From assembly GCA_048886685.1 (NCBI GenBank), contig JBHLKM010000001.1, forward strand, positions 32,001 through 96,000: DNA of 64,000 nt, in the 5' to 3' direction. Below are positions 1 through 64,000 of the stretch, one piece after another (position 1 is the first letter of the stretch; each line of letters begins with the position of its first letter). The position numbers and the translations under genes were made by a program. The notes beneath the pieces are model-generated. The model saw nothing but the letters and a program-made list of their open reading frames with translations, was not told the DNA's origin and searched no databases. The stretch is from Candidatus Hodarchaeota archaeon. GTDB lineage: Archaea > Asgardarchaeota > Lokiarchaeia > Sigyniarchaeales > SOKP01.

Positions 1-130
1 ATAAAATAGAGCTAATATTATGGTATATTTAAGTTTCTCTCCAAATTCGTATTTACTAAATTCTTAATAATTTTGGGTAATTAGAGAACTTAAAGTGAAT
101 GAATTTAATTCAATAAACTAATCCTTCTTA

Positions 131-2221
131 TTGAAAAGAATGCGTAATTTTTTTGAATTGTTAGAAAATAGAATTGGTTTTTCTAGAATAGGTCGGATGA
201 ATTTATCTAAAGAGAAGAAGCTATACATAAGAACACCAAATGTTACTATCCCAATTAAAAATGTTTTAATGAAACAATTTAGTTTTATACAGGAATTTGA
301 AGATCATGAACTATTTATTATTTCTAAAGAGATCTTCTTAAAAATCGGATTTCTAAGAGAAAAATTTAAAGATACTGGTTTCGTTTTTTCACACCCAGGA
401 ACTTTGGAAAAATTTGAAGATATTTTACAAAAGAATTTAGAAATTTTCATAGAAGATAATATCCTATCAATTGTTCCCTTCAATATTCCCACTACCACGA
501 TAGGTAAGGATTTTGCGAAGAAAGAGATTAATAATTACCTCAATAATGTCACCAGAATATTGGAAAGCCATCCCAACATTAATTTTGGACTGTCAATAAG
601 ACTATTTGATTATTCAGAATTAATAGATTTGTATTTCCCTATAATTGAAGGAAACGAAAATATAAAAATCCTAAATCTCGTTGGAATTTTTGATAATTTT
701 GGCAATTTTAGGAATATTATTAACACGATTATAAAAATAAAAAACAATTTAGATAATAATCTTGTTATAATGGCCTCTGGTAGGATAATTCCAAAATTTT
801 ACCCCATATTGGTTTATTTAGGAGTAGATCTAATTGATTCTACCTATTTGTTATATTTATCGGCGGAAAATTTCTATGATACGATAGAATATTTACTCCC
901 CATTTATAAAGTTAAGTATTTACCTTGTTCTTGTGTAGCTTGTAAAGGAAATTTAAAAAAATTATATGAGGTGAAACACTCACCAGAAAAAATCGACTTA
1001 ATTTGCTTACATAACCTAATAACTGCAAATAATTATATGATGAAAATAAAACAATATCTTCAACATGAGGATTACCGTGCTTTTGTTGAAAAATCATCTC
1101 TTGACGCTACAACAATAATTTCTACCTTAAAAATCTTAGATAAAGAATTTTTTAACCTTATTAGATATGAGACTCCAATTACTCAAAAAGACAAGAAAAT
1201 TAAATGTTTTGGTCCTATTTCGTATAATCGTCCTGATTTTAGAGAATTCAGAGAAAGAGTTATAAATAATTTTGAACCAGAAGCCTGGACTACGTTAATC
1301 GTTTTACTTCCGTGCTCTGCGAAAAAGCCTTATTCTAGCTCTAAATCACATAAACTGTTCTATAGAGCAATCAGAAAATTCTCCGAATTTCCAAATTTTC
1401 AAGAAATAATTATAACTTCACCTCTTGGGGCAATTCCTAGACAGTTAGAAAATGTTTATCCGGTAAACTCGTATGATATTTCTGTTACCGGTGAATGGGA
1501 CAGTGAAGAAATACAAATCACTTCAGATATGCTTACAAACCTCTTGAAAAAATATAATCAATCGATCCCCATTATTTGTCATCTTGAAAGAGAGTACTAT
1601 AAAATTGTCAAAAAGGTTGAATCTAATTTACCTTATACCTTCTTTTTTTCAGATATTAAAGGTAAACCTACTTCAAAAGAATCTCTTGAGTCGCTTGAAA
1701 AATTAATTCATAAGCATAAGAATGATTTTATACCAGAAAAAAGGTTATTTAAAGGTGATTATTTACTAAAAACTTGGATACGAAAATTTAACAAAATTTT
1801 GGATTATCAATTCGGCATCGGAACAGGAGAGAAAGTAGTTACTGTTGATTTACAATTACGAAAAATTAAATCCTATTTTCAAATTGAATTAATAGATTAT
1901 AAGACGAAAGTAAAATTAGGAACATTTGACGCTGTAACAGGACAAATAAGTTTAACTATTACAGGTATGAATAAATTAGCTCAAAAACCATTTCCTATAC
2001 AATCAAATATTATAATTTTTGATGGTCAAGGTATTCAAGGAAATACCTTATTTCGAATAGGTGTTTTAGATTATAGTTTAAATCTAATCCCTAATAATCA
2101 CGTAATTATCATTGATAAAGAAAAAAGTAATATAATTGCAGTTGGAAGACTAATTGTTGGAACAAACTATATTAAAAATTCTAAAACTGGAAGAATAGTT
2201 GAAATTTATGAAAAAAATTAG
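131..2221 (+). CDS. arcS: Archaeosine synthase subunit alpha (TGT-like N-terminal domain, central domain, C-terminal PUA)
   Basis: TGT-like Zn motif CSCVAC...HN, the PCSAKKPYSSSKSH motif and a PUA-like C-terminus; overlaps the radical SAM gene. Confidence 0.85.
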   Translation: MKRMRNFFELLENRIGFSRIGRMNLSKEKKLYIRTPNVTIPIKNVLMKQFSFIQEFEDHELFIISKEIFLKIGFLREKFKDTGFVFSHPGTLEKFEDILQKNLEIFIEDNILSIVPFNIPTTTIGKDFAKKEINNYLNNVTRILESHPNINFGLSIRLFDYSELIDLYFPIIEGNENIKILNLVGIFDNFGNFRNIINTIIKIKNNLDNNLVIMASGRIIPKFYPILVYLGVDLIDSTYLLYLSAENFYDTIEYLLPIYKVKYLPCSCVACKGNLKKLYEVKHSPEKIDLICLHNLITANNYMMKIKQYLQHEDYRAFVEKSSLDATTIISTLKILDKEFFNLIRYETPITQKDKKIKCFGPISYNRPDFREFRERVINNFEPEAWTTLIVLLPCSAKKPYSSSKSHKLFYRAIRKFSEFPNFQEIIITSPLGAIPRQLENVYPVNSYDISVTGEWDSEEIQITSDMLTNLLKKYNQSIPIICHLEREYYKIVKKVESNLPYTFFFSDIKGKPTSKESLESLEKLIHKHKNDFIPEKRLFKGDYLLKTWIRKFNKILDYQFGIGTGEKVVTVDLQLRKIKSYFQIELIDYKTKVKLGTFDAVTGQISLTITGMNKLAQKPFPIQSNIIIFDGQGIQGNTLFRIGVLDYSLNLIPNNHVIIIDKEKSNIIAVGRLIVGTNYIKNSKTGRIVEIYEKN

Positions 2222-3308
2222 CATTCCTATTGAACTTGATTCACACTTTATAGAGAGAATAAAATCTATAAGGCAAAATTCTTTAAATAAAAGAAAAAGT
2301 AGGAGTACATTACAATTAGAACGCCCTATTAGTTTTTGGATAAAAAAAGACAGGCTGTTTAATGAAATAGGAAAGGAATTTACCATTATTCTAGGGACAA
2401 AAGGATGTAGTTGGTCATTAGGTGAATCTGGTGGATGTAGTATGTGTGGATATATACAAGATACGATTATTGAAGATATTAATCAAAACCAAATTATAAC
2501 ACAATTTGATTATGCATTTAATAAGAAAATTGGAGAAATTATAAATGATAATAAGAATTATATCATAAAAATATTTAATTCTGGAAGTTTTTTTGATGAT
2601 AACGAGATATCTGATAAAGTTAGAAGTCATATATATGAAAAAGTTGCTGACATTGATAATTTAAAAGAGTTTGTTATAGAGAGTCGAATAGAATATATAA
2701 ATTCTGAAAAATTGAAAAATTTAAAAGAGAGTCTTAAAGAAAAACAGATTGAGATTGCTATAGGCCTCGAAACTGTAAACGATTATATCAGGAACCATTA
2801 TATCAATAAAGGGATGTTATTTAATGATTTTAAAAATATATTGAAAAAATGTAAAGAAAATAATATTGGTGTGAAGACTTATCTATTGTTGAAACCACCC
2901 TTTCTAAATGAGCAAGGAGCAATTGATGATTGTATTAACTCTATTACTAACTTAATAAAAATAAAAGTGAACACAATATCAATTAATCCAGTAAACATTC
3001 AAAAAGGAACTCTAGCAGAATATCTATATCTGCAAAATAGATACAGACCTCCATGGTATTATTCACTTTTCAAAGTCTTAAAAAAATCTATAGATCGAGA
3101 AGATTTAAATCGTATAAGAATATTATCGGATCCATCGGGAGCAGGAACTAAAAGAGGGATTCATAACTGTTTAAAAAGTGAATGTGAAACCTCTGCTAAA
3201 AAAACACTTAGAAATTTTGTACTTTCTCAAGATTTAACTACTTTAGAGCATTCGGAATTCGAATGTGAATGCAAAAAACAATACCAATTTGAGAAGCAAT
3301 TTCACTAA
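2199..3308 (+). CDS. Archaeosine biosynthesis radical SAM protein (RaSEA); start may be the ATG at 2208
   Basis: GCSW...GCSMCGY radical SAM-type motif, KIFNSGSF, GLET and YRPPW; adjacent to arcS. Confidence 0.85.
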   Translation: MKFMKKISIPIELDSHFIERIKSIRQNSLNKRKSRSTLQLERPISFWIKKDRLFNEIGKEFTIILGTKGCSWSLGESGGCSMCGYIQDTIIEDINQNQIITQFDYAFNKKIGEIINDNKNYIIKIFNSGSFFDDNEISDKVRSHIYEKVADIDNLKEFVIESRIEYINSEKLKNLKESLKEKQIEIAIGLETVNDYIRNHYINKGMLFNDFKNILKKCKENNIGVKTYLLLKPPFLNEQGAIDDCINSITNLIKIKVNTISINPVNIQKGTLAEYLYLQNRYRPPWYYSLFKVLKKSIDREDLNRIRILSDPSGAGTKRGIHNCLKSECETSAKKTLRNFVLSQDLTTLEHSEFECECKKQYQFEKQFH

Positions 3309-3546
3309 ATTACATTAATGATTGTAAAAAGCTCGATTTTAAGATATTACACAATTCTTTTTGATTTAATTAAGATTAATTTATTATTTGTTTAAAAAGT
3401 TCATTCTAAATTAAGGGTACTTTGATTTGAGAAGACTATTAAATTCTTTAATGTCTTAATTGCCATTTTTGTAAGAAAAACCATTATGTTTAAATATTAA
3501 CCACCATCTTTTATTTTAATTTTCAACCCCCAAGTAAGGGAATCTC

Positions 3547-3798
3547 TTGAAAAAAAACTGGGTTAAATTAAATCTATTCTACATTGGAAAATCGAAAAAA
3601 CATCAAATTTTTCGAGCAAAACAATGGAATAGAAACTTAGAAAAAATACTTAAACAACCAGTTTATAATGAAAAATATGAAAAAATCGGTCATATTAAGG
3701 ATATATTTGGTCCAATTACCTTGCCTTTCATTTCAATCAAAACCTTACCTAACCAATTATTTGATCCCAATGTAAAGGTGTATACTAAACTAGCCTAG
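3547..3798 (+). CDS. gar1: Gar1/Naf1 family H/ACA RNP component
   Basis: VYNEKYEKIGHIKDIFGP motif; typical archaeal position upstream of tfb. Confidence 0.75.
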   Translation: MKKNWVKLNLFYIGKSKKHQIFRAKQWNRNLEKILKQPVYNEKYEKIGHIKDIFGPITLPFISIKTLPNQLFDPNVKVYTKLA

Positions 3799-3869
3799 TT
3801 CTCAAAAAAGTTTTTTGAAATAAAAGAATAATGTTAAAGAAGGTGTAATTTATTTCAAGTTGGAGAGAA

Positions 3870-4820
3870 TTGAAACCAGAATCAGATGAAATATTGAGTA
3901 TGCAGACTAATCTGTGTACAGAATGCGGGAACACTATATTCTTCGATGAAAACAGAGGTCTATTAGTTTGTGAAGAATGTGGTTTAGTCCATTCTGAGAA
4001 ACATATTGATAGGGGTCCGGAATGGAGGGCTTTTGATGCAGATCAAAAAAAGAAGAGAACCAGAACTGGAGCACCTATGACATATATGATACACGACAAA
4101 GGTCTTAGCACTATGATAGACTGGAAAAATAGAGATATTTTTGGTAAGGAAATACCTGCTAAATTGAGAGGTCAAATATATAGACTTCGAAAGTGGCAAA
4201 GTCGTATTAGAGTCTCTGATGCTACTGAGAGAAACCTTACATTTGCACTAAGTGAACTTGATAGAATGGCTTCAAACTTAGATCTTCAAAAAAATTTGAG
4301 AGAATGTGCGGCAAAAGTTTATCGCGATGCTGTTGAGGCTCATCTTATTCGTGGTAGAAGTATTGAAGGTGTAGCTGCTGCTAGTTTATATGCTGCATGT
4401 AGAATGTTTAAAGTACCACGTACTTTAAACGAGATTGCAGAAGTTGCTCGAGTAGATAAAAAGGAGATAAGTAGATCCTTTCGATTTATTTCTAATGAGT
4501 TAGAGTTGAACTTAAATCCAACCAAACCAATTGATTTTCTTACTAGGTTCATTTCTGAATTAGAACTAACCACTAACTGCCATAAAATGGCAAAAGCAAT
4601 TATTAGAATGGCAGAGAGACGAGGATTAACTTCGGGAAGAGGGCCTACAGGAGTATGTGCAGCTGCTATTTATGCTTCAAGTATTATAACAAACGAACGT
4701 AGAACTCAGAGAAGTATTGCTCGAGTTAGTTGCGTGACTGAAGTTACCGTCCGAAATCGCTTTAGCGAACTTGTTGAGAATCTAAATCTTGGCATATCTT
4801 TAAAGAGGAATCATAAATAA
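3870..4820 (+). CDS. tfb: Transcription initiation factor IIB
   Basis: Zn ribbon CTEC...CEECG, GPEWRAF B-finger, and two cyclin repeats ([21 protein letters not shown]). Confidence 0.97.
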
Positions 4821-5000
4821 AAGCTAATATAAAATAGGATAAAAAGGGAAGGCTCAGTTTAAAGCAATGTTTTAATTTCTTTTTTTCATATTCATTTTGA
4901 ATCTTAAAGGTAACATCTTCATATTATAACATTTAATGTTCTACTATTTTCATAATTATCTTAACGATTTGATAAAATTGATAGGTTAGGTGTTATAAAA

Positions 5001-5336
5001 TTGGGTAATATATTAAATCAGGATGAAGTTAATTACTTCTTATATAGAGTGGAAAAAAATTTCCCTAATTTTGTAGCAGGAATTATCACTGATAAACATG
5101 GATTCTCAATCGGTTCGAAAATATCAAAAAAATTATGGGTACTGGAAAACACTTTGGCACTATCAGCAATCACAAGAAAAAGTGACTTTATAGAAGATTC
5201 AAAATTAATCCAAATAAAGCGTGATTTAGATAAGGATAAAAACTATAAGTTATTGGTTTTACTCGAGAAATCAAGAGATTACAAAAGTCGTTTAAAGCCA
5301 CTGAAAAATCTAATTAAAGCACAAGACCTTTTCTAG
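5001..5336 (+). CDS. Divergent roadblock-like small protein
   Basis: N-terminal helix followed by VAGIITDKHGFSIGS, resembling the roadblock beta-hairpin; adjacent to a clear roadblock gene. Confidence 0.5.
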   Translation: MGNILNQDEVNYFLYRVEKNFPNFVAGIITDKHGFSIGSKISKKLWVLENTLALSAITRKSDFIEDSKLIQIKRDLDKDKNYKLLVLLEKSRDYKSRLKPLKNLIKAQDLF

Positions 5337-5545
5337 AGTTTTAAAATAAAAGAAATTAAGAAAAACTGTTTTTTATTGCGAGCAGTAGAAAAACCATTAG
5401 TTTACTTAAATTTTTATACAATTAATTTCTTCTAATACTAAAATAGGTATGAGCTAAAAATATAAAGTTAAGTTTAAATAGCTATTTTTATAAATTAAAA
5501 GCGACCGTTAATTAAAGATATAATAGTTTATAGGTTGACTGATGT

Positions 5546-6016
5546 TTGAGTTATTCTGAAGATGAGATTAAATTAAAGAGAATGCTTAGTACTATTATAA
5601 ATAGTACTCCTGGATTGAAGTATGCTATCTTAACTGATGACACTGGAATAACTATTATGAGTCAATCAAAATTTACTTTTTCTGAGAAAGATAAAATTTC
5701 AGTAGAGAAAATTGGTGCGATAGGGGGAGCAGTTTTTATTGCTGGTGAGGAACAGGGTCATATCCTTGGATATGGAAACATATCATTACAAATTACTGAA
5801 TATTTCGAAGGAATGATATTCTCAATGAAAGTTGGTAAAGGAGTATTATGTATAAGTACGGATAAGAGAGTTCAAATTGGATTTATTATTGCTACGATGA
5901 AAAAATGGGCTCCAAAAATCACAATGGTCTTAAATCGATATTTACAAGATGACCAAGAAGAAATGAGTAAAGAAATTAAAGATTTATTTAGATCTGATAT
6001 TGTTGGGCCATTATAA
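5546..6016 (+). CDS. Roadblock/LC7 (MglB-like) domain protein
   Basis: YAILTDDTGITIMS...IGAIGGAVF...LGYGNISLQITEYFEG roadblock pattern. Confidence 0.85.
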   Translation: MSYSEDEIKLKRMLSTIINSTPGLKYAILTDDTGITIMSQSKFTFSEKDKISVEKIGAIGGAVFIAGEEQGHILGYGNISLQITEYFEGMIFSMKVGKGVLCISTDKRVQIGFIIATMKKWAPKITMVLNRYLQDDQEEMSKEIKDLFRSDIVGPL

Positions 6017-6043
6017 CTATACAATCTAATAAATTTATGGTGA

Positions 6044-6544
6044 ATTGTCATCCATTTAGTATTAACTTACTTTAATCAGATATTAGGTCCGAGTGTGTTA
6101 TTGTCATATCCAGATAAAATGCTAGAAGAAGCCCTAATAGAGAAATTAAAGAAGTTTTTTGATTTAGAAATAGATGAAACCTTTTTTGAAATCGTCCTCA
6201 TTACAAAGAAAAAGAAAATCATCAATTTCCATTTTGAAGTTCCTTCTGAGTGGGCGCGCGGGAAAAAGGAAGATGCTATGCTCTCCCTAATAGTAAAGAA
6301 AGAGTATGAAAGTTCACAATTTTACGCCTTTCTTGTTGATTCCTCTTATAAAATCCTTAAAACTGAAAGAGTATACAAAGCTTTTTATAAAGACGATGAA
6401 TTTTATGATAACGACATTGAAATTGATATGACGTATGAAATAATAAGAAAAATTCTTTTTAATTGTGTGTCAAGTCTAATTATGCGAATTGAAGATAAAA
6501 TTAAAGGAATAGATAAGAAAGAACCATTTCCTTTCTCTTCGTAA
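6044..6544 (+). CDS. Longin/uDENN-like hypothetical protein; real start probably ATT 6044 or ATC 6050, upstream of the track's 6095
   Basis: In-frame extension IVIHLVLTYFNQILGPSVLLSYP after a GGTGA SD-like motif; the F-x3-GP-x5-P pattern is typical of uDENN/longin N-termini. Confidence 0.55.
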   Translation: MVIHLVLTYFNQILGPSVLLSYPDKMLEEALIEKLKKFFDLEIDETFFEIVLITKKKKIINFHFEVPSEWARGKKEDAMLSLIVKKEYESSQFYAFLVDSSYKILKTERVYKAFYKDDEFYDNDIEIDMTYEIIRKILFNCVSSLIMRIEDKIKGIDKKEPFPFSS

Positions 6545-6545
6545 T

Positions 6546-6560
6546 AAAAATCTTTATAAC
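6546..6560 (+). promoter_or_regulatory. BRE/TATA-like promoter upstream of the candidate ncRNA
   Basis: A-run followed by TTTATAA (6553-6559), about 24 nt before GGGAGAAC at 6583. Confidence 0.45.
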
Positions 6561-6582
6561 TTTATTTTCCTATTATAATAAT

Positions 6583-6820
6583 GGGAGAACGATGATGGAA
6601 TAAACCGCGTGTTCGAGGACTCATACGACTAAAAAATGAATATGCAGTGCAAAGTGACGCGAAAATTCGGAGTTAATTAGTCAATTATAATCCTGTACAA
6701 GGCGGCTCTAAGTTTAGCAAAGGTGGATACCAAAGCGATGAACCTTGAGTCAGTACGCAGGAGACATGATTATGTTCCCAAAAGTGCATAGAGAATATTG
6801 CCTAGCACGAGAGAACATAT
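6583..6820 (+). ncRNA. Candidate structured non-coding RNA of unknown family
   Basis: GC-enriched island between convergent genes, no ORF, upstream TATA, and nested helices (GAAC/GTTC, GCGT/ACGC, GACTCA/TGAGTC, GACTAA/TTAGTC, GTGCATAG/CTAGCAC). Confidence 0.55.
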
Positions 6821-6868
6821 TTGATTTTAAAGGTATTTCCTTAAAATGAGAATATAGAGTTAGTGTTT

Positions 6869-7660
6869 CTAGGCTAAATCTATGCCATTTTTAACTATTT
6901 TCTCAGTTTTCTTCCCTTTTTTAATTAATGAGAGAAGATTATCATATGATCCTAGTAATACTTTAATATTTGAATTCTTTAAACCTTCATGAGGAGTGCC
7001 TTCATACACGATATTGCCTTCATGTAAAACCAATATTTTTTCTGCCCAATTTTCAACGAAAAATAGGTTGTGTGTAGTAAAGAAAATTGTAATTTGATTT
7101 TCTTTCCTTAATTTCTCAATAATTCTTAAGTGATTATATATTGATTTAAAATCAAGATTAGCAAAGGGTTCGTCTAAAATTAGCAAATTAGGTTTCATTA
7201 CCAAGACTCCTGCTAATGCTGCTCTCTTTTTTTGCCCCCATGAAAGGTTAAATGGTGAATAATTTCTATAATCTTCTAAATCAACTGCTTTCAATGCCCA
7301 GTCAACTCTTTGCTTTACTTGATCTTCTCCAAGTTTTAAGTTTCTTGCTCCAAAGCTGATATCTTCTTCTATTGTTGGCGCAAAAAGTTGATCATCGGGA
7401 TTTTGAAATAAAAAACCGACCGATTGTCTAATTTCCCATAAATCTCGTTTATTTCTTGTAACATTCTTCTCAAAAATCCTAATTGTACCAGATTTAGGTT
7501 TCAATAATCCTACCAATAATCTCAATAACGTTGTTTTACCTGAACCATTATTTCCTGTTAAAGCATAAATTGCGTTGTTTTCGATTTTAAAAGAAAGATT
7601 ATTAATTTCAAATCCATTATTATAACTGAAATTTAGATTTTCAACTTCTACGGCAAAAAT
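6869..7660 (-). CDS. cbiO: ECF transporter ATPase CbiO; start extended to ATT at 7660
   Basis: FQNPDDQLF, LSWGQKKR and LILDEP motifs; Walker A GNNGSGKTT lies in frame upstream of the track's start at 7525. Confidence 0.88.
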   Translation of the reverse strand: MFAVEVENLNFSYNNGFEINNLSFKIENNAIYALTGNNGSGKTTLLRLLVGLLKPKSGTIRIFEKNVTRNKRDLWEIRQSVGFLFQNPDDQLFAPTIEEDISFGARNLKLGEDQVKQRVDWALKAVDLEDYRNYSPFNLSWGQKKRAALAGVLVMKPNLLILDEPFANLDFKSIYNHLRIIEKLRKENQITIFFTTHNLFFVENWAEKILVLHEGNIVYEGTPHEGLKNSNIKVLLGSYDNLLSLIKKGKKTEKIVKNGIDLA

Positions 7661-8451
7661 AAGGTAATTACACCTTGATATATTAATTGCAAATTTAATA
7701 TAAAAACCATAAAAACTATGATTAAACTGAAAAGAGTAAAAAAACTCAAATCAATTAATTTAAATTTTTTTGAAGCAAATGTTATTTTTCCTGTAAAACC
7801 TCGCATTTTCAAACTCTCGTACAGTTTTTCGCTTCTCTCCATATTTATTACAATACTCTTCCCCATGATATAAGCATGAGTTTTTAATTTTTGACGATAA
7901 GTGGCAATATTTTTTCCACGCATTTCTTGTGCTTCTAGTATTTTTCTGTTAGATTTTGCTAAGATTGGAATATAATGCAACATAATTATTAAGGATCCTA
8001 CAAAAATGGAAGGAATTCTTAATTTTGTTAAAGCTTCTATGAATTCAGAATAAGTTAAAGTTGAGAAAAAGGATATTAATATAAATAATGTTCCAAGAAC
8101 TCTTAAAAATATTAGAGAAGCTAGAAGTAGTCCTTCTTTGAAAATTTTTATTGTAATTCCTATATTAAATTGATAAAGTACAATATCACCAAGATATAAA
8201 GGAATGAAAAAAGTAAGAAAAAATACAAAGGGAATGACTATTTTTAATCTTGAAAGTATTTCCTTTATGTTTAATCTAAAGATTATATCAATAATTAAAA
8301 CAACTAGTATAAGAGAAATTATCAGATATAAATCATCTATAATAATAAAAGGTACTACAATGATAAACGGTAAAATTAAACGAGTTAAAGGATGACTTTT
8401 TTTTAAATAAATTTTTTCATTTTCAAGTCTAAAGGGCAAGTATGTCTTCAA
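7648..8451 (-). CDS. cbiQ: ECF transporter transmembrane T component CbiQ
   Basis: Hydrophobic, with AQEMRG and SLKMRGF conserved Arg motifs; overlaps cbiO. Confidence 0.88.
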   Translation of the reverse strand: MKTYLPFRLENEKIYLKKSHPLTRLILPFIIVVPFIIIDDLYLIISLILVVLIIDIIFRLNIKEILSRLKIVIPFVFFLTFFIPLYLGDIVLYQFNIGITIKIFKEGLLLASLIFLRVLGTLFILISFFSTLTYSEFIEALTKLRIPSIFVGSLIIMLHYIPILAKSNRKILEAQEMRGKNIATYRQKLKTHAYIMGKSIVINMERSEKLYESLKMRGFTGKITFASKKFKLIDLSFFTLFSLIIVFMVFILNLQLIYQGVITLFLP

Positions 8452-8517
8452 AATTTAATCAACTTAACAGAGAATTTAAACAATTTATTCTATTCTTTCA
8501 TACTATTTTTTAAAAAA

Positions 8518-8577
8518 GTAATATTTAATAATTTTCATACTTTTTTATAATTCAGTAACATTCTAATTTATCATTAC
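8518..8577. promoter_or_regulatory. Two tandem 23-bp pseudo-palindromes, candidate NikR-type operators
   Basis: GTAATA-N11-TCATAC (8518-8540) and GTAACA-N11-CATTAC (8555-8577) between divergent cbiQ and cbiM. Confidence 0.35.
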
Positions 8578-8605
8578 AAAAAAAAATAACTTTTTTGTTT
8601 TAAAA

Positions 8606-9625
8606 ATGCATCTACCAGATGGTTTATTAAATCCGACAACATTAATTTTCCTATGGGTCATTGTTATAGCGGTTATGATTCTAGGATATTTTAAAATTGG
8701 AAAAATCTTTGAGAAAGAAGATTCTGAAAAATTAATTCCCTACATTGGAGTTTTAGCAGCAGTTATTTTTGCATTTCAATTTGTAAATTATCCTGTCCCT
8801 GGAGGAACTTCTGGTCATTTAATTGGAGGAACCCTTATTGCTGTTATATTAGGACCATGGGCTTCTGTTATAATTCTTTTCTTGGTTCTAGTTGTACAGA
8901 GTCTATTTGGTGATGGGGGAATTATTGCCTTAGGACCGAATGCTTTCAATATGGGAATAATTGGTGGAATTTTTGGGTTTTATATTGTTGTATTTTTAGT
9001 GAAAATCTTAAATAAAACAGCTATCAGAAAAGAATTAAAAGTTTCTATTGCAACGGCAATTGGTGCATATATTTCTATATTATTGGCAGCTCTTATATGT
9101 GGGATTGAAATAGGTTTTTCTGGGGCGGTCCCCATTAAAATCGCTATTCCCGCAATGGTTTATTGGCATCTCTTTATTGGTATTGGTGAGGCAATAATAT
9201 CCGCATTAATTATATCGTATATATATAGAGTAAAACCAGATTTTATTACAACAGAATCAATAATGATGAAAAAAATGAGACTTATTAATATTTCAAAATA
9301 TAGAAGACCGATTATTTCAATAATAGCCTTAACTGGAACATTGACGTTAATGATTGCGGTGGGATTCACTATTGGAATATTATCTAGTGGCCCAGACGGA
9401 TTAGAACGCGTATTAATCGATCAAAATGGTGAATCATGGTTAGATAATTTAGTTTCTCCCTGGTTACCTATTTTCGGTTGGATTACAAACGATTACGGTG
9501 CTGCAATTTTAGGTATTGTTATCTCTGTAGTTCTAATGTCTTCTACATTCTACTTGATCATTAGATATAAAAAAAACAATACCATTAAATCTTTAGATTC
9601 TCATGATGCACCGAAGAAAGTATAA
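8606..9625 (+). CDS. cbiM: Co/Ni ECF S component CbiM/NikM fused to a PDGLE (NikN-like) domain
   Basis: N-terminal MHLPDG, GTSGHLIGG, GDGG and a C-terminal PDGLE. Confidence 0.92.
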   Translation: MHLPDGLLNPTTLIFLWVIVIAVMILGYFKIGKIFEKEDSEKLIPYIGVLAAVIFAFQFVNYPVPGGTSGHLIGGTLIAVILGPWASVIILFLVLVVQSLFGDGGIIALGPNAFNMGIIGGIFGFYIVVFLVKILNKTAIRKELKVSIATAIGAYISILLAALICGIEIGFSGAVPIKIAIPAMVYWHLFIGIGEAIISALIISYIYRVKPDFITTESIMMKKMRLINISKYRRPIISIIALTGTLTLMIAVGFTIGILSSGPDGLERVLIDQNGESWLDNLVSPWLPIFGWITNDYGAAILGIVISVVLMSSTFYLIIRYKKNNTIKSLDSHDAPKKV

Positions 9626-9732
9626 ATATATTTGCTAAGTTATGAATCTATTTTTAAATTAGAGTCTAGTATTTAATATGAAAATGTCTAAATTATTTTA
9701 TAAGAAAATTCATGATAATAATATAAAATATA

Positions 9733-10344
9733 GTGCAATTTCCTTCAATGAATTTAATATTTTTTATTAAATCTGCGACAGTTAATCTCAATAATTATAC
9801 AATTAAGGATGTTCCTGGGTCTTCTGGCAGATTAGATGTGGTTTCAAGGTGTATTCTAGCGGCTATATTAAATGAAGGATATTTTGAAAAGAATATCCAA
9901 ATTTGGATATTTTTAGATAATTACGGTACATTTATTTTTAACCCAGAAATATTGGATTATAGAAATTTCCCAAAAAATGAATTAAAGCTAACAAACTATT
10001 TTGTAAAGTTCCTTTTCAAATCAGATTTAGCAGATAAAGCAAGTAATAATCCACTTAATTCTATCAAAACCTCAAAAATGAGTATTTTGAAGGCAATAAA
10101 GAAATTTCAAAAATTAAATTATAGTATATTTACTTTAAGAGAAGATGGTAAGGACTTCTTAAAACTAAAAAGAAGAATAAAAGAAAAGAGAAATATCTTA
10201 TTTATAATTGGGAGCCAGGAAGATGAATTTCTTAGTTCAAAAAAATTATTAACATTAAAAATACCAGCTATAAGTCTTGGAAATCAATCATATTTAGCAT
10301 CTTCAGTAATTAAGTTGTTGAAATTTCACATTTTATTAATATAA
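9733..10344 (+). CDS. trmY: tRNA (pseudouridine54-N1)-methyltransferase, SPOUT family
   Basis: GRLDVVSRC, PKNE, LREDGKD, FIIG and ISLG..SYLAS motifs. Confidence 0.75.
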   Translation: MQFPSMNLIFFIKSATVNLNNYTIKDVPGSSGRLDVVSRCILAAILNEGYFEKNIQIWIFLDNYGTFIFNPEILDYRNFPKNELKLTNYFVKFLFKSDLADKASNNPLNSIKTSKMSILKAIKKFQKLNYSIFTLREDGKDFLKLKRRIKEKRNILFIIGSQEDEFLSSKKLLTLKIPAISLGNQSYLASSVIKLLKFHILLI

Positions 10345-10415
10345 TAAATTTTTTATTAGAGAGAAATTTTAAAAATATTAATCTAAATTATAGGATTTTA
10401 GGATTCACATAGGAT

Positions 10416-11114
10416 TTGAATGAAATAGAAGATACAAAGAAACGAGCTCGACAAAGAGAGATTTCAACTAGGTACATAGAGCACCCTGTAGAATTTTTTA
10501 TTAAACATAACATTACCCCCAATACAATTTCTTATATAGGATTCCTCTGTTCAATAGTTGCATCATTATTAATAGCTATATTTGGATTGTATTTTTCTTT
10601 ATACCTTTCCTGGATTATTCCTTTTATGATGGGAATAGGAGGTGCTATGGATTTATTTGATGGGGAAGTGGCAAGAAGAACAGAAAGAGAAACTCAAGCT
10701 GGTGCATTCTTAGATTCGAATTTAGATAGGCTTTCTGATGCTATTTGTATTTTGGGTTTAATTTATGGAGGTTTGCTAAACTATTTATTAGGTTATTTAG
10801 TTTTATTCTTAGTTATTATGATTTCTTACATACGTTCTAGAGCTGAAATTGAAGGAGTAAATATGAAAGGAATTGGATTTATGGAACGAGCTGAACGAAT
10901 CTTATTTTTACTTTTCGCTATTATTGGAGAACTAATCTTCTATTTTGTAACATACCTTTCATTTAATAAACCTTTTACATTTACTATCCCTTTTATCACT
11001 AGAGTTCCAGTCACACCAGTTTTTCTTATCAGTATAATAATTTATATTTTTACCTTAATTTATACAGTTCTACAAAGATTTATTTATAGTATTAAGACTT
11101 TAAAATCCGAATGA
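10416..11114 (+). CDS. CDP-alcohol phosphatidyltransferase (archaetidylinositol phosphate synthase-like)
   Basis: TPNTIS and DLFDGEVAR...GAFLDSNLDRLSD signature. Confidence 0.92.
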   Translation: MNEIEDTKKRARQREISTRYIEHPVEFFIKHNITPNTISYIGFLCSIVASLLIAIFGLYFSLYLSWIIPFMMGIGGAMDLFDGEVARRTERETQAGAFLDSNLDRLSDAICILGLIYGGLLNYLLGYLVLFLVIMISYIRSRAEIEGVNMKGIGFMERAERILFLLFAIIGELIFYFVTYLSFNKPFTFTIPFITRVPVTPVFLISIIIYIFTLIYTVLQRFIYSIKTLKSE

Positions 11115-11266
11115 TAACAATATATTACTAAATTCATAAAAATATTTCCTACTTATTCGATTTCGAGATTTATCATAGCTAAGGATAAATTTTTTAAGTT
11201 TTATCCAATTAAATTTCATTAGAAACATTATATAAAACAAAACAAAATAAAAACTAGCTGATTTTT

Positions 11267-11539
11267 ATTCCTAAAAAAAGAAAAAGCGGGGGAAAAAGCG
11301 GAAGCCGGAAGGGCCAGGACTATAAAGTTCAATGCTATAAATGTGGTCGATTTGTTGCTCGTAGTAAAGCTAAAGCTATTACAAGAAGAACATCTTTAGT
11401 TGATGGTAGGATGTTTGCTGAATTGAAAAAAGCAGGAACTATAATACAATCATCATCTACAACCAAGTACTATTGTATCAGCTGTGCAATTCACAGTCAT
11501 CAGATAAGCCAACGAGACAAAAGTTTAAGGAAAGATTAA
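11267..11539 (+). CDS. rps26e: Ribosomal protein eS26 (S26e), missed by the ORF track; ATT start (or CTG at 11258)
   Basis: Translates as (M)PKKRKSGGKSG...VQCYKCGRFVARSKA...YCISCAIHSH...*; in-frame TAG at 11255 and no ATG/GTG/TTG at the start. Confidence 0.92.
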   Translation: MPKKRKSGGKSGSRKGQDYKVQCYKCGRFVARSKAKAITRRTSLVDGRMFAELKKAGTIIQSSSTTKYYCISCAIHSHQISQRDKSLRKD

Positions 11540-11587
11540 CAGATTTCAATTTAACTTCACTTTTTATAGCTTTAACAAAAAATTCTG

Positions 11588-13579
11588 TTACAAGTTCAAC
11601 TGTTTAAAGAAAGATGGGAGAGTATAATTAATCCTAACTTGATCAATTTTAGTAGTTTCGATAATAGCACGGATTAAATAATCATTTTTCAAGTCCTCAT
11701 CAGGTTCATAAATTTTTACTTTAGCTGTCGGTTTTATTCTGAGCGTATAGTTTTCCGCTATTCCAGTAATATTTTCGTTTGTCTGTACGAGAATCCCTAA
11801 TAAACCTAATTCATAATGAGACACTATAAAAAGTATTTGGTTTTGATCACTAAGGCTTTTTTCAAAATAGACTACTTCTAAAAAATCTTCTTTAAGTTCT
11901 TTAGGTAATTTTGAAAATGGAATAATTCTCTTCTTACCTGTGATATACGGGAAAGGAGTATAAAACAACAGATTAAAGCTTGAGATTTTCTTTATTTGTT
12001 CATTATATTTTTCCACATCTTTAATTGAATAAGCTTTATCTAGTAAAAGATCCAACTTATCAACCATATCTTCTGCTGAATAACCGTCTAATACAGTGGC
12101 AATATATGATCTCTTGAGTTTTTCAATTAATATCTCACTTTTTAAGGTTAATTTATAATCAATAGAAACTTCTAAGGCTTGATTATATAAATTAGCCGCA
12201 ATTTGGGAATGTCCTAAAGCTAAGAAGTAATCACCTAGTTCACTAAATACTATGATAGCATCAAGAAAATTTTCGTCTAAATCCATTGTTGATATTTCTT
12301 CCATGATAGACATAGCAGTGTCCCTATCCTGCCCTTCTATATACAGTGCAATAGCTTTTCCTAATAAACATTTTAATTTCAATTTATCATCCTCGTAAAT
12401 TTCTGCCAATTCTTCAGTAAAGTTATATTGCATTATTGCATTTTTGTATAATCCGTGAAATATATATATTAAAGCTTTTAAATAATTTAGAGTTAAACAA
12501 GTTTTATGATTATGGATAATTGTGGAGAATAATGCAGCTCTTTCAAGTGAACTAATAGCCGAATTTACCCTACCTAGAGATACCAACAAATATGCTCTTA
12601 AAAATTCCATTTTACTGATCTCTGAGCAGATCAGTTGCTGGATAATCTCATAATCTTTCCTTTGTGTTAATTGTCCTGAAGCAACTTGAAGTAGTGATAT
12701 TAAAAACTCATTCCCTTTTTTTAAAAATTTCACAGCTTCTTTCGAATTACTTCGAATAATTGCCTTTCTTGCTCTTGAAACATATTCTCTAGAAATTTTT
12801 AAATTCTCAAGGAATTTTATAATACCCAGTACCTTGTCCTCCTCACTCTTGGGGATGTTTTGGTTCGAGATATACTTTTCAGCAATACTTATCTCGTCTA
12901 AATACCTCGAGGCGCCGATTTCAAATTTCATACCGACATCTGGGTTCTCTAATTCAACATCTTGGGTTAAAATCGAGTCTTCAGTTACAGTAATTGCTTT
13001 TTCAATTAGCCAAGTAATTTTTTTTTCGGCAGGATAGGTTTTAGAGCGTTCAATCATATAGGATAATGTATAATTAAGACTTCTCTTCCAAATATCTTTG
13101 AAATATTTTCTCATTTGAGAATTAGTGGTAGTTCTTTGTATCTTTAGGAGGAAACTCGAAAGAGATAATATATTAATTCTACCTTTGTAAAGTAAGCTAG
13201 TATTTTTTACAAGCTTAAAATCGTCTGTAATAAGGTGAATTGGAAAAGATTTTCCCTTATCTATTAAAGTTTTTGCAATGTAAACTAACGAAAGATCTGG
13301 GTCTTGAGCAGGAAATCTTACATTATATGGAATGAGATCATTCTTTATGCTGTCAATCTCTATGGGTAATATCTCTTGTACATTTAAAATTTGGCGTAAT
13401 TTATCTTTATATGTATGTGGGGCTTTTATTTCATGAAATACTACCTCAGAGATATAATATTCATAACCTAGCTCTTTTGCTGCTTTTTCTAAATTTCCTA
13501 AAATATTTCGTGCTCTAATTTGAAGCATACAAATAAAGAAATTAGCATCAAATACCAAGTATTCTTTTTTGTTGTGCAT
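11588..13579 (-). CDS. N-terminal PIN-like nuclease domain fused to TPR-like helical repeats
   Basis: VFDANF...VFHEI...DPDLSLV...LITDD acidic PIN pattern, followed by TPR-like helices. Confidence 0.65.
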   Translation of the reverse strand: MHNKKEYLVFDANFFICMLQIRARNILGNLEKAAKELGYEYYISEVVFHEIKAPHTYKDKLRQILNVQEILPIEIDSIKNDLIPYNVRFPAQDPDLSLVYIAKTLIDKGKSFPIHLITDDFKLVKNTSLLYKGRINILSLSSFLLKIQRTTTNSQMRKYFKDIWKRSLNYTLSYMIERSKTYPAEKKITWLIEKAITVTEDSILTQDVELENPDVGMKFEIGASRYLDEISIAEKYISNQNIPKSEEDKVLGIIKFLENLKISREYVSRARKAIIRSNSKEAVKFLKKGNEFLISLLQVASGQLTQRKDYEIIQQLICSEISKMEFLRAYLLVSLGRVNSAISSLERAALFSTIIHNHKTCLTLNYLKALIYIFHGLYKNAIMQYNFTEELAEIYEDDKLKLKCLLGKAIALYIEGQDRDTAMSIMEEISTMDLDENFLDAIIVFSELGDYFLALGHSQIAANLYNQALEVSIDYKLTLKSEILIEKLKRSYIATVLDGYSAEDMVDKLDLLLDKAYSIKDVEKYNEQIKKISSFNLLFYTPFPYITGKKRIIPFSKLPKELKEDFLEVVYFEKSLSDQNQILFIVSHYELGLLGILVQTNENITGIAENYTLRIKPTAKVKIYEPDEDLKNDYLIRAIIETTKIDQVRINYTLPSFFKQLNL

Positions 13580-13722
13580 CGATGTTCAATAGTATTTTAA
13601 TTCTACATAAATATCTTAATTAAATATATATTAAATAGTAAAATATTACAATATTATTTTATTGCTAAGAATAAAAAGAATTAAGAAAACTTGATTTTTA
13701 GTAGCAGACTGAAATTAAAAGT

Positions 13723-14238
13723 GTGATGATTATTAGAATTATTGATGTTATAGGATATTCTGGGTCGGGGAAGACATATTTTATTATGAACGCGATAAAA
13801 ATGTTCAAAATCAAGCTAGGATATAACGTTGCTGTAATTAAAAATGTTAAGCATCATCAAATTGACGCAAAAGGAAAGGATTCCCGTATTTTCACGGAAT
13901 CTGGAGCATCTTATTCAATAATTCAAAACCTCAATAAAGAAATGGCTATCTTTTTAAACTCAAAAGAGGTTAGATTAGAAGATTTCATTAAGTGGTTGAA
14001 TCAGGGTCCTCATGAAATTGATATAATATTTTTTGAAGGATTTAGGAATTTGAACCACTCCACAGTGTTGTGTATCAGTAAAATAAGTGAGATTGAATCT
14101 CAATTAACAGACAACGTAAAAATGATTTCTGGAACTATATGTGAAACCAAAGTTATTGAAAATATAAATTTGGACATACCTATTGTTAATATAGAAGAGG
14201 ATTTTCAGAAATTTTTAGAAATTTTTAAAATAACATAA
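13723..14238 (+). CDS. mobB: Molybdopterin-guanine dinucleotide biosynthesis protein B
   Basis: GYSGSGKT, AVIK, GKDS...SGA and DIIFFEGF motifs. Confidence 0.85.
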   Translation: MMIIRIIDVIGYSGSGKTYFIMNAIKMFKIKLGYNVAVIKNVKHHQIDAKGKDSRIFTESGASYSIIQNLNKEMAIFLNSKEVRLEDFIKWLNQGPHEIDIIFFEGFRNLNHSTVLCISKISEIESQLTDNVKMISGTICETKVIENINLDIPIVNIEEDFQKFLEIFKIT

Positions 14239-14240
14239 GG

Positions 14241-16163
14241 TTACTCAAATTTTTTCCAAAATGGGGCAATTTGTTGACAAACAAACTTAATTTCTTTTAT
14301 TATTTGTTCATCTTGAATACCTGAAGTAAAATATTTACTCAATTTTTCGTATACTTCAATTTGATTTAAGGAACTAACAGTATTTCTAATATTTAATATA
14401 AAATTATTTAATGGAACAATAATGTCAAATATTAGCCATTCTTCAAAAAAGGGTTGATCTGAGAATGATTGGATATTATAAGTGATCATAATTTGTGTTA
14501 GCTCTTCATCAGAGTAAAAATGATCATCTGATATCACAATGTTATACTTTTCCATTTCTTTTTTAAGATATTCTTTGTTTAAACTGATTATGTAGTCAGG
14601 CCAAACGTCATCTGAGTAGTTAATATCTTGGAAAACAAATAATTCTAATACCCTTAAAGCAATATTTTTCCCAATATAACGACTCCTTGGATCAATAAAG
14701 TTCGGAGAGGCATCATCTGGATTAGATCTGAGAAAAATTTTGTCTATTAAAACATAAAGAATTCTACATATATGGTCAACTATTTTATTGAATGAAAAAG
14801 GTATATTTTTAGGACTTTCTAAAAGGATGGTATTTTCTTTATCGAGTTTCATTGAAAAATCTGTGTTAAAGCTCTTGAGAAAAGTCTTAAAAAAGCCATA
14901 ATTAAGCTCTGAAATATTCTTATTAAATAATCTACGGAAAAAAAGATCAATGTTTTCGATATTTGAGAGAGTAGAGAAGAAGTTGAGAAATTCTTTAATA
15001 TTATTAATCGAATTAGCACTTATGACATCTTCGTTATTCTTATTATATAAGTCTAGATTAGTTTTAAACATCTCAGGTAAGAAAAGCAAATCTCCTACTT
15101 CTAATGCTTCTAAACCACTTCCAAAATAATATTTCATATATAGAAAAAATAAGTTTAATTGAGATTTTTGAGATGGCAGATTATTCGCTTGAAATGTTGA
15201 ATAAAGTGTTGATTTTTTATCAAGATATTCAAAAAATTTAATTATAGAATTCTTTTTAGTATCACTATAATCATCCAGATTGGTTAAAAATCCTTTCTTA
15301 ATAATATCGATTTTAGAAAAAACAGAATCCTCCACTCTAGATCCTACAAAATTAAAGAAGTCTAATAATGGTGAAAAACTTTGTAATAGAATGCATTTCT
15401 TATAAAAATAATAAAGTAAATCAACCAATTTCTCCTTAGCATACGTATATTCATCTAAAGCTATTTGATATAATTTTTCTCTTCCTTCTAGTAATGTGTT
15501 ATAATAATTTTCAGGGATGCCTTTAAATTGTCTTAAGAAGTAATAAAGAACCATGTTATAATATTTGCGGAAAATTTCATCCTTGCTATCCTTTATGATA
15601 ATCATAAAATTTAGAGTTTCAGTATTATTGCCTTTCTCTACTTTAACACCATCAAGTAAAATAAAGACTCTTTCTTGAATTGTCTTTCTGACTACTATTC
15701 CTAAGATTCTAACAAGGAAATAAAAGTAACCTGTAGGAAGCGTAAATCCATTAAGCAGTTTACCCTCAAATTCTTTTGAGGTTTTATTAAAATAATCGAT
15801 TTCTTCAGATGATAAGAGATAATTGTATTCAAAAAATAAAATTTTTTCAGAGATTTTTTCTTTTATGTTTAATTTTAATGAGCTTTCGTTAAATCCGAAA
15901 AAAATATGGAGAAAATTTTGAAATAAATCATTAAAATTTTCATAGAAAAAGGTTGTAAAGGTTTTCTTTATTATTCTTTTTTGGTTCTTATGAATAAATT
16001 CATCCCATCTTAGCCTAATTTCATTTTGAAACTCTTCATATTTCTCTTTTTTCCTTTCTAAGATTTCAAAAAACACATTTGTCTCAAATTTAAGACTAAA
16101 ATCTTGACCCTTAATTCTCTTTTCCAAGAAATTTAAGTTATCGCTTAGTTCTTTGTTAATCAA
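14241..16163 (-). CDS. Hypothetical protein, 640 aa
   Basis: Long open frame with host-like codon use; no motif recognised. Confidence 0.7.
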   Translation of the reverse strand: MINKELSDNLNFLEKRIKGQDFSLKFETNVFFEILERKKEKYEEFQNEIRLRWDEFIHKNQKRIIKKTFTTFFYENFNDLFQNFLHIFFGFNESSLKLNIKEKISEKILFFEYNYLLSSEEIDYFNKTSKEFEGKLLNGFTLPTGYFYFLVRILGIVVRKTIQERVFILLDGVKVEKGNNTETLNFMIIIKDSKDEIFRKYYNMVLYYFLRQFKGIPENYYNTLLEGREKLYQIALDEYTYAKEKLVDLLYYFYKKCILLQSFSPLLDFFNFVGSRVEDSVFSKIDIIKKGFLTNLDDYSDTKKNSIIKFFEYLDKKSTLYSTFQANNLPSQKSQLNLFFLYMKYYFGSGLEALEVGDLLFLPEMFKTNLDLYNKNNEDVISANSINNIKEFLNFFSTLSNIENIDLFFRRLFNKNISELNYGFFKTFLKSFNTDFSMKLDKENTILLESPKNIPFSFNKIVDHICRILYVLIDKIFLRSNPDDASPNFIDPRSRYIGKNIALRVLELFVFQDINYSDDVWPDYIISLNKEYLKKEMEKYNIVISDDHFYSDEELTQIMITYNIQSFSDQPFFEEWLIFDIIVPLNNFILNIRNTVSSLNQIEVYEKLSKYFTSGIQDEQIIKEIKFVCQQIAPFWKKFE

Positions 16164-16314
16164 GCTTAATCAATAATTTATTCAATCTTAACATATATTC
16201 AAAACAATAAAACCCTAAAAAAATAAGGTAAGTTATTAATAAAATAAAAACATGAAAATAAAAATATTGGTTAACTAATAGAATTGTGCAAGAATATGTC
16301 TAATTTGTTATAAT

Positions 16315-17343
16315 TTAAAAAATTTTTGTTATCTCATCAGTTTCTGAATAGAATAAAGGACGTACCTTTCCATCATTCTCTTTAATAGTCAAACCTTTCT
16401 CCTTTTCGACGAAGTGACCAATTTTTTCAGTATTAATTTTATTTTTCTTTAATAAATCAATCAATTCCTCACTTAAATCATCGTCTATAGCAATTAAGAG
16501 TGATCCTGATGAAATTGTTCCCATTGGGTCCAAACCATAAATTTTACTTAATATTAAAGGTTCTGGGAGAATGCAAACATTTTCTCTCTCAATTACTATT
16601 CCAGTATTAGATGCAATAGCCATTTCAGCGAGACCCGTAGCAAGTCCTCCTTCTGTTGGATCATGAAATGATTTAATTCTAAAGCGACTGTTAGCCAATA
16701 TCGCTTCTTTAAATACACTAATGCCCGGTTCATATAGGTAATTCTTACATTTTTCTATAAAAGTTGATGTATATCCCTTTTCTTTTAACTCACTTCCTTT
16801 TTCACGACTAATTATTGAAGTCCCCTCAATAAATATACCTTTTGTGAGAATTATTGCATCTCCTGGTTCTGCTCCAGACGTTCGAACGAGTTTTTCTTTT
16901 TTAACCTCTCCTAGTAAAGAACCAATTACTATTGGTCTATTAAGCTTAGGTGTAACCTCTGTATGTCCTCCAATTACGGCAATTCCCAAAGATTTACAAG
17001 AATCAGAAATGTCTTTAAATATATTAGCAATAAGGCTTTCTGTTGTATTTTCTTGAGGTAGTAAAATTGTTGCTTGAAACCATTTAGGTTTGGCTCCAGT
17101 ACAAACAACATCATTAACATTAACATTTACTACATAATACCCAATTTGATCAGTAGCAAAAGTAATAGGATCAGTTTTAGCAACTAAATAATTTTTCCCG
17201 GGTATGTCAATGACAGCGGCATCTTCTCCAATTTTAGAGCCTAGTATTACTCTATCGTCATTAATTTCTAAATCCGAAAGTAATTTAACTAAATACTCAT
17301 GTTTAAGCTTCCCAAGGGCAAATCTTTTACTATCTCTTCTCAT
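16315..17343 (-). CDS. AIR synthase-related (PurM/HypE-like) family protein
   Basis: GEDAAV, KTDPITF, NVND, GGHTE and HDPTEGG motifs. Confidence 0.85.
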   Translation of the reverse strand: MRRDSKRFALGKLKHEYLVKLLSDLEINDDRVILGSKIGEDAAVIDIPGKNYLVAKTDPITFATDQIGYYVVNVNVNDVVCTGAKPKWFQATILLPQENTTESLIANIFKDISDSCKSLGIAVIGGHTEVTPKLNRPIVIGSLLGEVKKEKLVRTSGAEPGDAIILTKGIFIEGTSIISREKGSELKEKGYTSTFIEKCKNYLYEPGISVFKEAILANSRFRIKSFHDPTEGGLATGLAEMAIASNTGIVIERENVCILPEPLILSKIYGLDPMGTISSGSLLIAIDDDLSEELIDLLKKNKINTEKIGHFVEKEKGLTIKENDGKVRPLFYSETDEITKIF

Positions 17344-17709
17344 TAATTTGTCATTATAATAAGAGAAGATAAATATTTAAATTTTGGAGGTGTCATTTCA
17401 AATTTTTGAATCTTCTATTTAGTTCTTCTAAAAAATAAAAGATTGTTTTTATATCTTCTTTGGGAGTGTAGGGATAATAAAGTTGATTTTTAATACGATA
17501 AGCTGTTTATCCAAATAGAAATTTAAGAAAAATTTGAAAAAGTTGATAATTAAATCTTTGATTTATCAAGACATCGAATCTATATTTCAAAAAGTGTGAA
17601 TTTTTATTTTGTCTTTCACTAAAATTTAAAAATAAATTTCATTTATATCATAATAAAATGCATTCATAATCAAAGATAGATAATAGAAAAGTTTATTGAA
17701 AAAAAGAGT

Positions 17710-18291
17710 TTGAAAAAAATGGGATTTGGAAAATCATTTTTATTAAGTTTAGTGGCTTTTGTTGGATTAAATTTTATATTTGTAATCTTATATTTTGCAA
17801 TAGATCAAGATTCAGGGGGATTCGATTCCTTGATGACCACAATTGAAGATGCTCCTCTAATGATTATTTTTTATCTTTTCGGTTCAGTTGCTAGTACACC
17901 ATTTATTAATTTGGATGGGGCAATAGCTCAGCCTCTATTTAACGGAGATACAGCCTTTTTGATACTCAGTTTAGGGTATCTAGCTGCACCGATAATCGCA
18001 GCGATTCTTGCTGGAAAATTTGCTGAAAGTAAATTTCAAGGTTTTACAGGATGGATGTTAACTGTTATTGTCAGCACGGTCACAGTGGTAGTTGGAGTGT
18101 TTTTAAGTCAAACGATGCTAAATACTCTTAAATCGTCTACTTATTTCGTATATTTTAATACATATTTTCCATCGTTATTATTGTCGGGTGGTTTTGAAGA
18201 GGTTTTAATATATTTAATCATCAGTTGTGTTGTAAATATTGGCTTCTACAGCTTTTTCGCGTTTCTATTATCAAAAACAGAATATTATTAA
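17710..18291 (+). CDS. Hypothetical multi-pass membrane protein
   Basis: Four to five hydrophobic segments. Confidence 0.7.
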   Translation: MKKMGFGKSFLLSLVAFVGLNFIFVILYFAIDQDSGGFDSLMTTIEDAPLMIIFYLFGSVASTPFINLDGAIAQPLFNGDTAFLILSLGYLAAPIIAAILAGKFAESKFQGFTGWMLTVIVSTVTVVVGVFLSQTMLNTLKSSTYFVYFNTYFPSLLLSGGFEEVLIYLIISCVVNIGFYSFFAFLLSKTEYY

Positions 18292-18505
18292 ATCCAATCA
18301 ATCATTAAATTTCAATTTATTTTCTTTATTTCTTTCCAATAAAATAAAATTCGAATTGGTTTACTTATTGAATTTAAAAGAGTTTTTTTTTATAATCAAG
18401 TGTTGATCCAGAATAGGTCTGAAAAAACTAAATTTTTAATTCAATTTACAATTAGACTACACATACTTATTTAAGGAAAAAAATGTTTTATTTGGGGAAT
18501 GTATA

Positions 18506-19960
18506 ATGGCAAGACCAAGTCCACTAGAAATTTATGCACTTTTAGATAAAAGTAATTGTAAAGAGTGTGGATACGATACATGCATGGCTTTTGCGACAGA
18601 TATATTGGAAAGGAAAGTTATTGTTCAAGATTGCTCACATCTAATGCAAGATCCCAAGCAGGCAAAGAATCGAGAGAAATTGATAATCCTAATAACGCCA
18701 CCTCAGAAACCTATAACTGTTGGCATAGGTGATAGAGTTGCCATAATCGGGGGTGAGGAAGTCCTCTACCGTCATCAATTAACTTTTTATAACCAGACAG
18801 CAATTTTTATAGAAATCCCAGATGATGATGGTGATTTAGAGGAAACTGTTAGATATCTCACAGATCTTAAGATAGAACGGATTGGTGATGTACTTACTCT
18901 AGATGGCATTGCATTAAGAAACGTATCTGGAGATAAGGAACAATTCAAATTAGCTGCAAGTAAAGTTGCAGAACTCTCAAATCTTCCAATTATGTTATGT
19001 ACTTTTAACGTCGACATTTTGCTATACGCTGCGGAAGCAATTAAAGACAAAAGACCATTGTTATATGGAGCCACAAAGGATTCTTGGGAACAAATTGGCA
19101 AGTTTGCTGTGCAAAATAATTTACCTATAGCTGTTTTTTCAAATGAATTAGATGAATTAATGTCCCTAAGTGCGACATTGCAGAAACTAGGAGTTAAAGA
19201 AATGATACTGGATTCAGGAACGTTTTTTGGTCCTGGCAATCTATCAACAACATATGACAAGATTATGCAGTTAAGAACTGCTGCTATCGATAAAGAGGAC
19301 GTCAACGCTGGATGGCCAATTATGGGTGTTCCTGCGGTTTATTGGAATCAAGTTAAAATTGGGAATGATAAGGAGCTTTGGGAACATCAATTCCAAGAAA
19401 TAATCATGGGTGCAATTATGGAATCTATAGATACGAATTTAATAGTTTTACACACAGGGCAGAAAAAAGAAGAAATCTGGGCACTTTTAGCTCTGATGAC
19501 CTTGCGTCAGAGTGTATTTTCTGATCCAAGAATTTACCCTGCAGTGGATGCTGGTATTTATAAAATCGGAGAACCCGATGATATGGCTCCTATTTTTGTA
19601 ACAAGCAATTATAGAATGACAAAAATTCCAGTAGAGCAGGATTTACAGGGAGCAAATCTAAATTGCTGGCTTTTAGTGGTTGATACAGAGGGAATAGGGA
19701 TAGAAAGTGCGGTAGCTGGTGGTCAATTCAACGCGGGGGGAATAGCTGAAGCTGTTAAGGAATTTAAAGCTTTTGATAACGTAAAACACCGAATTTTAGT
19801 TATTCCCGGAATGGCAGCTCGATTAAGCGGAGCCTTAGAAGATGAAGCTGACGCATATGTTGTTGTTGGCCCTCGTGACAGTTCAGGCATTCCAAAATTT
19901 ATGGATACACAATGGAAGCCAAAAGAATTTATGAAAGAATACGAGTCCTGGGAGAAATAG
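18506..19960 (+). CDS. cdhE: Corrinoid iron-sulfur protein large subunit (ACDS gamma)
   Basis: N-terminal NCKECGYDTCMAFA Fe-S motif, GGEEVLYRH, SDPR and VVVGPRDSS. Confidence 0.92.
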   Translation: MARPSPLEIYALLDKSNCKECGYDTCMAFATDILERKVIVQDCSHLMQDPKQAKNREKLIILITPPQKPITVGIGDRVAIIGGEEVLYRHQLTFYNQTAIFIEIPDDDGDLEETVRYLTDLKIERIGDVLTLDGIALRNVSGDKEQFKLAASKVAELSNLPIMLCTFNVDILLYAAEAIKDKRPLLYGATKDSWEQIGKFAVQNNLPIAVFSNELDELMSLSATLQKLGVKEMILDSGTFFGPGNLSTTYDKIMQLRTAAIDKEDVNAGWPIMGVPAVYWNQVKIGNDKELWEHQFQEIIMGAIMESIDTNLIVLHTGQKKEEIWALLALMTLRQSVFSDPRIYPAVDAGIYKIGEPDDMAPIFVTSNYRMTKIPVEQDLQGANLNCWLLVVDTEGIGIESAVAGGQFNAGGIAEAVKEFKAFDNVKHRILVIPGMAARLSGALEDEADAYVVVGPRDSSGIPKFMDTQWKPKEFMKEYESWEK

Positions 19961-20013
19961 AGATTTCTATTCTTTTTTTTATCTTTTTTTATTATCAAGT
20001 TATTACTTTAATC

Positions 20014-20682
20014 TTAAATTTTACATAGTGAATAAATCATATCAAGTGTAATTTTTTTAACTTTTTTTACAATTAGAGTTAATATCTCATTTTCTCTCGC
20101 TTTTTTTAATTGGGATGCTGTGTGAAAACCGGTTAATACTCCAATAAATGGACATCCTAGAAATTTTGCGAGCATCGCATCCTTAGGATGATCTCCAATA
20201 ATTAAAAATTTAGATTTTGGATACTTTTTTGATAAGATTTGTATTAGATTTGGGTCTAATTTACTTTTTATGATTTCAGTTTCTCCTAAAATGTAATCAA
20301 AAAATCTATCAATTTTTAAATGCTCTGCAATTTGTACTGCAATACTTTGCTTTTTTGATGTTATTACACCTAAAGTAAAATTATGGAGTTTTAATTGCAT
20401 CAGTTTATTTTTTACTCCTGACAATAATTTAGATTGGTAGATTCCTTTAGTTCTATAATATTCTCGAAATGCAAAGGATAATTTTGAGGTATTTAGATCA
20501 GTAAATCTTGTGAACATATCATCTAAAGGAAGTCCTATCATATGTTGAATGATAGTTTTATTTACTTCAGGCAGACCAAATTTCCTTAAAGCATAATTAA
20601 ATGAATTAACAATACCTTTCCTATTATTTATTAGTGTATAATCTAAATCAAAACTTATAACAATTTCTTCTCGTGCTACCAT
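20014..20682 (-). CDS. HAD-superfamily phosphatase (phosphoglycolate phosphatase-like)
   Basis: FDLDYTL, ITSK and IGDHPKD motifs. Confidence 0.85.
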   Translation of the reverse strand: MVAREEIVISFDLDYTLINNRKGIVNSFNYALRKFGLPEVNKTIIQHMIGLPLDDMFTRFTDLNTSKLSFAFREYYRTKGIYQSKLLSGVKNKLMQLKLHNFTLGVITSKKQSIAVQIAEHLKIDRFFDYILGETEIIKSKLDPNLIQILSKKYPKSKFLIIGDHPKDAMLAKFLGCPFIGVLTGFHTASQLKKARENEILTLIVKKVKKITLDMIYSLCKI

Positions 20683-20715
20683 TAATAATTATAAAAAGTA
20701 AAAATAAAAGAAAAA

Positions 20716-22368
20716 TTATCTTAATTTAAATCCCTTGAATAATTTTAAAAGAAACATAATTTCTTCAGAACTTTCAATTAATCTTCTTAACGGAAAGGGG
20801 AAATTATTCAGCTCGACTTCATAACCCCTCGATACTTGGTCGATCATTATTTTTATTATTTCTTTGTATTTATTTACCGTTGGACCTTTATATTCGATCT
20901 CTGATATAACTTTCCAGCCTTTATCTAATTTCCCATTTAAAATGCATGAAATGGAAGCTAAGACATAACTGAGAACTATATGAGAATATCCTATTCTTTT
21001 TAAATTAGCTGCCCGATAATAATAACGATAAACATTATTAACCATTTCTCGTAAAAGAAAATCTTTAGCTGTATCAAGCTGTTCATAAAATTTTATACTC
21101 TCCAAGATCAGAGTTGCGGCTGTATAAAATTGTTTGTTTTTCAAACCCTCTTCAGCAATTTTATTCAATCCTCTAATTATTTGATTAAATATACCAAATC
21201 TATTATATTCTAAGTGTCCCTCTATAGCAATATCATATGCATTTAAATAACTCTCTGTAGATTCATTAATACTCCCTATCTTCCAGTAATTATCTCCAGC
21301 CTTCACGTAATGTTTATAAGCCATTTCCAAATTATTTAATTCCTTAAAAACATTAGCACCATCGAAAAAATTCGTCGCTGCTTGATCAAAATCTTTCAAT
21401 TTTTCTGAAAAGTTTCCAGCTAATAAAAAACATGAAGCACACTCAATTAGATTATTTTCTATCTCTTGATAACATAATCCTGCACCCCGATAATATCTAG
21501 CAATTTTATGATAGTTTTCTTTTGTCTTTTCGAGCTTTTCTGCCAAATCTATATAAGCTCCAGCTTCTCTTTTAGAGTAATTTATATATTGATCTTCTTC
21601 AGCTAAAATTTTATAAAGATTTTTCAATACTTGATATATTTGAGCTAATGTTAAGCTCTCATTCTTCTCTTCTAAGGTAGTCGCTAAATTTGAGAAAAAT
21701 TCTACTCCCGCCAAAATAGATTCTTGGGATTTGCCATAATCATCTAATTCCTCATAGCATGTACTAATTTGCTGATAAGAGAAAGATAGCATATCAAAAA
21801 AATGGTGAATCTTTGAGATATTGATTACTTTTTCGTAATATTTAATCGCATTTTTAAAATCAGAAGATTTCCAATACAATTCAGCTATATTTTGGTAATT
21901 TTGGGCAAGTTTCCTTGTCTCATCAAATTCTTTTAAAAGAGTACTTTCTTGTTTCAAGAAGTTAATACTATTTAAGATATTTCTTTTTTCTGAAAGGGTA
22001 TCATCAAATTTGTCTTGAAAAATCTCAGCAATCCTTAAATAGAGCTCAGCAACTTCATGCAATTTTGCCTGTAATTTATAGTCAATAATCTGTTTTTTAT
22101 ATAATTCTATGATTTTGTTATATAAATTAATCGATTCAGAAAAATCGAGGTCTTCAATTATTTCCGCTACAGAATATAAAAATTCTCCTGCTTCAAAAAA
22201 TTCCCCAGATTGGGCAATTTCATTAGAGAAATTGATTGAAACCAAAATAAGTTCTTGTATTGATTTGTTTCGTTCTATGGGATCTTCAATACTCTTAATT
22301 TTAGACTCAGATTCTCTTATTTTCTCCAAAAACTCAGTGTAATCAATGAATTCTTCATCTTCGATAAT
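20716..22368 (-). CDS. SNAP/TPR-like helical repeat protein; start possibly ATT 22368 (track start 22329)
   Basis: Repeated A-x2-Y/F-x2-A helical pairs; GAGGAG SD-like motif upstream of in-frame ATT/ATC. Confidence 0.65.
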   Translation of the reverse strand: MIEDEEFIDYTEFLEKIRESESKIKSIEDPIERNKSIQELILVSINFSNEIAQSGEFFEAGEFLYSVAEIIEDLDFSESINLYNKIIELYKKQIIDYKLQAKLHEVAELYLRIAEIFQDKFDDTLSEKRNILNSINFLKQESTLLKEFDETRKLAQNYQNIAELYWKSSDFKNAIKYYEKVINISKIHHFFDMLSFSYQQISTCYEELDDYGKSQESILAGVEFFSNLATTLEEKNESLTLAQIYQVLKNLYKILAEEDQYINYSKREAGAYIDLAEKLEKTKENYHKIARYYRGAGLCYQEIENNLIECASCFLLAGNFSEKLKDFDQAATNFFDGANVFKELNNLEMAYKHYVKAGDNYWKIGSINESTESYLNAYDIAIEGHLEYNRFGIFNQIIRGLNKIAEEGLKNKQFYTAATLILESIKFYEQLDTAKDFLLREMVNNVYRYYYRAANLKRIGYSHIVLSYVLASISCILNGKLDKGWKVISEIEYKGPTVNKYKEIIKIMIDQVSRGYEVELNNFPFPLRRLIESSEEIMFLLKLFKGFKLR

Positions 22369-22569
22369 TTTATGATCTCCTCAGAAAAAATAACTATGTA
22401 GAGAAATTAAATTGAAAATAAAAAATTTCGTGATTTTGGGTTCTAAATTGGAAATCACTCCTCACATGTGATGGGATCCAGATTTTATGAGACAAATTTT
22501 ACTAAGGAAATAATATTAAATATGATCAAAATTATAATATAAATAATTAAAAAAGAGGTTTTTTATCAG

Positions 22570-22776
22570 ATGAAACAAATAAATGAGTTATTGGATACCG
22601 GATTGTATGAGACGTTTAGCCCTGAGAGATCTATGACTATTGGAGATCTACTAAAGGAATTAAACCTAGAGGGAAAATTTTTCGGGATTTTAGTCGATGG
22701 AAAGAAAGCGGACCCAGAGACTAAGATTAATGAGAAATCGGAAGTAATTATTCTCCCACACATTGCCGGGGGCTAA
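22570..22776 (+). CDS. MoaD/ThiS/SAMP ubiquitin-like sulfur carrier
   Basis: 68 aa beta-grasp pattern ending ILPHIAGG. Confidence 0.9.
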   Translation: MKQINELLDTGLYETFSPERSMTIGDLLKELNLEGKFFGILVDGKKADPETKINEKSEVIILPHIAGG

Positions 22777-22843
22777 TAATAAAGAAATAAACAGTTTTTT
22801 TTTGAATTTCTCTTTTTTTATAAATTATAATCTCTTCCATAAT

Positions 22844-23830
22844 TTATTTTAGCTCAATTTTGAGAAGATCTTCGGCCAAAATAGTATTAGGGAATATTTC
22901 TTTTGCTTCTTCAAGAAGTTTTGATGCATCATCTTGATATCTAGATGAAATATGTGTAAGGATTAATTGTTTTGCATTCATTTTTTTAGCATCATTAGCA
23001 GCATCTACAGAAGTTGAATGCTTCTTTTCTAGGGCTGTGTTTGCTAACTTTTTAGCGAAAGTCGCTTCATGAACTAATATATCAGAGTCTTTTCCAAGCT
23101 CAATGATGGATTTGCTAGGTACTAAGTCAGCGGAATAAGTTATTTTTCTACCAGGTTTTTTGGGACCTATTATCCCTTCTTTTCTGGGATCAATTTTTTT
23201 TCCTTGATACTCAATAATTTCTCCTTCTTGTAATTTTTTCCAGAGGTGACTTTCTGGAATTCCTAATGCTTTTGCCCTTTCGGGTTCAAATTTTCCAAAA
23301 CGAGGATTTTCAACAAAAGCAAATGCGTATGTTATTACAGAATGATCAACTAAGGCATATTTTATTGTATAATATTTAGATTCATAAATTATATTATCTT
23401 GTATCTTGGTTTTATTCTTTGGCTCTTCAGATTCTAATCCTTCAAATTCAGTTAACTCCTCTGTAAGGTGGTCTATTTCATAAATCTTAATCGGATAATT
23501 AGTTTTTAGACCCAGGATTTTTCTATGTAAAAAAAGATAAAGAAAAAGATTTCTAGGGCCATAAATCACAATTGGAGCAGTTCTATCATTTAAACTTAAT
23601 CGAAAAAGAAATCCTGGTAATCCAATGATGTGATCTCCGTGAAAATGGGATATAAAAATCATTAAAGGTTTATTAAATTTTAATCCCGCTTCAGCAAATC
23701 GACGTTGGAAGTCCTCACCACAATCAAATAAGAGAATTTTATTTCGATATCTAATTGCCATTGAAGACAAATTGCGGTCTCTCGTAGGAGTAGCTGCGGA
23801 ACTTCCTAAAACATGCAATGTGAGTTCCAT
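22844..23830 (-). CDS. rnz: Ribonuclease Z
   Basis: LFDCGE, SHFHGDH, exosite GP region, HEAT, HST and THISSRY motifs. Confidence 0.95.
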   Translation of the reverse strand: MELTLHVLGSSAATPTRDRNLSSMAIRYRNKILLFDCGEDFQRRFAEAGLKFNKPLMIFISHFHGDHIIGLPGFLFRLSLNDRTAPIVIYGPRNLFLYLFLHRKILGLKTNYPIKIYEIDHLTEELTEFEGLESEEPKNKTKIQDNIIYESKYYTIKYALVDHSVITYAFAFVENPRFGKFEPERAKALGIPESHLWKKLQEGEIIEYQGKKIDPRKEGIIGPKKPGRKITYSADLVPSKSIIELGKDSDILVHEATFAKKLANTALEKKHSTSVDAANDAKKMNAKQLILTHISSRYQDDASKLLEEAKEIFPNTILAEDLLKIELK

Positions 23831-23936
23831 AATTAGATAAACCTATTAAAATATTTAAAATAACTTTTATTATTCAATCACAATAAGAAAAATAGTCAAT
23901 GTTAAAAAACCATTTAATAAAGCATGCTAGTAGCAC

Positions 23937-25283
23937 TTATTTTTTTCTTAATTGTGCAATTTCCATTCTTTGTTCAGTATTCTGTTTTTGTAAGTCATTA
24001 ATCATACTTTTAAGTTCCCTCAATCTCAGTGCTAAATGAGGTTCCTCTTGAGTTTGAGCTATTGTTCGAGCAGTCCGAAGTTCAATTTGTTTTTGTAAGT
24101 CATTTAATTTTTGATCTCTTGTTTTTAATTGGTTTTCTAACTGTCTATATCTTTTTTTAATTTGCACCGCTTCGTTTTTTATAGTTTCGATTTCCCCATC
24201 TTTAGCCTCTAATTGTTTCTGCAAAAATATAACTGTCTCTCTTTGCATTTTTAATTGCCCTTCAATTTCTTTATGTGAATCACCTGTTTCTGAAAAAGCC
24301 CCAGTCTGATATTTCTTAAGTTGCTCTTGAAGTGATTTTACTTCCAATTTTGACTTGTTCAATTTATTCTGTAAATCATCTTTTAATGTATGAATCATAT
24401 CCGATGATGTTATATCAGCTTGATCTAAATCTGTCATAATTTTCCCTTTTTTCAAAGATTTTATCTCATTTTTCAATTTTTCAATTTCTTCATCTTTTTT
24501 ATCTGGTTTATTACTTTTTTTCTGAGATTTAGATAGTCTTTGTTTTAAGTCAAGTATTTGTCTCTTAGATTTGTTTAATTGGTTTTGAAGATCTTCTATT
24601 AATTTTTTTGTTATTGAATCAGTACTTTCTTTTTGGGAAGAAGAACTCAATTCACTTATTTTCTGGTTTAATTCGTTGATTTCTGATTTATAAATTTCAA
24701 TTGTATCATCCTTTTCTTTCAATTTTGTGTTAAATTCTGCCGTTTCTTCAAGTTGATATTTTAACTTATTTATAAGTGATTTCTGTTTGTTTACTTTTTC
24801 CTGTAAATCTGCCACTAACGTGTTTAAAGGAGTCCTTTCCCTTAAATCTTCTACTCTAATAACAGAAGCATTGTTAAATTTATCAAGTTCGATTTGGAGC
24901 ACCTCATACTCTTGTTGGAGTTGAGTATAGTCTTTTCTGAGTATACCCATAGTATTCTTTAGATCTCGAATGTATCTTTCTTTCTCCTCCAATTCATATA
25001 CAAATTTAGACTCTGCGATTTGCATTTTTTTACTCTGCGTGTTAGCTCCTTCTTCCAATTGCATGATTTCTTCTAATTTCATTATTACATTTTCAAGTAG
25101 TTCGATCCTATCGAGATATTTATTATTAAGGAGATCTAACGCATCTGTATCCTTAAAAGTGGGAAATTGTGTTTTAATATATTCCTGTAGTAAATCAATG
25201 TCTCTTTCTACAAGTTCAACTTCCTTTTTCTCCAATTCTAACTCTAATTCTCTAATTTTAACTTTTAACTCGTCTTCTGACAT
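23937..25283 (-). CDS. Long coiled-coil protein
   Basis: E/K/L/Q-rich heptad pattern over most of 448 aa. Confidence 0.75.
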   Translation of the reverse strand: MSEDELKVKIRELELELEKKEVELVERDIDLLQEYIKTQFPTFKDTDALDLLNNKYLDRIELLENVIMKLEEIMQLEEGANTQSKKMQIAESKFVYELEEKERYIRDLKNTMGILRKDYTQLQQEYEVLQIELDKFNNASVIRVEDLRERTPLNTLVADLQEKVNKQKSLINKLKYQLEETAEFNTKLKEKDDTIEIYKSEINELNQKISELSSSSQKESTDSITKKLIEDLQNQLNKSKRQILDLKQRLSKSQKKSNKPDKKDEEIEKLKNEIKSLKKGKIMTDLDQADITSSDMIHTLKDDLQNKLNKSKLEVKSLQEQLKKYQTGAFSETGDSHKEIEGQLKMQRETVIFLQKQLEAKDGEIETIKNEAVQIKKRYRQLENQLKTRDQKLNDLQKQIELRTARTIAQTQEEPHLALRLRELKSMINDLQKQNTEQRMEIAQLRKK

Positions 25284-25397
25284 ATTAAAGTATTATTTAT
25301 TTCTTGGAATTTAATTTATTAATAGAATTATAGATTTTAAAATTTAACTCATTAAATTTTATAAAATTTTCCATATATTACATTAAATTAAGAATTT

Positions 25398-27311
25398 TTA
25401 ATAAATATCAAAATCTTTAATCGAAAATTTATTGATTTTTCTCATAATAGGATATAAGCTTAGAAAATTAAAGGAAATAAAAGTACCTAATAGAGTAGCA
25501 AAAAGGATAAAGGGAATGTATAATGGGGGTAAATATACGCGACCAAAGATAACAACCGAATTTAAAATCATTCCTATACTCAAACTTATTAAAAGCGACG
25601 GAATAATAACAAAAGTAGATTCCAGGAAAACTATTCTTTTAATCACCTTATTCTTGGAGCCTAAAGCTCTCATAATTAAGAAATCTCTTGCTTTTTCCAT
25701 TATTCCGCTTTTTTGATAATTATAGAGTGAAAGAATCCCAAGAATTGCCATTATAATCATTAAAAACATAGGATATAATGATAAATTTAATAAGAAATTC
25801 AAATTCTTTTTAAATACCCCATCCAGCTTGAAGTGAGTAAAATTAGTTCCCAAATTAGATTCAATAAAGAGTTCTAGATCTACTTTGATATTGTTATATG
25901 ACCCACTTTTCAATTTTAATAAAACAAGATTAATTGTCTGATTTGAAAATAGTAATTTATTCTGAAAAGACTCTAAACTCATATAACCCGTATATCCATT
26001 ATAGAAACTATCAATAATAACTCCAGTTATCTCAAATACTTGACTTTCATTGCCTATGTTTGTGATTTTAAGATTTTGTATTAAGGCTTTATCAAAATAA
26101 TTATATGCTAAACCATCCCCTACGATCATCTCATAATCAAGAGTAGAATAATTTCCTTCGATCTCAAAATTTTGGATCATCTTACTTATATTTACTCCAA
26201 TAATAGGGATATTCTCTTTCCTCTCTTTTCCGTATGTTACATAATCCCCATCTACAATAACAGTTTTACTCATTTCTTCTGTATCACAGAAGTTTATTAA
26301 TCTCTCATCAATTTTCTCGATATTATCTATTGTTTCTCTAATATTACTCACATTATTAATACTAAATAAGTATCTTGAATCGGTAAAATTGATATCTGTA
26401 TGACTAATGAAAATTCTAGGGTTTGAGAACATCTCATACATCAGCGAATAATTTTGGACCACTTCCTCATGACCGATTACTACAATATTTTCACCTTGCG
26501 ATCTACGAATCCACTCTTCTGATGATGTTTTTAAAACGATTGTGCCTAATCCAAGTGTAAAAATTATCAAAGTAATTAATGAAAAAACAATAATATATCT
26601 TTTAAACTCTCCCTTTCTTCGTAGAGTGTTGATGATTGATAATTTGATGTTTATACCTAATGAAGAAAGCCATTTTGGAATAAATTGAATTTTTTTTGAA
26701 GCATCATAATCATGGGGTATATCTTTTGAAAATGTTTTTATTATTTCTGCTTTCCCCATTCTTCTTAATGCATACCCCGCTACAAAAAATATTCCAAAAA
26801 AACAAGAACCAAATAGTATTGAAGTAAATACAAAATCTATTTGAAATTCTATAGAAAAATAGAAAGAGTTAATTATTAAAATGAATATTTCAAAAGAAAT
26901 AAGACCCCCTATTATACCCAAAAAAAAGCCAATGAAGAAAATTATAAAAACCTCGAGAAGATAAAAACTATAAAGCTTACGGGGTAATGTGCCTAAAGCT
27001 TTCATTATTCCGATATCTTTTTTTTTATTAATGATATGAGTGGTTGAAATCGCAACTACTATCAAAACAGCCAATATCATCAATAAAATTTGGATTATTG
27101 TAATAAACTGTTTATAAACGATACTAATACTTCCTGAGAAATAAAAATCATTTGAAAAATCAGATTGAATAAATACGTTTAAACCCAAAGAGGAGGTAAA
27201 GTATATTAAGAATTCTGTTACGGCTATAACTAAAATAATTACTATTAAATAAGGAATTGTCTGATTCTTTTTACGGTAAAAATCTTTTAGAGCAAAATCC
27301 AAAGATGACAT
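25398..27311 (-). CDS. ABC transporter permease, FtsX/MacB type
   Basis: Two FtsX-like segments (IGIMKALG, IMRALG) with an extracellular domain. Confidence 0.85.
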   Translation of the reverse strand: MSSLDFALKDFYRKKNQTIPYLIVIILVIAVTEFLIYFTSSLGLNVFIQSDFSNDFYFSGSISIVYKQFITIIQILLMILAVLIVVAISTTHIINKKKDIGIMKALGTLPRKLYSFYLLEVFIIFFIGFFLGIIGGLISFEIFILIINSFYFSIEFQIDFVFTSILFGSCFFGIFFVAGYALRRMGKAEIIKTFSKDIPHDYDASKKIQFIPKWLSSLGINIKLSIINTLRRKGEFKRYIIVFSLITLIIFTLGLGTIVLKTSSEEWIRRSQGENIVVIGHEEVVQNYSLMYEMFSNPRIFISHTDINFTDSRYLFSINNVSNIRETIDNIEKIDERLINFCDTEEMSKTVIVDGDYVTYGKERKENIPIIGVNISKMIQNFEIEGNYSTLDYEMIVGDGLAYNYFDKALIQNLKITNIGNESQVFEITGVIIDSFYNGYTGYMSLESFQNKLLFSNQTINLVLLKLKSGSYNNIKVDLELFIESNLGTNFTHFKLDGVFKKNLNFLLNLSLYPMFLMIIMAILGILSLYNYQKSGIMEKARDFLIMRALGSKNKVIKRIVFLESTFVIIPSLLISLSIGMILNSVVIFGRVYLPPLYIPFILFATLLGTFISFNFLSLYPIMRKINKFSIKDFDIY

Positions 27312-27333
27312 GTTAGACTTTAAACTTTGTTAT

Positions 27334-28092
27334 TTAATTTAATTTTAATTTTTCTTCTACTATTTTCCCTTCTTCAAAAGAAATTAAGCGATCTGCTAAT
27401 GCTATTAAGTCATCATCATGAGTAACTGTTATTACAGTTTTTTCACTAGATTTTAGATCTGTGAAAAGATCTCTTATAAATTGACTGGTATTTTTATCAA
27501 GGTTGGCAGTTGGTTCATCAGCTAAAATGACTGGGGGATCATTTGCTAACGCTCTAGCGATCGCAACTCTCTGTTGTTCACCGGCAGATAACTGAAATGG
27601 CAAGTGTTCTCTCCTATCCCCTAATCTCATTTCTTTTAACAATCTCACAGCATTACTTCTCTGTTCTTCAAATTTCATTCCAGAAAGATTCATTGGGAAC
27701 ATTATGTTTTCTTCGGCTGTAAGAGTACTGATCAAATTATAATTTTGAAAAATAAATCCTGAATTAATTAGTCGAAATATAGCTAAAGACTCTTGATCCA
27801 TATCAGAAATTTTGACTCCTTGGTTATAGATTGTTCCAGAATTAGGAGAATCCAACCCTCCTATTAAATTTAATAATGTGGTCTTACCCGCGCCACTCGG
27901 ACCTTTTATAACAACAAATTCACTATCCTTTATTTCTAGTGATACATTATCGACTGCTTTTACGATAAAATCTCCAATTTCATAATTTTTAATGATATTT
28001 TTGCAATAAATTAATATACCTTGTTCAGAGAGTTTATCTCCTAAATTAGTTTCATATAATTCTTGGGATTCTTCAATATAATTATCCTTCAT
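27334..28092 (-). CDS. ABC transporter ATPase, LolD/MacB type
   Basis: GPSGAGKT, LSAGEQQRVAIARAL and DEPTANLD motifs. Confidence 0.92.
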   Translation of the reverse strand: MKDNYIEESQELYETNLGDKLSEQGILIYCKNIIKNYEIGDFIVKAVDNVSLEIKDSEFVVIKGPSGAGKTTLLNLIGGLDSPNSGTIYNQGVKISDMDQESLAIFRLINSGFIFQNYNLISTLTAEENIMFPMNLSGMKFEEQRSNAVRLLKEMRLGDRREHLPFQLSAGEQQRVAIARALANDPPVILADEPTANLDKNTSQFIRDLFTDLKSSEKTVITVTHDDDLIALADRLISFEEGKIVEEKLKLN

Positions 28093-28284
28093 TTTTAAAT
28101 CGACGTTATTTTGTTCTACTCTTAAGTTTAATTACGAATCTGTTAACCTTAATCTTAATACTCATAAATGATTAATGAAAATGCCGAATATTTTAAAATT
28201 CAATGTAAAGAATTAATATTGTGTTTTTATAATTTATGTTAGATTTTAAATTAAATTTAAATATTAAAGTATCATAAATAGTCT

Positions 28285-28438
28285 TGAGGGAGATTGAGAA
28301 AATAAAAAATATCCCCTATACATGTGTGAATTCCACCAAATGTGAGGAAATTTCCTAATTAAAATGGTAACTAAATAACTTTTGTTCTAAAATCTTAAAC
28401 TTCCTTTTTAAGATTTTAATTTTTCCCCTTCTCCCTCA
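28285..28438. repeat. 154-bp element bounded by imperfect inverted repeats (MITE-like or structured RNA)
   Basis: TGAGGGAGA (28285-28293) and TCTCCCTCA (28430-28438), extending imperfectly inward; internal AAAATCTTAAA/TTTAAGATTTT hairpin. Confidence 0.4.
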
Positions 28439-28572
28439 TTCGTGTTCTTAATTCGTTGTATTCATAAGAGATTGACCTTTTCTATCTTATTCACAAAATA
28501 AAGTTTAAAGGATTAATTTAATTACAAATTATATCTTTATTCGGGATATTAATGATTAAAGTGTAGATTCTT

Positions 28573-29205
28573 ATGGATTTTGAAAAATTAACTGAACTAA
28601 TTATTGAATTAGAAGTCGACGATATAGCTGATGCAGTAAAAGAAGCATTAGGTGAGGATAAAGATCCTTTTGATATATTAAACGCTTTAACGAAGGGAAT
28701 GGATGAAGTTGGCCGTCGATATGAAGAAAAGGAATACTACTTAACTGAACTTGTGCTAGCTGGTGAAACGATGAAAGAAGCATTTGCAGTATTACAACCC
28801 GCGTTAGCTGCAGCCGATACATCTTTAGAAAAAGTAAAAATTATTCTAGCTACTGTAAAAGGAGATAACCATGATATTGGTAAAAATATTCTTGGTTCTC
28901 TTTTATTAAGTTCTGGTTTTGAACTTCATGATTTAGGTATGGATGTGGATGAAAATACAATTGTAGAAAAAGTAAAAGAAACAGGTGCATCTATTGTTGC
29001 ATTAAGTTCTTTACTTACAATGACTGTAGAACAAATTAAAGTTGTTCATGAAGCTTTAATCGCTGCTGGTCTTCGGGATAACGTCAAATTAATAGTTGGT
29101 GGTGCCCCGTTGAATGAAGATCTTGCTAAGAAACTTGGAGCAGATGATTTTGCTGATGATGCTGTTGAAGGTGTAAAACATATCAAAGAACTAGCTGGTA
29201 AGTAA
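28573..29205 (+). CDS. Methyltransferase corrinoid protein (MtaC/MtbC-like B12-binding protein)
   Basis: GDNHDIGKNI (DxHxxG), SSLLT and VGGAP B12-binding motifs. Confidence 0.92.
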   Translation: MDFEKLTELIIELEVDDIADAVKEALGEDKDPFDILNALTKGMDEVGRRYEEKEYYLTELVLAGETMKEAFAVLQPALAAADTSLEKVKIILATVKGDNHDIGKNILGSLLLSSGFELHDLGMDVDENTIVEKVKETGASIVALSSLLTMTVEQIKVVHEALIAAGLRDNVKLIVGGAPLNEDLAKKLGADDFADDAVEGVKHIKELAGK

Positions 29206-29446
29206 AAATTTTCTACATAGCTAATTATATTTTTATTTTAATCACAGTCTTACTTTTTTTAGAATGTTTTGATATTCTATTTATAGATTATAAGTAACTT
29301 TTTTTAACCATTTTATATCTATTTTATGTTTATTATTGAATTTGATTAAAATATAATGAGAATATTTATACTTCTTAGTATTCATTTATGTCCTAAGAAC
29401 CGATAAAATAAAAAGAATCGTATGAAATTGTATGGAGGATTAAATT

Positions 29447-29701
29447 ATGACTGAAAATGAAAATAGTGAAATTGAATATGATGAACAACTCGATACCCGA
29501 GGATTATATTGTCCAGAGCCATTGTTTGAAGTTAGAAATTTGAGTGAGAGTCTTGAAGTAGGACAATGTTTTAAGGTTTTAGCAGATGATCCCGCAGCTG
29601 AAGAAGATTTAAAGAGATGGGCAAAAAGGACAGACACTGAATTGGTTGAGTTTTTAAAGGATGGCAAGGATTTAATATTTTATTTTAAGAAGAAAAAGTG
29701 A
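29447..29701 (+). CDS. tusA: TusA family sulfurtransferase
   Basis: LDTRGLYCPEP and ADDPAAEEDL motifs. Confidence 0.9.
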   Translation: MTENENSEIEYDEQLDTRGLYCPEPLFEVRNLSESLEVGQCFKVLADDPAAEEDLKRWAKRTDTELVEFLKDGKDLIFYFKKKK

Positions 29702-29720
29702 AAATTGAGGGGAATATAGA

Positions 29721-30914
29721 ATGGGTATTTATTTAGACTATCAAGCAGCGAAACCTGTTGATTCTAGAGTTATTTCAGAAATGACAATTTATTTAAATCA
29801 AAAATTTGCTAATCCATCATCACTTCATTGTGAAGGAGATGAGGCAACCGATGCGTTAAGTGAATATAGACATAAAGTAGCAGATTTCATAAATGCTCCA
29901 GATCCAGAGTCTATAATTTTCACATCAGGAGCTACAGAATCAAATAATCTTGCGTTAATTGGCTATGCAATGAGAAATAAGAAGAAAGGTAATCATATAA
30001 TAATTTCAGAGATAGAACACATTTCAATTTTAAATATTGCCAAGTACTTAGAACGGCAAGGATTTGAAATCAGTAGAGTTCCTGTGGATCAATATGGAAT
30101 AATAAGACTCAATAAACTGGAACGGTTAATTAATGAAAACACAATTTTGATATCTATCTCTACAGCAAGTAATGAAGTTGGATCAATTCAACCAATAAAG
30201 GAAATAAGTGATCTCGCAGTTAAAAACAATATTGCATTTCATACTGATGCTGTAGCAAGTGAAAGTGTCATTCCAATAGATGTTCAAGAAATTCCTATTG
30301 ATATGTTAACATTATCTTCAAATGACATTTACGGTCCTAGAGGAGTAGGGGCTTTATACTTAAAAAAAGGAGTAAGAGTAAATCCGATAATCATCGGTGG
30401 AGGACAAGAAAGAGGATTCAGATCGGGCTCTGAAAATGTACCTGGAATTGTGGGATTTGGAAAAGCTGCTGAGATAATGAAAAAAAAAATAAATGAAGAA
30501 GCATCTAGATTGAGAATCTTAAGAGATAAGTTGATAAAAGGAATATTAGAGGTTATTCCAAAGTCATATTTAAATGGTCATCCAGAAAAAAGACTCCCGC
30601 ATAATGCTCACTTTAGATTCGATTATATTGAAGGAGAGTCATTAATACTTAGTCTAAAAGATGAAAATATCGCTGCTGCTACTGGTTCAGCGTGTTCATC
30701 TAAAACTTTAGAAGCTTCCCATACTCTGATTGCTATGGGCTTACTTCATGAAGAGGCTCATGGATCTCTAGTAATAACATTAGGAAGAAACACAACAGAA
30801 CAAGATATTGATGAATTATTGGATAAATTGCCTGGAATAGTAAAAAGATTAAGGCTATTATCTCCTTTGACTCCTCCAGATTTAATTAAAAAATATAATG
30901 AGGTGAATGAATAA
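29721..30914 (+). CDS. iscS: Cysteine desulfurase IscS/NifS
   Basis: FTSGATESNN, EH, HTDAV and TGSACSS; the PLP-lysine motif reads SSNDIYGP instead of SxHK. Confidence 0.9.
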   Translation: MGIYLDYQAAKPVDSRVISEMTIYLNQKFANPSSLHCEGDEATDALSEYRHKVADFINAPDPESIIFTSGATESNNLALIGYAMRNKKKGNHIIISEIEHISILNIAKYLERQGFEISRVPVDQYGIIRLNKLERLINENTILISISTASNEVGSIQPIKEISDLAVKNNIAFHTDAVASESVIPIDVQEIPIDMLTLSSNDIYGPRGVGALYLKKGVRVNPIIIGGGQERGFRSGSENVPGIVGFGKAAEIMKKKINEEASRLRILRDKLIKGILEVIPKSYLNGHPEKRLPHNAHFRFDYIEGESLILSLKDENIAAATGSACSSKTLEASHTLIAMGLLHEEAHGSLVITLGRNTTEQDIDELLDKLPGIVKRLRLLSPLTPPDLIKKYNEVNE

Positions 30915-31719
30915 AATGAAATCAACTCAGTATTCTGAAAAAGTCTTAGATCATTTTCGTAACCCCAGAAACATGGGAGAAATTGAGGAAGCAGATGGAT
31001 TTGGACGCGTAGGCAATCCTGTTTGTGGAGATCTTATGTTTATGTATATTAAGGTCGGTAGAAACAATAGAGATGAGGAGATAATTGAAGATATTAAATT
31101 TAAAACTTTTGGTTGCGGTTCGGCGGTCGCTACATCTTCTATGATTACTGAAATGGCTAAAGGTCTAACATTAGAAGAAGCCTACAAAATTACAAGACAG
31201 GATGTAGCTGATGAGCTAGAAGGCCTTCCACCAATTAAAATGCACTGCTCAAATCTTGCTGCAGATGCTTTAAAAGCCGCTATCGATAATTATAGACTAG
31301 GCACTGAACCAGAAGTTGAAGTGGAAACTGCTTGCAAATTAGAGATAAATGTTATTCTAGGATTTGACGAATATCTTGGTAAAGGGACTTATAAGGAAAT
31401 CCCCGAAAACCTTGAAGAATTTAGAGATAAAAGGGTTCTAATTGTAGACTCTGGTGACGAGTCTTTAGAGCTTGCTTTAAAACTAACTAATTACACAGGA
31501 AGAGTTATTGTGTCTACAACTTCTAAAGTAATCCCAGGAAGGGAAGCAATAGCTAAAAAATTAAAACAATCGGATGTCAAAATTCTTCAGCAATCTGAAC
31601 TCGTTGAAATAAAAGGAGAACTAGATGAAGTGGAAAAAGTAGTTTTGCACGATTTTGATGAGGATGAAAATTACGAGTTGTTCTTAGACGTCGTAGTATA
31701 TTTGGATTATAGAGGGTAA
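30907..31719 (+). CDS. iscU: IscU/NifU Fe-S scaffold fused to a degenerate thioredoxin-reductase NADPH-binding-like domain
   Basis: YSEKVLDHF, GNPVCGD, FGCGSA and LPPIKMHCS, followed by ~135 aa resembling the TrxR middle domain. Confidence 0.85.
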   Translation: MNKMKSTQYSEKVLDHFRNPRNMGEIEEADGFGRVGNPVCGDLMFMYIKVGRNNRDEEIIEDIKFKTFGCGSAVATSSMITEMAKGLTLEEAYKITRQDVADELEGLPPIKMHCSNLAADALKAAIDNYRLGTEPEVEVETACKLEINVILGFDEYLGKGTYKEIPENLEEFRDKRVLIVDSGDESLELALKLTNYTGRVIVSTTSKVIPGREAIAKKLKQSDVKILQQSELVEIKGELDEVEKVVLHDFDEDENYELFLDVVVYLDYRG

Positions 31720-31765
31720 ATCAAAATTTTATAATTTTTTTAAATTTTCTGGATTTGAAAAGTCT

Positions 31766-32899
31766 TTATTTTTTCATCGATTCTAAGATATAGTCAGTTA
31801 TATATTTGCTCTCCTTATCTGTTTGATTCTTATAATTCACATACCTAAAATTAAAAACACATAAGGGACAGGAGGAGGTTATTTCTTTTGTTTCTATATT
31901 GTTAAATAAATCTTTACCAATATTAATGCAGATGCTACTATCAACCCCTCTTATTCCAGAACCAGCTCCACAACATGGTGTTTCTTTGGGATTGGTTGTT
32001 ATCTCCTTTATGTCCAAACCGCATTTATTTAGAAGGCTTCTAGGTTCCTTGAATAAAGGTCCATTCTTATATTTTCTCCCGAGTCGACAGGGATCATGAT
32101 AAGTAATTGTTTTATTCAAAGGTTTTAAGGAAATCTTACCTTCACTTTCTAATTCATAAATAACCTCAATAATATGTTTTACATTTATCTTGTAATCATT
32201 AAAATATTTCCGATAGACCTTATCGAAGGCATATAAACAACCCCCGCATGTAACGACCAAATTTTTTATTCCAATTCTCTTAAACAGATCAATATTTTCT
32301 TTAAAAATTGTTTTTGCTGTATCAAGATTTCCAGCAGAATATATATATTCTCCACAGCATGGTTCATTTTCTAAAATTTTAAAATTATAACCCGCAAGTT
32401 TCAATATCTCATACGGGGTACTTGCACTTTCTTTTACTCGAAATGATGACATACAACCAAAAAAAAGTAAGGTATCAGAGTTACTCTTCTCAAAAACTTC
32501 TTTATTTTTATATTGCTCTGGTAACCAATCTAATCGTTCTTCTGGTTTTCCTCCAACCGAATTGTCATTTTCAATGATTCCTTTTATAATCTTACTGTGG
32601 ATCTCCAATGGAGCTTTATTTTGCTCAACTAATTTAATTTTTGAAGAATGAATGATATCTGCTATAGAAATAGATTGTTGGCAGACTAAATCACAAGATG
32701 CACATAAAGTACACGTGTAGATGCCTAGAATTTCTTCATCATTTATAGTTCCATTATTAAATATCTTTTCTGCAATCTTTAATCTCCCATTTGGAGATTT
32801 AAATTCTTCCTTCGTGACTTTATATGTATCACAAACCTCTAAACATGATCTACAATCCATACAGGTCTGAATCTCATTCAAAATATCCTTATCCTGCAT
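31766..32899 (-). CDS. HdrD/GlcF-like (Fe-S)-binding protein with CCG domains
   Basis: CMDCRSCLEVC, CTLCASCDLVC, two CCG motifs and HDPC. Confidence 0.88.
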   Translation of the reverse strand: MQDKDILNEIQTCMDCRSCLEVCDTYKVTKEEFKSPNGRLKIAEKIFNNGTINDEEILGIYTCTLCASCDLVCQQSISIADIIHSSKIKLVEQNKAPLEIHSKIIKGIIENDNSVGGKPEERLDWLPEQYKNKEVFEKSNSDTLLFFGCMSSFRVKESASTPYEILKLAGYNFKILENEPCCGEYIYSAGNLDTAKTIFKENIDLFKRIGIKNLVVTCGGCLYAFDKVYRKYFNDYKINVKHIIEVIYELESEGKISLKPLNKTITYHDPCRLGRKYKNGPLFKEPRSLLNKCGLDIKEITTNPKETPCCGAGSGIRGVDSSICINIGKDLFNNIETKEITSSCPLCVFNFRYVNYKNQTDKESKYITDYILESMKK

Positions 32900-33010
32900 T
32901 AATTTAGTCCAATTTTGAAGATATAATGAATTTTGAATATATAATAAAATAATAATTTATCATTAAAGTTTAAGGTCATCGAAAAAAATAAAGTAAATTG
33001 AAGATATGCT

Positions 33011-33556
33011 TTGATTATGAGAAATAACTTAGTCTCAGATGAAACAAAAAAAGTTTATATTAATCGATTTAACATCATGCAAAAGAATCGTAATACTCTT
33101 GAAGGAGATAAATTGTTTCTAGCCAAGGTAATTGCTGTTTCAGAACAAATAGATAACTTGCATGTAAAAGCAACTGTTGGGAATTTTGTAATTGAAAATG
33201 ACGGACCTAAAGATTTAGGAGGATCAGGGACCATTCCAGGACCCATGCCAATGTTTCTAGCAAGTATGGCAAACTGTTTAGAAATAACAGCTCTACTTTA
33301 TCTGTCATTGTCAAATTTGAAAGTAGATTCTATAAAAGTAAAAGTTGAAGCAATGCATGATAAAAGAGCTGCGCTTAATCCAAATAAAGAGCCTCTGCCT
33401 GGTTTCTTTGATATTAAATATAAGTGGTATATTACTACAGACGAGAATTTAAAAAAAGTCGATCGAATTCTCCAAAAAGTAGAAGAAGTATGTCCAGTAA
33501 AGGGAACTTTTAATAAACATCACAAATTCCAGAGAGAAATTTATTTGGTCAAATAA
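33011..33556 (+). CDS. OsmC family protein
   Basis: DGPKDLGG..PGPMPMFLASMANC...CPV. Confidence 0.85.
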   Translation: MIMRNNLVSDETKKVYINRFNIMQKNRNTLEGDKLFLAKVIAVSEQIDNLHVKATVGNFVIENDGPKDLGGSGTIPGPMPMFLASMANCLEITALLYLSLSNLKVDSIKVKVEAMHDKRAALNPNKEPLPGFFDIKYKWYITTDENLKKVDRILQKVEEVCPVKGTFNKHHKFQREIYLVK

Positions 33557-33644
33557 AGCTTATAGATCATAATAATTAGCTTTAAAAAAAATTCTTAAGT
33601 GTTATATTATATAAATTTAAGAAAGATTTGTAGAAACATAAATT

Positions 33645-36041
33645 TTGGTAAAAGAAATGAAGCGAGTAATAATAATTGGTGGAGTTGCTGGTGGTGCTTC
33701 AGCCGCAGCGCGTTTAAGGCGGTTAAAAGAAGATTTTGAAATTATAATGTTAGATAAAGGTCCATATGTTTCATTTGCAAATTGTGGGCTTCCATATTAT
33801 ATTGGAAATGTAATTAAAGATCGCGAATCCTTAGAATTGGTGACCCCTGAGAGATTTCTTGAAAGGTTTAAAATCGACGTTAGGGTAAACAACGAGGTAA
33901 TGTCAATAAATAGAGAAAAAAAGAAGATTGATGTCAGAGATTTAAAAACTAATGAAAATTATAAGCTTGAATATGATTATCTGATCCTGGCAACTGGTTC
34001 GAAACCAATTGTTCCACCTTTCAAAGGTCTTGAAGATGTCCCACATTTTACTGTGTGGACAATTCCAGATGCTGTAAAAATAAGGCAATATGTTGAAGAA
34101 TCACATATAAATAAAGCTGTTATCGTTGGAGGAGGATTTATAGGGTTAGAGATGGCTGAAAACTTAGTAGAGAAAGGTGTAAGAGTAAAAATAGTTGAAA
34201 TGTTAGATCAAGTTATGCCCCCTATTGATAAGGAAATGGCGCAGTTTATTCATCAAGAATTGATTTTAAATGGAGTATGTCTTGTTTTAGAAGATCCCGT
34301 CGACTCTTTTGGAAGAGCTGAGGGTGATAAACCTTTTGTCAAAACTAAAAGTGACAATATAATCGAGACAGATTTAATTATTTTGTCCATAGGGATTAGA
34401 CCTCAAAGCGAGCTAGCTAAAAATACTGGTTTAGAAATGTCAGAAAGAGGTTATGTGAAAGTCAATAAAAGAATGCAAACATCTGATCCAAATATATATG
34501 CTGTAGGAGATGTCGTTCAAGTGCAACATTTTCAAACTCAAAACCCGATATCAATGGCTTTGGCAGGTCCAGCAAATAAACAAGGAAGAATAGCAGCCGA
34601 CAACATTGCTGGAAGAAATTCAGAATATAAAGGTGTTTTAGGTGCTTCAGTTGTTAAGATTTTTGATATAACCGTTGCAGCAGTAGGTTTGACTGAAAAA
34701 CAATTGAAAAACCTAGATATCAAATATGATAAGATCTACATCCATCCAAACAATCATGCTGGGTATTATCCTGGAGCAACTCCAATGGCTTTCAAATTAA
34801 TATTTGAGGTTCCTTCTGGTAAAATTTTGGGTGCTCAAATAGTTGGAGGGCAAGGAAGTGAAAAAAGGATTGATGTGTTATCAACCATTATCAAATTGGG
34901 GGGAGACGTCTTTGATCTAGAAGAATTAGAATTAACTTATGCTCCACCGTATGGTTCAGCAAAAGATCCTGTAAATATGGCAGGATTTGTTGCAGCGAAT
35001 TATCTCAGAAAGGATATGCCTATTTGGCATTGGCATGATTTTAGTGATATAACAAATAATGGGGGATTATTATTGGATGTCAGAACCAAAGAAGAATTTG
35101 CCGCACGAACTATTGAAGGTTCGGTAAATATTCCAATCGAGGAGCTGAGAAATCGATTGGATGAGCTTGTGATAGATAAACCTATTTATGTATTCTGTGA
35201 AGTTGGATATAGGAGTTATCTGGCATTAAGAATTCTTTTACAGAGTGGTTTTAACGATGTATATGAATTAACAGGAGGTTTCAAAATTTTTGAGATGGCC
35301 AATGCTACTACAGAAGAAATTATGGCTGCGTGTGGTGGATCGGAAAATGTAATCGAAGAATTTGTTCATGAAAAAGCTTCTGAAAGCGAAGATTATGTAG
35401 AAATTGATGCGTGTGGACTTTCATGCCCAGGACCATTGAATGTGTTAATTAAAGGTCTTGAAGAATTGCCAGAAAATAAGAAATTAAAAGTATATGCTAC
35501 AGACCCCGGATTTAAATCTAGTGTTGAGGCGTATTCTAAATTAAATGAAGCTGTAAAATTGTTACATCTTGGAAAAGAAGAAGGAATGTTGGTTGCTATC
35601 TTAGAAAAGATTCAACCTATTGAAGTTATAACACCTGTTAAAAAGAAAACTAGAAAAGAATTACGTCCTCCCGATGCCCCTCCAGTATCAAATATCAGTG
35701 CTGATGAACTTTTTCAACGGATTGGTACCGAAGATGAACCAGCACTTATGATTGATGTTCGAACTCCCCAAGAATATCAAGGACCGAATGGTCATATTAA
35801 AAATACGAAATTAATTCCTCTAGGAGAGTTAATGAATAATCCAAATGCAATCAAGGACTATAAAAATGAGGAAATAATAGCAATCTGTCATTCTGGTTCT
35901 CGTTCTATGATGGCTGGTCAAATTCTAGCTCAAGCGGGATTTAAAGATATTAGAAATTTAACCGGGGGGATGATGACATGGCACAAGAAAGGTTATCCCG
36001 CAGAACTCGAAAAAAAAGGAATGACAGAGACTTATTATTAA
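33645..36041 (+). CDS. CoA-disulfide/persulfide reductase with rhodanese-TusA-rhodanese C-terminal domains
   Basis: GGVAGG, SFANCGLP and YAPP; rhodanese CEVGYRS; TusA CPGP; second rhodanese CHSGSRS. Confidence 0.9.
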   Translation: MVKEMKRVIIIGGVAGGASAAARLRRLKEDFEIIMLDKGPYVSFANCGLPYYIGNVIKDRESLELVTPERFLERFKIDVRVNNEVMSINREKKKIDVRDLKTNENYKLEYDYLILATGSKPIVPPFKGLEDVPHFTVWTIPDAVKIRQYVEESHINKAVIVGGGFIGLEMAENLVEKGVRVKIVEMLDQVMPPIDKEMAQFIHQELILNGVCLVLEDPVDSFGRAEGDKPFVKTKSDNIIETDLIILSIGIRPQSELAKNTGLEMSERGYVKVNKRMQTSDPNIYAVGDVVQVQHFQTQNPISMALAGPANKQGRIAADNIAGRNSEYKGVLGASVVKIFDITVAAVGLTEKQLKNLDIKYDKIYIHPNNHAGYYPGATPMAFKLIFEVPSGKILGAQIVGGQGSEKRIDVLSTIIKLGGDVFDLEELELTYAPPYGSAKDPVNMAGFVAANYLRKDMPIWHWHDFSDITNNGGLLLDVRTKEEFAARTIEGSVNIPIEELRNRLDELVIDKPIYVFCEVGYRSYLALRILLQSGFNDVYELTGGFKIFEMANATTEEIMAACGGSENVIEEFVHEKASESEDYVEIDACGLSCPGPLNVLIKGLEELPENKKLKVYATDPGFKSSVEAYSKLNEAVKLLHLGKEEGMLVAILEKIQPIEVITPVKKKTRKELRPPDAPPVSNISADELFQRIGTEDEPALMIDVRTPQEYQGPNGHIKNTKLIPLGELMNNPNAIKDYKNEEIIAICHSGSRSMMAGQILAQAGFKDIRNLTGGMMTWHKKGYPAELEKKGMTETYY

Positions 36042-36166
36042 TCAATTCTTTTTCTATTTTTCTTTAAATTATAAGTAAAAAAGTTAAAAAAAAGGCGAAA
36101 CGTTATAAATCCAACGGGATTCATTTATTACGAATATTCCAATAAACAAAAAAAGAGGTAAAAATT

Positions 36167-36757
36167 ATGAAAGAAACTGCTAAGAAATTATTTACAGCAT
36201 ATGTTGGAGAAAGTCAAGCCCGAAATAGATATACCTTCTTTTCAAAAATCGCTAAGAAAGAAGGCTATGTGTTAGTATCTGAGGTTTTTCTTGAAACAGC
36301 TGACCAAGAAAGAGAACATGGTAGCTGGTTTTATAAGATGCTTCAAGGTTTTAAGAAAGAAGAAGATTTTGATGAAATGAAAGTATTCCCCGATGCAGAA
36401 TTTCCAACAACTCATGGAACTACAGTTGAAAATCTAAAATCCGCAATAGCCGGGGAAAATTTGGAATGGCAAACCCTATATCCTGATATAGCTGAAACTG
36501 CTGAAAAAGAAGGATATCCTGATATTTCTGTTAGAGTAGAAGCAATTATCAAAGCTGAGAGGCATCATTCTGAGAGATATGGAAAACTTTTAAAACTAAT
36601 TGGTGATGATGCATTCTTTAAACGAGGAGAGAAGGTGGTATGGGTGTGTATGGAATGCGGTTATGAAGTAGAAATGGATGAGATCCCGCCTGATTTTCGC
36701 TGTCCTTCCTGTGATCATCCGAGATCATATTATCGAAAGAAATGCGAGGATTTTTAA
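36167..36757 (+). CDS. rbr: Rubrerythrin
   Basis: GESQARNRY, EREH and ERHH; C-terminal CMECG...CPSC. Confidence 0.93.
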   Translation: MKETAKKLFTAYVGESQARNRYTFFSKIAKKEGYVLVSEVFLETADQEREHGSWFYKMLQGFKKEEDFDEMKVFPDAEFPTTHGTTVENLKSAIAGENLEWQTLYPDIAETAEKEGYPDISVRVEAIIKAERHHSERYGKLLKLIGDDAFFKRGEKVVWVCMECGYEVEMDEIPPDFRCPSCDHPRSYYRKKCEDF

Positions 36758-36764
36758 ACTTATA

Positions 36765-37007
36765 TTAATTTGTTCCTATTTTTTTTTTAATAATCAATTC
36801 TTTTAAGGAATATTCAATAACATCTAGTATATCATGAAGAATAATCAATAGAAGACTTTCACCCGTGGATTGAGACTTTGATACCTCTTTAAACCTATTA
36901 TGGATAAAACTCAAAAATATTTTATGAGTGGGGGATTTTGGTCCCTTCCAAATAAAAATTCTTCTCAATTCTTCACGAATAATTGCGAATACTTGCTCTG
37001 GATGCAA
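36765..37007 (-). CDS. Short hypothetical ORF or gene remnant
   Basis: 80-aa ORF filling an intergenic gap; no motif recognised. Confidence 0.3.
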   Translation of the reverse strand: MHPEQVFAIIREELRRIFIWKGPKSPTHKIFLSFIHNRFKEVSKSQSTGESLLLIILHDILDVIEYSLKELIIKKKIGTN

Positions 37008-37226
37008 ATCTAGGATTAAAACAGGAGTTTCTTGTGAAACTTAAATTTTATACTAAAAACTTTGAGTTCATTGAAGCTATTATAGAAATTCATTACATTC
37101 TTTAATGGAAAATAAATTCTGACAAAATAATCTTTCAAAACTTTTATAGATGGATTTAAATGTAAATCAGAAAAAGATAACAATGTTATAAGGTATTTTG
37201 AGATTTAGAAAATATTATATTAAATT

Positions 37227-37640
37227 ATGGAACTGAACGAATATTTTGAAGAAGGCAAAGATAAGGAAGAGAATGTAAAGAAAAATTTAAAAACATTATT
37301 GAACACGTTTTTAAATAGAAATCCAAAAAGTGATGCTGCTGCCATTGTAACAAATGAGGGCCTTCCAATTATTTCTAGTATCTCTCATCGGTTAGATGAA
37401 GTAAAAATATCTACAATGGCAGCAACATTATTTTCTTTATCAAATATGGCTATTGATGATATGGTACTAGGCGAATTCAAAGAACTTTATATTAAAGGAA
37501 AAGATGGCTATTTATTTATTTTTCAGGCGGATCCAAGTGTAATTTTTATGGTTTCCGCTGGTATTGATATTAAACTTAGATTATTTATTTTTGAGTGTGA
37601 ACAAATTTGTAAAAAGATTGCAAAATTATTCTCACATTAA
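37227..37640 (+). CDS. Roadblock/LC7 domain protein
   Basis: AAAIVTNEGLPIIS...ISTMAATL...GEFKELYIKGKDGY. Confidence 0.9.
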   Translation: MELNEYFEEGKDKEENVKKNLKTLLNTFLNRNPKSDAAAIVTNEGLPIISSISHRLDEVKISTMAATLFSLSNMAIDDMVLGEFKELYIKGKDGYLFIFQADPSVIFMVSAGIDIKLRLFIFECEQICKKIAKLFSH

Positions 37641-37931
37641 ATAAGAGAGCTGTTAAATTTCTATAAATGCCTTAGTAAGAAAAAATTATTAAGATTTTTG
37701 AAAAATAGTTGCTATCAATTTAGAAGACTGTTTAAGTGTTTAGATTATAAGTAAAAATGTTAAAAATAAGATGAGATATTATAAGTTAACAATATTGAAA
37801 ATTCATACATACTAAAGAAAAAAATGTGAAGATTTCTAAAGAAAACAATAAATCTTTAATTTAAAATCAAAATTTTTAAAAATCAAAATAGATGATTTAA
37901 ACAACAACAGAAATAAGATCTGTGAAGTAAT

Positions 37932-38336
37932 ATGGAACAACAACAAATTTTGGCAAACATTTGGAAGTGTAATATTTGTGGAAAAATAATTGAAGTCCTT
38001 AATCCAGCCGCTCCTGAAACCATTTGTTGCGGACAACCAATGGTTTTAATGGAAGAGCAGACCGCTGAATGGAAAGGTGAGAAACACGTTCCCAAGATTA
38101 CGATTGATGGTAATAAAGTTACTGTCGATGTAGGAATATCTATGGGGACTCCACATCCTATGACAGAAGAACACTACATCATGTGGATTGAGCTTATCTG
38201 TAAAGATAACTGTTATAAAAGGCAAATGTTATCCCCTGGTATGGAACCTAAAGCAACTTTTATGGTTGCGGATACAAGTGGGTTAAAAGCGTACGAATTC
38301 TGTAATTTGCACGGTCTGTGGTTGGGAACAGAATAA
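37932..38336 (+). CDS. dfx: Desulfoferrodoxin (2Fe superoxide reductase)
   Basis: CNICG...CCGQPM, EKHVP, HPMTEEHYI and CNLHGLW motifs. Confidence 0.95.
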   Translation: MEQQQILANIWKCNICGKIIEVLNPAAPETICCGQPMVLMEEQTAEWKGEKHVPKITIDGNKVTVDVGISMGTPHPMTEEHYIMWIELICKDNCYKRQMLSPGMEPKATFMVADTSGLKAYEFCNLHGLWLGTE

Positions 38337-38449
38337 ATTAAATTCTTTTTTTTTATTTTTTAAATATTTTAAAATAATGTAATTTTAAGATGATTAAACC
38401 CAATTATTATTATTAAAATTAAACAAATTTTCTGTAGTTTAATGCAATA

Positions 38450-39814
38450 ATGATTTTGTTTTTACGATTATTTGTAATCTTTTGTTTTGTTATTGTTATT
38501 ATAGCCCTTTTTCGTGAAAAAACAGATTTTTTAACATATAGCGTGGCAGCTATGCTTGTGGCAGCTACCGCTACTTACCTTTTCTCACCCGAGCCTGTTA
38601 CTATTGAAGAATTAATTATTGAGATTGACTGGCCTGTTATTTTCTTCTTAATATCTTTATTTACTATTGTGGTTATTTTAGAAGAACAGCTTATTTTTCA
38701 AGAAATAGCATTAAGAATTACCAAGAAATTCCATACAAACACTCGTCAGTTTTTTTGGGTGATTTGTTCAATTTCTACCTTAAGCGCAGCTTTTATTGAG
38801 GATGTTTCTGTAGCTGTTATATTTATTCCTATGATTATTAGTACAAGTGAAAAGATGAGGATTAATCCTACTCCAATACTTCTCGGAATGACTATTTGCA
38901 TTAATCTTGCTGCAACTTTGACACCATTTGGTTCTGCACAAAATATTCTGATAGCAGATAAATTTGATATTTCAACTAGCTGGTTTTTTACGAATTTATC
39001 GGTATATTTCATTATAGGTACATTACTAACGCTATTCCTTTTAGATTATTTCGTTCTTAGAAAGCACCTTAATGAAATTTGGGTTCCACACTGTGAAGAA
39101 TATGATGAGCCTTTAGAGAGCGAAGACCTTGAAGAACACGAGCTGATAATCTTAGAGGACTCAATTAATTCTAAAGTTTTTTATCGTAATATAGTTGCTT
39201 TATTCTTCTTTTTCATATTGTTAATAATTATCCCAAATATTTTGTTTGTAGGTCTTTTGGGAATGTTATTATTTGTATTTATTAATCCACGTAGGAGTGA
39301 ATCCGGTAAAAGAAAACCGGACATTTCTTATTATTTTACAAAAGTTGATTTTAAATTACCATTCTTTTTTATATGTTTGTTTGTCCTTATATTTTGTTTT
39401 GAAGAGGTGGGACTTATTGATATTATATCAGATTTTGTAGTTAATATAACACCTAACAACATTTTCTTACTATGTGTGATGATATTAATCTCAACCTCTT
39501 TACTCTCAGCATTTCTTGATAATGTTCCAGTTACGGTTCTTTTTATACCGATAATAAATGTTTTGATAGACCCATTAGGACTTGGTTTTTCACAGATTCC
39601 CTTGTTAATAGCATTTATATTAGGAATAAATTTAGGGGGAAATTTCTTGCCTCAGGGAAGCGCAGCAGATATGATGACACTTGATTTATCAACTAAATAT
39701 TGTGTTGAAGGGATGAATTATAGGAAATTATTGAAGATAGGAGGTTTATTTGCCCTCTTACATATCATCTTAGGAATAGGATATCTCGCATTAATAATTT
39801 TTATTTTCTTTTAA
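38450..39814 (+). CDS. ArsB/NhaD/SLC13-type ion transporter (P-protein-like)
   Basis: IDWPVI, LTPFGSAQN, SAFLDNVP and NLGGN motifs; many TM segments. Confidence 0.85.
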   Translation: MILFLRLFVIFCFVIVIIALFREKTDFLTYSVAAMLVAATATYLFSPEPVTIEELIIEIDWPVIFFLISLFTIVVILEEQLIFQEIALRITKKFHTNTRQFFWVICSISTLSAAFIEDVSVAVIFIPMIISTSEKMRINPTPILLGMTICINLAATLTPFGSAQNILIADKFDISTSWFFTNLSVYFIIGTLLTLFLLDYFVLRKHLNEIWVPHCEEYDEPLESEDLEEHELIILEDSINSKVFYRNIVALFFFFILLIIIPNILFVGLLGMLLFVFINPRRSESGKRKPDISYYFTKVDFKLPFFFICLFVLIFCFEEVGLIDIISDFVVNITPNNIFLLCVMILISTSLLSAFLDNVPVTVLFIPIINVLIDPLGLGFSQIPLLIAFILGINLGGNFLPQGSAADMMTLDLSTKYCVEGMNYRKLLKIGGLFALLHIILGIGYLALIIFIFF

Positions 39815-39858
39815 GAATTACTTGAAATAGAGAAAAATTTTAAGTCATTGTAAAAAGA

Positions 39859-40407
39859 ATGAAGAAACTAAAAGCAATCCTCTTAGATAGAGATGGAACC
39901 TTAATTGAAGATAAAAACTATGCGTATAAAATCGAGGATTTTGAAATCCTGCCAGGAGTTATTAAAGGTCTTAGAAAGCTTCAGAAAGAGTTTATATTCA
40001 TTATTATAACAAATCAATCAGGAATAGGTAGAGGATACTACACGATAAAGGATTTTCATAATTTTAACTATCATTTAATTAGATTACTCAACAAGGAAAA
40101 TATTAAGATCCTTAAAACTTATTTTTGTCCTCATTTAAGAGAAGATGGATGTAAATGTAGGAAACCAAATACAAAATTTATTGATGAAGTTATTCGTGAT
40201 TTTAATGTCAACATTAAAGAATCGTGGATGATGGGTGATCATCCATCTGATATACAATTTGGGATAAATGCGGGCTGTAGAACTGTTTTTCTCACTACTG
40301 GACATGGTGACAAACATTTAGACGAATTAAAATCTCTTAAAATAAAACCTACGATAATTAGTAATAATTTTTTAGAAGCAGCAAAAGAAATTTTACGACT
40401 AGATTAA
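39859..40407 (+). CDS. gmhB: GmhB/HisB-N family HAD phosphatase
   Basis: LDRDGTL, TNQSGIGRG, CPH...CKCRKP and GD motifs. Confidence 0.8.
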   Translation: MKKLKAILLDRDGTLIEDKNYAYKIEDFEILPGVIKGLRKLQKEFIFIIITNQSGIGRGYYTIKDFHNFNYHLIRLLNKENIKILKTYFCPHLREDGCKCRKPNTKFIDEVIRDFNVNIKESWMMGDHPSDIQFGINAGCRTVFLTTGHGDKHLDELKSLKIKPTIISNNFLEAAKEILRLD

Positions 40408-40529
40408 TCTTGTAGCTTCAGTTTTATAAAATTCTGTGTATTTCTTAATTATCTTAAACGATTATTATAAAAATCTACATTTCTTTTATTCACTTAATAT
40501 ATTAGGTATGAATATATTTTGAGATTTGT

Positions 40530-41018
40530 ATGTATTATAGAAAATTAAATAATGCTGCAATGTGGAAAAATATTCAAAAGTTAAGAGATCTTATCAAATT
40601 AAAACCTATTTTCAAGGAACGGGTGTGTTGGAATTGTAGCAAAGATCTTAATATCTATGATTTTCTAAGCGATAACGTTGATTTTTCTCCTGAATATATC
40701 TTAAAACTGTGGCAAACTCCTATTTTAGAATTCCACTGCTGTGAATGTTTTAAAAATCTTAAAATTGATGAGCTTAAAAAAATTGAGCAAGAATTACCAA
40801 CACGAATTTGTCTGAACTGTAATGCTCTAATAGATATTTATAAATTTAGTAAATTTCATAACTATTTGAAAATCTACGAGTTAAGAAAATTGTGGTTAGA
40901 TACTAAATTTAATGTTTTCTGCGATAATCTATGTCAGCGTAAATACTTCAAAATATATTATGATTTTCTAAAAAAAAGAAAATTAGAAAAACAAAAAGAG
41001 TTACAAAAACAGATATAA
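40530..41018 (+). CDS. Hypothetical protein with two tandem Cys-rich (putative Zn-binding) repeats
   Basis: CWNC...CCEC and CLNC...CDNLC internal repeat. Confidence 0.7.
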   Translation: MYYRKLNNAAMWKNIQKLRDLIKLKPIFKERVCWNCSKDLNIYDFLSDNVDFSPEYILKLWQTPILEFHCCECFKNLKIDELKKIEQELPTRICLNCNALIDIYKFSKFHNYLKIYELRKLWLDTKFNVFCDNLCQRKYFKIYYDFLKKRKLEKQKELQKQI

Positions 41019-41020
41019 TT

Positions 41021-42508
41021 TTACGATTGACGCTTCTCTTCATAATCCTTAAGTTTTTGTTCATGCATTATATGTAATTCTTTTTTCATCTCTTCTACGA
41101 CTTCTCCCGTCAATGGATAGAACTTCACCCAAACAATCAAGCCGATTAAACATACTATTCCTGGTATAAGAGTCATACTCATATTAACACTTAAAGAAGC
41201 CAAGAACATTCCCTTCGTAGCATCTAATCCATCTACTGCTTCCACGTATATTAAACCAAAAGCTGTCATCAATGCAGGTGGAATTGCTAACGCCACACTA
41301 ATCATAGGTTTGCTTAAGAGAGGACCCACACCAGCGTAGAGTCCTTCTCTTCTCTCTCCTGAGATCTTCCAATAATCAAAATCTATAGTGTCTGCCCTCA
41401 TTGGATTATGTTGAATAAAATCCCCCGCAAAACCAAGCATGAAAATTGAAAACCCTATGGAAACAAGAATCCAATTGCCTGATAATCCAGCAAAAAAGCT
41501 AAAAAAATACCCTATGGTTAACATGCTAAGATAAAATGTTATAGAAGTTTTGGTTGAGTTTTTTGCTGCAATTCTCAGAATAATTGGTACTGAAATAATT
41601 AAACAAATTATTGGTCCAAGCCAAAAAATTATCATATTAATTCCTTCCATTTGTTCAAGAACCCAGGTTAAGTAGAAAGGTAAACTCACCATTGCCATGT
41701 TGATTAAAAATACTGAAACTCCATCATAAATCACATAAACTCTAAAAGAGGGATTTTTAAATGCAAGTTTTATTGATTTTAATAAGGGAGTTTTTTCCTC
41801 AGGTATGTGTTCACTATGCTCACGAACGTATTTTGATAAGATTAAATAGGGAAATAAACCAAAAATAGCGATAACTACAACAAGGATTTGAAAAACCGTA
41901 ATTGATTCCCTAGTTGGATCTGCTAAAAATATAACAGGAATAATAAATCCTATTAAAATTGCCGGTAAATTAAAAATAGTACCAAGCAACTGTATTTTTT
42001 CTCTTTCTCGCTGATTTAACGTCATTTGGGGTAGTAATGCGACGTGAGCAATTAGAACAATAGTAAATAATGTATCATAAGCGATTTGACTAATGAGATA
42101 CCAGGTAAAAAGCCAAACTTGAATTGCAAGATCAGTTGTATGCCCTCTCCATACATCCGGAGGAAAAAAAACTAAAGCAAAACATAGACTAAAGATAGGA
42201 GCTCCAAATTTAATATAAGGTATATATCTTTGAACCTCTCTTTTTTTCTTGTTATAATATCGAGTATTACCAATTTTATTCCCAAAGACGGGGTCGTTAA
42301 CGACATTCCAAACAGCGTATACAATCTGGGCAATAAATATCCATATATTTAATAATCCCATCCATGCATAATAAAATGATTGAATTACCCCCATGGCTGA
42401 TCCATAGAACGTACCTGGCATATAAGCAAAGCCATAGGATAATTTTTCCTTTAAGGGTACTATCTCAGAATCTTCATTTTCTAATAGTTCTGTATCTTTA
42501 TGAGTCAA
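41021..42508 (-). CDS. MFS glycoside-pentoside-hexuronide family transporter
   Basis: WNVVNDP, RYIPYI and GERREGLY motifs; about 12 TM segments. Confidence 0.88.
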   Translation of the reverse strand: MTHKDTELLENEDSEIVPLKEKLSYGFAYMPGTFYGSAMGVIQSFYYAWMGLLNIWIFIAQIVYAVWNVVNDPVFGNKIGNTRYYNKKKREVQRYIPYIKFGAPIFSLCFALVFFPPDVWRGHTTDLAIQVWLFTWYLISQIAYDTLFTIVLIAHVALLPQMTLNQREREKIQLLGTIFNLPAILIGFIIPVIFLADPTRESITVFQILVVVIAIFGLFPYLILSKYVREHSEHIPEEKTPLLKSIKLAFKNPSFRVYVIYDGVSVFLINMAMVSLPFYLTWVLEQMEGINMIIFWLGPIICLIISVPIILRIAAKNSTKTSITFYLSMLTIGYFFSFFAGLSGNWILVSIGFSIFMLGFAGDFIQHNPMRADTIDFDYWKISGERREGLYAGVGPLLSKPMISVALAIPPALMTAFGLIYVEAVDGLDATKGMFLASLSVNMSMTLIPGIVCLIGLIVWVKFYPLTGEVVEEMKKELHIMHEQKLKDYEEKRQS

Positions 42509-42637
42509 AATAAATACACTTTCAAAGAAAATTTTAAAGTATAGTTCGGAAAATTATTTGCGATTTTTCAATATTTTGAAAATGATATAAAGAGAAAAAA
42601 TTAAAAAAAAGAAGAAAAATAATATAGGTTAAAGATA

Positions 42638-43816
42638 TTAACTTCTTTTTTTCCCCAAGAAGGGCATTGCATGTTCATATCTTTTCATTACAAATCTAGA
42701 AATAACAATCCTTTGAATCTCACTTGTCCCTTCATATATTTGGTATAATTTTGCATCTCTAAATAACTTTTCAACAGGATATGTTCTCAGATAGCCATAA
42801 CCTCCAAAGATTTGAATTGCTTCAGTTGTAACGTTCATAGCAACGTCTGACGCAAATGCTTTTGCGATTGCTGAGCTTAAATTATTATCCATACCTTGAT
42901 CGGCTTCCCAGGCTGCTTTATATGTTAAAAGTCGTGCAGCTTCAATATCTTTGTACATATTAGCTATTTTTTCCTGAATTACTTGGTAATTTGCGATTGG
43001 TCTGCCAAAAGTTTCTCTTTTATGTGCATAATCTATAGAATATTCCATTGCAGAGCGAGCACACCCTACAGCGAAAGCACCTATCGCTGGACGAGTGTGA
43101 GCAAATGTTTGCATAGCTAAAACAAAACCTCTTCCTGGTTTAGCAAGAACATTCTCCTTTGGGATTCTAACGTCCTTTAACCCTACAGAAACTGTATTAG
43201 ATGATCTTTGACCTAATTTAGGGATATGCTTACCTAATTTTACTCCTTCGCTTTTGGTATCTACTATAAAAGCAGCTATCCCTTTATGCTTTTTTTCAGG
43301 ATCAACTGTAGCAAAGACGGTGATATAATCAGCAACCCCACCGTTAGTAATCCAGAACTTATTTCCATTTAAAATATACTCATCTCCATCTTTTACTGCT
43401 CGACATTGCATTCCTGCTACATCAGAACCCATCCCAGGCTCGGAAGTTGCAAAAGCAATTAGTTTAAACTCATTGATTAGCTCCGATAAAATTCTTTTCT
43501 TCTGTTCTTCATTTCCACCAATAATAATTGGCTCTGTTCCAAGATTGTTATCAAAAACAGAGGTAGCAATCCCCGGACAAGCAGATGAGATTTCTTCGAC
43601 TACAATACAGGAATTTAATAAACCTAAACCTGGACCTCCATATTCTTTTGGGATTCCTAAATTTAATAATCCTTCTTCCCAGGCTTTTTTAATCACAGGC
43701 AGAGGAAACTCTTCAGATTCATCATATTTTCGAGCAACTGGTAAGACTTCATTTATAGCAAACTCTCTCGCTTTTTTTCGTAAAGCAATTTGTTCTTCTG
43801 AAAGTATAAAATCCAT
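42638..43816 (-). CDS. Acyl-CoA dehydrogenase
   Basis: SEPGMGSD, NGNKFWITNG, QIFGGYGY and QIYEGTSEIQR motifs. Confidence 0.95.
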   Translation of the reverse strand: MDFILSEEQIALRKKAREFAINEVLPVARKYDESEEFPLPVIKKAWEEGLLNLGIPKEYGGPGLGLLNSCIVVEEISSACPGIATSVFDNNLGTEPIIIGGNEEQKKRILSELINEFKLIAFATSEPGMGSDVAGMQCRAVKDGDEYILNGNKFWITNGGVADYITVFATVDPEKKHKGIAAFIVDTKSEGVKLGKHIPKLGQRSSNTVSVGLKDVRIPKENVLAKPGRGFVLAMQTFAHTRPAIGAFAVGCARSAMEYSIDYAHKRETFGRPIANYQVIQEKIANMYKDIEAARLLTYKAAWEADQGMDNNLSSAIAKAFASDVAMNVTTEAIQIFGGYGYLRTYPVEKLFRDAKLYQIYEGTSEIQRIVISRFVMKRYEHAMPFLGKKRS

Positions 43817-43831
43817 TTTCTTAATCCCCTT

Positions 43832-45028
43832 TTAACCCATTTTTTCAACTAATTTGTCAACTATTTCTTTAAAATCTAAATCCTCTGGTTTTGGTACATA
43901 TTGTATTTTTATCAACTCATCCATAACATCAATTTTAGTTTCTTTCATTATATTAGCAATCTCCTGGGCAGCTTGGCCTGACCATCCATAAGACCCAAAT
44001 GCTAATCCAACTTTATTCATAGGTTTTAAGCCTCTTTGATATGATAGATATTCTGCCACTGTGGGGTATAATCCATTGTTTAAGGTTGGACTCCCCACTA
44101 TAATTGCTTTTGCTTTCATAGCTTCTGTGATTACGTCTGAATAATCAGCAGTGGTTAATTTAAACCGCTTTACTGGTATGCCTCTATGACTAATTTCTTT
44201 TGCTAAGGCTTTCGCAATCTTTTCTGTACTACCCCACATTGTATCATAAACAATAAGAACACTCTTTTCATCAATTTCTCCTTTACACCATTTGGTATAT
44301 TTCTCTAAAATTTCTGGAATATGACTGCGCCAACATACACCATGTGAAGTGCACACTATATCAATCGGTAATGCTCCTACCTTAGGTAGTGCTTTAGCAA
44401 TTAACCCAGACAAATGTAATAATATATTAGCATAATATTTCTCAGCTTCTTGCATAACTTCACACAAGTCGTTTTCATCATCCCAGCGTTTTGTTGTTGC
44501 ATAATGTTGTCCAAATGCGTCATTTGAAAACAGCACATTCTTACCATTTTCATCCGTCATAAAAGATACCATTGAATCTGGCCAATGGATCATAGGGATT
44601 GGAACAAACGTGAATTTCTTACCATTCCCAATATCTAATGTATCTCCCTCTTTAACTCCTCTAATCTTATTAAAAACCTCATCTCCAAGCTCCTCATGAT
44701 AATGGGCTTTTAGAGCATCAACTCCTTTTTCGGAAGAAATGATTTCAGTATGAGGAAGATGTTTGACGATTAATGGAAACGAACCAGAGTGATCCATCTC
44801 AACGTGATTAACAATAAGATAATCAATTTCTTCTAAGGCACATACTTCTTTAATGTTCTTTAAAAAATAGTCGAAATGTGGCCGTTTAACTGTATCGATT
44901 AATACAGTCTTCTCTCCTTTAACGATATAAGCGTTATAGGATGAGCCCCGATGTGTAGAATACCCATGAAAATTCTTAATTTCAAAATCAATAAATCCAA
45001 CGAAGAATAAACCGTCTATTAGTTCCAT
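43832..45028 (-). CDS. fprA: Class A flavodiiron protein (O2/NO reductase)
   Basis: HVEMDHSG, HWPDSM, SNDAFGQH and SHG; flavodoxin domain TMWGST...GSPT...FGSYGW. Confidence 0.95.
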   Translation of the reverse strand: MELIDGLFFVGFIDFEIKNFHGYSTHRGSSYNAYIVKGEKTVLIDTVKRPHFDYFLKNIKEVCALEEIDYLIVNHVEMDHSGSFPLIVKHLPHTEIISSEKGVDALKAHYHEELGDEVFNKIRGVKEGDTLDIGNGKKFTFVPIPMIHWPDSMVSFMTDENGKNVLFSNDAFGQHYATTKRWDDENDLCEVMQEAEKYYANILLHLSGLIAKALPKVGALPIDIVCTSHGVCWRSHIPEILEKYTKWCKGEIDEKSVLIVYDTMWGSTEKIAKALAKEISHRGIPVKRFKLTTADYSDVITEAMKAKAIIVGSPTLNNGLYPTVAEYLSYQRGLKPMNKVGLAFGSYGWSGQAAQEIANIMKETKIDVMDELIKIQYVPKPEDLDFKEIVDKLVEKMG

Positions 45029-45267
45029 TTCACTTTCACCTTTTTGTAAAGTTTATAAGTTATTTCTTAATAACCTAGCGGTCATTAAAAATGTTGTATC
45101 TTTTGTTTATAAGTTCTAAACAATTGAGTAATAGTTAAGAGAAAAAAGTTTAGTGGTAGTAAACAATCCTAAAGAACTTTAATTTTGTAAAATTATAATT
45201 CCTACACCACTCTACATTTATAATAATTAAACGACATAACTAATATAGAAAGAGAAAAATTAAAAAC

Positions 45268-45432
45268 ATGGAATTTATCATCAATAAGTTTATTACATTA
45301 AAGCTTGAAAACGGAAAGACCAATATCTATGTAGGTGGTCAACTGTTTAATCACTGCAAATCAATAATTACACAAATGAATACTGAAGAAATTAAAGACT
45401 TTGATTTCCTTTTAACTCAATTGGAATTGTGA
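45268..45432 (+). pseudogene. Truncated N-terminus of a Lokiarchaeia-type protein family that is often LRR-associated
   Basis: MEFIINKFITLKLENGKTNIYVGGQLFNHCK... stops after 54 aa where an opposite-strand ORF begins. Confidence 0.5.
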
Positions 45433-45616
45433 TATTTAATAATATTTTCCATTTTTCGTATTCGCTCGTATTAGAAAAATCGGGATAATCGTCACCTCTA
45501 TATGTTATCTCTCCTGTGAGTGAATAAATTATCTCCGTACCTGCTTTAGTCGATATTATGACATAAATAAATGCTATAAACACCAATATTAATCCCATTA
45601 AGCACTTCTTTTTCAA
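45392..45616 (-). CDS. Short signal-peptide-bearing ORF, probably truncated
   Basis: KKK followed by a hydrophobic stretch; SD-like GAGGGCGTGA upstream. Confidence 0.45.
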   Translation of the reverse strand: MKKKCLMGLILVFIAFIYVIISTKAGTEIIYSLTGEITYRGDDYPDFSNTSEYEKWKILLNITIPIELKGNQSL

Positions 45617-45628
45617 TTTTCACGCCCT

Positions 45629-45721
45629 CTATTCCATTATTCTTATACCATCTTCATATTCATCTTCATATTGATCTACGGAAATCTTACGATAACGTTC
45701 TGGCGGTTGTCCATCTTTCAA
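45629..45721 (-). CDS. 30-aa hypothetical ORF
   Basis: TTG-started MKDGQPPERYRKISVDQYEDEYEDGIRIME, directly abutting the upstream stop codon. Confidence 0.3.
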   Translation of the reverse strand: MKDGQPPERYRKISVDQYEDEYEDGIRIME

Positions 45722-46030
45722 TTAAATTTCATTAGGACTATAAAAACGATTCCTATCAAAAAGATCTGTCATTTTATTATAATCCCAAACCTTAACTCTG
45801 TTACCTTCATCGTCCACGAGATTGTTTTTCATTACTAAAAATATAAAATCTCTTGTAATTGGTATCGAAGAGCCAGGTGTGTAAAAGAGATTAGACAAAG
45901 CGACAATATAGCGAAGAGTCTCCATAGCTTCTGTCCTTTTAGATAAATCGATAGTAAATTTATAAGCGCCGCTTATATAGACCTCATCGTTGTAAACCAC
46001 ACTTCTCAAGGTCAAGTGGTAAAAATACAT
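45722..46030 (-). CDS. Hypothetical protein or C-terminal gene fragment
   Basis: 102-aa ORF with no motif recognised. Confidence 0.45.
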   Translation of the reverse strand: MYFYHLTLRSVVYNDEVYISGAYKFTIDLSKRTEAMETLRYIVALSNLFYTPGSSIPITRDFIFLVMKNNLVDDEGNRVKVWDYNKMTDLFDRNRFYSPNEI

Positions 46031-46089
46031 AAGAAAACAGCTATTTACGTTCAGTAAAATGTATATTACTTACATAGCTCCTCTCTTCT

Positions 46090-46551
46090 TTAAATCTCAA
46101 TAATAATAGATGCGTTATTACATCCAATTTTCCAATAGCCTGAAAAAGGGATGAAAATTGTGATATTATAATATATAAAAGCCATAACTTGTGCACAAAG
46201 GCCTTTCTTACCCCATATCCAGATATTAATTTCTTTATTATATAAATTGTACTGAACAACTTCTAAATATGGAAGACCACAATCTGACCATACGGGCCAA
46301 CTTACCCCTAAAATATTGATACCTAGTTTAGGGGATCCTACTATTTCCATAGAACTTATATTCTTAAGTTTTAAATCATCAGGATCAATATCGTATAGAT
46401 TTACATATGGATTTACATAAAACAAAGAGGGAGAAAATGCAATCCCAAATAGTATAGATCCACACAATATAGATCCCAGAACAATATAAGTAATTAATTT
46501 TGGCTTGGTTAATTTTATATCTGTTAATGTTGAAAGATGCATTATCTTCAC
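46090..46551 (-). CDS. Membrane-anchored hypothetical protein
   Basis: One N-terminal TM segment and a beta-rich domain with Cys residues. Confidence 0.6.
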   Translation of the reverse strand: MKIMHLSTLTDIKLTKPKLITYIVLGSILCGSILFGIAFSPSLFYVNPYVNLYDIDPDDLKLKNISSMEIVGSPKLGINILGVSWPVWSDCGLPYLEVVQYNLYNKEINIWIWGKKGLCAQVMAFIYYNITIFIPFSGYWKIGCNNASIIIEI

Positions 46552-46750
46552 TACTAGTTATCTTTTTTATGGCTAAAAAAAGTTATTCTGTTCAGAGTTT
46601 TGAACAGGGTAATATAAGAAATAATATTTTTCTTTAAAAAGATAGAGTTCCTTTAGTATTCATTATGACCATAACGAATTCTCAAAACAATTCTCGAAAA
46701 TCCCCTGTCCATGTCATTGTAGACAACAGAGAACAGAAGCTTAATCCTCT

Positions 46751-46931
46751 TACTTTAAAAATGAGTCAATAGCATATTATTCGCGCGGATTCCATGCATT
46801 TGGTCACATCAGTGAGGATGAGCTTTACTGGATGATTCACAGAATTTCATACCGAATGTCCATCGTGGTTTACAGAGAATTTTGGGGATCGAGTAAAATT
46901 ATTAGAAAAGGGGGAAAATATTTCCTTATAA
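46751..46931 (+). pseudogene. Frameshifted C-terminal remnant of an RNase J-like MBL/beta-CASP gene
   Basis: One frame gives GFHAFGHISEDELYWMI (HxSGH-like); a second frame continues HTECPSWFTENFGDRVKLLEKGENISL*. Confidence 0.5.
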
Positions 46932-47246
46932 AGATCTTTAGTATATCTTTTGTACCACTCTGACCTTGGGAATCGGAATAGTATTACGCATGGTGAAAAG
47001 GATGCATTATCGGATATAGAAATTGTGTGGCTATGTTCCGGCACCATCGCATCATATTTTAAGTATCTTGTCCATAGATTCTATAAGTAAAATAAAATCA
47101 TAAATTTATTAAAGAAAAAAATAAGAATCTCAATAAAATTCAAGTTAAAAACTTATATTCTATCGATTATAAAATTTTTCAGAATTTAGATGTTAAATAA
47201 AAATCCAGAAAGAGAATTAACTTAAATTCTAAATAAGTGAATAACC

Positions 47247-47534
47247 TTAATTGTTACTGTCTCTTATCTCTTCAACTATTTTGACTACAGGACATAAGTT
47301 AAGTTTGTGACATAAAGGAGTTGCCGCTGACCCACTGGCGCAAAGACAAACGAATTCTGTTAAAAATAGTCTATCTAACTCGTCAGCAAGCTTATCTAAA
47401 TTGCCTTTTATCTCTTTAAGAGCATTGGGCAAATATATAGTTAAGGTTCCAAATATTGAAACAGCAGCTCTTCTTCTTGGAAAAAGATAATGAGTGCCAG
47501 TAGAAAATCGAAAATTGTTAATAGAAGCTGCCAT
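47247..47534 (-). CDS. Small Cys-containing hypothetical protein
   Basis: 95-aa ATG ORF with CLC...C...CP. Confidence 0.5.
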   Translation of the reverse strand: MAASINNFRFSTGTHYLFPRRRAAVSIFGTLTIYLPNALKEIKGNLDKLADELDRLFLTEFVCLCASGSAATPLCHKLNLCPVVKIVEEIRDSNN

Positions 47535-47757
47535 TTCTTAAATAACAAATATTTTACATTATTTGTTGTGATAATATTAGATTTGTTATTAAAACCCATT
47601 CGATTCCCATTTTTTTGTGATCATATCACAATCTTTTTTATAACAAATCAAGAAAGAATAAGTAATAATAAGATGGTATTGGTAAGTTTTGTCTAAATAA
47701 GACTTATAATTTATATATCAAGTAAGTAAAAAAAAATTAGTTGGGATTAGGATAATT

Positions 47758-47895
47758 TTATTCAATTTTTTCAAACATATCTTTTCCTACACCACAAACA
47801 GGACAAGTCCAATCGTCTGGTAAATCCTCAAAGCTAGTACCTTCAGCTTCTTCATCATAAACATATCCGCAAGCTTGACATTCCCATTTTCCCAA
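47758..47895 (-). CDS. rub: Rubredoxin (45 aa, missed by the track)
   Basis: TTG-started [45 protein letters not shown]. Confidence 0.95.
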
Positions 47896-48039
47896 ATTTA
47901 ACACATCCTTTTATTATTAACTCAAGGTATTTGATTTTATGGATTGAAATTGAATGTATATTAAAAATATTAATTTAATATTTTATAAATGGTACTAAAA
48001 AGAGATTCAGTTTGAGATGATTCTAAATAAAATATAGAT

Positions 48040-49434
48040 TTAAAGGTTTAATTCAATTAATTTTTCTCTTAATGTTTTTACTTTGTCAGGTTTTAAATCA
48101 TAATACCAAACTAACATAAATGTTCCAATTATCATTGCTAACATCGGAATTAGTGAGAGATGTATATGAATTCCAAAGATTGCCAATCTCTTTTGTTCAG
48201 AAGCTCCCGGTTCAAATCCAGTAAGTGTATGCACTACGGCAAATGTAAGAGCTTGTAGAGCAAAGGATAACCTACCAAAGAATTGAAGAATCCCGTTATA
48301 AATCCCTTCTTCTCTTTTACCAAAATTTACTACTGCCTCATCTATTAACTCAGCGAAGGTTGGTGGGTACATTGACCAAAAACCACCGAGTCCAACACCC
48401 CAAATAGTCATAAAAATTATTATCAACATATATTCTTCAAGTATCAACATTGGTGCTGTCAGTATACCAAGAGTAAATCCCGCTATTATTAATATTCTTC
48501 TGTTATTATCAATTTTATGAGCAGAATAAACCCAAAGTGGTGTTGATACTAAAGCACCTACAAGAAATCCCGCCATTACTAAAATTATTGCATCTGCTTC
48601 CATTTTTAGTACATGTTTTACAACATAAGGTATTGATGCGGTCATAGAAATGGTTAAAAATGTGTATAATGTATAGGTGGTAATAAATGCCTGAAAATTT
48701 TTTTGTTTAACTGCCTTTTTTAGGGTCCTGAAGAATGCTTCTTGTTGTTCCCCTGCTTCACATTTAGCAAGATATCTCTCAACACATATTTCATCATCTC
48801 TGGTCCCCGGAATCGCAAGTCCTAAAGCTATCAAACATATGATTAAAACTACTCCACCTTGAATGATGTATGTATTTAATTCACCAAATTCTACAAACAA
48901 TGGTGGAAGTATAGATCCTAAAGCAATCCCAAAAATACCTACTGGGGTTGAGATCCCTGCAACTTTTCTACGTTCATTTTCAGTACGAAATTTATCGGGG
49001 AACAATGATACAAAATTTATAAAAAACAGGGAACCAAAAGTGTCGTATAGACAGGTTGTGAAAATTAACCAGATAAAAAGGATCCACGCACCTCCTATAG
49101 GATCAGTCGTTGGGGGTGTGAAGATAAGGAGATAAGAACATACCCATGGTATTCCACCAACTATTATCCATGGAAATCTTCGGCCCCATTTCCTTGTGAA
49201 TTTAAATGGGCGATTAGTCAAAAATCCTATTAAGGGATCGTTTACCATGTTCCATATTGCCCATAGAATGAATCCCGTTCCTGCTAACCACACATTAAGT
49301 CCAAGTTCATCCTCATAGTAATAAAAAGCATAAGCACCGAAAGCTATGTTCATGAATTCTGTCATAAATTTGCCAAAGCCATACGAGACCATACTCTTTT
49401 TTGAATGAACTATTTCAACTTCAGTTTCTCCCAT
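48040..49434 (-). CDS. MFS GPH-family sugar transporter
   Basis: WNMVNDPLIG, WGRRFPWI and GKREEGIY motifs. Confidence 0.9.
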   Translation of the reverse strand: MGETEVEIVHSKKSMVSYGFGKFMTEFMNIAFGAYAFYYYEDELGLNVWLAGTGFILWAIWNMVNDPLIGFLTNRPFKFTRKWGRRFPWIIVGGIPWVCSYLLIFTPPTTDPIGGAWILFIWLIFTTCLYDTFGSLFFINFVSLFPDKFRTENERRKVAGISTPVGIFGIALGSILPPLFVEFGELNTYIIQGGVVLIICLIALGLAIPGTRDDEICVERYLAKCEAGEQQEAFFRTLKKAVKQKNFQAFITTYTLYTFLTISMTASIPYVVKHVLKMEADAIILVMAGFLVGALVSTPLWVYSAHKIDNNRRILIIAGFTLGILTAPMLILEEYMLIIIFMTIWGVGLGGFWSMYPPTFAELIDEAVVNFGKREEGIYNGILQFFGRLSFALQALTFAVVHTLTGFEPGASEQKRLAIFGIHIHLSLIPMLAMIIGTFMLVWYYDLKPDKVKTLREKLIELNL

Positions 49435-49533
49435 ATCGAATCACAGTTGTTTGAATTTAAATTAGTTGATATTAATAGGAATTAGATATTTCTATTTTTA
49501 TACGTAATGCTTTTTTTCAAAAAAAAGTCAAAT

Positions 49534-49686
49534 TCAATCCTTTTTGGGTATCTCTTTTTCAATAAAGAAATTTTTTGAGGAGCGACATTTAGGGCATCTC
49601 CAGTCATTTCCAACTTCATTAAATGGGATCGTCTGCTCCTCGTCAATATATACATAATTACATCTTTTACATCTATGGATGTTCAT
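49534..49686 (-). CDS. Divergent rubredoxin-like protein (50 aa, missed by the track)
   Basis: MNIHRCKRCNYVYIDEEQTIPFNEVGNDWRCPKCRSSKNFFIEKEIPKKD. Confidence 0.85.
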   Translation of the reverse strand: MNIHRCKRCNYVYIDEEQTIPFNEVGNDWRCPKCRSSKNFFIEKEIPKKD

Positions 49687-49714
49687 CGTATAACACCATG
49701 ATTTTTATATGAAT

Positions 49715-51061
49715 TCATTCTTTTTGCTTAAAATTCTCTTTAGGACCATTACAATTAGGGCATTTAAAATCATCAGGAAGATCTTTAAAGAGGATATCCA
49801 TCACAGCTTCATCATACTCTTTACCACAATTATTACATATATAAATATATAACTCTAACAATTTCCTGAGCTCATTTTTATCCACGTCTTGCTCCATTTT
49901 ATTGTAAACGTAGGATATTGCCTTAGTATCTCCAAATAATATAGCTCCTTTAAGTCTACTTTCCTTTAACACCAATTTTTGAAAACAGCAATTTTTTTTA
50001 TCTGCCTTTCTTAATATCTCCCACCCTCCGGGAGCTTCTTCTTTTAAAGGGTCGATAATTCCTATCGAGGTTAATTCTATGCCCATAATTTTAAGTGTAT
50101 TCTTTGGGGTCGTGCCTTTGTATTCTACCTTCTTCAATCCAAGGGTAGATGCTGCTACGATCTTCGATTGTTCCATACATGCTGGAATAATGCCCCAAAT
50201 CTGATTGTTATATTCTATACAGTCTCCTACAGCAAAAATATCTTTTTCACTTGTTTCAAGAAATTCATTTACAATTATACCCTTGTTTGTCGTTAAATTA
50301 GCATCTTTGGCTAATTCAATTGTTGGTCTAATCCCTGCTTGAATTAATACGATATCTGCTTCTATCTCTTCTCCTCCTTTTAATCTAATACCTGTCACTA
50401 ATCCATTTCCTAGTATTTCTTCTGTAGTTGCATCTAAAACAACCTTAATTCCTCTTTTTTCGATTTCTTCTTTTAACATACCTCCACATTCCTCATCTAA
50501 CTGTCTTGGTAATAACTGTGGAAAAAATTCGACCACTGTTGTATCCAAACCGCTATTTTTAATTTGGTTTGCTAATTCTAGACCAAGTAATCCACCGCCA
50601 ATAACGATTGCTTTCTTAGTGTTTTCTTTTCTGATATAATATTTTATCTCTAAACCATCATCAATACTTCGTAATGTGAATAATCCTTTCTTTTCATCCT
50701 TATATTTGGTAGCATTTTTAATAGGTGGAATATTGGGAGTACTTCCTAATGCTAATACAAGTTTATCATAGGAAATTGGATCTTTGCCTTCTATTTCTAT
50801 TGTTTTATTTTTTGGGTTAATTCTTTTTACTTTTGTATTGAGAGTTAGTTTGATTTGCTTGGTTTTATACCAATCTTCCTTAAATACAATTAAGTCATCT
50901 ATGGTTACTTTTTCTGAGATTAATTCAGGCAAATTAACTCTTGTATAATAAGGATATTTTTCTTGTGTAAGTATCTCGATTTCTGCCTCTTCATTTAGAA
51001 ATCTTATATTTTGAGCAGTAAAAGTACCAGAAACATTATTTCCAATTATAACAATCTTCAT
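49715..51061 (-). CDS. NAD(P)H:rubredoxin oxidoreductase-like flavoprotein with a C-terminal rubredoxin domain
   Basis: LALGS, GGGLLGLE and FAVGDC; C-terminal CNNCG...LPDDFKCPNC. Confidence 0.9.
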   Translation of the reverse strand: MKIVIIGNNVSGTFTAQNIRFLNEEAEIEILTQEKYPYYTRVNLPELISEKVTIDDLIVFKEDWYKTKQIKLTLNTKVKRINPKNKTIEIEGKDPISYDKLVLALGSTPNIPPIKNATKYKDEKKGLFTLRSIDDGLEIKYYIRKENTKKAIVIGGGLLGLELANQIKNSGLDTTVVEFFPQLLPRQLDEECGGMLKEEIEKRGIKVVLDATTEEILGNGLVTGIRLKGGEEIEADIVLIQAGIRPTIELAKDANLTTNKGIIVNEFLETSEKDIFAVGDCIEYNNQIWGIIPACMEQSKIVAASTLGLKKVEYKGTTPKNTLKIMGIELTSIGIIDPLKEEAPGGWEILRKADKKNCCFQKLVLKESRLKGAILFGDTKAISYVYNKMEQDVDKNELRKLLELYIYICNNCGKEYDEAVMDILFKDLPDDFKCPNCNGPKENFKQKE

Positions 51062-51186
51062 AGAGTTATTAGTTTAATCATCTTATTTTAAGGTTTTTAT
51101 TATGGTTTCTAAATAGTTGATTGATTCACAGCTAAATGAACATGTTCGAAATTAAAATTATAAAGACTATTCTATTTGATTTAACT

Positions 51187-51972
51187 ATGACTGAAGTAGA
51201 ACAACTAAAAAAAGTTAATAGAAAAATTATTAAAATAGACGAAGATTTGTGCACTGGATGTGGTAATTGTGTCGTTGCGTGTGCAGAAGCCGCATTAGAA
51301 GTGATAGATGGAAAAGCAAAGGTAGTTAATGACATTTTTTGCGATGGTTTAGGAGCTTGTATAGGAGAGTGTCCTGAAGGCGCACTTGAAATAATTGAAA
51401 GAGAAGCTTTAGAATTTGATGAAGAAGCAGTTGAAAAGCGGTTAGAAACTTTGAACCAAAAAGAATCCATAGAAACAGAACAAGTAAGACAAATTGTTGC
51501 TGAGCATGCTTCACAATGTGGTTGCCCTTCAGCCCAAACAATGGTGTTTAATGAACCTGAGGTTCAAACAGAAGTAGCAGGAAAGATTCCTTCGGCCCTA
51601 AGACAATGGCCTGTCCAAATGCATTTGATCAATCCAAGAGCTCCATATTATCAAGGTGCAGATGTATTACTTTCAGCTGATTGCGTTGGTTTTTCCTATG
51701 GTGATTTTCATAGAGATTTCTTAAAGCAAAAATCGATTGCGATTGCGTGTCCTAAACTTGATCAAGGAAAAGAAATTTACATTGAAAAGATTAAAACTTT
51801 GATTGATGATGCTAAAATAAACACTCTAACAGTTGCTATTATGGAGGTTCCTTGTTGCTCAGGACTATTAGCTTTAGCTCAAGAAGGTGCTAAACGAGCA
51901 AACCGTAAAGTGCCTATAAAGTATGTAGTTGTTGGAATACAAGGAAATATCTTAAAAGAAGAATGGGTATAA
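51187..51972 (+). CDS. 4Fe-4S ferredoxin-domain protein (start likely ATG 51187; track start 51136)
   Basis: CTGCGNCVVAC and CDGLGACIGECP; C-terminal WPVQ, ADC, CPKLD and MEVPCC. Confidence 0.85.
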   Translation: MTEVEQLKKVNRKIIKIDEDLCTGCGNCVVACAEAALEVIDGKAKVVNDIFCDGLGACIGECPEGALEIIEREALEFDEEAVEKRLETLNQKESIETEQVRQIVAEHASQCGCPSAQTMVFNEPEVQTEVAGKIPSALRQWPVQMHLINPRAPYYQGADVLLSADCVGFSYGDFHRDFLKQKSIAIACPKLDQGKEIYIEKIKTLIDDAKINTLTVAIMEVPCCSGLLALAQEGAKRANRKVPIKYVVVGIQGNILKEEWV

Positions 51973-51999
51973 TTTTTTTTATTATTTTTATTTCTTTTA

Positions 52000-52659
52000 T
52001 TATTTTTCGAGTAAAACTTTTTTCTTAATGATTTTTCTCAACATTACTGATAATGCTGATTTAGATTTTCCCATTTGATTAGCCAGTTCTTCTAATGAAA
52101 TTTTTCGTGGGATTTCAAAAAAACCTAAAGAAATTGCTTTATCAAGTATATTCAACTCATCCAATGTTAATTTATTTTTATCATCTTCTAAATTATAAGG
52201 TGATTTTCCAATTCTCAATAGTTCAAAATTAATATTCTTTTGTTCAAAGAGAGTTAATAATTGATCAATCCGTTCTCTACTTGATACTAATCTCCAAAAA
52301 GCAAATCCATCCTCGACTCTTACAGGGAAGTCAATAAGGACGCCACACTTTATTATTGCATATAATAAGTAAGGATCTTTTGTCTTTACATTAAATTTAA
52401 CTCTTTTTTCTTCCTGTTCCAAAATACCTAGCTCTATAACAGAAGGATGCTTTCTAATGTCTTCGATAATTGAATCAATTTTGTAATGCATTATCTCAAT
52501 TGCAGAATTTCCGATAGATTTCTCAAGATCATAAGGAAGGAAATGTGAAATTTCCATTTTAACATCAGGGAAATTTTTAAAGATTTCAGAGATCCATAGC
52601 TGTTCTGGAAACTTAATCTTTATTCTTGCTAAACTAGGTTTGCTTGAATCCATCTTCAA
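52000..52659 (-). CDS. HTH_10 (bacterio-opsin activator-like) transcriptional regulator
   Basis: C-terminal LT..E..IL..A...GFFEIPRKISLEELA..MGKSKS. Confidence 0.88.
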   Translation of the reverse strand: MKMDSSKPSLARIKIKFPEQLWISEIFKNFPDVKMEISHFLPYDLEKSIGNSAIEIMHYKIDSIIEDIRKHPSVIELGILEQEEKRVKFNVKTKDPYLLYAIIKCGVLIDFPVRVEDGFAFWRLVSSRERIDQLLTLFEQKNINFELLRIGKSPYNLEDDKNKLTLDELNILDKAISLGFFEIPRKISLEELANQMGKSKSALSVMLRKIIKKKVLLEK

Positions 52660-52741
52660 ATAGTAATGTTTTAGATCTTAAAACTATTTTTTTTATACAT
52701 TAATGATTAATTATTAATAAACTCGAGTAAGTTACTTTATC

Positions 52742-53341
52742 ATGGTCGAAAATAAGAATCTTCTTTTGGGGATATGCGGAAGTCCAAGAAAACAAGGGAC
52801 AGAGTACGCCATTCACTACGCCTTAAATTATGCCGCTGAGAAATTTGGATTTGAAACAGAATATTGGACAGTTAGAAATAAAGAAATTAAATTCTGTCTT
52901 CATTGTGATTATTGTATTCGAGAGAAGAATGGATGTGTAAATAAGGATGATATGGAAGACCTATATCCTAAATTGGAAGAAGCAAGATTTTTTCTTTTTG
53001 GGACTCCAGTATTTCAAGGAAACCTCTCAGGACAACTAAAAACGGTCATGGATCGAAACCGTGCCCTAGTTGCAATGAATCCTAACATATTTAAAGATAA
53101 AATTGGTGCTGCTTTAGCAGTAGGTGGTGATAGATCTGGAGGTCAGGAAGTTGCTATTCGGAGTATTCTAGATTTTTTTCAACAGAATCATATACATTCT
53201 GTTTCAGGGGGTGCTTTTGGAGCAAATTTAGGAGCAAGTTTATGGTCTAAAGATTTGGGTAAGGAAGGTGTCGAAAGTGATAAAGAAGGATTAAGATCAA
53301 TAAGAAAAGTTGTAAAGAGATTAGCTGAACTAAAAAAATAG
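52742..53341 (+). CDS. Iron-sulfur flavoprotein (ISF, flavodoxin-like)
   Basis: GSPRK, CLHCDYC..C, GTPVF and GGQE motifs. Confidence 0.9.
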   Translation: MVENKNLLLGICGSPRKQGTEYAIHYALNYAAEKFGFETEYWTVRNKEIKFCLHCDYCIREKNGCVNKDDMEDLYPKLEEARFFLFGTPVFQGNLSGQLKTVMDRNRALVAMNPNIFKDKIGAALAVGGDRSGGQEVAIRSILDFFQQNHIHSVSGGAFGANLGASLWSKDLGKEGVESDKEGLRSIRKVVKRLAELKK

Positions 53342-53369
53342 CATTAAAAAATTAAAAATAAAAAAAAAT

Positions 53370-53666
53370 TTACTTAACACCAAACAATTTCTTTGCTTGC
53401 TTTATTCTGAGGCCACTTATGCCCCATAATTCTTTAAACCAGTATTTTCCCTTATGTAAAACAGCAGGAGTATTCACAATACATCCATCTGCATCACAGA
53501 AGGTTGCCAAAAAATTTTTGTCATGTAATAATTCATGAACAAACTCCTCATCATCAATGTCTCTTTCAATAAATTTAACATCATTTTTTTCTAGCCAAGC
53601 TTTGAGTTCATGACATCTATGGCAATCTTCTTTTGTGATAATAATGGGAATATTTGCTTTAGCCAT
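53370..53666 (-). CDS. Glutaredoxin-like protein with an extra Cys pair
   Basis: CHRC active site and cis-Pro TP, preceded by FCDADGC. Confidence 0.75.
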   Translation of the reverse strand: MAKANIPIIITKEDCHRCHELKAWLEKNDVKFIERDIDDEEFVHELLHDKNFLATFCDADGCIVNTPAVLHKGKYWFKELWGISGLRIKQAKKLFGVK

Positions 53667-53829
53667 AATTAAAAGATAAAAAAGAGGTATATAAAATTTT
53701 TATCTATGAGTTGTAATAAGAAATGCAAGAAAGACAAAGCATTTCAACAGAATGTGCTAAAAAACTAATAATTAATTAACATTAGATTATTATTAATTCG
53801 GATTCTTTTTATGATTAAGGTTTAAAATA

Positions 53830-54141
53830 ATGTCGATAGAAAATTTAATTGAAAAACTTGCTAAGGAAGTCGATGGGGGAGAAGGTGCCAAGGATAATAT
53901 CCTAATTTTCACTTTATCAACTTGTATGTGGTGTAAAAAGTGCAAAGCTTTCTTAAATGATCGCAATATGACATATAGATATATTGATGTTGATAAAATT
54001 AACCAACAAGATAAAGTAAAAATTCTTGATTATTTAAAAAGCAGGTATCAAGAGAGAATATCTTATCCTTTCCTTATATGTGAAAAGGGTCACGTAGTTG
54101 GATACAATCCAAATAAATATGTGGAGTTATTAGAGAATTGA
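53830..54141 (+). CDS. Glutaredoxin/NrdH-like protein
   Basis: LSTCMWCKK, SYP and VVGY motifs; co-oriented with FTR. Confidence 0.88.
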   Translation: MSIENLIEKLAKEVDGGEGAKDNILIFTLSTCMWCKKCKAFLNDRNMTYRYIDVDKINQQDKVKILDYLKSRYQERISYPFLICEKGHVVGYNPNKYVELLEN

Positions 54142-54151
54142 GGGGATTATT

Positions 54152-54520
54152 ATGGATATGGAAACGGAAGAAGGAATGAAAAAATATGTAAATCAAGTTG
54201 CTGATAAAAATGTATGGATTTTAAATAAAGATCAGCAAACCTTTAATGATTTAATAGATGGATTAGTTGATAACAAGAAATCTTATGGATATCAATCATG
54301 TCCATGTCGGCTTGCAAGTGGTAAGAGAGATTTGGATAGAGATCTTATATGCCCATGTGATTATGCCCCTCTTGATATAAAAGAATATGGCGCATGCTAT
54401 TGTAATCTATATTTAAGCTCTGATTTTTATGAAAAAAATGTTGATTTTATTGCCGTTCCAGAGAGGCGACCTGTTGAAAAAGAAAATGCAGTTATGGAAT
54501 ATATTAACAGCCCTAAGTGA
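54152..54520 (+). CDS. Ferredoxin-thioredoxin reductase catalytic subunit-like protein
   Basis: CPCR...CPC...CYC motifs. Confidence 0.92.
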   Translation: MDMETEEGMKKYVNQVADKNVWILNKDQQTFNDLIDGLVDNKKSYGYQSCPCRLASGKRDLDRDLICPCDYAPLDIKEYGACYCNLYLSSDFYEKNVDFIAVPERRPVEKENAVMEYINSPK

Positions 54521-54623
54521 TTTTATTCATATATATTAATTCTCTCTTTCTTAAAACATGAATTCAGAATATCAATATTTCATAATCTAAATTTTTAAAT
54601 ATAGCACTTTCTCTTTGTAAAAT

Positions 54624-54782
54624 ATGGCAGATAAAGAAATAACTGATGAAGAATTAGAGAATGAACTTGATAAAGCTTTCAAAGAAAGTGAAAGATTAAG
54701 AGATCACTGTGGAACCCCAATACCGAGTAATAAAGAGGTTGGTGTTCAAAGAACAGATGTCAAACTAAAAGAAGATAAATAA
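54624..54782 (+). CDS. 52-aa hypothetical protein (missed by the track)
   Basis: MADKEITDEELENELDKAFKESERLRDHCGTPIPSNKEVGVQRTDVKLKEDK; TATA-like TTTAAATA upstream and a T-rich tract downstream. Confidence 0.6.
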   Translation: MADKEITDEELENELDKAFKESERLRDHCGTPIPSNKEVGVQRTDVKLKEDK

Positions 54783-54899
54783 ATCTAAATAATTCTTTTT
54801 TATTCTTGTTTTCTTAATCTCTTGATTTTTATTAAGTTCAATTTAAACTAAAAAACTAATTAAAATTATAACTAAACTTATATTATAAATTTAGGAGGT

Positions 54900-55886
54900 A
54901 TGATGAAAGAGCGAATAAAGGGCAGGAAAAATTATCCTACAGATGAAGTAGATCCCGAAAATTTTCTTGATGATAATGTAATTAGAGACCTTATGAAGAA
55001 AAGAGAGAAAATTAAATTTTCACAAAACCAATTTGATAAACTCTTTAATTGTGTCCATTGTGGTGAATGTGAATCTGAGGCAGAAAGGTTCCAATTAAAA
55101 CAAAAATTTATTGAGGATGGTAATACTTTTGATGAAATCAATGAAATGCTCGAATACTTTCATAAGTATAGATCACCATATCCAACAAATAAAATGCGAA
55201 TAAAGCGGCCAAAAGGAATCCCTCGCGAATCAGATAGTCTTTTCTTTATGGGATGCCTTTCTACGATACGGATTCCAAAATATACAGAGCATGCACTCCA
55301 ATTTCTATTGAATCAAAATATTGATTTCACAATTTTAGATACTGAAATCTGTTGCGGATGGCATCTGCTAGCAAGTGGTTTGAAATCAGAATTTGAAATT
55401 TGTATTAGTGAAAACGCAGAGATTTTCAAAAAGTTTAGAAAAGTAATTTGTTTGTGTCCAGCATGCTATTATCTTTTCAGCAATTATCTTAAACCTAATT
55501 TGGCATATGATATCGAATTTATTTATATCTCAGAATATATTAAGCCATCAAAATCAAAAAAAGCAGGAAGGGTTGGGATTCAGCATTTATGTCAGTTAAT
55601 GAATAGGGGAAAAGAAGGAGTGGATAAATTAGTTGACAATATACTTCAAAAGAGTGGATATGAAGTTATTGATGTTCCTCATTGGTGTTGTGGAGGTGGA
55701 ACTGGTTGGATGGGACGAACAGATGTAATTGAAAGTATTGCACGTAAAAGAATGTCAGATTTTGATAGAGAAGATATCGATTATGCTACAACATATTGCC
55801 CCTCGTGTTGGTGGATATTACGTAGGTTTAGTAAGTTATGCAAAATAAAGCCAAAAGCAAAAGATTTATTTGAACTATTATTATGA
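54900..55886 (+). CDS. CCG-domain (Fe-S)-binding protein, HdrB/D-like
   Basis: CVHCGEC, FMGC, CCG, CPAC, CCGGG and CPSC motifs. Confidence 0.85.
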   Translation: MMKERIKGRKNYPTDEVDPENFLDDNVIRDLMKKREKIKFSQNQFDKLFNCVHCGECESEAERFQLKQKFIEDGNTFDEINEMLEYFHKYRSPYPTNKMRIKRPKGIPRESDSLFFMGCLSTIRIPKYTEHALQFLLNQNIDFTILDTEICCGWHLLASGLKSEFEICISENAEIFKKFRKVICLCPACYYLFSNYLKPNLAYDIEFIYISEYIKPSKSKKAGRVGIQHLCQLMNRGKEGVDKLVDNILQKSGYEVIDVPHWCCGGGTGWMGRTDVIESIARKRMSDFDREDIDYATTYCPSCWWILRRFSKLCKIKPKAKDLFELLL

Positions 55887-55897
55887 ATAGGTTTATT

Positions 55898-57538
55898 TCA
55901 TATCAATTTTGGAATTAATATAATAAAATTACTACCTTGCTCATAATCATTTTTAATACGATTTTCAACCCAAATTTTCCCATTGTAGCTTTCGATAATT
56001 TTCTTCACAAGAGATAAGCCAATACCCATTCCTCTTACTTTTTTATCTTTTTTATAGCCTCTTTGAAAAATTAACACTTTATTTTCATCAAATATCCCAA
56101 TACCATTGTCCATAAATTCTAATTTAATGAACTCTATACTGTCAATCTCTTCGGTTGAAATATTAATTTGAATTTCTACAGGCTCTTTTCTATTATATTT
56201 AATTGCATTGTGTAAGATATTCTCAAATACATCTAAAAGAAATTCATTTGCCATTACAGTAATCTCTTCACCGGTTTTATTGAGTTTGATATCTATTTTC
56301 TTTCCCCGAGAGCTCTTTTCAGCAAAAGCCATTGCTTCATCCAAAGATTTATAAAGATTAACTTCTTTTAAAACAAATTCTGTTTCTTGAAGCTTAGAAA
56401 GTTTTCGTACATTATCAATTAATTTTACTCCCCGATTGATTTGATTGTCTATGATTTGAAATATTTCGTCAAGCTTGTCTAAATTTTCCGAGTTTTCTCT
56501 TAGAATTGAGATTAATTCTGCTGAAGATTGTATATTATGAAAGATATTATTCATATCATGTGTAAAAATATCTTTATAAAATTCAGCTCTTTCGTATGCA
56601 TCGCGATACATTTTCTCTGATTTACGTAATTCCTGTTCAGCGTGTTGATGTTCGGTTATATCTTTAAAGCTCCATACTCGGCCTACATTTGTCCCATCGT
56701 GGAACAATGGACAGGAATATTGTTCAAAAATTCTTCCATCCTTAAAAAAAATCATGTCATAAGCATCTTCTGATGTTTTCCTGAGATTATACATTTTTAA
56801 TAAAAATTTCGATGGTTCTTTTAGCTGATCAACGATGTATTCTAATAACTTCTTAAAATCCGATTGTTCAGCAATATCATCTGGTATTCTCCACATATAG
56901 ATGAATCTGGCATTTATATTGGTTATTACATCATCATCATTTATTGCTAATATCCCATCAGCTGTTGCTTCGAATGTGGCCCTTAATAATTCTTTACTTT
57001 CCCGTACTTCGTTTTCTGCGTTTAAACGTTCAATTGCATCTCCAAGAATTTGTGAAAAAATTCGTAAAATAGCAAAATCTTTACCTTTCCATTGAGTTTT
57101 CTCCAAAGTTTTACTAAAACATACATATCCCGCAATATTTCTTTTAACATAAATAGGAAAAGCTAAAAAGGATTTTATTTCCTGAAGTTGCATAAATTCT
57201 TTTAGAGAATTAACGTTGTCTGGTAAGGAGGAAACATCTCGTATATTGACAAAACTTTTTTTTTCTACTTGATCCTTCCACCAAGAGATTTTTTCAGCAT
57301 CAATTTTTTGTAATTTATTTAATTGGGATTTAATTCCATCAGAACACCATTCATGAGTATTTTCTATGATTTCTTTATCCCCATTAAACAGAAAGAGTGA
57401 TACTCGATTAGCTTGAGATAAAAGTCCTAAATCTTGAAAAGATGAATCAATAGCATCATCAAGATTTATAGTACCGACAAATCGAGAAGAAATTGATGAT
57501 ATGACCTTTTCAAAATTTAATCTGCTTTCTAACGACAC
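55898..57538 (-). CDS. GAF-PAS sensor histidine kinase
   Basis: GAF (THEWC), PAS, H-box HDMNN, N-box NAIKY, DNGIG and GMGIGL. Confidence 0.92.
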   Translation of the reverse strand: MSLESRLNFEKVISSISSRFVGTINLDDAIDSSFQDLGLLSQANRVSLFLFNGDKEIIENTHEWCSDGIKSQLNKLQKIDAEKISWWKDQVEKKSFVNIRDVSSLPDNVNSLKEFMQLQEIKSFLAFPIYVKRNIAGYVCFSKTLEKTQWKGKDFAILRIFSQILGDAIERLNAENEVRESKELLRATFEATADGILAINDDDVITNINARFIYMWRIPDDIAEQSDFKKLLEYIVDQLKEPSKFLLKMYNLRKTSEDAYDMIFFKDGRIFEQYSCPLFHDGTNVGRVWSFKDITEHQHAEQELRKSEKMYRDAYERAEFYKDIFTHDMNNIFHNIQSSAELISILRENSENLDKLDEIFQIIDNQINRGVKLIDNVRKLSKLQETEFVLKEVNLYKSLDEAMAFAEKSSRGKKIDIKLNKTGEEITVMANEFLLDVFENILHNAIKYNRKEPVEIQINISTEEIDSIEFIKLEFMDNGIGIFDENKVLIFQRGYKKDKKVRGMGIGLSLVKKIIESYNGKIWVENRIKNDYEQGSNFIILIPKLI

Positions 57539-57736
57539 GACTCAATCCACTAGTAATAATTAACCTAATGTTAAGCTAAAAGCGAGAAGCTTTAATATGC
57601 TTAAGATTTATCTGATAATTCTTATTCTGAAAATATGATAGACTAAATAAATTTAAATTTATGGAAAGGGTAAAGGTCTTATTAAAACATTTAATTTGGA
57701 GAAGTTTAATTTAATCTAATTAATTCTTATATTTGA

Positions 57737-58897
57737 TTGAAATTGGCTTTGGAATCAGTTAACAGTGAGAAATCAATTACAAAGGATATAAGAAAATTTA
57801 CTCTTAGGGAATTTGGGGGTGCTTTTGGGGATTGGGGAACATTAATTCCATTTATCATAGGTTATATTTCAATTGTGGGATTAAATCCAACGGGAATTTT
57901 TCTGACGTTAGGTATTACAAATATTATCTTAGGGATTAGATTTAATCTTCCCTTACCCGTCCAACCTCAGAAAACAATCGGGACTGTTGCGATATCAGAT
58001 AAATGGGAGCCTAATATGGTCATATCTACAGGATTTGGAACTGGTGTCATTTGGTTCCTTTTAGGGTTTACGAAAAAACTAAATAAAATAGTCCAAAGAG
58101 TCCCAATTGTAGCAGTACGTAGTATCCAACTCGGATTAGCTTTTATTTTGGGTTGGGCAGGAATTCTTTTATTCAAGGAAAATTTTTATTTAGGAATTAT
58201 ATCCATTATAATAATTCTATTGTTTATGAAGAATAAACCAATCCCTTCCGCAATACTCCTGACTTTGATTGGAGTTCTAGTTATGATATTTTCTAGAACA
58301 GTTTTATTATCAGATATTAAATTTGGTTTCCCAACTTTTAGTTTTGAATTTCCATTGTGGACCAACCTTTTATTGGGGATGATATATGCTGGAATTGCCC
58401 AGTTATTCTTGACACTCACAAATGTTATGATTGCTACAGTAGTATTAATAAAAGATTTATTTCCTGAGAGAGAAGAAGCTATTGATGCTAATATTTTAGC
58501 ATTTAACATGGGGACTATGAACCTAATTAATCCCTTTTTAGGAGGAATGCCTTTATGTCACGGATCTGGAGGATTGATGGCACAATATGCTTTTGGTGCA
58601 CGAACAGGAGGATCAATGATATTAGAGGGAATAATGGAATTATTTCTTGGATTATTTTTTTCAGAATCATTATTCTTGCTTTTTACAGAATTTCCGTCAG
58701 CAATTTTAGGAACTATGTTGATTTATACAGCATATCTATTAGGAAGAATAGCTTTTAAAGACTTTGATAAAAGAAAATTTCCTATTATATTCATTTCAGC
58801 AATTTTTTGTTTTTTTCTTAACATTACAATTGGATTTTTTATAGGTTTAATAATATATTTAATTTTTAAGAAAAAGATCGAAAAAGATGAAATTTAA
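57737..58897 (+). CDS. MOT1-like molybdate/sulfate transporter
   Basis: GAFGDWGT, PLPVQP and MPLCHGSGGL..QY.FGARTGG motifs. Confidence 0.88.
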   Translation: MKLALESVNSEKSITKDIRKFTLREFGGAFGDWGTLIPFIIGYISIVGLNPTGIFLTLGITNIILGIRFNLPLPVQPQKTIGTVAISDKWEPNMVISTGFGTGVIWFLLGFTKKLNKIVQRVPIVAVRSIQLGLAFILGWAGILLFKENFYLGIISIIIILLFMKNKPIPSAILLTLIGVLVMIFSRTVLLSDIKFGFPTFSFEFPLWTNLLLGMIYAGIAQLFLTLTNVMIATVVLIKDLFPEREEAIDANILAFNMGTMNLINPFLGGMPLCHGSGGLMAQYAFGARTGGSMILEGIMELFLGLFFSESLFLLFTEFPSAILGTMLIYTAYLLGRIAFKDFDKRKFPIIFISAIFCFFLNITIGFFIGLIIYLIFKKKIEKDEI

Positions 58898-59058
58898 TCC
58901 TAAATACAAAAAAAGCTGTATATTTTCATTTTTGAATTATTAATATATTTATGTTTGATTTTTATTTTAAATGAGAAATTATTAGATTCTTTTATAATTT
59001 AAACAGAAAATTATTTTAAGTTTTAAAATAATTTTCGATTTAGGAAGGTGATTTTTTA

Positions 59059-59751
59059 ATGTTCTCAGAAAATGAAATTAATAATATCAAAAGGGAGATG
59101 GCAAAGTTAAAAAATATGGTTACTTTGAAATTGTTTACCGATTTCAAGACTCAAGAAGATGGTAGCAAGCTTAGAAAGTGTATGGCTTGTGAAGGAGCAT
59201 ATGATTTATTGATGATCCTTGAAGAACACTCCAATGGGAAATTAAAGATAGAGGAAATATCAACTGAAGAAAACCCAGAAGAAGCTGAAAAATATAATGT
59301 GATAAAAATTCCCACGATTTTGTTTGTGGATGAAAATGATAAGGAAATAATTAGATATCTTGCGTTTCCCCAAGGATCTGAATTTGTACCCTTTCTAAAT
59401 AGTATCCAATATTTTTCAGGAGTAAGACCTTATTATGCAGATCAAATTATTACTCATCTTAAAAAAATAAAAGAGGCAAATATGAAAATTTTTATAACTC
59501 CAACCTGTCCATATTGTCCTGCGACCGTACCAGTTCTTACATTATTCTCAATAGTCACTAAAGGGAAAATTTCATCAGAAGTAATTGACGTTAATTTGAA
59601 TCCAGATATGGGTATGAAATACCAAGTTCAAGGTGTCCCAATGACAGTCATTAATGAAAAGGATGTTATTCATGGAATGTTTACACCTCAAGATTTGCTA
59701 GATAAACTAGTTGGCGTGAAAAATAGAGATTTTGGAGGTATGTATGCATAA
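59059..59751 (+). CDS. Protein disulfide oxidoreductase (two thioredoxin folds)
   Basis: CMAC and CPYC motifs; IPT and GVP cis-Pro motifs. Confidence 0.9.
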   Translation: MFSENEINNIKREMAKLKNMVTLKLFTDFKTQEDGSKLRKCMACEGAYDLLMILEEHSNGKLKIEEISTEENPEEAEKYNVIKIPTILFVDENDKEIIRYLAFPQGSEFVPFLNSIQYFSGVRPYYADQIITHLKKIKEANMKIFITPTCPYCPATVPVLTLFSIVTKGKISSEVIDVNLNPDMGMKYQVQGVPMTVINEKDVIHGMFTPQDLLDKLVGVKNRDFGGMYA

Positions 59752-60434
59752 TGTCTCAAGATGATAGATATAGAGAAATAATCAAAAGGGAAATGGCAAA
59801 ATTAAAAAAACCAGTGAAGTTAAGAGTATTCACATGTAAAGAAAAACTGCAAAGTGGAAGTCAAATAAGAGAATGTATGGATTGTGGACAATTTATGGCA
59901 TTATTACGAATCTATGAAGAAAATTCTAATGGAATGCTAGAAATTGAGGAATTGTGTATAGATGAAAATCCTGAATTTGCTAAAAAGTATGACATTACAA
60001 GAGTTCCAACAATTTTATTTATTGACAATAAAGGGAGAGAAATAATCCGTTATTTAGCTGCCCCGCAGGGAGGTGAAATACAACCGTTTATTCAAGCTTT
60101 ATTCGCTTTTGCTGGAGCACCTAATTACTATGAAGCGACGATAAAACAAAACTTAGACAGGATTCAACCATCAACAATAAAGGTGATGATAACTGAGACT
60201 TGCCCATACTGTCCACAAGTTTGTACGATAGCTAACAATTTTGCGATTGCTTCTGAGGGTAAAATTAGAACAGTAGTGATCGATATAATTGCAAATCCCG
60301 ACATTGGTCAATACTATGATGCTGCAGGCGTCCCTTATACCATAATTAATGATAAAAAAACTTTAGTAGGAATGGTGGGGGCTCCTGAGATATTAAGGGC
60401 ATTAATTGGGGGGAATATAAGAGTACAATATTGA
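59751..60434 (+). CDS. Second protein disulfide oxidoreductase paralog
   Basis: CMDC and CPYC motifs; TAATG overlap with the upstream paralog. Confidence 0.9.
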   Translation: MSQDDRYREIIKREMAKLKKPVKLRVFTCKEKLQSGSQIRECMDCGQFMALLRIYEENSNGMLEIEELCIDENPEFAKKYDITRVPTILFIDNKGREIIRYLAAPQGGEIQPFIQALFAFAGAPNYYEATIKQNLDRIQPSTIKVMITETCPYCPQVCTIANNFAIASEGKIRTVVIDIIANPDIGQYYDAAGVPYTIINDKKTLVGMVGAPEILRALIGGNIRVQY

Positions 60435-60664
60435 TTCTAAAATAAGCTTAAAACCAGAGACTCAACTGAAACAACTAGATCTTTTAACCTAATAATTAAG
60501 TTTGTATTTCCTCCTTACCAAATATCCTAATGGAGGTAAATCTTTCATGAGAATTTTGATTACCATGAAGTTATTAAAGCTATTAATGTGAGAGAAGAAT
60601 CAGAAGATCCTTCTCTAATAATCAAAAATCTAGAACTAATTCACTAATTTTTAAATCTATTATT

Positions 60665-61276
60665 TTACTTATACCTTTTTATAAGATCTGTGGCTAAAGT
60701 TTCAAAAATAATTTCTAAATTTTCACCTGTTTGAAGATTACAGATTGCATATCCATCCAATTTATGTGATTTCGCAAGGTTTCTAATTTCTTCATATTGA
60801 ATTTTTGGTTCATTATTTGTAATGTACCCAACAAGAATGGTTGGGATATATTTTAGAGTACTTTTTAATGTGGAAAATTTTTCTATGATAAGTCTTTCTG
60901 GATGATTATTAAACCACTCATCAATCTCTTTACTAGGTCTTTCAATTGGAAGATTTAGAGTACTCTTTAACCATTTATCAATTTCTATGATAGTTCTTTC
61001 TCGTGTAATATCACACATTATAAGAATACCATGAGTTCCGACGAAAAAATTATGAAATAAAGATCGAAATCTCTTCTCATGACTTATTACCCAAGTACTC
61101 AAACTAACAATATATCCATTAATATTTAGAAACTTAAAAAGTAAAATAAATCCTGTTGCTTTAATCGATTTGGGATCGAAAAAATGATTTTGAAAAGCTC
61201 TTTTCTGAAAAGATAATAGTTCATCTCTTCTAAAATCATTTAATATGACAATTTTAAAAATAAAATCACTATGCAT
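60665..61276 (-). CDS. Rab/Ras-like fold protein with degenerate G motifs
   Basis: FIFKIVIL, W....EKRFRSL...FF.GTHGILIMCDIT, PTILVG and TGENLEIIFE, but no GxxxxGK, DxxG or NKxD. Confidence 0.75.
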   Translation of the reverse strand: MHSDFIFKIVILNDFRRDELLSFQKRAFQNHFFDPKSIKATGFILLFKFLNINGYIVSLSTWVISHEKRFRSLFHNFFVGTHGILIMCDITRERTIIEIDKWLKSTLNLPIERPSKEIDEWFNNHPERLIIEKFSTLKSTLKYIPTILVGYITNNEPKIQYEEIRNLAKSHKLDGYAICNLQTGENLEIIFETLATDLIKRYK

Positions 61277-61818
61277 TTCTTCTTTTTTTTATCCTAATTA
61301 GATTTAATTTTCAAAAGACATTTTAGGCAATTATGTAATATATGAATTAATGAGTATTAAAAATTATCTCGCCTCATGTATTTAAGTCTTCTCTTAGATT
61401 GAAATCATTTCAGCCCTTTTTCTTTCGCTAATCAATATTATTAATCTAAAGGCACTATATTAATCTTCAGTCCTCATTTTATTGGTGAATTAGTAAATAT
61501 GTCAATCTGATCACACTAATTTATCTTTAAATAGAATTAGGTTAATTACTATTGAGCGATTTAATTTCGACTATAGAACAGAATTCGTAACATGCCGAGC
61601 TATAGCAATTTGTATCTCCACATGTTCATGTGCCCATTAGGGGAAATATCAGAGTACAATACTAATCTTAAATTGATTTTTAATCCCTGGATTAACTCTT
61701 AATGCTCTTGAGTGAAATAATGGGTATATAAATTCTCTAATTTAATATCAGATTAATAATTATATCCTAAAGGAATTGTGTTTGTTTTTTTAGATTTAAA
61801 ATAAGAAGTGTTAAAATT

Positions 61819-62769
61819 ATGACAAAAATATTGATCACTGGTAGGTGCGGTTTTATTGGTTCAAATTTAGTAGAAAACTTATGAGAGAATACTAATTGGA
61901 ATATTAATATATTAGATAATTTACACACGGGACGAATACAAGACATAAATAATTTGAAAGATTTTGGAAATAGAATAAAATTTTTTGAAGGATATATTAT
62001 TAATATTGAGGATATCTCAAGAACGATTGAAAACTGTGATTATGTTATTAACCTGGCAGGACAAACAAGTGTTACCGGTTCAGTAGAAAATCCTTTTGAA
62101 GATGAAAGTATCAATATAAGAGGATTTTTGAATATATTAAAATTAGCTGTTGATTTTAGAGTAAAAAAAGTAATTCAAGCATCCTCTTCCGCAGCTCTCG
62201 GCATTCAAAAAATGCCAATACACGAATTGAATGTTCCGCAACACGTTTCGCCTTATGGTGCTAGTAAATTAGCAGGAGAAGCTTATTGTAGTGTTTATTC
62301 TTATAATTATGGTTTAAATTGCGTTGCGCTACGGTTTTCAAATGTTTTTGATCCGAAATCTTACAATAAAGGCAATGTTATAGATAAATTTATTAAACAA
62401 ATCATTAAAGGAGAGAGTCTAACAGTCTATGGGGATGGCAATCAGACTCGAGATTTCATATATGTTAAAGATATCTGTGATGGAATTTTCCTTTCTTTGG
62501 TTAAAAAATTGTCTGGATTTAATATATTTCAACTAGGAACAGGAATAGAAACTTCAATAAATTCATTAATTACAGAATTATCACATATTTTAATTGAAGA
62601 AAATATTAGAATGCCAAATGTAATATATGTTGATAAAAGAAAAGGTGAAATAACTCACAACTATGTTGATAATTCAAAAGCAAAGGAAGTATTAGGATTT
62701 AAGGTAGAATATGGATTAAATGAGGGTCTTCAAAATACATTAAGATGGTTTTTGAATAATTACAAATAA
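61819..62769 (+). pseudogene. NAD-dependent NDP-sugar epimerase/dehydratase with an in-frame TGA at 61882
   Basis: MTKILITGRCGFIGSNLVENL*ENT... is in frame with the 61954 ORF (SPYGASK, TRDFIYV); altered G-rich and NVxGP motifs. Confidence 0.75.
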
Positions 62770-62925
62770 TTAAGCGATCTATTAAAATGTGAATAGTTCA
62801 AGGTTATACTGAGTTGTTATAATATGAATTATGAATTTCCTGGTATTTTAATTAAACTATTCTAAAACCTTAAATTATGAGCCCCTATTTGGCTTTAACT
62901 CATTGAGATTAGATAAAAACTTCAA

Positions 62926-63387
62926 TTAAACTTTTTGTCTTAGGTAAATTGCTTGTAGTCTAAAAGCTTGATAGATATGACCGATTGTGTGATGTATAAT
63001 GAATCCAAACCAATCTTCGTACGTCATTTCTCTCCCAAAAGGGGATTGAAAACTATTTTTAAGATCTTCTTCTTTAAATTTATTTCTGCCCTCTTCGTAT
63101 GCTTCAATTGCTTTATTAAACAATTCTAATAATTGTTCATGCAAAGGAGCAGTAGAATTAGGATCTAGTTTTATTGATATATCTTTATTATTTGCTTCAG
63201 GATTCAGCATTTTTTTCATTGCCCAATGACATAAGCTAATAGAATGTATAAATACATTGAGAGCCGTTTCTTCCCCTTCAAATAGCGGATTTTTCATGGA
63301 TTCCTCAAAATGATTATCCTTTCGCTTTTCAAACAAACTTTTAGCATAATCATATACAAACTTCAAAGATTTGATACTTTCTGGCAT
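62926..63387 (-). CDS. DinB/YfiT-like four-helix protein
   Basis: FIHS...HHTIGHIYQ His pattern. Confidence 0.65.
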   Translation of the reverse strand: MPESIKSLKFVYDYAKSLFEKRKDNHFEESMKNPLFEGEETALNVFIHSISLCHWAMKKMLNPEANNKDISIKLDPNSTAPLHEQLLELFNKAIEAYEEGRNKFKEEDLKNSFQSPFGREMTYEDWFGFIIHHTIGHIYQAFRLQAIYLRQKV

Positions 63388-63533
63388 AATTTTTAATAAA
63401 GGATGTGAAGTTTAAAAATTTTTAGAAATCTAATTAAAAAGTCTAAATGCAAAAGTTTTTTAAAGATTCTAATGAGATCTTTTACAATATTAAAAACCTT
63501 AACATCAAGATTAATAGGAAATTGGACTATATA

Positions 63534-64000
63534 ATGGATAAATTCAATCTAATCAAAAAAGTCTTAAAAAAAGAACCCACCGAAAGAGTCCCCTATGCAA
63601 TTTGGAAACATTTTCCTGAATTTGATAAAACTCCTGAAGGACTTTTAAAAGCGCAGATGTCTTTTCAAAATAAGTTCGATTCCGATATTATGAAAATCTC
63701 AATCTCAGGTCGTGCTTTTGCTTTTGACTTTGGAGCAGAATTAGGAGGATATGATCCAGCATCAGGTTCAAGGATTTGTGTGAAGTATCCAATAGAAAAG
63801 ATAGAGGATTGGGAAAAAATTAAGAACATTGATATAGAGAGTGGTGAGTTTGGAAATCAAATTAAAGTAATGAAACTTATTCACCAGGAAGTTGATGGAA
63901 AAATACCCACCATGATGACCGTTTTCTCTCCTTTAATGGTAGCATCCCAAATTGATCCCAATATAATTCTGCATTATAGAAAGGATCCTCAATTAATTAG
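63534..64000 (+). CDS. Uroporphyrinogen decarboxylase/MtaA-type (URO-D family) protein, partial at the window edge
   Basis: MDKFNLIKKVLKKEPTERVPYAIWKHFP...DIMKI...TVFSPL, open to the end of the window. Confidence 0.75.
   Translation, partial: MDKFNLIKKVLKKEPTERVPYAIWKHFPEFDKTPEGLLKAQMSFQNKFDSDIMKISISGRAFAFDFGAELGGYDPASGSRICVKYPIEKIEDWEKIKNIDIESGEFGNQIKVMKLIHQEVDGKIPTMMTVFSPLMVASQIDPNIILHYRKDPQLI

Follow-up and report, generated by a model that had tools for sequence, protein, structure and literature searches.

A three-hairpin RNA of Loki-type Asgard archaea, very probably an H/ACA guide orthologous to Pab40/HgcG

Archaeal box H/ACA guide RNAs are built from hairpins with a lower stem, an internal-loop pocket, an upper stem carrying a K-turn, and an ANA box (PMC7991803, PMC11077068). 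The nearest known counterparts of the RNA reported here are the three-hairpin guides Pab40, Pf7, Pho40 and Afu4 (Rfam HgcG, RF00064). In the Pab40/Pf7/Afu4 group, motif 1 modifies position 2588 of Pyrococcus abyssi and motif 3 modifies position 2016 in helix 69, while motif 2 of Afu4/Pf7 is expected to act at 2678, with 2647 as an earlier proposal (PMC2377435). The pseudouridine equivalent to P. abyssi 2678 is found at H. marismortui 2621, the counterpart of E. coli 2586 (PMC2584109), giving an offset of 92 by which P. abyssi 2588 becomes E. coli 2496, and 2647 becomes 2555. The Haloferax volcanii RNA sR-h45 (PMC7075261) is a homologue of Pf7 stems II and III (PMC2584109). Its SL1 guides position 2605, which would correspond to H. 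marismortui 2621 and E. coli 2586, and its SL2 modifies both helix 69 uridines via unpaired UNUN (PMC7075261). P. abyssi 2016 and 2588 are listed as conserved in eukaryotes (PMC2377435), where U19/snR191 guide 1915/1917 (PMC2584109). A search of the literature found no paper on H/ACA RNAs of Asgard archaea, and no pseudouridine mapping for any Asgard archaeon.

The RNA gene described here lies in a 64,000-nucleotide stretch of DNA (the window) from a 4.4 Mb genome with 31% GC, assigned to the Promethearchaeia (Loki), the Cbf5 of which shares 78-94% identity with Promethearchaeia (Loki) MAG proteins. The locus is the gap between two convergent genes, encoding a longin-like protein (+ strand, ending at 6544) and a cbiO-type ABC ATPase (- strand, 6869-7525), and is preceded by gar1, tfb, a small ORF without a Pfam match, a roadblock-type gene and then the longin-like gene. 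The initial annotation of this DNA had noted a GC-enriched, ORF-free island here, in agreement with the 42% GC of positions 6581-6780, compared with 30-31% in the flanking genes and the genome, and with the absence of any stop-free run longer than 38 codons in every frame of the RNA stretch. It had also proposed a promoter of the RNA's own, and the sequence contains a TATA box (TTTATAA, 6553-6559, + strand) with an A-rich, BRE-like run before it. The box starts 29 bases 5' of position 6582, and a TATA-like hexamer begins at -29 in 40 of 53 homologues; a sigma-70 promoter scan is unsuited to archaea. The annotation had placed the end of a ~200-240 nt RNA at 6820. However, the conserved block extends from 6582 to about 6886 and includes a third hairpin, so that the whole gene, with ends placed by conservation and stems, would occupy 6582-6886 of the + strand (about 305 bases, AT-rich at 39% GC). 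Its last ~18 bases (6869-6886) are antisense to the 3' end of the cbiO-type gene on the - strand. This overlap covers the stop codon and final codons of the gene and, in the RNA, the last ANA box with the 3' closing stem.

The surroundings contain several further features. The reading frame of the longin/uDENN-like gene (6044-6544), which has no Pfam match, extends back to an in-frame ATT at 6044 (IVIHLVLTYFNQILGP...), and this ATT, 17 codons 5' of the first GTG, is likely to serve as a non-canonical start. A SECIS reading of the locus was discarded, as the upstream frame lacks an internal UGA after the likely ATT start, and the motifs in question belong to the H/ACA hairpins. Just upstream of gar1-tfb, the interval 131-3308 contains adjacent archaeosine genes, one for a TGT/DUF5591/PUA protein (ArcS-like) and the other for a radical SAM protein, whose position suggests that it is RaSEA-like. 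Outside the window, at 21205-21297 and 221073-221165 of contig C1 of genome G000, ARAGORN calls a tRNA-Sec (TCA) and a second tRNA-like gene of 93 bases with a 4-base anticodon loop, TCCA.

By BLAST, the RNA is single-copy in its genome and is matched in 55 of the 58 other family genomes, and a hairpin-1 model built in this analysis finds it in 122 of 149 class genomes and 65 of 150 phylum genomes. In four metatranscriptome studies, long contigs (143-214 bases aligned) from relatives and close strains are confined to 6583-6857, one of them beginning at 6583, and the flanking genes receive short, unlike pieces only. Being contigs rather than stranded reads, and possibly including DNA, these record the presence of the sequence in RNA libraries and not its strand or ends. 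Several of them end at 6811-6813, which was dismissed as the 3' end since others reach 6857. The position of the RNA between convergent genes, its overlap with the cbiO stop codon and the conservation of most neighbours within the family would suit a cis-acting terminator or a regulatory 3' UTR of the longin-like or cbiO gene. This reading is exceedingly improbable, as the RNA has its own TATA box and pockets matching rRNA, and is covered by RNA contigs that do not extend over the flanking genes. Among the fetched loci it is also retained in those that lack the longin or cbiO gene, including one (L038) in which none of the five neighbours was found. The locus is a real, conserved and previously unannotated RNA gene.

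The fold of 6575-6825 predicted from the single sequence is no better than that of shuffled sequences (z -0.59), and the structure was therefore taken from homologues; the region of the third hairpin (6786-6885) has a fold z of -3.6, and RNAalifold recovered part of the structure only. A structure derived by hand on 46 aligned homologues, tested against 500 shuffles and slid controls (which leave the relatedness among homologues in place), consists of three hairpins; 90.5% of its cells are paired and 28 of its pairs show both-side changes, exceeding 500/500 shuffles and all slid controls. This homologue collection and covariation test had been proposed in the initial annotation, and its proposal of a stand-alone structured Asgard RNA is borne out, as are its promoter and the C/D-like K-turn motifs. 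Each hairpin comprises a lower stem, an internal-loop pocket, an upper stem, a K-turn or K-loop, and an ANA box just 3' of it (at 6663, 6764 and 6876). The bases that are both unpaired and invariant are those of the loop strands, namely CGAGG and GCA in hairpin 1, GGCUC in hairpin 2, and GAGAG and GUUAGUG in hairpin 3. The K-turn or K-loop is formed by GA/AUGA in hairpins 1 and 3, UGA is invariant or nearly so in all three, and its partner in hairpin 2 is non-standard (UA, AA or GA).

All parts of the RNA lie on the + strand. Hairpin 1 (6606-6661) has a lower stem (6606-6610/6657-6661) and an upper stem whose helices both covary, a 5' pocket strand UCGAGG (6613-6618), a 3' pocket strand GCAA (6649-6652) and a K-loop with GA at 6627-6628 and AUGA at 6636-6639. 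Its ANA box (AAA, 6663-6665) is 14 bases from the pocket, and reads ACA in 29, AAA in 10 and AUA in 7 of the 46 homologues. Hairpin 2 (6691-6762) has a lower stem UCCUG/CAGGA in which 5/5 pairs covary, a non-standard K-turn (UA 6715-6716, AUGA 6738-6741) with an apical stem at 6722-6731, and an ACA box (6764-6766) of which both A's (A183 and A185 of the alignment) are invariant. Hairpin 3 (6800-6874), supported by conservation and covariation, has a lower stem GCCUAG/CUAGGC, a 5' pocket strand GAGAG (6809-6813), a 3' pocket strand GUUAGU (6859-6864), a K-turn (UGA 6822-6824, AUGA 6846-6849) with an apical stem above it, and an AAA box (6876-6878), which is ACA in 28 and AAA in 18 of the 46 homologues.

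Additional stems surround the hairpins. A terminal stem (6582-6586 with 6776-6780), paired in 95.6% of cells and changed on one side only, holds hairpins 1 and 2 within it, a stem below the ACA box (6678-6683 with UGAUUA at 6767-6772; 96% paired, 2 both-side pairs) closes hairpin 2, and another (6786-6792 with 6879-6885; 89.6% paired, 3 both-side pairs), absent in some lineages, closes hairpin 3. Every motif quoted in the initial annotation is present in the sequence where it had been placed, and some of its pairings recur here, namely the terminal UGGGA/UCCCA, CCU/AGG in the basal part of hairpin 2, and the apical pairings GC/GC and GGU/ACC. By contrast, GCGT (6607) pairs with ACGC at 6657 rather than 6755, and the nested set with GACTCA/TGAGTC and GACTAA/TTAGTC yields 3 both-side pairs, a count reached by 447/500 shuffles. 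The alternative fold of TATGTTC with GAACATA around a GTGCATAG/CTAGCAC hairpin is 51% paired in the homologues, leaving the suggested switch between two folds unsupported.

In its three H/ACA hairpins, their order (2496, 2586, helix 69) and its length of about 300 bases, the RNA resembles Pab40, Pf7, Pho40 and Afu4, with which it also has in common that motif 1 carries a K-loop and the other two motifs K-turns. The HgcG consensus contains the same pocket words (CGAGGAC...GUGCGA, ACCCUG and GUGUUA). By the offset of 92, all three hairpins follow the Pab40-type order, as does the alternative site 2555, the older proposal for motif 2 of Afu4, which surfaced as an alternative in the present target scan. 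The comparison outside the Asgard archaea was made with the Rfam HgcG consensus and the Sulfolobus RNAs described in PMC11077068. The RNA is thus, with high confidence, a three-hairpin H/ACA guide targeting 23S rRNA and the Asgard orthologue of Pab40/Pf7/Afu4, rather than an RNA of no recognisable family, as had been proposed. This orthology is argued from architecture, pocket words and predicted targets, and not from membership of Rfam by score: the window copy has no match to HgcG even at E 10, and Rfam scans of the window at the gathering score and at E 10 returned chance matches only (Corona_pk3 and U6). Full-length copies from other Asgard families match RF00064 with E values of 5e-12 to 8e-7 (best 51.9 bits), but no Asgard copy reaches the gathering threshold of 77 bits, and the AT-rich Loki copies have no match. 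There is likewise no ARAGORN or Rfam match to RNase P, SRP or tRNA, in line with the initial annotation.

Several features set the Loki RNA apart from its relatives. It has a basal C/D-like K-turn, a terminal stem around its first two hairpins and closing stems at the ACA boxes; by contrast, the HgcG consensus has no basal K-turn, and each ACA leads straight into the next hairpin. The Loki motif-3 guide is GUUAGU, with a spacing of 14-15 bases at U1917, whereas Pab40 modifies the equivalent of 1915 (PMC2584109), and motif 2 has collapsed in the window's lineage. Relative to sR-h45, hairpin 2 is comparable with SL1 and hairpin 3 can adopt the register of SL2, while sR-h45 has two hairpins, lacks the 2496 hairpin and contains a 56-base linker instead of the basal K-turn. 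The copies of family f25 (L096, L101) have a two-hairpin form without the 2496 hairpin, as in sR-h45, and those of f18 (L179, L185) carry a long additional structured insert between hairpins 2 and 3. With eukaryotic H/ACA snoRNAs the RNA would share the same chemistry at the same conserved rRNA positions. Those guides differ in being H-box/ACA RNAs of two hairpins that lack K-turns, and each of them covers part of the sites; the present RNA is of archaeal build.

The organism's own rRNA is unassembled, searches of its genome and of the five closest genomes having found none, and targets were therefore taken from the rRNAs of family members. Each pocket was scored on every uridine (about 1060) of the relatives' 16S and 23S rRNA, with E. 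coli 23S numbering assigned by alignment after correction of a one-base offset of the E. coli record. For hairpin 1, 23S U2496 (GGCUUGC-UU-CCUCGAUG) ranks first in 46/46 homologues, and the distance between pocket and ANA box, the anchor used for placing the pocket, is 14 bases in all 46. The equivalent of this position in yeast is 25S U2865, the site guided by snR46. For hairpin 3, the helix 69 loop (U1917/U1915) ranks first in 44/46 homologues. Two registers are available: UAGU, 14-15 bases from the ANA box in 43/46, corresponds to 1917 and leaves an additional A unpaired (UAA instead of UN), which was permitted in the scan, and GUUA, 16-17 bases from the box, pairs with U1911-C1914 and corresponds to 1915, with unpaired UNUN. 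U1917 is the predicted target, with U1915 possibly modified by the second register. The window copy forms 4+6 pairs at U2496 and 4+5 pairs at U1917, both ranking first on the relatives' rRNA.

The hairpin 2 pocket is not a clear best match to U2586 (CUGGGUU-UA-GACCGU), which ranks first in 6 homologues, takes rank 2-8 in a further 33 and is not found in 7. In relatives, the ACA box lies 14-15 bases from ACCC. In the window's lineage (7/46), the 3' strand has lost the CCC of ACCC and the pocket has collapsed, and in the window copy the 5' pocket strand is changed as well, so that hairpin 2 has probably lost its activity here. The pocket of most Loki relatives fits U2586. Two other candidate sites were rejected. 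U2555, the other frequent top site, was set aside because this position is A in 9/9 genus rRNAs read, and the best-scoring site for hairpin 2 of the window copy (position 941 of the G099 23S) is not credible, as the segment differs in genus relatives. A further idea, an inverted, snR30-like pairing of the 3' side of hairpin 2 (UCAGUACCCA) with 16S helix 13 (UGGGUACUGA), amounts to a 10-base complement and was not adopted, since the position to be modified has no U, the segment is variable (GCCAG, GGCAG, GACAG), and both U2586 and the HgcG consensus account for the same ACCC.

The rRNA genes of the family have peculiarities of their own. G040 (L088, with L014) has C at 23S 2586 together with a weakened hairpin 2 pocket (UCCCUAU), and G037 (L121) has two 23S pieces that differ, with U at this position in one and C in the other; a co-loss of guide and target at 2586 is possible, the cases being too few to say more. 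In the helix 69 loop, the 23S genes of G040 (L088) and G049 (L080) are interrupted immediately 3' of U1917, where hairpin 3 is predicted to act, by inserts of about 55 and 30 bases, respectively; should they be introns, splicing would have to precede modification. Several genus 23S genes (L088 of G040, and also L110-L114) have a ~40-base insert with a hairpin before helix 92, following E. coli position ~2530, and the A-loop position 2555 is A, not U, in the 9 genus rRNAs noted above. Many 16S genes of the family are in split pieces.

The basal K-turn lies below hairpin 1, with AUGA at 6592-6595 opposite CGGA at 6668-6671. Its C-like strand (6588-6599) comprises a C-stem AAC, a bulge GAU, GA and an NC stem UGGA, with invariant AUGA, and its D-like strand (UUCGGAGUU) occupies 6666-6674. 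Both flanking stems covary, with both-side changes at C6590-G6672, G6597-C6668 and G6598-U6667, and GA followed by RU is found 2-5 bases 3' of the hairpin 1 ANA box in 45/46 homologues. The K-turn is kept in 45-46 of the 46 Loki-family copies and is recognizable by eye in the Asgard families f8, f17, f21, f26, f27, f31, f7 and f2, while it is missing in f10, f13 and some f12 copies; L090, L092, L095 and L098 are examples of Asgard copies without it. Stems closing the ACA boxes are visible in most other inspected Asgard copies. The D-like strand is mostly non-canonical (CNGA, e.g. CGGA, UUGA or CAGA), and the K-turn encloses hairpin 1 only. The f31 copy (L100) lacks hairpin 2 and has a canonical C/D K-turn (GAUGACG / CUGA) under hairpin 1.

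The initial annotation had suggested that these motifs perhaps belong to an oversized box C/D RNA, with a C box at 6592, a D box at 6765 and, speculatively, an antisense element at 6602-6614; such an RNA would guide 2'-O-methylation or act as a 16S chaperone. The RNA does contain several RUGA and GA motifs, the box C-like ATGATGG belongs to a genuine C/D-like K-turn beneath hairpin 1, and AACCGC could pair with 16S GCGGUU at about position 911-914. However, the partner of ATGATGG is CGGA (6668-6671), and the supposed box D, CATGA (6765), consists of the invariant ACA box of hairpin 2, 3' of a covarying stem, and one strand of the closing stem. The antisense AACCGC is kept in 8/46 homologues and forms one strand of a covarying stem within the RNA. 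The segment 5' of the D-like strand, consisting of the ANA box and a covarying stem strand, cannot act as a guide, and the invariant single-stranded bases are those of the H/ACA pockets. The oversized C/D reading is thus largely refuted and highly improbable, and the structure is that of the three-hairpin H/ACA guide.

Eukaryotic U85-type scaRNAs combine C/D and H/ACA elements in a hybrid layout. A similar hybrid particle, in which the basal K-turn of a pseudouridylation guide also recruits Nop5-fibrillarin for protection of the 5' end or for a second activity, would account for the retention of this K-turn across the Loki family and in several other Asgard families, its canonical form in L100 and its absence from the HgcG consensus. 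This is nevertheless very unlikely, as no conserved methylation guide adjoins the D-like strand (the adjoining segments being variable stem strands or the ANA box), the strand is usually non-canonical, the K-turn is missing in some Asgard families, and L7Ae binding alone suffices as an explanation. Also very unlikely is the related proposal that many Asgard copies are natural C/D-H/ACA composites, with hairpin 1 held within a K-turn recruiting Nop5-fibrillarin/L7Ae and with stems closing the ACA boxes; if true, it would point to an archaeal forerunner of eukaryotic hybrid scaRNAs, or to a distinct maturation of Asgard H/ACA RNAs. In the preferred reading of the RNA as an H/ACA guide, the lack of a methylation guide makes a structural role the simplest reading of the basal K-turn, which, together with the stems below the ACA boxes, most likely provides an extra (fourth) L7Ae site and end protection. 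These elements represent a small architectural novelty of the Asgard copies.

The genome encodes the H/ACA proteins Cbf5 (with GTLDP), Nop10, an L7Ae-family protein and Gar1. The gar1 gene (3547-3798, + strand) is located 2.8 kb upstream of the RNA, its Pfam Gar1 match (E 1.2e-6, 28.6 bits) falling just below the cut-off of 29.3. The proposed mechanism, for which transcript ends, protein binding, modifications and the role of the extra stems are inferred, is as follows. The RNA's own TATA promoter would drive transcription of the ~305-base guide. L7Ae would bind the upper K-turn or K-loop of each hairpin, and Cbf5-Nop10-Gar1 the lower stem and ANA box. The two pocket strands would then pair with the 23S rRNA flanking a uridine that is left unpaired, for conversion into pseudouridine by Cbf5. 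Hairpin 1 would direct modification of U2496 in the peptidyl-transferase centre, and hairpin 3 that of U1917 in helix 69, perhaps also of U1915 by the second register as in sR-h45. Hairpin 2 would act on U2586 in most Loki relatives, and is probably inactive in the present lineage.

Overall, the RNA appears to be of a known kind, with minor Asgard-specific additions that hold little surprise for specialists. Its recognition fills an annotation gap, as Rfam misses what would be the main pseudouridylation guide of Loki-type Asgard archaea.

Follow-up and report, generated by a model that had tools for sequence, protein, structure and literature searches.

Results

In Lokiarchaeia (Promethearchaeia), the gene of a class A flavodiiron protein (FDP), fprA, and the gene of an MCAD-like acyl-CoA dehydrogenase (ACAD) form a real and conserved pair, beyond what chance would give. 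We consider it fairly probable that the pair belongs to an oxygen sink that does not depend on ETF, in which electrons would pass from acyl-CoA to ACAD, on to rubredoxin, and from there to the FDP as well as to rubrerythrin and superoxide reductase (SOR).

Genomic organization of the fprA-ACAD region

The pair lies in a Lokiarchaeial genome, in a stretch of 64,000 nucleotides (C1:32001-96000; hereafter, the window) whose relevant features are collected in Table 1. Its close homologues come from records named Promethearchaeota or Promethearchaeia. The initial annotation had placed fprA 15 bp before ACAD on the same strand, with rubredoxins 3–5 kb upstream and neither ETF nor other beta-oxidation genes nearby, and this layout was borne out. 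The two genes are co-oriented with a 15-nt gap; two free rubredoxins (Rd1 and Rd2) and a third one fused to a reductase are located 2.7–4.7 kb upstream on the same strand; and ETF, enoyl-CoA hydratase, 3-hydroxyacyl-CoA dehydrogenase and thiolase had no matches within the window, while genes for all of them are plentiful outside it. The three EtfAB pairs of the genome, which account for all three of its PF00766 matches, are on other contigs. The initial annotation missed the NAD(P)H:rubredoxin oxidoreductase-like protein of the cluster (NorW-like in NCBIfam, below the cut-off). This protein is predicted to be a conventional electron donor available to the FDP, so that ACAD is not its sole possible donor.

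Table 1. Features of the fprA-ACAD region, in positions of the window
Feature	Position	Strand	Description and basis
Rubrerythrin	36167..36757	+	Pfam; possible alternative sink (H2O2)
SOR, desulfoferrodoxin type	37932..38336	+	Pfam; possible alternative sink
T-rich tract 3' of ACAD stop	42592..42630	-	sequence
ACAD, MCAD-like acyl-CoA dehydrogenase	42638..43816	-	392 aa; all ACAD domains (Pfam)
fprA-ACAD intergenic gap	43817..43831	-	15 nt
fprA, class A FDP	43832..45028	-	398 aa; ODP/metallo-beta-lactamase and flavodoxin domains (Pfam)
GGTGA, putative ribosome site upstream of fprA	45040-45036	-	DNA alignment, 16 upstream regions
Conserved TATA-like element upstream of fprA	45112-45106	-	DNA alignment, 16 upstream regions
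Rd1, free rubredoxin	47758..47904	-	48 aa; Pfam
Rd2, second, divergent free rubredoxin	49534..49686	-	50 aa; PF00301, E 3e-6
NAD(P)H:rubredoxin oxidoreductase-like, C-terminal rubredoxin domain	49715..51061	-	448 aa; Pfam Pyr_redox_2, Rubredoxin_C, Rubredoxin

On inspection of its sequence, the gap between the two genes showed a G-rich stretch resembling an SD site and was free of T-tracts; in close relatives the gap measures 4–18 bp. The T-rich tract that follows the ACAD stop is likely an archaeal terminator, and the conserved stretch upstream of fprA (45036..45112) would provide the promoter and the ribosome site. In relatives without fprA (L048, L053), the TATA-like element is immediately 5' of ACAD, which suggests that fprA and ACAD are carried on a single transcript. 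A sigma-70 promoter scan of the region gave a chance-level result, the sigma-70 model being ill-suited to archaea.

Rubredoxin feeds FDPs, rubrerythrin and SOR alike. The three rubredoxins of the cluster are the only PF00301 matches in the genome, and rubrerythrin and SOR are encoded 4–6 kb from the pair, on the side opposite to the rubredoxins. Rd1 is likely the electron carrier. It shares 53% identity with the rubredoxin that is fused in locus L126, and in most close relatives it is located ~155 bp before fprA; in the source genome a 2.6-kb insert separates the two. The insert (45190-47750) contains short ORFs with no significant Pfam matches. Conserved in the same cluster is also a 798-aa CoA-disulfide-reductase-like protein with rhodanese-type domains (33645-36041, + strand). 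It carries what we take to be a TusA-like Cys-Pro motif and is likely a persulfide/CoA reductase.

The flavodiiron protein

The FDP is composed of the core ODP and Flavodoxin_1 domains only, and its best PDB match is Moorella FprA (1YCF, E 7e-100). Its iron ligands H75, E77, D79, H80, H148, D170 and H229 are invariant across 43 orthologues. A metallo-beta-lactamase and a flavodoxin domain with nothing added, together with the complete diiron ligand set, place it in class A, and a genome-wide search gave this single match, making fprA the sole FDP gene of the genome. FDPs reduce O2 to water. Among the second-sphere residues, which do not fix selectivity, Lys48 matches Lys53 of the O2-selective Entamoeba enzyme and Trp265 matches Moorella FprA. 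Since exchanging these positions in the E. coli FDP left its selectivity unaltered (PMC13133992), O2 versus NO is not readable from the sequence.

Conservation of the pair

We counted class-level loci with enough flank in which an FDP is located <300 bp upstream of ACAD, binned by identity. The adjacency, whose conservation the initial annotation had left to be checked, is kept in 42/45 loci at an identity of at least 88%, in 22/37 at 73–88% and in 12/22 at 49–62%; the genomes are kin and rich in one genus, and these counts are thus not independent trials. The partners have also been reassorted. The FDPs beside the ACAD family belong to both branches that the deepest division of the FDP tree separates: in L085, L121 and L149 an ACAD with 86% identity accompanies an FDP with only 32%, and in L117-L119 an ACAD with 55% accompanies an FDP with 74–75%. 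The pairing is therefore not plain co-descent.

The adjacency has its limits. For a further Lokiarchaeial FDP clade, no ACAD was found within the 1.5-kb flanks, and in other Asgard classes the ACAD orthologue was directly behind an FDP in 0/19 cases. There, one family has it 2–4 kb away from an FDP and rubredoxin, a second has it next to rubredoxin and rubrerythrin, and in a third it follows HdrA-like genes; the remaining orthologues have no recognisable neighbours. In L185-L192, from one family of another Asgard class, the unfused orthologue follows two iron-sulfur proteins of 720–770 aa, one of them HdrA-like with an MvhD/FlpD domain; these may offer this ACAD clade another electron route that dispenses with ETF. 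Matches labelled EtfA beside the orthologues of another Asgard family turned out to be ferredoxin domains of HdrA-like proteins, and were discarded.

Several loci depart from the usual arrangement. In L030, L107, L130-L135 and L194, which represent further Lokiarchaeial families and one Asgard class besides Lokiarchaeia, the reductase and the FDP are separated by genes for a ferredoxin-thioredoxin reductase beta chain and a glutaredoxin-like protein. One genome carries two fprA-ACAD pairs, one rubredoxin-fused (L126, G011:C87) and one unfused (L002, G011:C11); this may be a binning artefact, as the contamination of the bin is 7%. In L105 and L152, where no redox genes are adjacent, a frameshift near residue 100 interrupts the ACAD orthologue, reflecting either decay or an assembly error.

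Active site and ETF contact of ACAD

The best PDB matches of ACAD are the Thermus enzyme 1UKW and mammalian MCAD (E 3e-122 and 3e-116; 412 and 392 bits), while clostridial Bcd scores 316 bits or less. Like MCAD (mammalian; Thermus 1UKW), it has the catalytic Glu, Trp and Tyr: its N, M and C domains are present, Glu362 occupies the position of MCAD Glu376, and the flavin-shielding Trp155 is kept. It differs from MCAD in its location outside any beta-oxidation cluster, in its ETF contact and in its pocket, where A84, F88 and D89 replace Q95, E99 and A100. F88 and D89 recur in 119–120 of 120 rubredoxin-fused homologues. With such a pocket, the substrate specificity may differ from that of MCAD. 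The best NCBIfam score, to acryloyl-CoA reductase, was 383, far below the cut-off of 640. Pfam detected neither a fused EtfA (PF00766) nor a rubredoxin domain in the 392 residues.

ETF alpha-Arg249 forms a salt bridge with MCAD Glu212 or, alternatively (LCAD), with a Glu twelve residues further (PMC10925408). At these two positions ACAD has Ile198 and Ser210, neither of which is acidic. As a sequence proxy for ETF use, distinct from a binding assay, we recorded an acidic residue at either position. It was present in 104/113 diverse ACADs and in 5/5 Bcd-type or ETF-linked ACADs, including the ETF-adjacent paralogue of the source genome on contig C10, compared with 0/80 family members from the loci and 0/120 fused homologues. 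The family has an invariant Ile-Pro-Lys at this site instead. The residue is likewise missing from four further ACADs of the source genome, and from orthologues in other Asgard classes that stand beside HdrA-like genes or beside no redox genes. Its loss in the family is one inherited event. Because that loss extends to loci without redox neighbours, it backs the ETF independence of the clade, not the link to the FDP itself. The hydrophobic docking pocket for the ETF-beta loop is partly retained: L12, E23, L50 and V72 are compatible with docking, whereas at positions 49 and 62 some family members have charged or polar residues. Structure prediction was uninformative either way, with an ACAD-FDP complex score of 0.00 and, for a fused orthologue, an unusable AlphaFold model (pLDDT 40) computed from one sequence.

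Rubredoxin fusions and the history of ACAD

Relatives of ACAD carry rubredoxin as part of the same protein, in two forms. In the classic-fusion clade, which belongs to the same family and is 74–81% identical to the source ACAD, a PF00301 domain is fused in frame at the C-terminus. In a second clade, 52–61% identical and found in other Lokiarchaeia and in Desulfobacterota including Desulfosarcina alkanivorans, the domain is the short rubrerythrin-type PF21349; it was present, with all four Cys kept, in all of the best 120 homologues of a deltaproteobacterial query. An IQ-TREE phylogeny of 57 rows, in which all outgroups are unfused, placed the unfused source clade (98/92) as sister to the classic-fusion clade (97/98), with the unfused L123 branching outside both and the PF21349 clade (100/99) next. 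A single clade of fused forms was rejected (AU p 0.006), so the source ACAD was more likely never fused than split from a fusion, and the unfused form probably came first. The simplest history is one in which rubredoxin was gained twice, in agreement with the two types of domain; the tree also accommodates one gain with a domain swap and two losses.

Loss of a fused rubredoxin from the source ACAD had been suggested by its nesting, weakly supported, in a quick FastTree run, and was dropped when the careful tree disagreed. We also rejected Rd1 as a split-off piece of a fusion, as fused loci retain a free Rd1 of their own. A search for ACAD-FDP fusions among proteins of 687–2000 aa gave 0/86 matches, which is weak evidence.

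The flanks of 15 bacterial fused loci contained no FDP (0/15), so the constant partner of ACAD is rubredoxin and not the FDP; some of these loci are near rubrerythrin and a Fur-family regulator. The fusions with a rubrerythrin-type rubredoxin form a large family of ~440–450 aa (L100-L116, L212-L216, P0087-P0206) that occurs in Desulfobacterota and further bacteria and in most cases has no FDP next to it. Bacterial fusions nest among Asgard sequences, which, in an Asgard-heavy sampling, hints at transfer. In L216 (6292-9158), one fusion is in tandem with a divergent paralogue of 471 aa (P0221) near a ferritin-like gene, and the two may constitute a heteromeric form.

Comparison with known systems

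The initial annotation had described a Fusobacterium enzyme fusing ACAD, flavodiiron and rubredoxin parts, and had viewed the present pair as its possible split equivalent. The description of that enzyme is wrong in detail. As a review (PMC12288474) relates from Bystrom and Wolthers 2024, the butyryl-CoA:oxygen oxidoreductase (BOOR) of Fusobacterium nucleatum consists of BCR (FN1424), in which Bcd, the C-terminal part of EtfA and rubredoxin are joined, and of an FDP encoded by a separate gene (FN1423). According to the same review, the two form a stable 4+4 complex that uses butyryl-CoA to reduce O2 to water and does not reduce NO, BOOR also occurs in gut Firmicutes, and it runs in the forward direction and is the sole characterised ACAD-rubredoxin-FDP unit. 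We saw the three-part fusion directly in locus L206, and a second BCR-FDP locus is L209. The latter is part of NZ_CP084075.1 (L205, L209), a 2.1-Mb Fusobacterium vincentii record that is filed as a plasmid and looks chromosomal.

The source pair resembles BOOR in being a two-gene unit of an ACAD and a class A FDP, adjacent and co-oriented, in an anaerobic host, with rubredoxin as the likely link and no full ETF. It differs in that its ACAD is MCAD-like rather than Bcd-like and has no EtfA C-terminal domain; its rubredoxin is free, directly fused in relatives; the order is FDP then ACAD, reversed relative to L206 and L209; and the system is archaeal and a predicted one. Its FDP is of another clade, separated from those of L206 and L209 by the deepest split of the FDP tree. 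Its ACAD is 45% identical to the F. vincentii BCR, yet the BCRs fall beside Bcd in the tree, and a clade uniting them with the source ACAD family was rejected (AU p 1.4e-8, with two BCR rows only). BCR is, in the tree, a third ACAD-rubredoxin fusion, unrelated to the other two. On comparative grounds, the conserved and reassorted adjacency, the two fusions in sister clades and the lost ETF residue strongly favour the idea of an equivalent as to function; as to ancestry, the idea of a split enzyme finds no support, since ACAD is MCAD-like, the FDP is from another clade and the unfused state is probably older. Lacking the EtfA fusion, the rubredoxin fusion, the Bcd/BCR lineage and an orthologous FDP, the source pair is a convergent variant and not a member of BOOR; we infer that it works like BOOR and arose independently.

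All components of the NAD(P)H:rubredoxin oxidoreductase-rubredoxin-FDP chains (Desulfovibrio gigas ROO, Moorella FprA/Hrb, E. coli NorVW) are present in the cluster. Compared with these chains, and with rubrerythrin and SOR alongside, ACAD is added here as a probable second point of electron entry.

Proposed electron route and its alternatives

In the proposed route, fprA and ACAD would be co-transcribed parts of an oxygen-defence unit. ACAD, whose fold and catalytic Glu are intact, would oxidise a short- or medium-chain acyl-CoA, and rubredoxin rather than ETF would take the electrons of its reduced flavin, one in each of two steps; this acceptor is proposed on account of the relatives with a fused rubredoxin and of the missing ETF contact. 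In the source genome this rubredoxin would be the free one encoded upstream. It would pass the electrons to the FDP for the reduction of O2 to water (or possibly of NO), and probably also to rubrerythrin and SOR, while the NAD(P)H reductase would supply the chain alongside. The potential of butyryl-CoA/crotonyl-CoA is -10 mV and that of O2/water is +820 mV (PMC12288474); with so weak a reductant, it would be O2 that draws the chain forward, and NAD(P)H would be spared. In the presence of O2, beta-oxidation could then get past its most difficult step. The many beta-oxidation genes of the genome, in which haem-copper oxidase had no match, support an O2 sink fed by acyl-CoA. Against it, the source ACAD carries no rubredoxin, and the NAD(P)H reductase is already an obvious donor for the free rubredoxins.

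Could ACAD instead be an ordinary ETF-dependent enzyme that is merely co-regulated with oxidative-stress genes, for instance to clear damaged or excess acyl-CoA, with EtfAB supplied from elsewhere? The three EtfAB pairs of the genome, the MCAD-type enzymes as closest solved relatives, the docking-compatible pocket residues and the lack of an extra domain all fit. We nonetheless hold this unlikely: sister clades acquired rubredoxin in two separate fusions, the acidic salt-bridge residue that the paralogue on C10 has is missing, and ETF is never adjacent (ETF-beta was within 5 kb of ACAD in 0/48 loci). Slightly less likely again is a mainly reverse flow, in which NAD(P)H, through the reductase and rubredoxin, would let ACAD reduce enoyl-CoA as an electron sink or remove a toxic one such as acryloyl-CoA, the FDP just sharing the rubredoxin pool. 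Rubredoxin and acyl-CoA potentials are close, the top NCBIfam score, though far below the cut-off, points to acryloyl-CoA reductase, and in loci where fprA is missing (L048, L077, L083, L087, L095) ACAD stays with rubredoxin and the reductase. However, the most persistent and tightest neighbour of ACAD is the O2/NO sink, the FDP being within 5 kb in 8/10 loci of the distant bin and the reductase in 4/10, and BOOR runs forward (PMC12288474).

The same loci without fprA speak against a stable complex in which ACAD would hand electrons directly to the FMN of the FDP with no need of free rubredoxin. A coupling as tight as 15 bp is typical of complex subunits, BOOR provides a precedent (PMC12288474), and the unfused state persists beside the FDP in several lineages; but one ACAD clade pairs with FDPs just 32% identical to each other, which is hardly compatible with a stable interface, and the repeated fusion of rubredoxin implies that a carrier is needed. 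We regard direct transfer as quite improbable. Inherited synteny without any shared function is more improbable still. In close relatives GmhB, an ArsB-like gene and an unknown ORF are also syntenic (20/24, 16/24 and 11/24), and the sampling is rich in one genus. With divergence these neighbours vanish, GmhB, ArsB and MFS genes being found in 0/6 loci of the most distant bin (a small control), while the FDP stays; partners are replaced in place, and rubredoxin has been fused to ACAD.

Discussion

The route from acyl-CoA through rubredoxin to the FDP leads to a broader proposal, which we advance only tentatively. The source ACAD may represent a clade, widespread but so far undescribed, of MCAD-like acyl-CoA:rubredoxin oxidoreductases that need neither ETF nor an ETF domain and are distributed over Lokiarchaeia, other Asgard classes and Desulfobacterota. 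Lokiarchaeia might couple beta-oxidation to O2 through the FDP, with traces of O2 driving the one step of fatty-acid oxidation for which a syntrophic partner is otherwise required. If so, "strictly anaerobic" Asgard archaea would have a soluble, oxidase-free way to profit from O2, and acyl-CoA-fuelled oxygen removal would have evolved at least twice from different parts. In the literature searched, with subscription journals mostly outside it, no paper on a Lokiarchaeial ACAD-FDP system was found, and an ACAD that uses rubredoxin directly without an ETF domain would be new for the enzyme family. Sulfate reducers such as Desulfosarcina alkanivorans hold a large, unstudied family of ACAD-rubredoxin fusions. 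For Lokiarchaeia, which have no terminal oxidases, the four-protein system would offer a concrete test of how these archaea cope with oxygen and may even use it, an issue of current interest for the environment in which eukaryotes originated.
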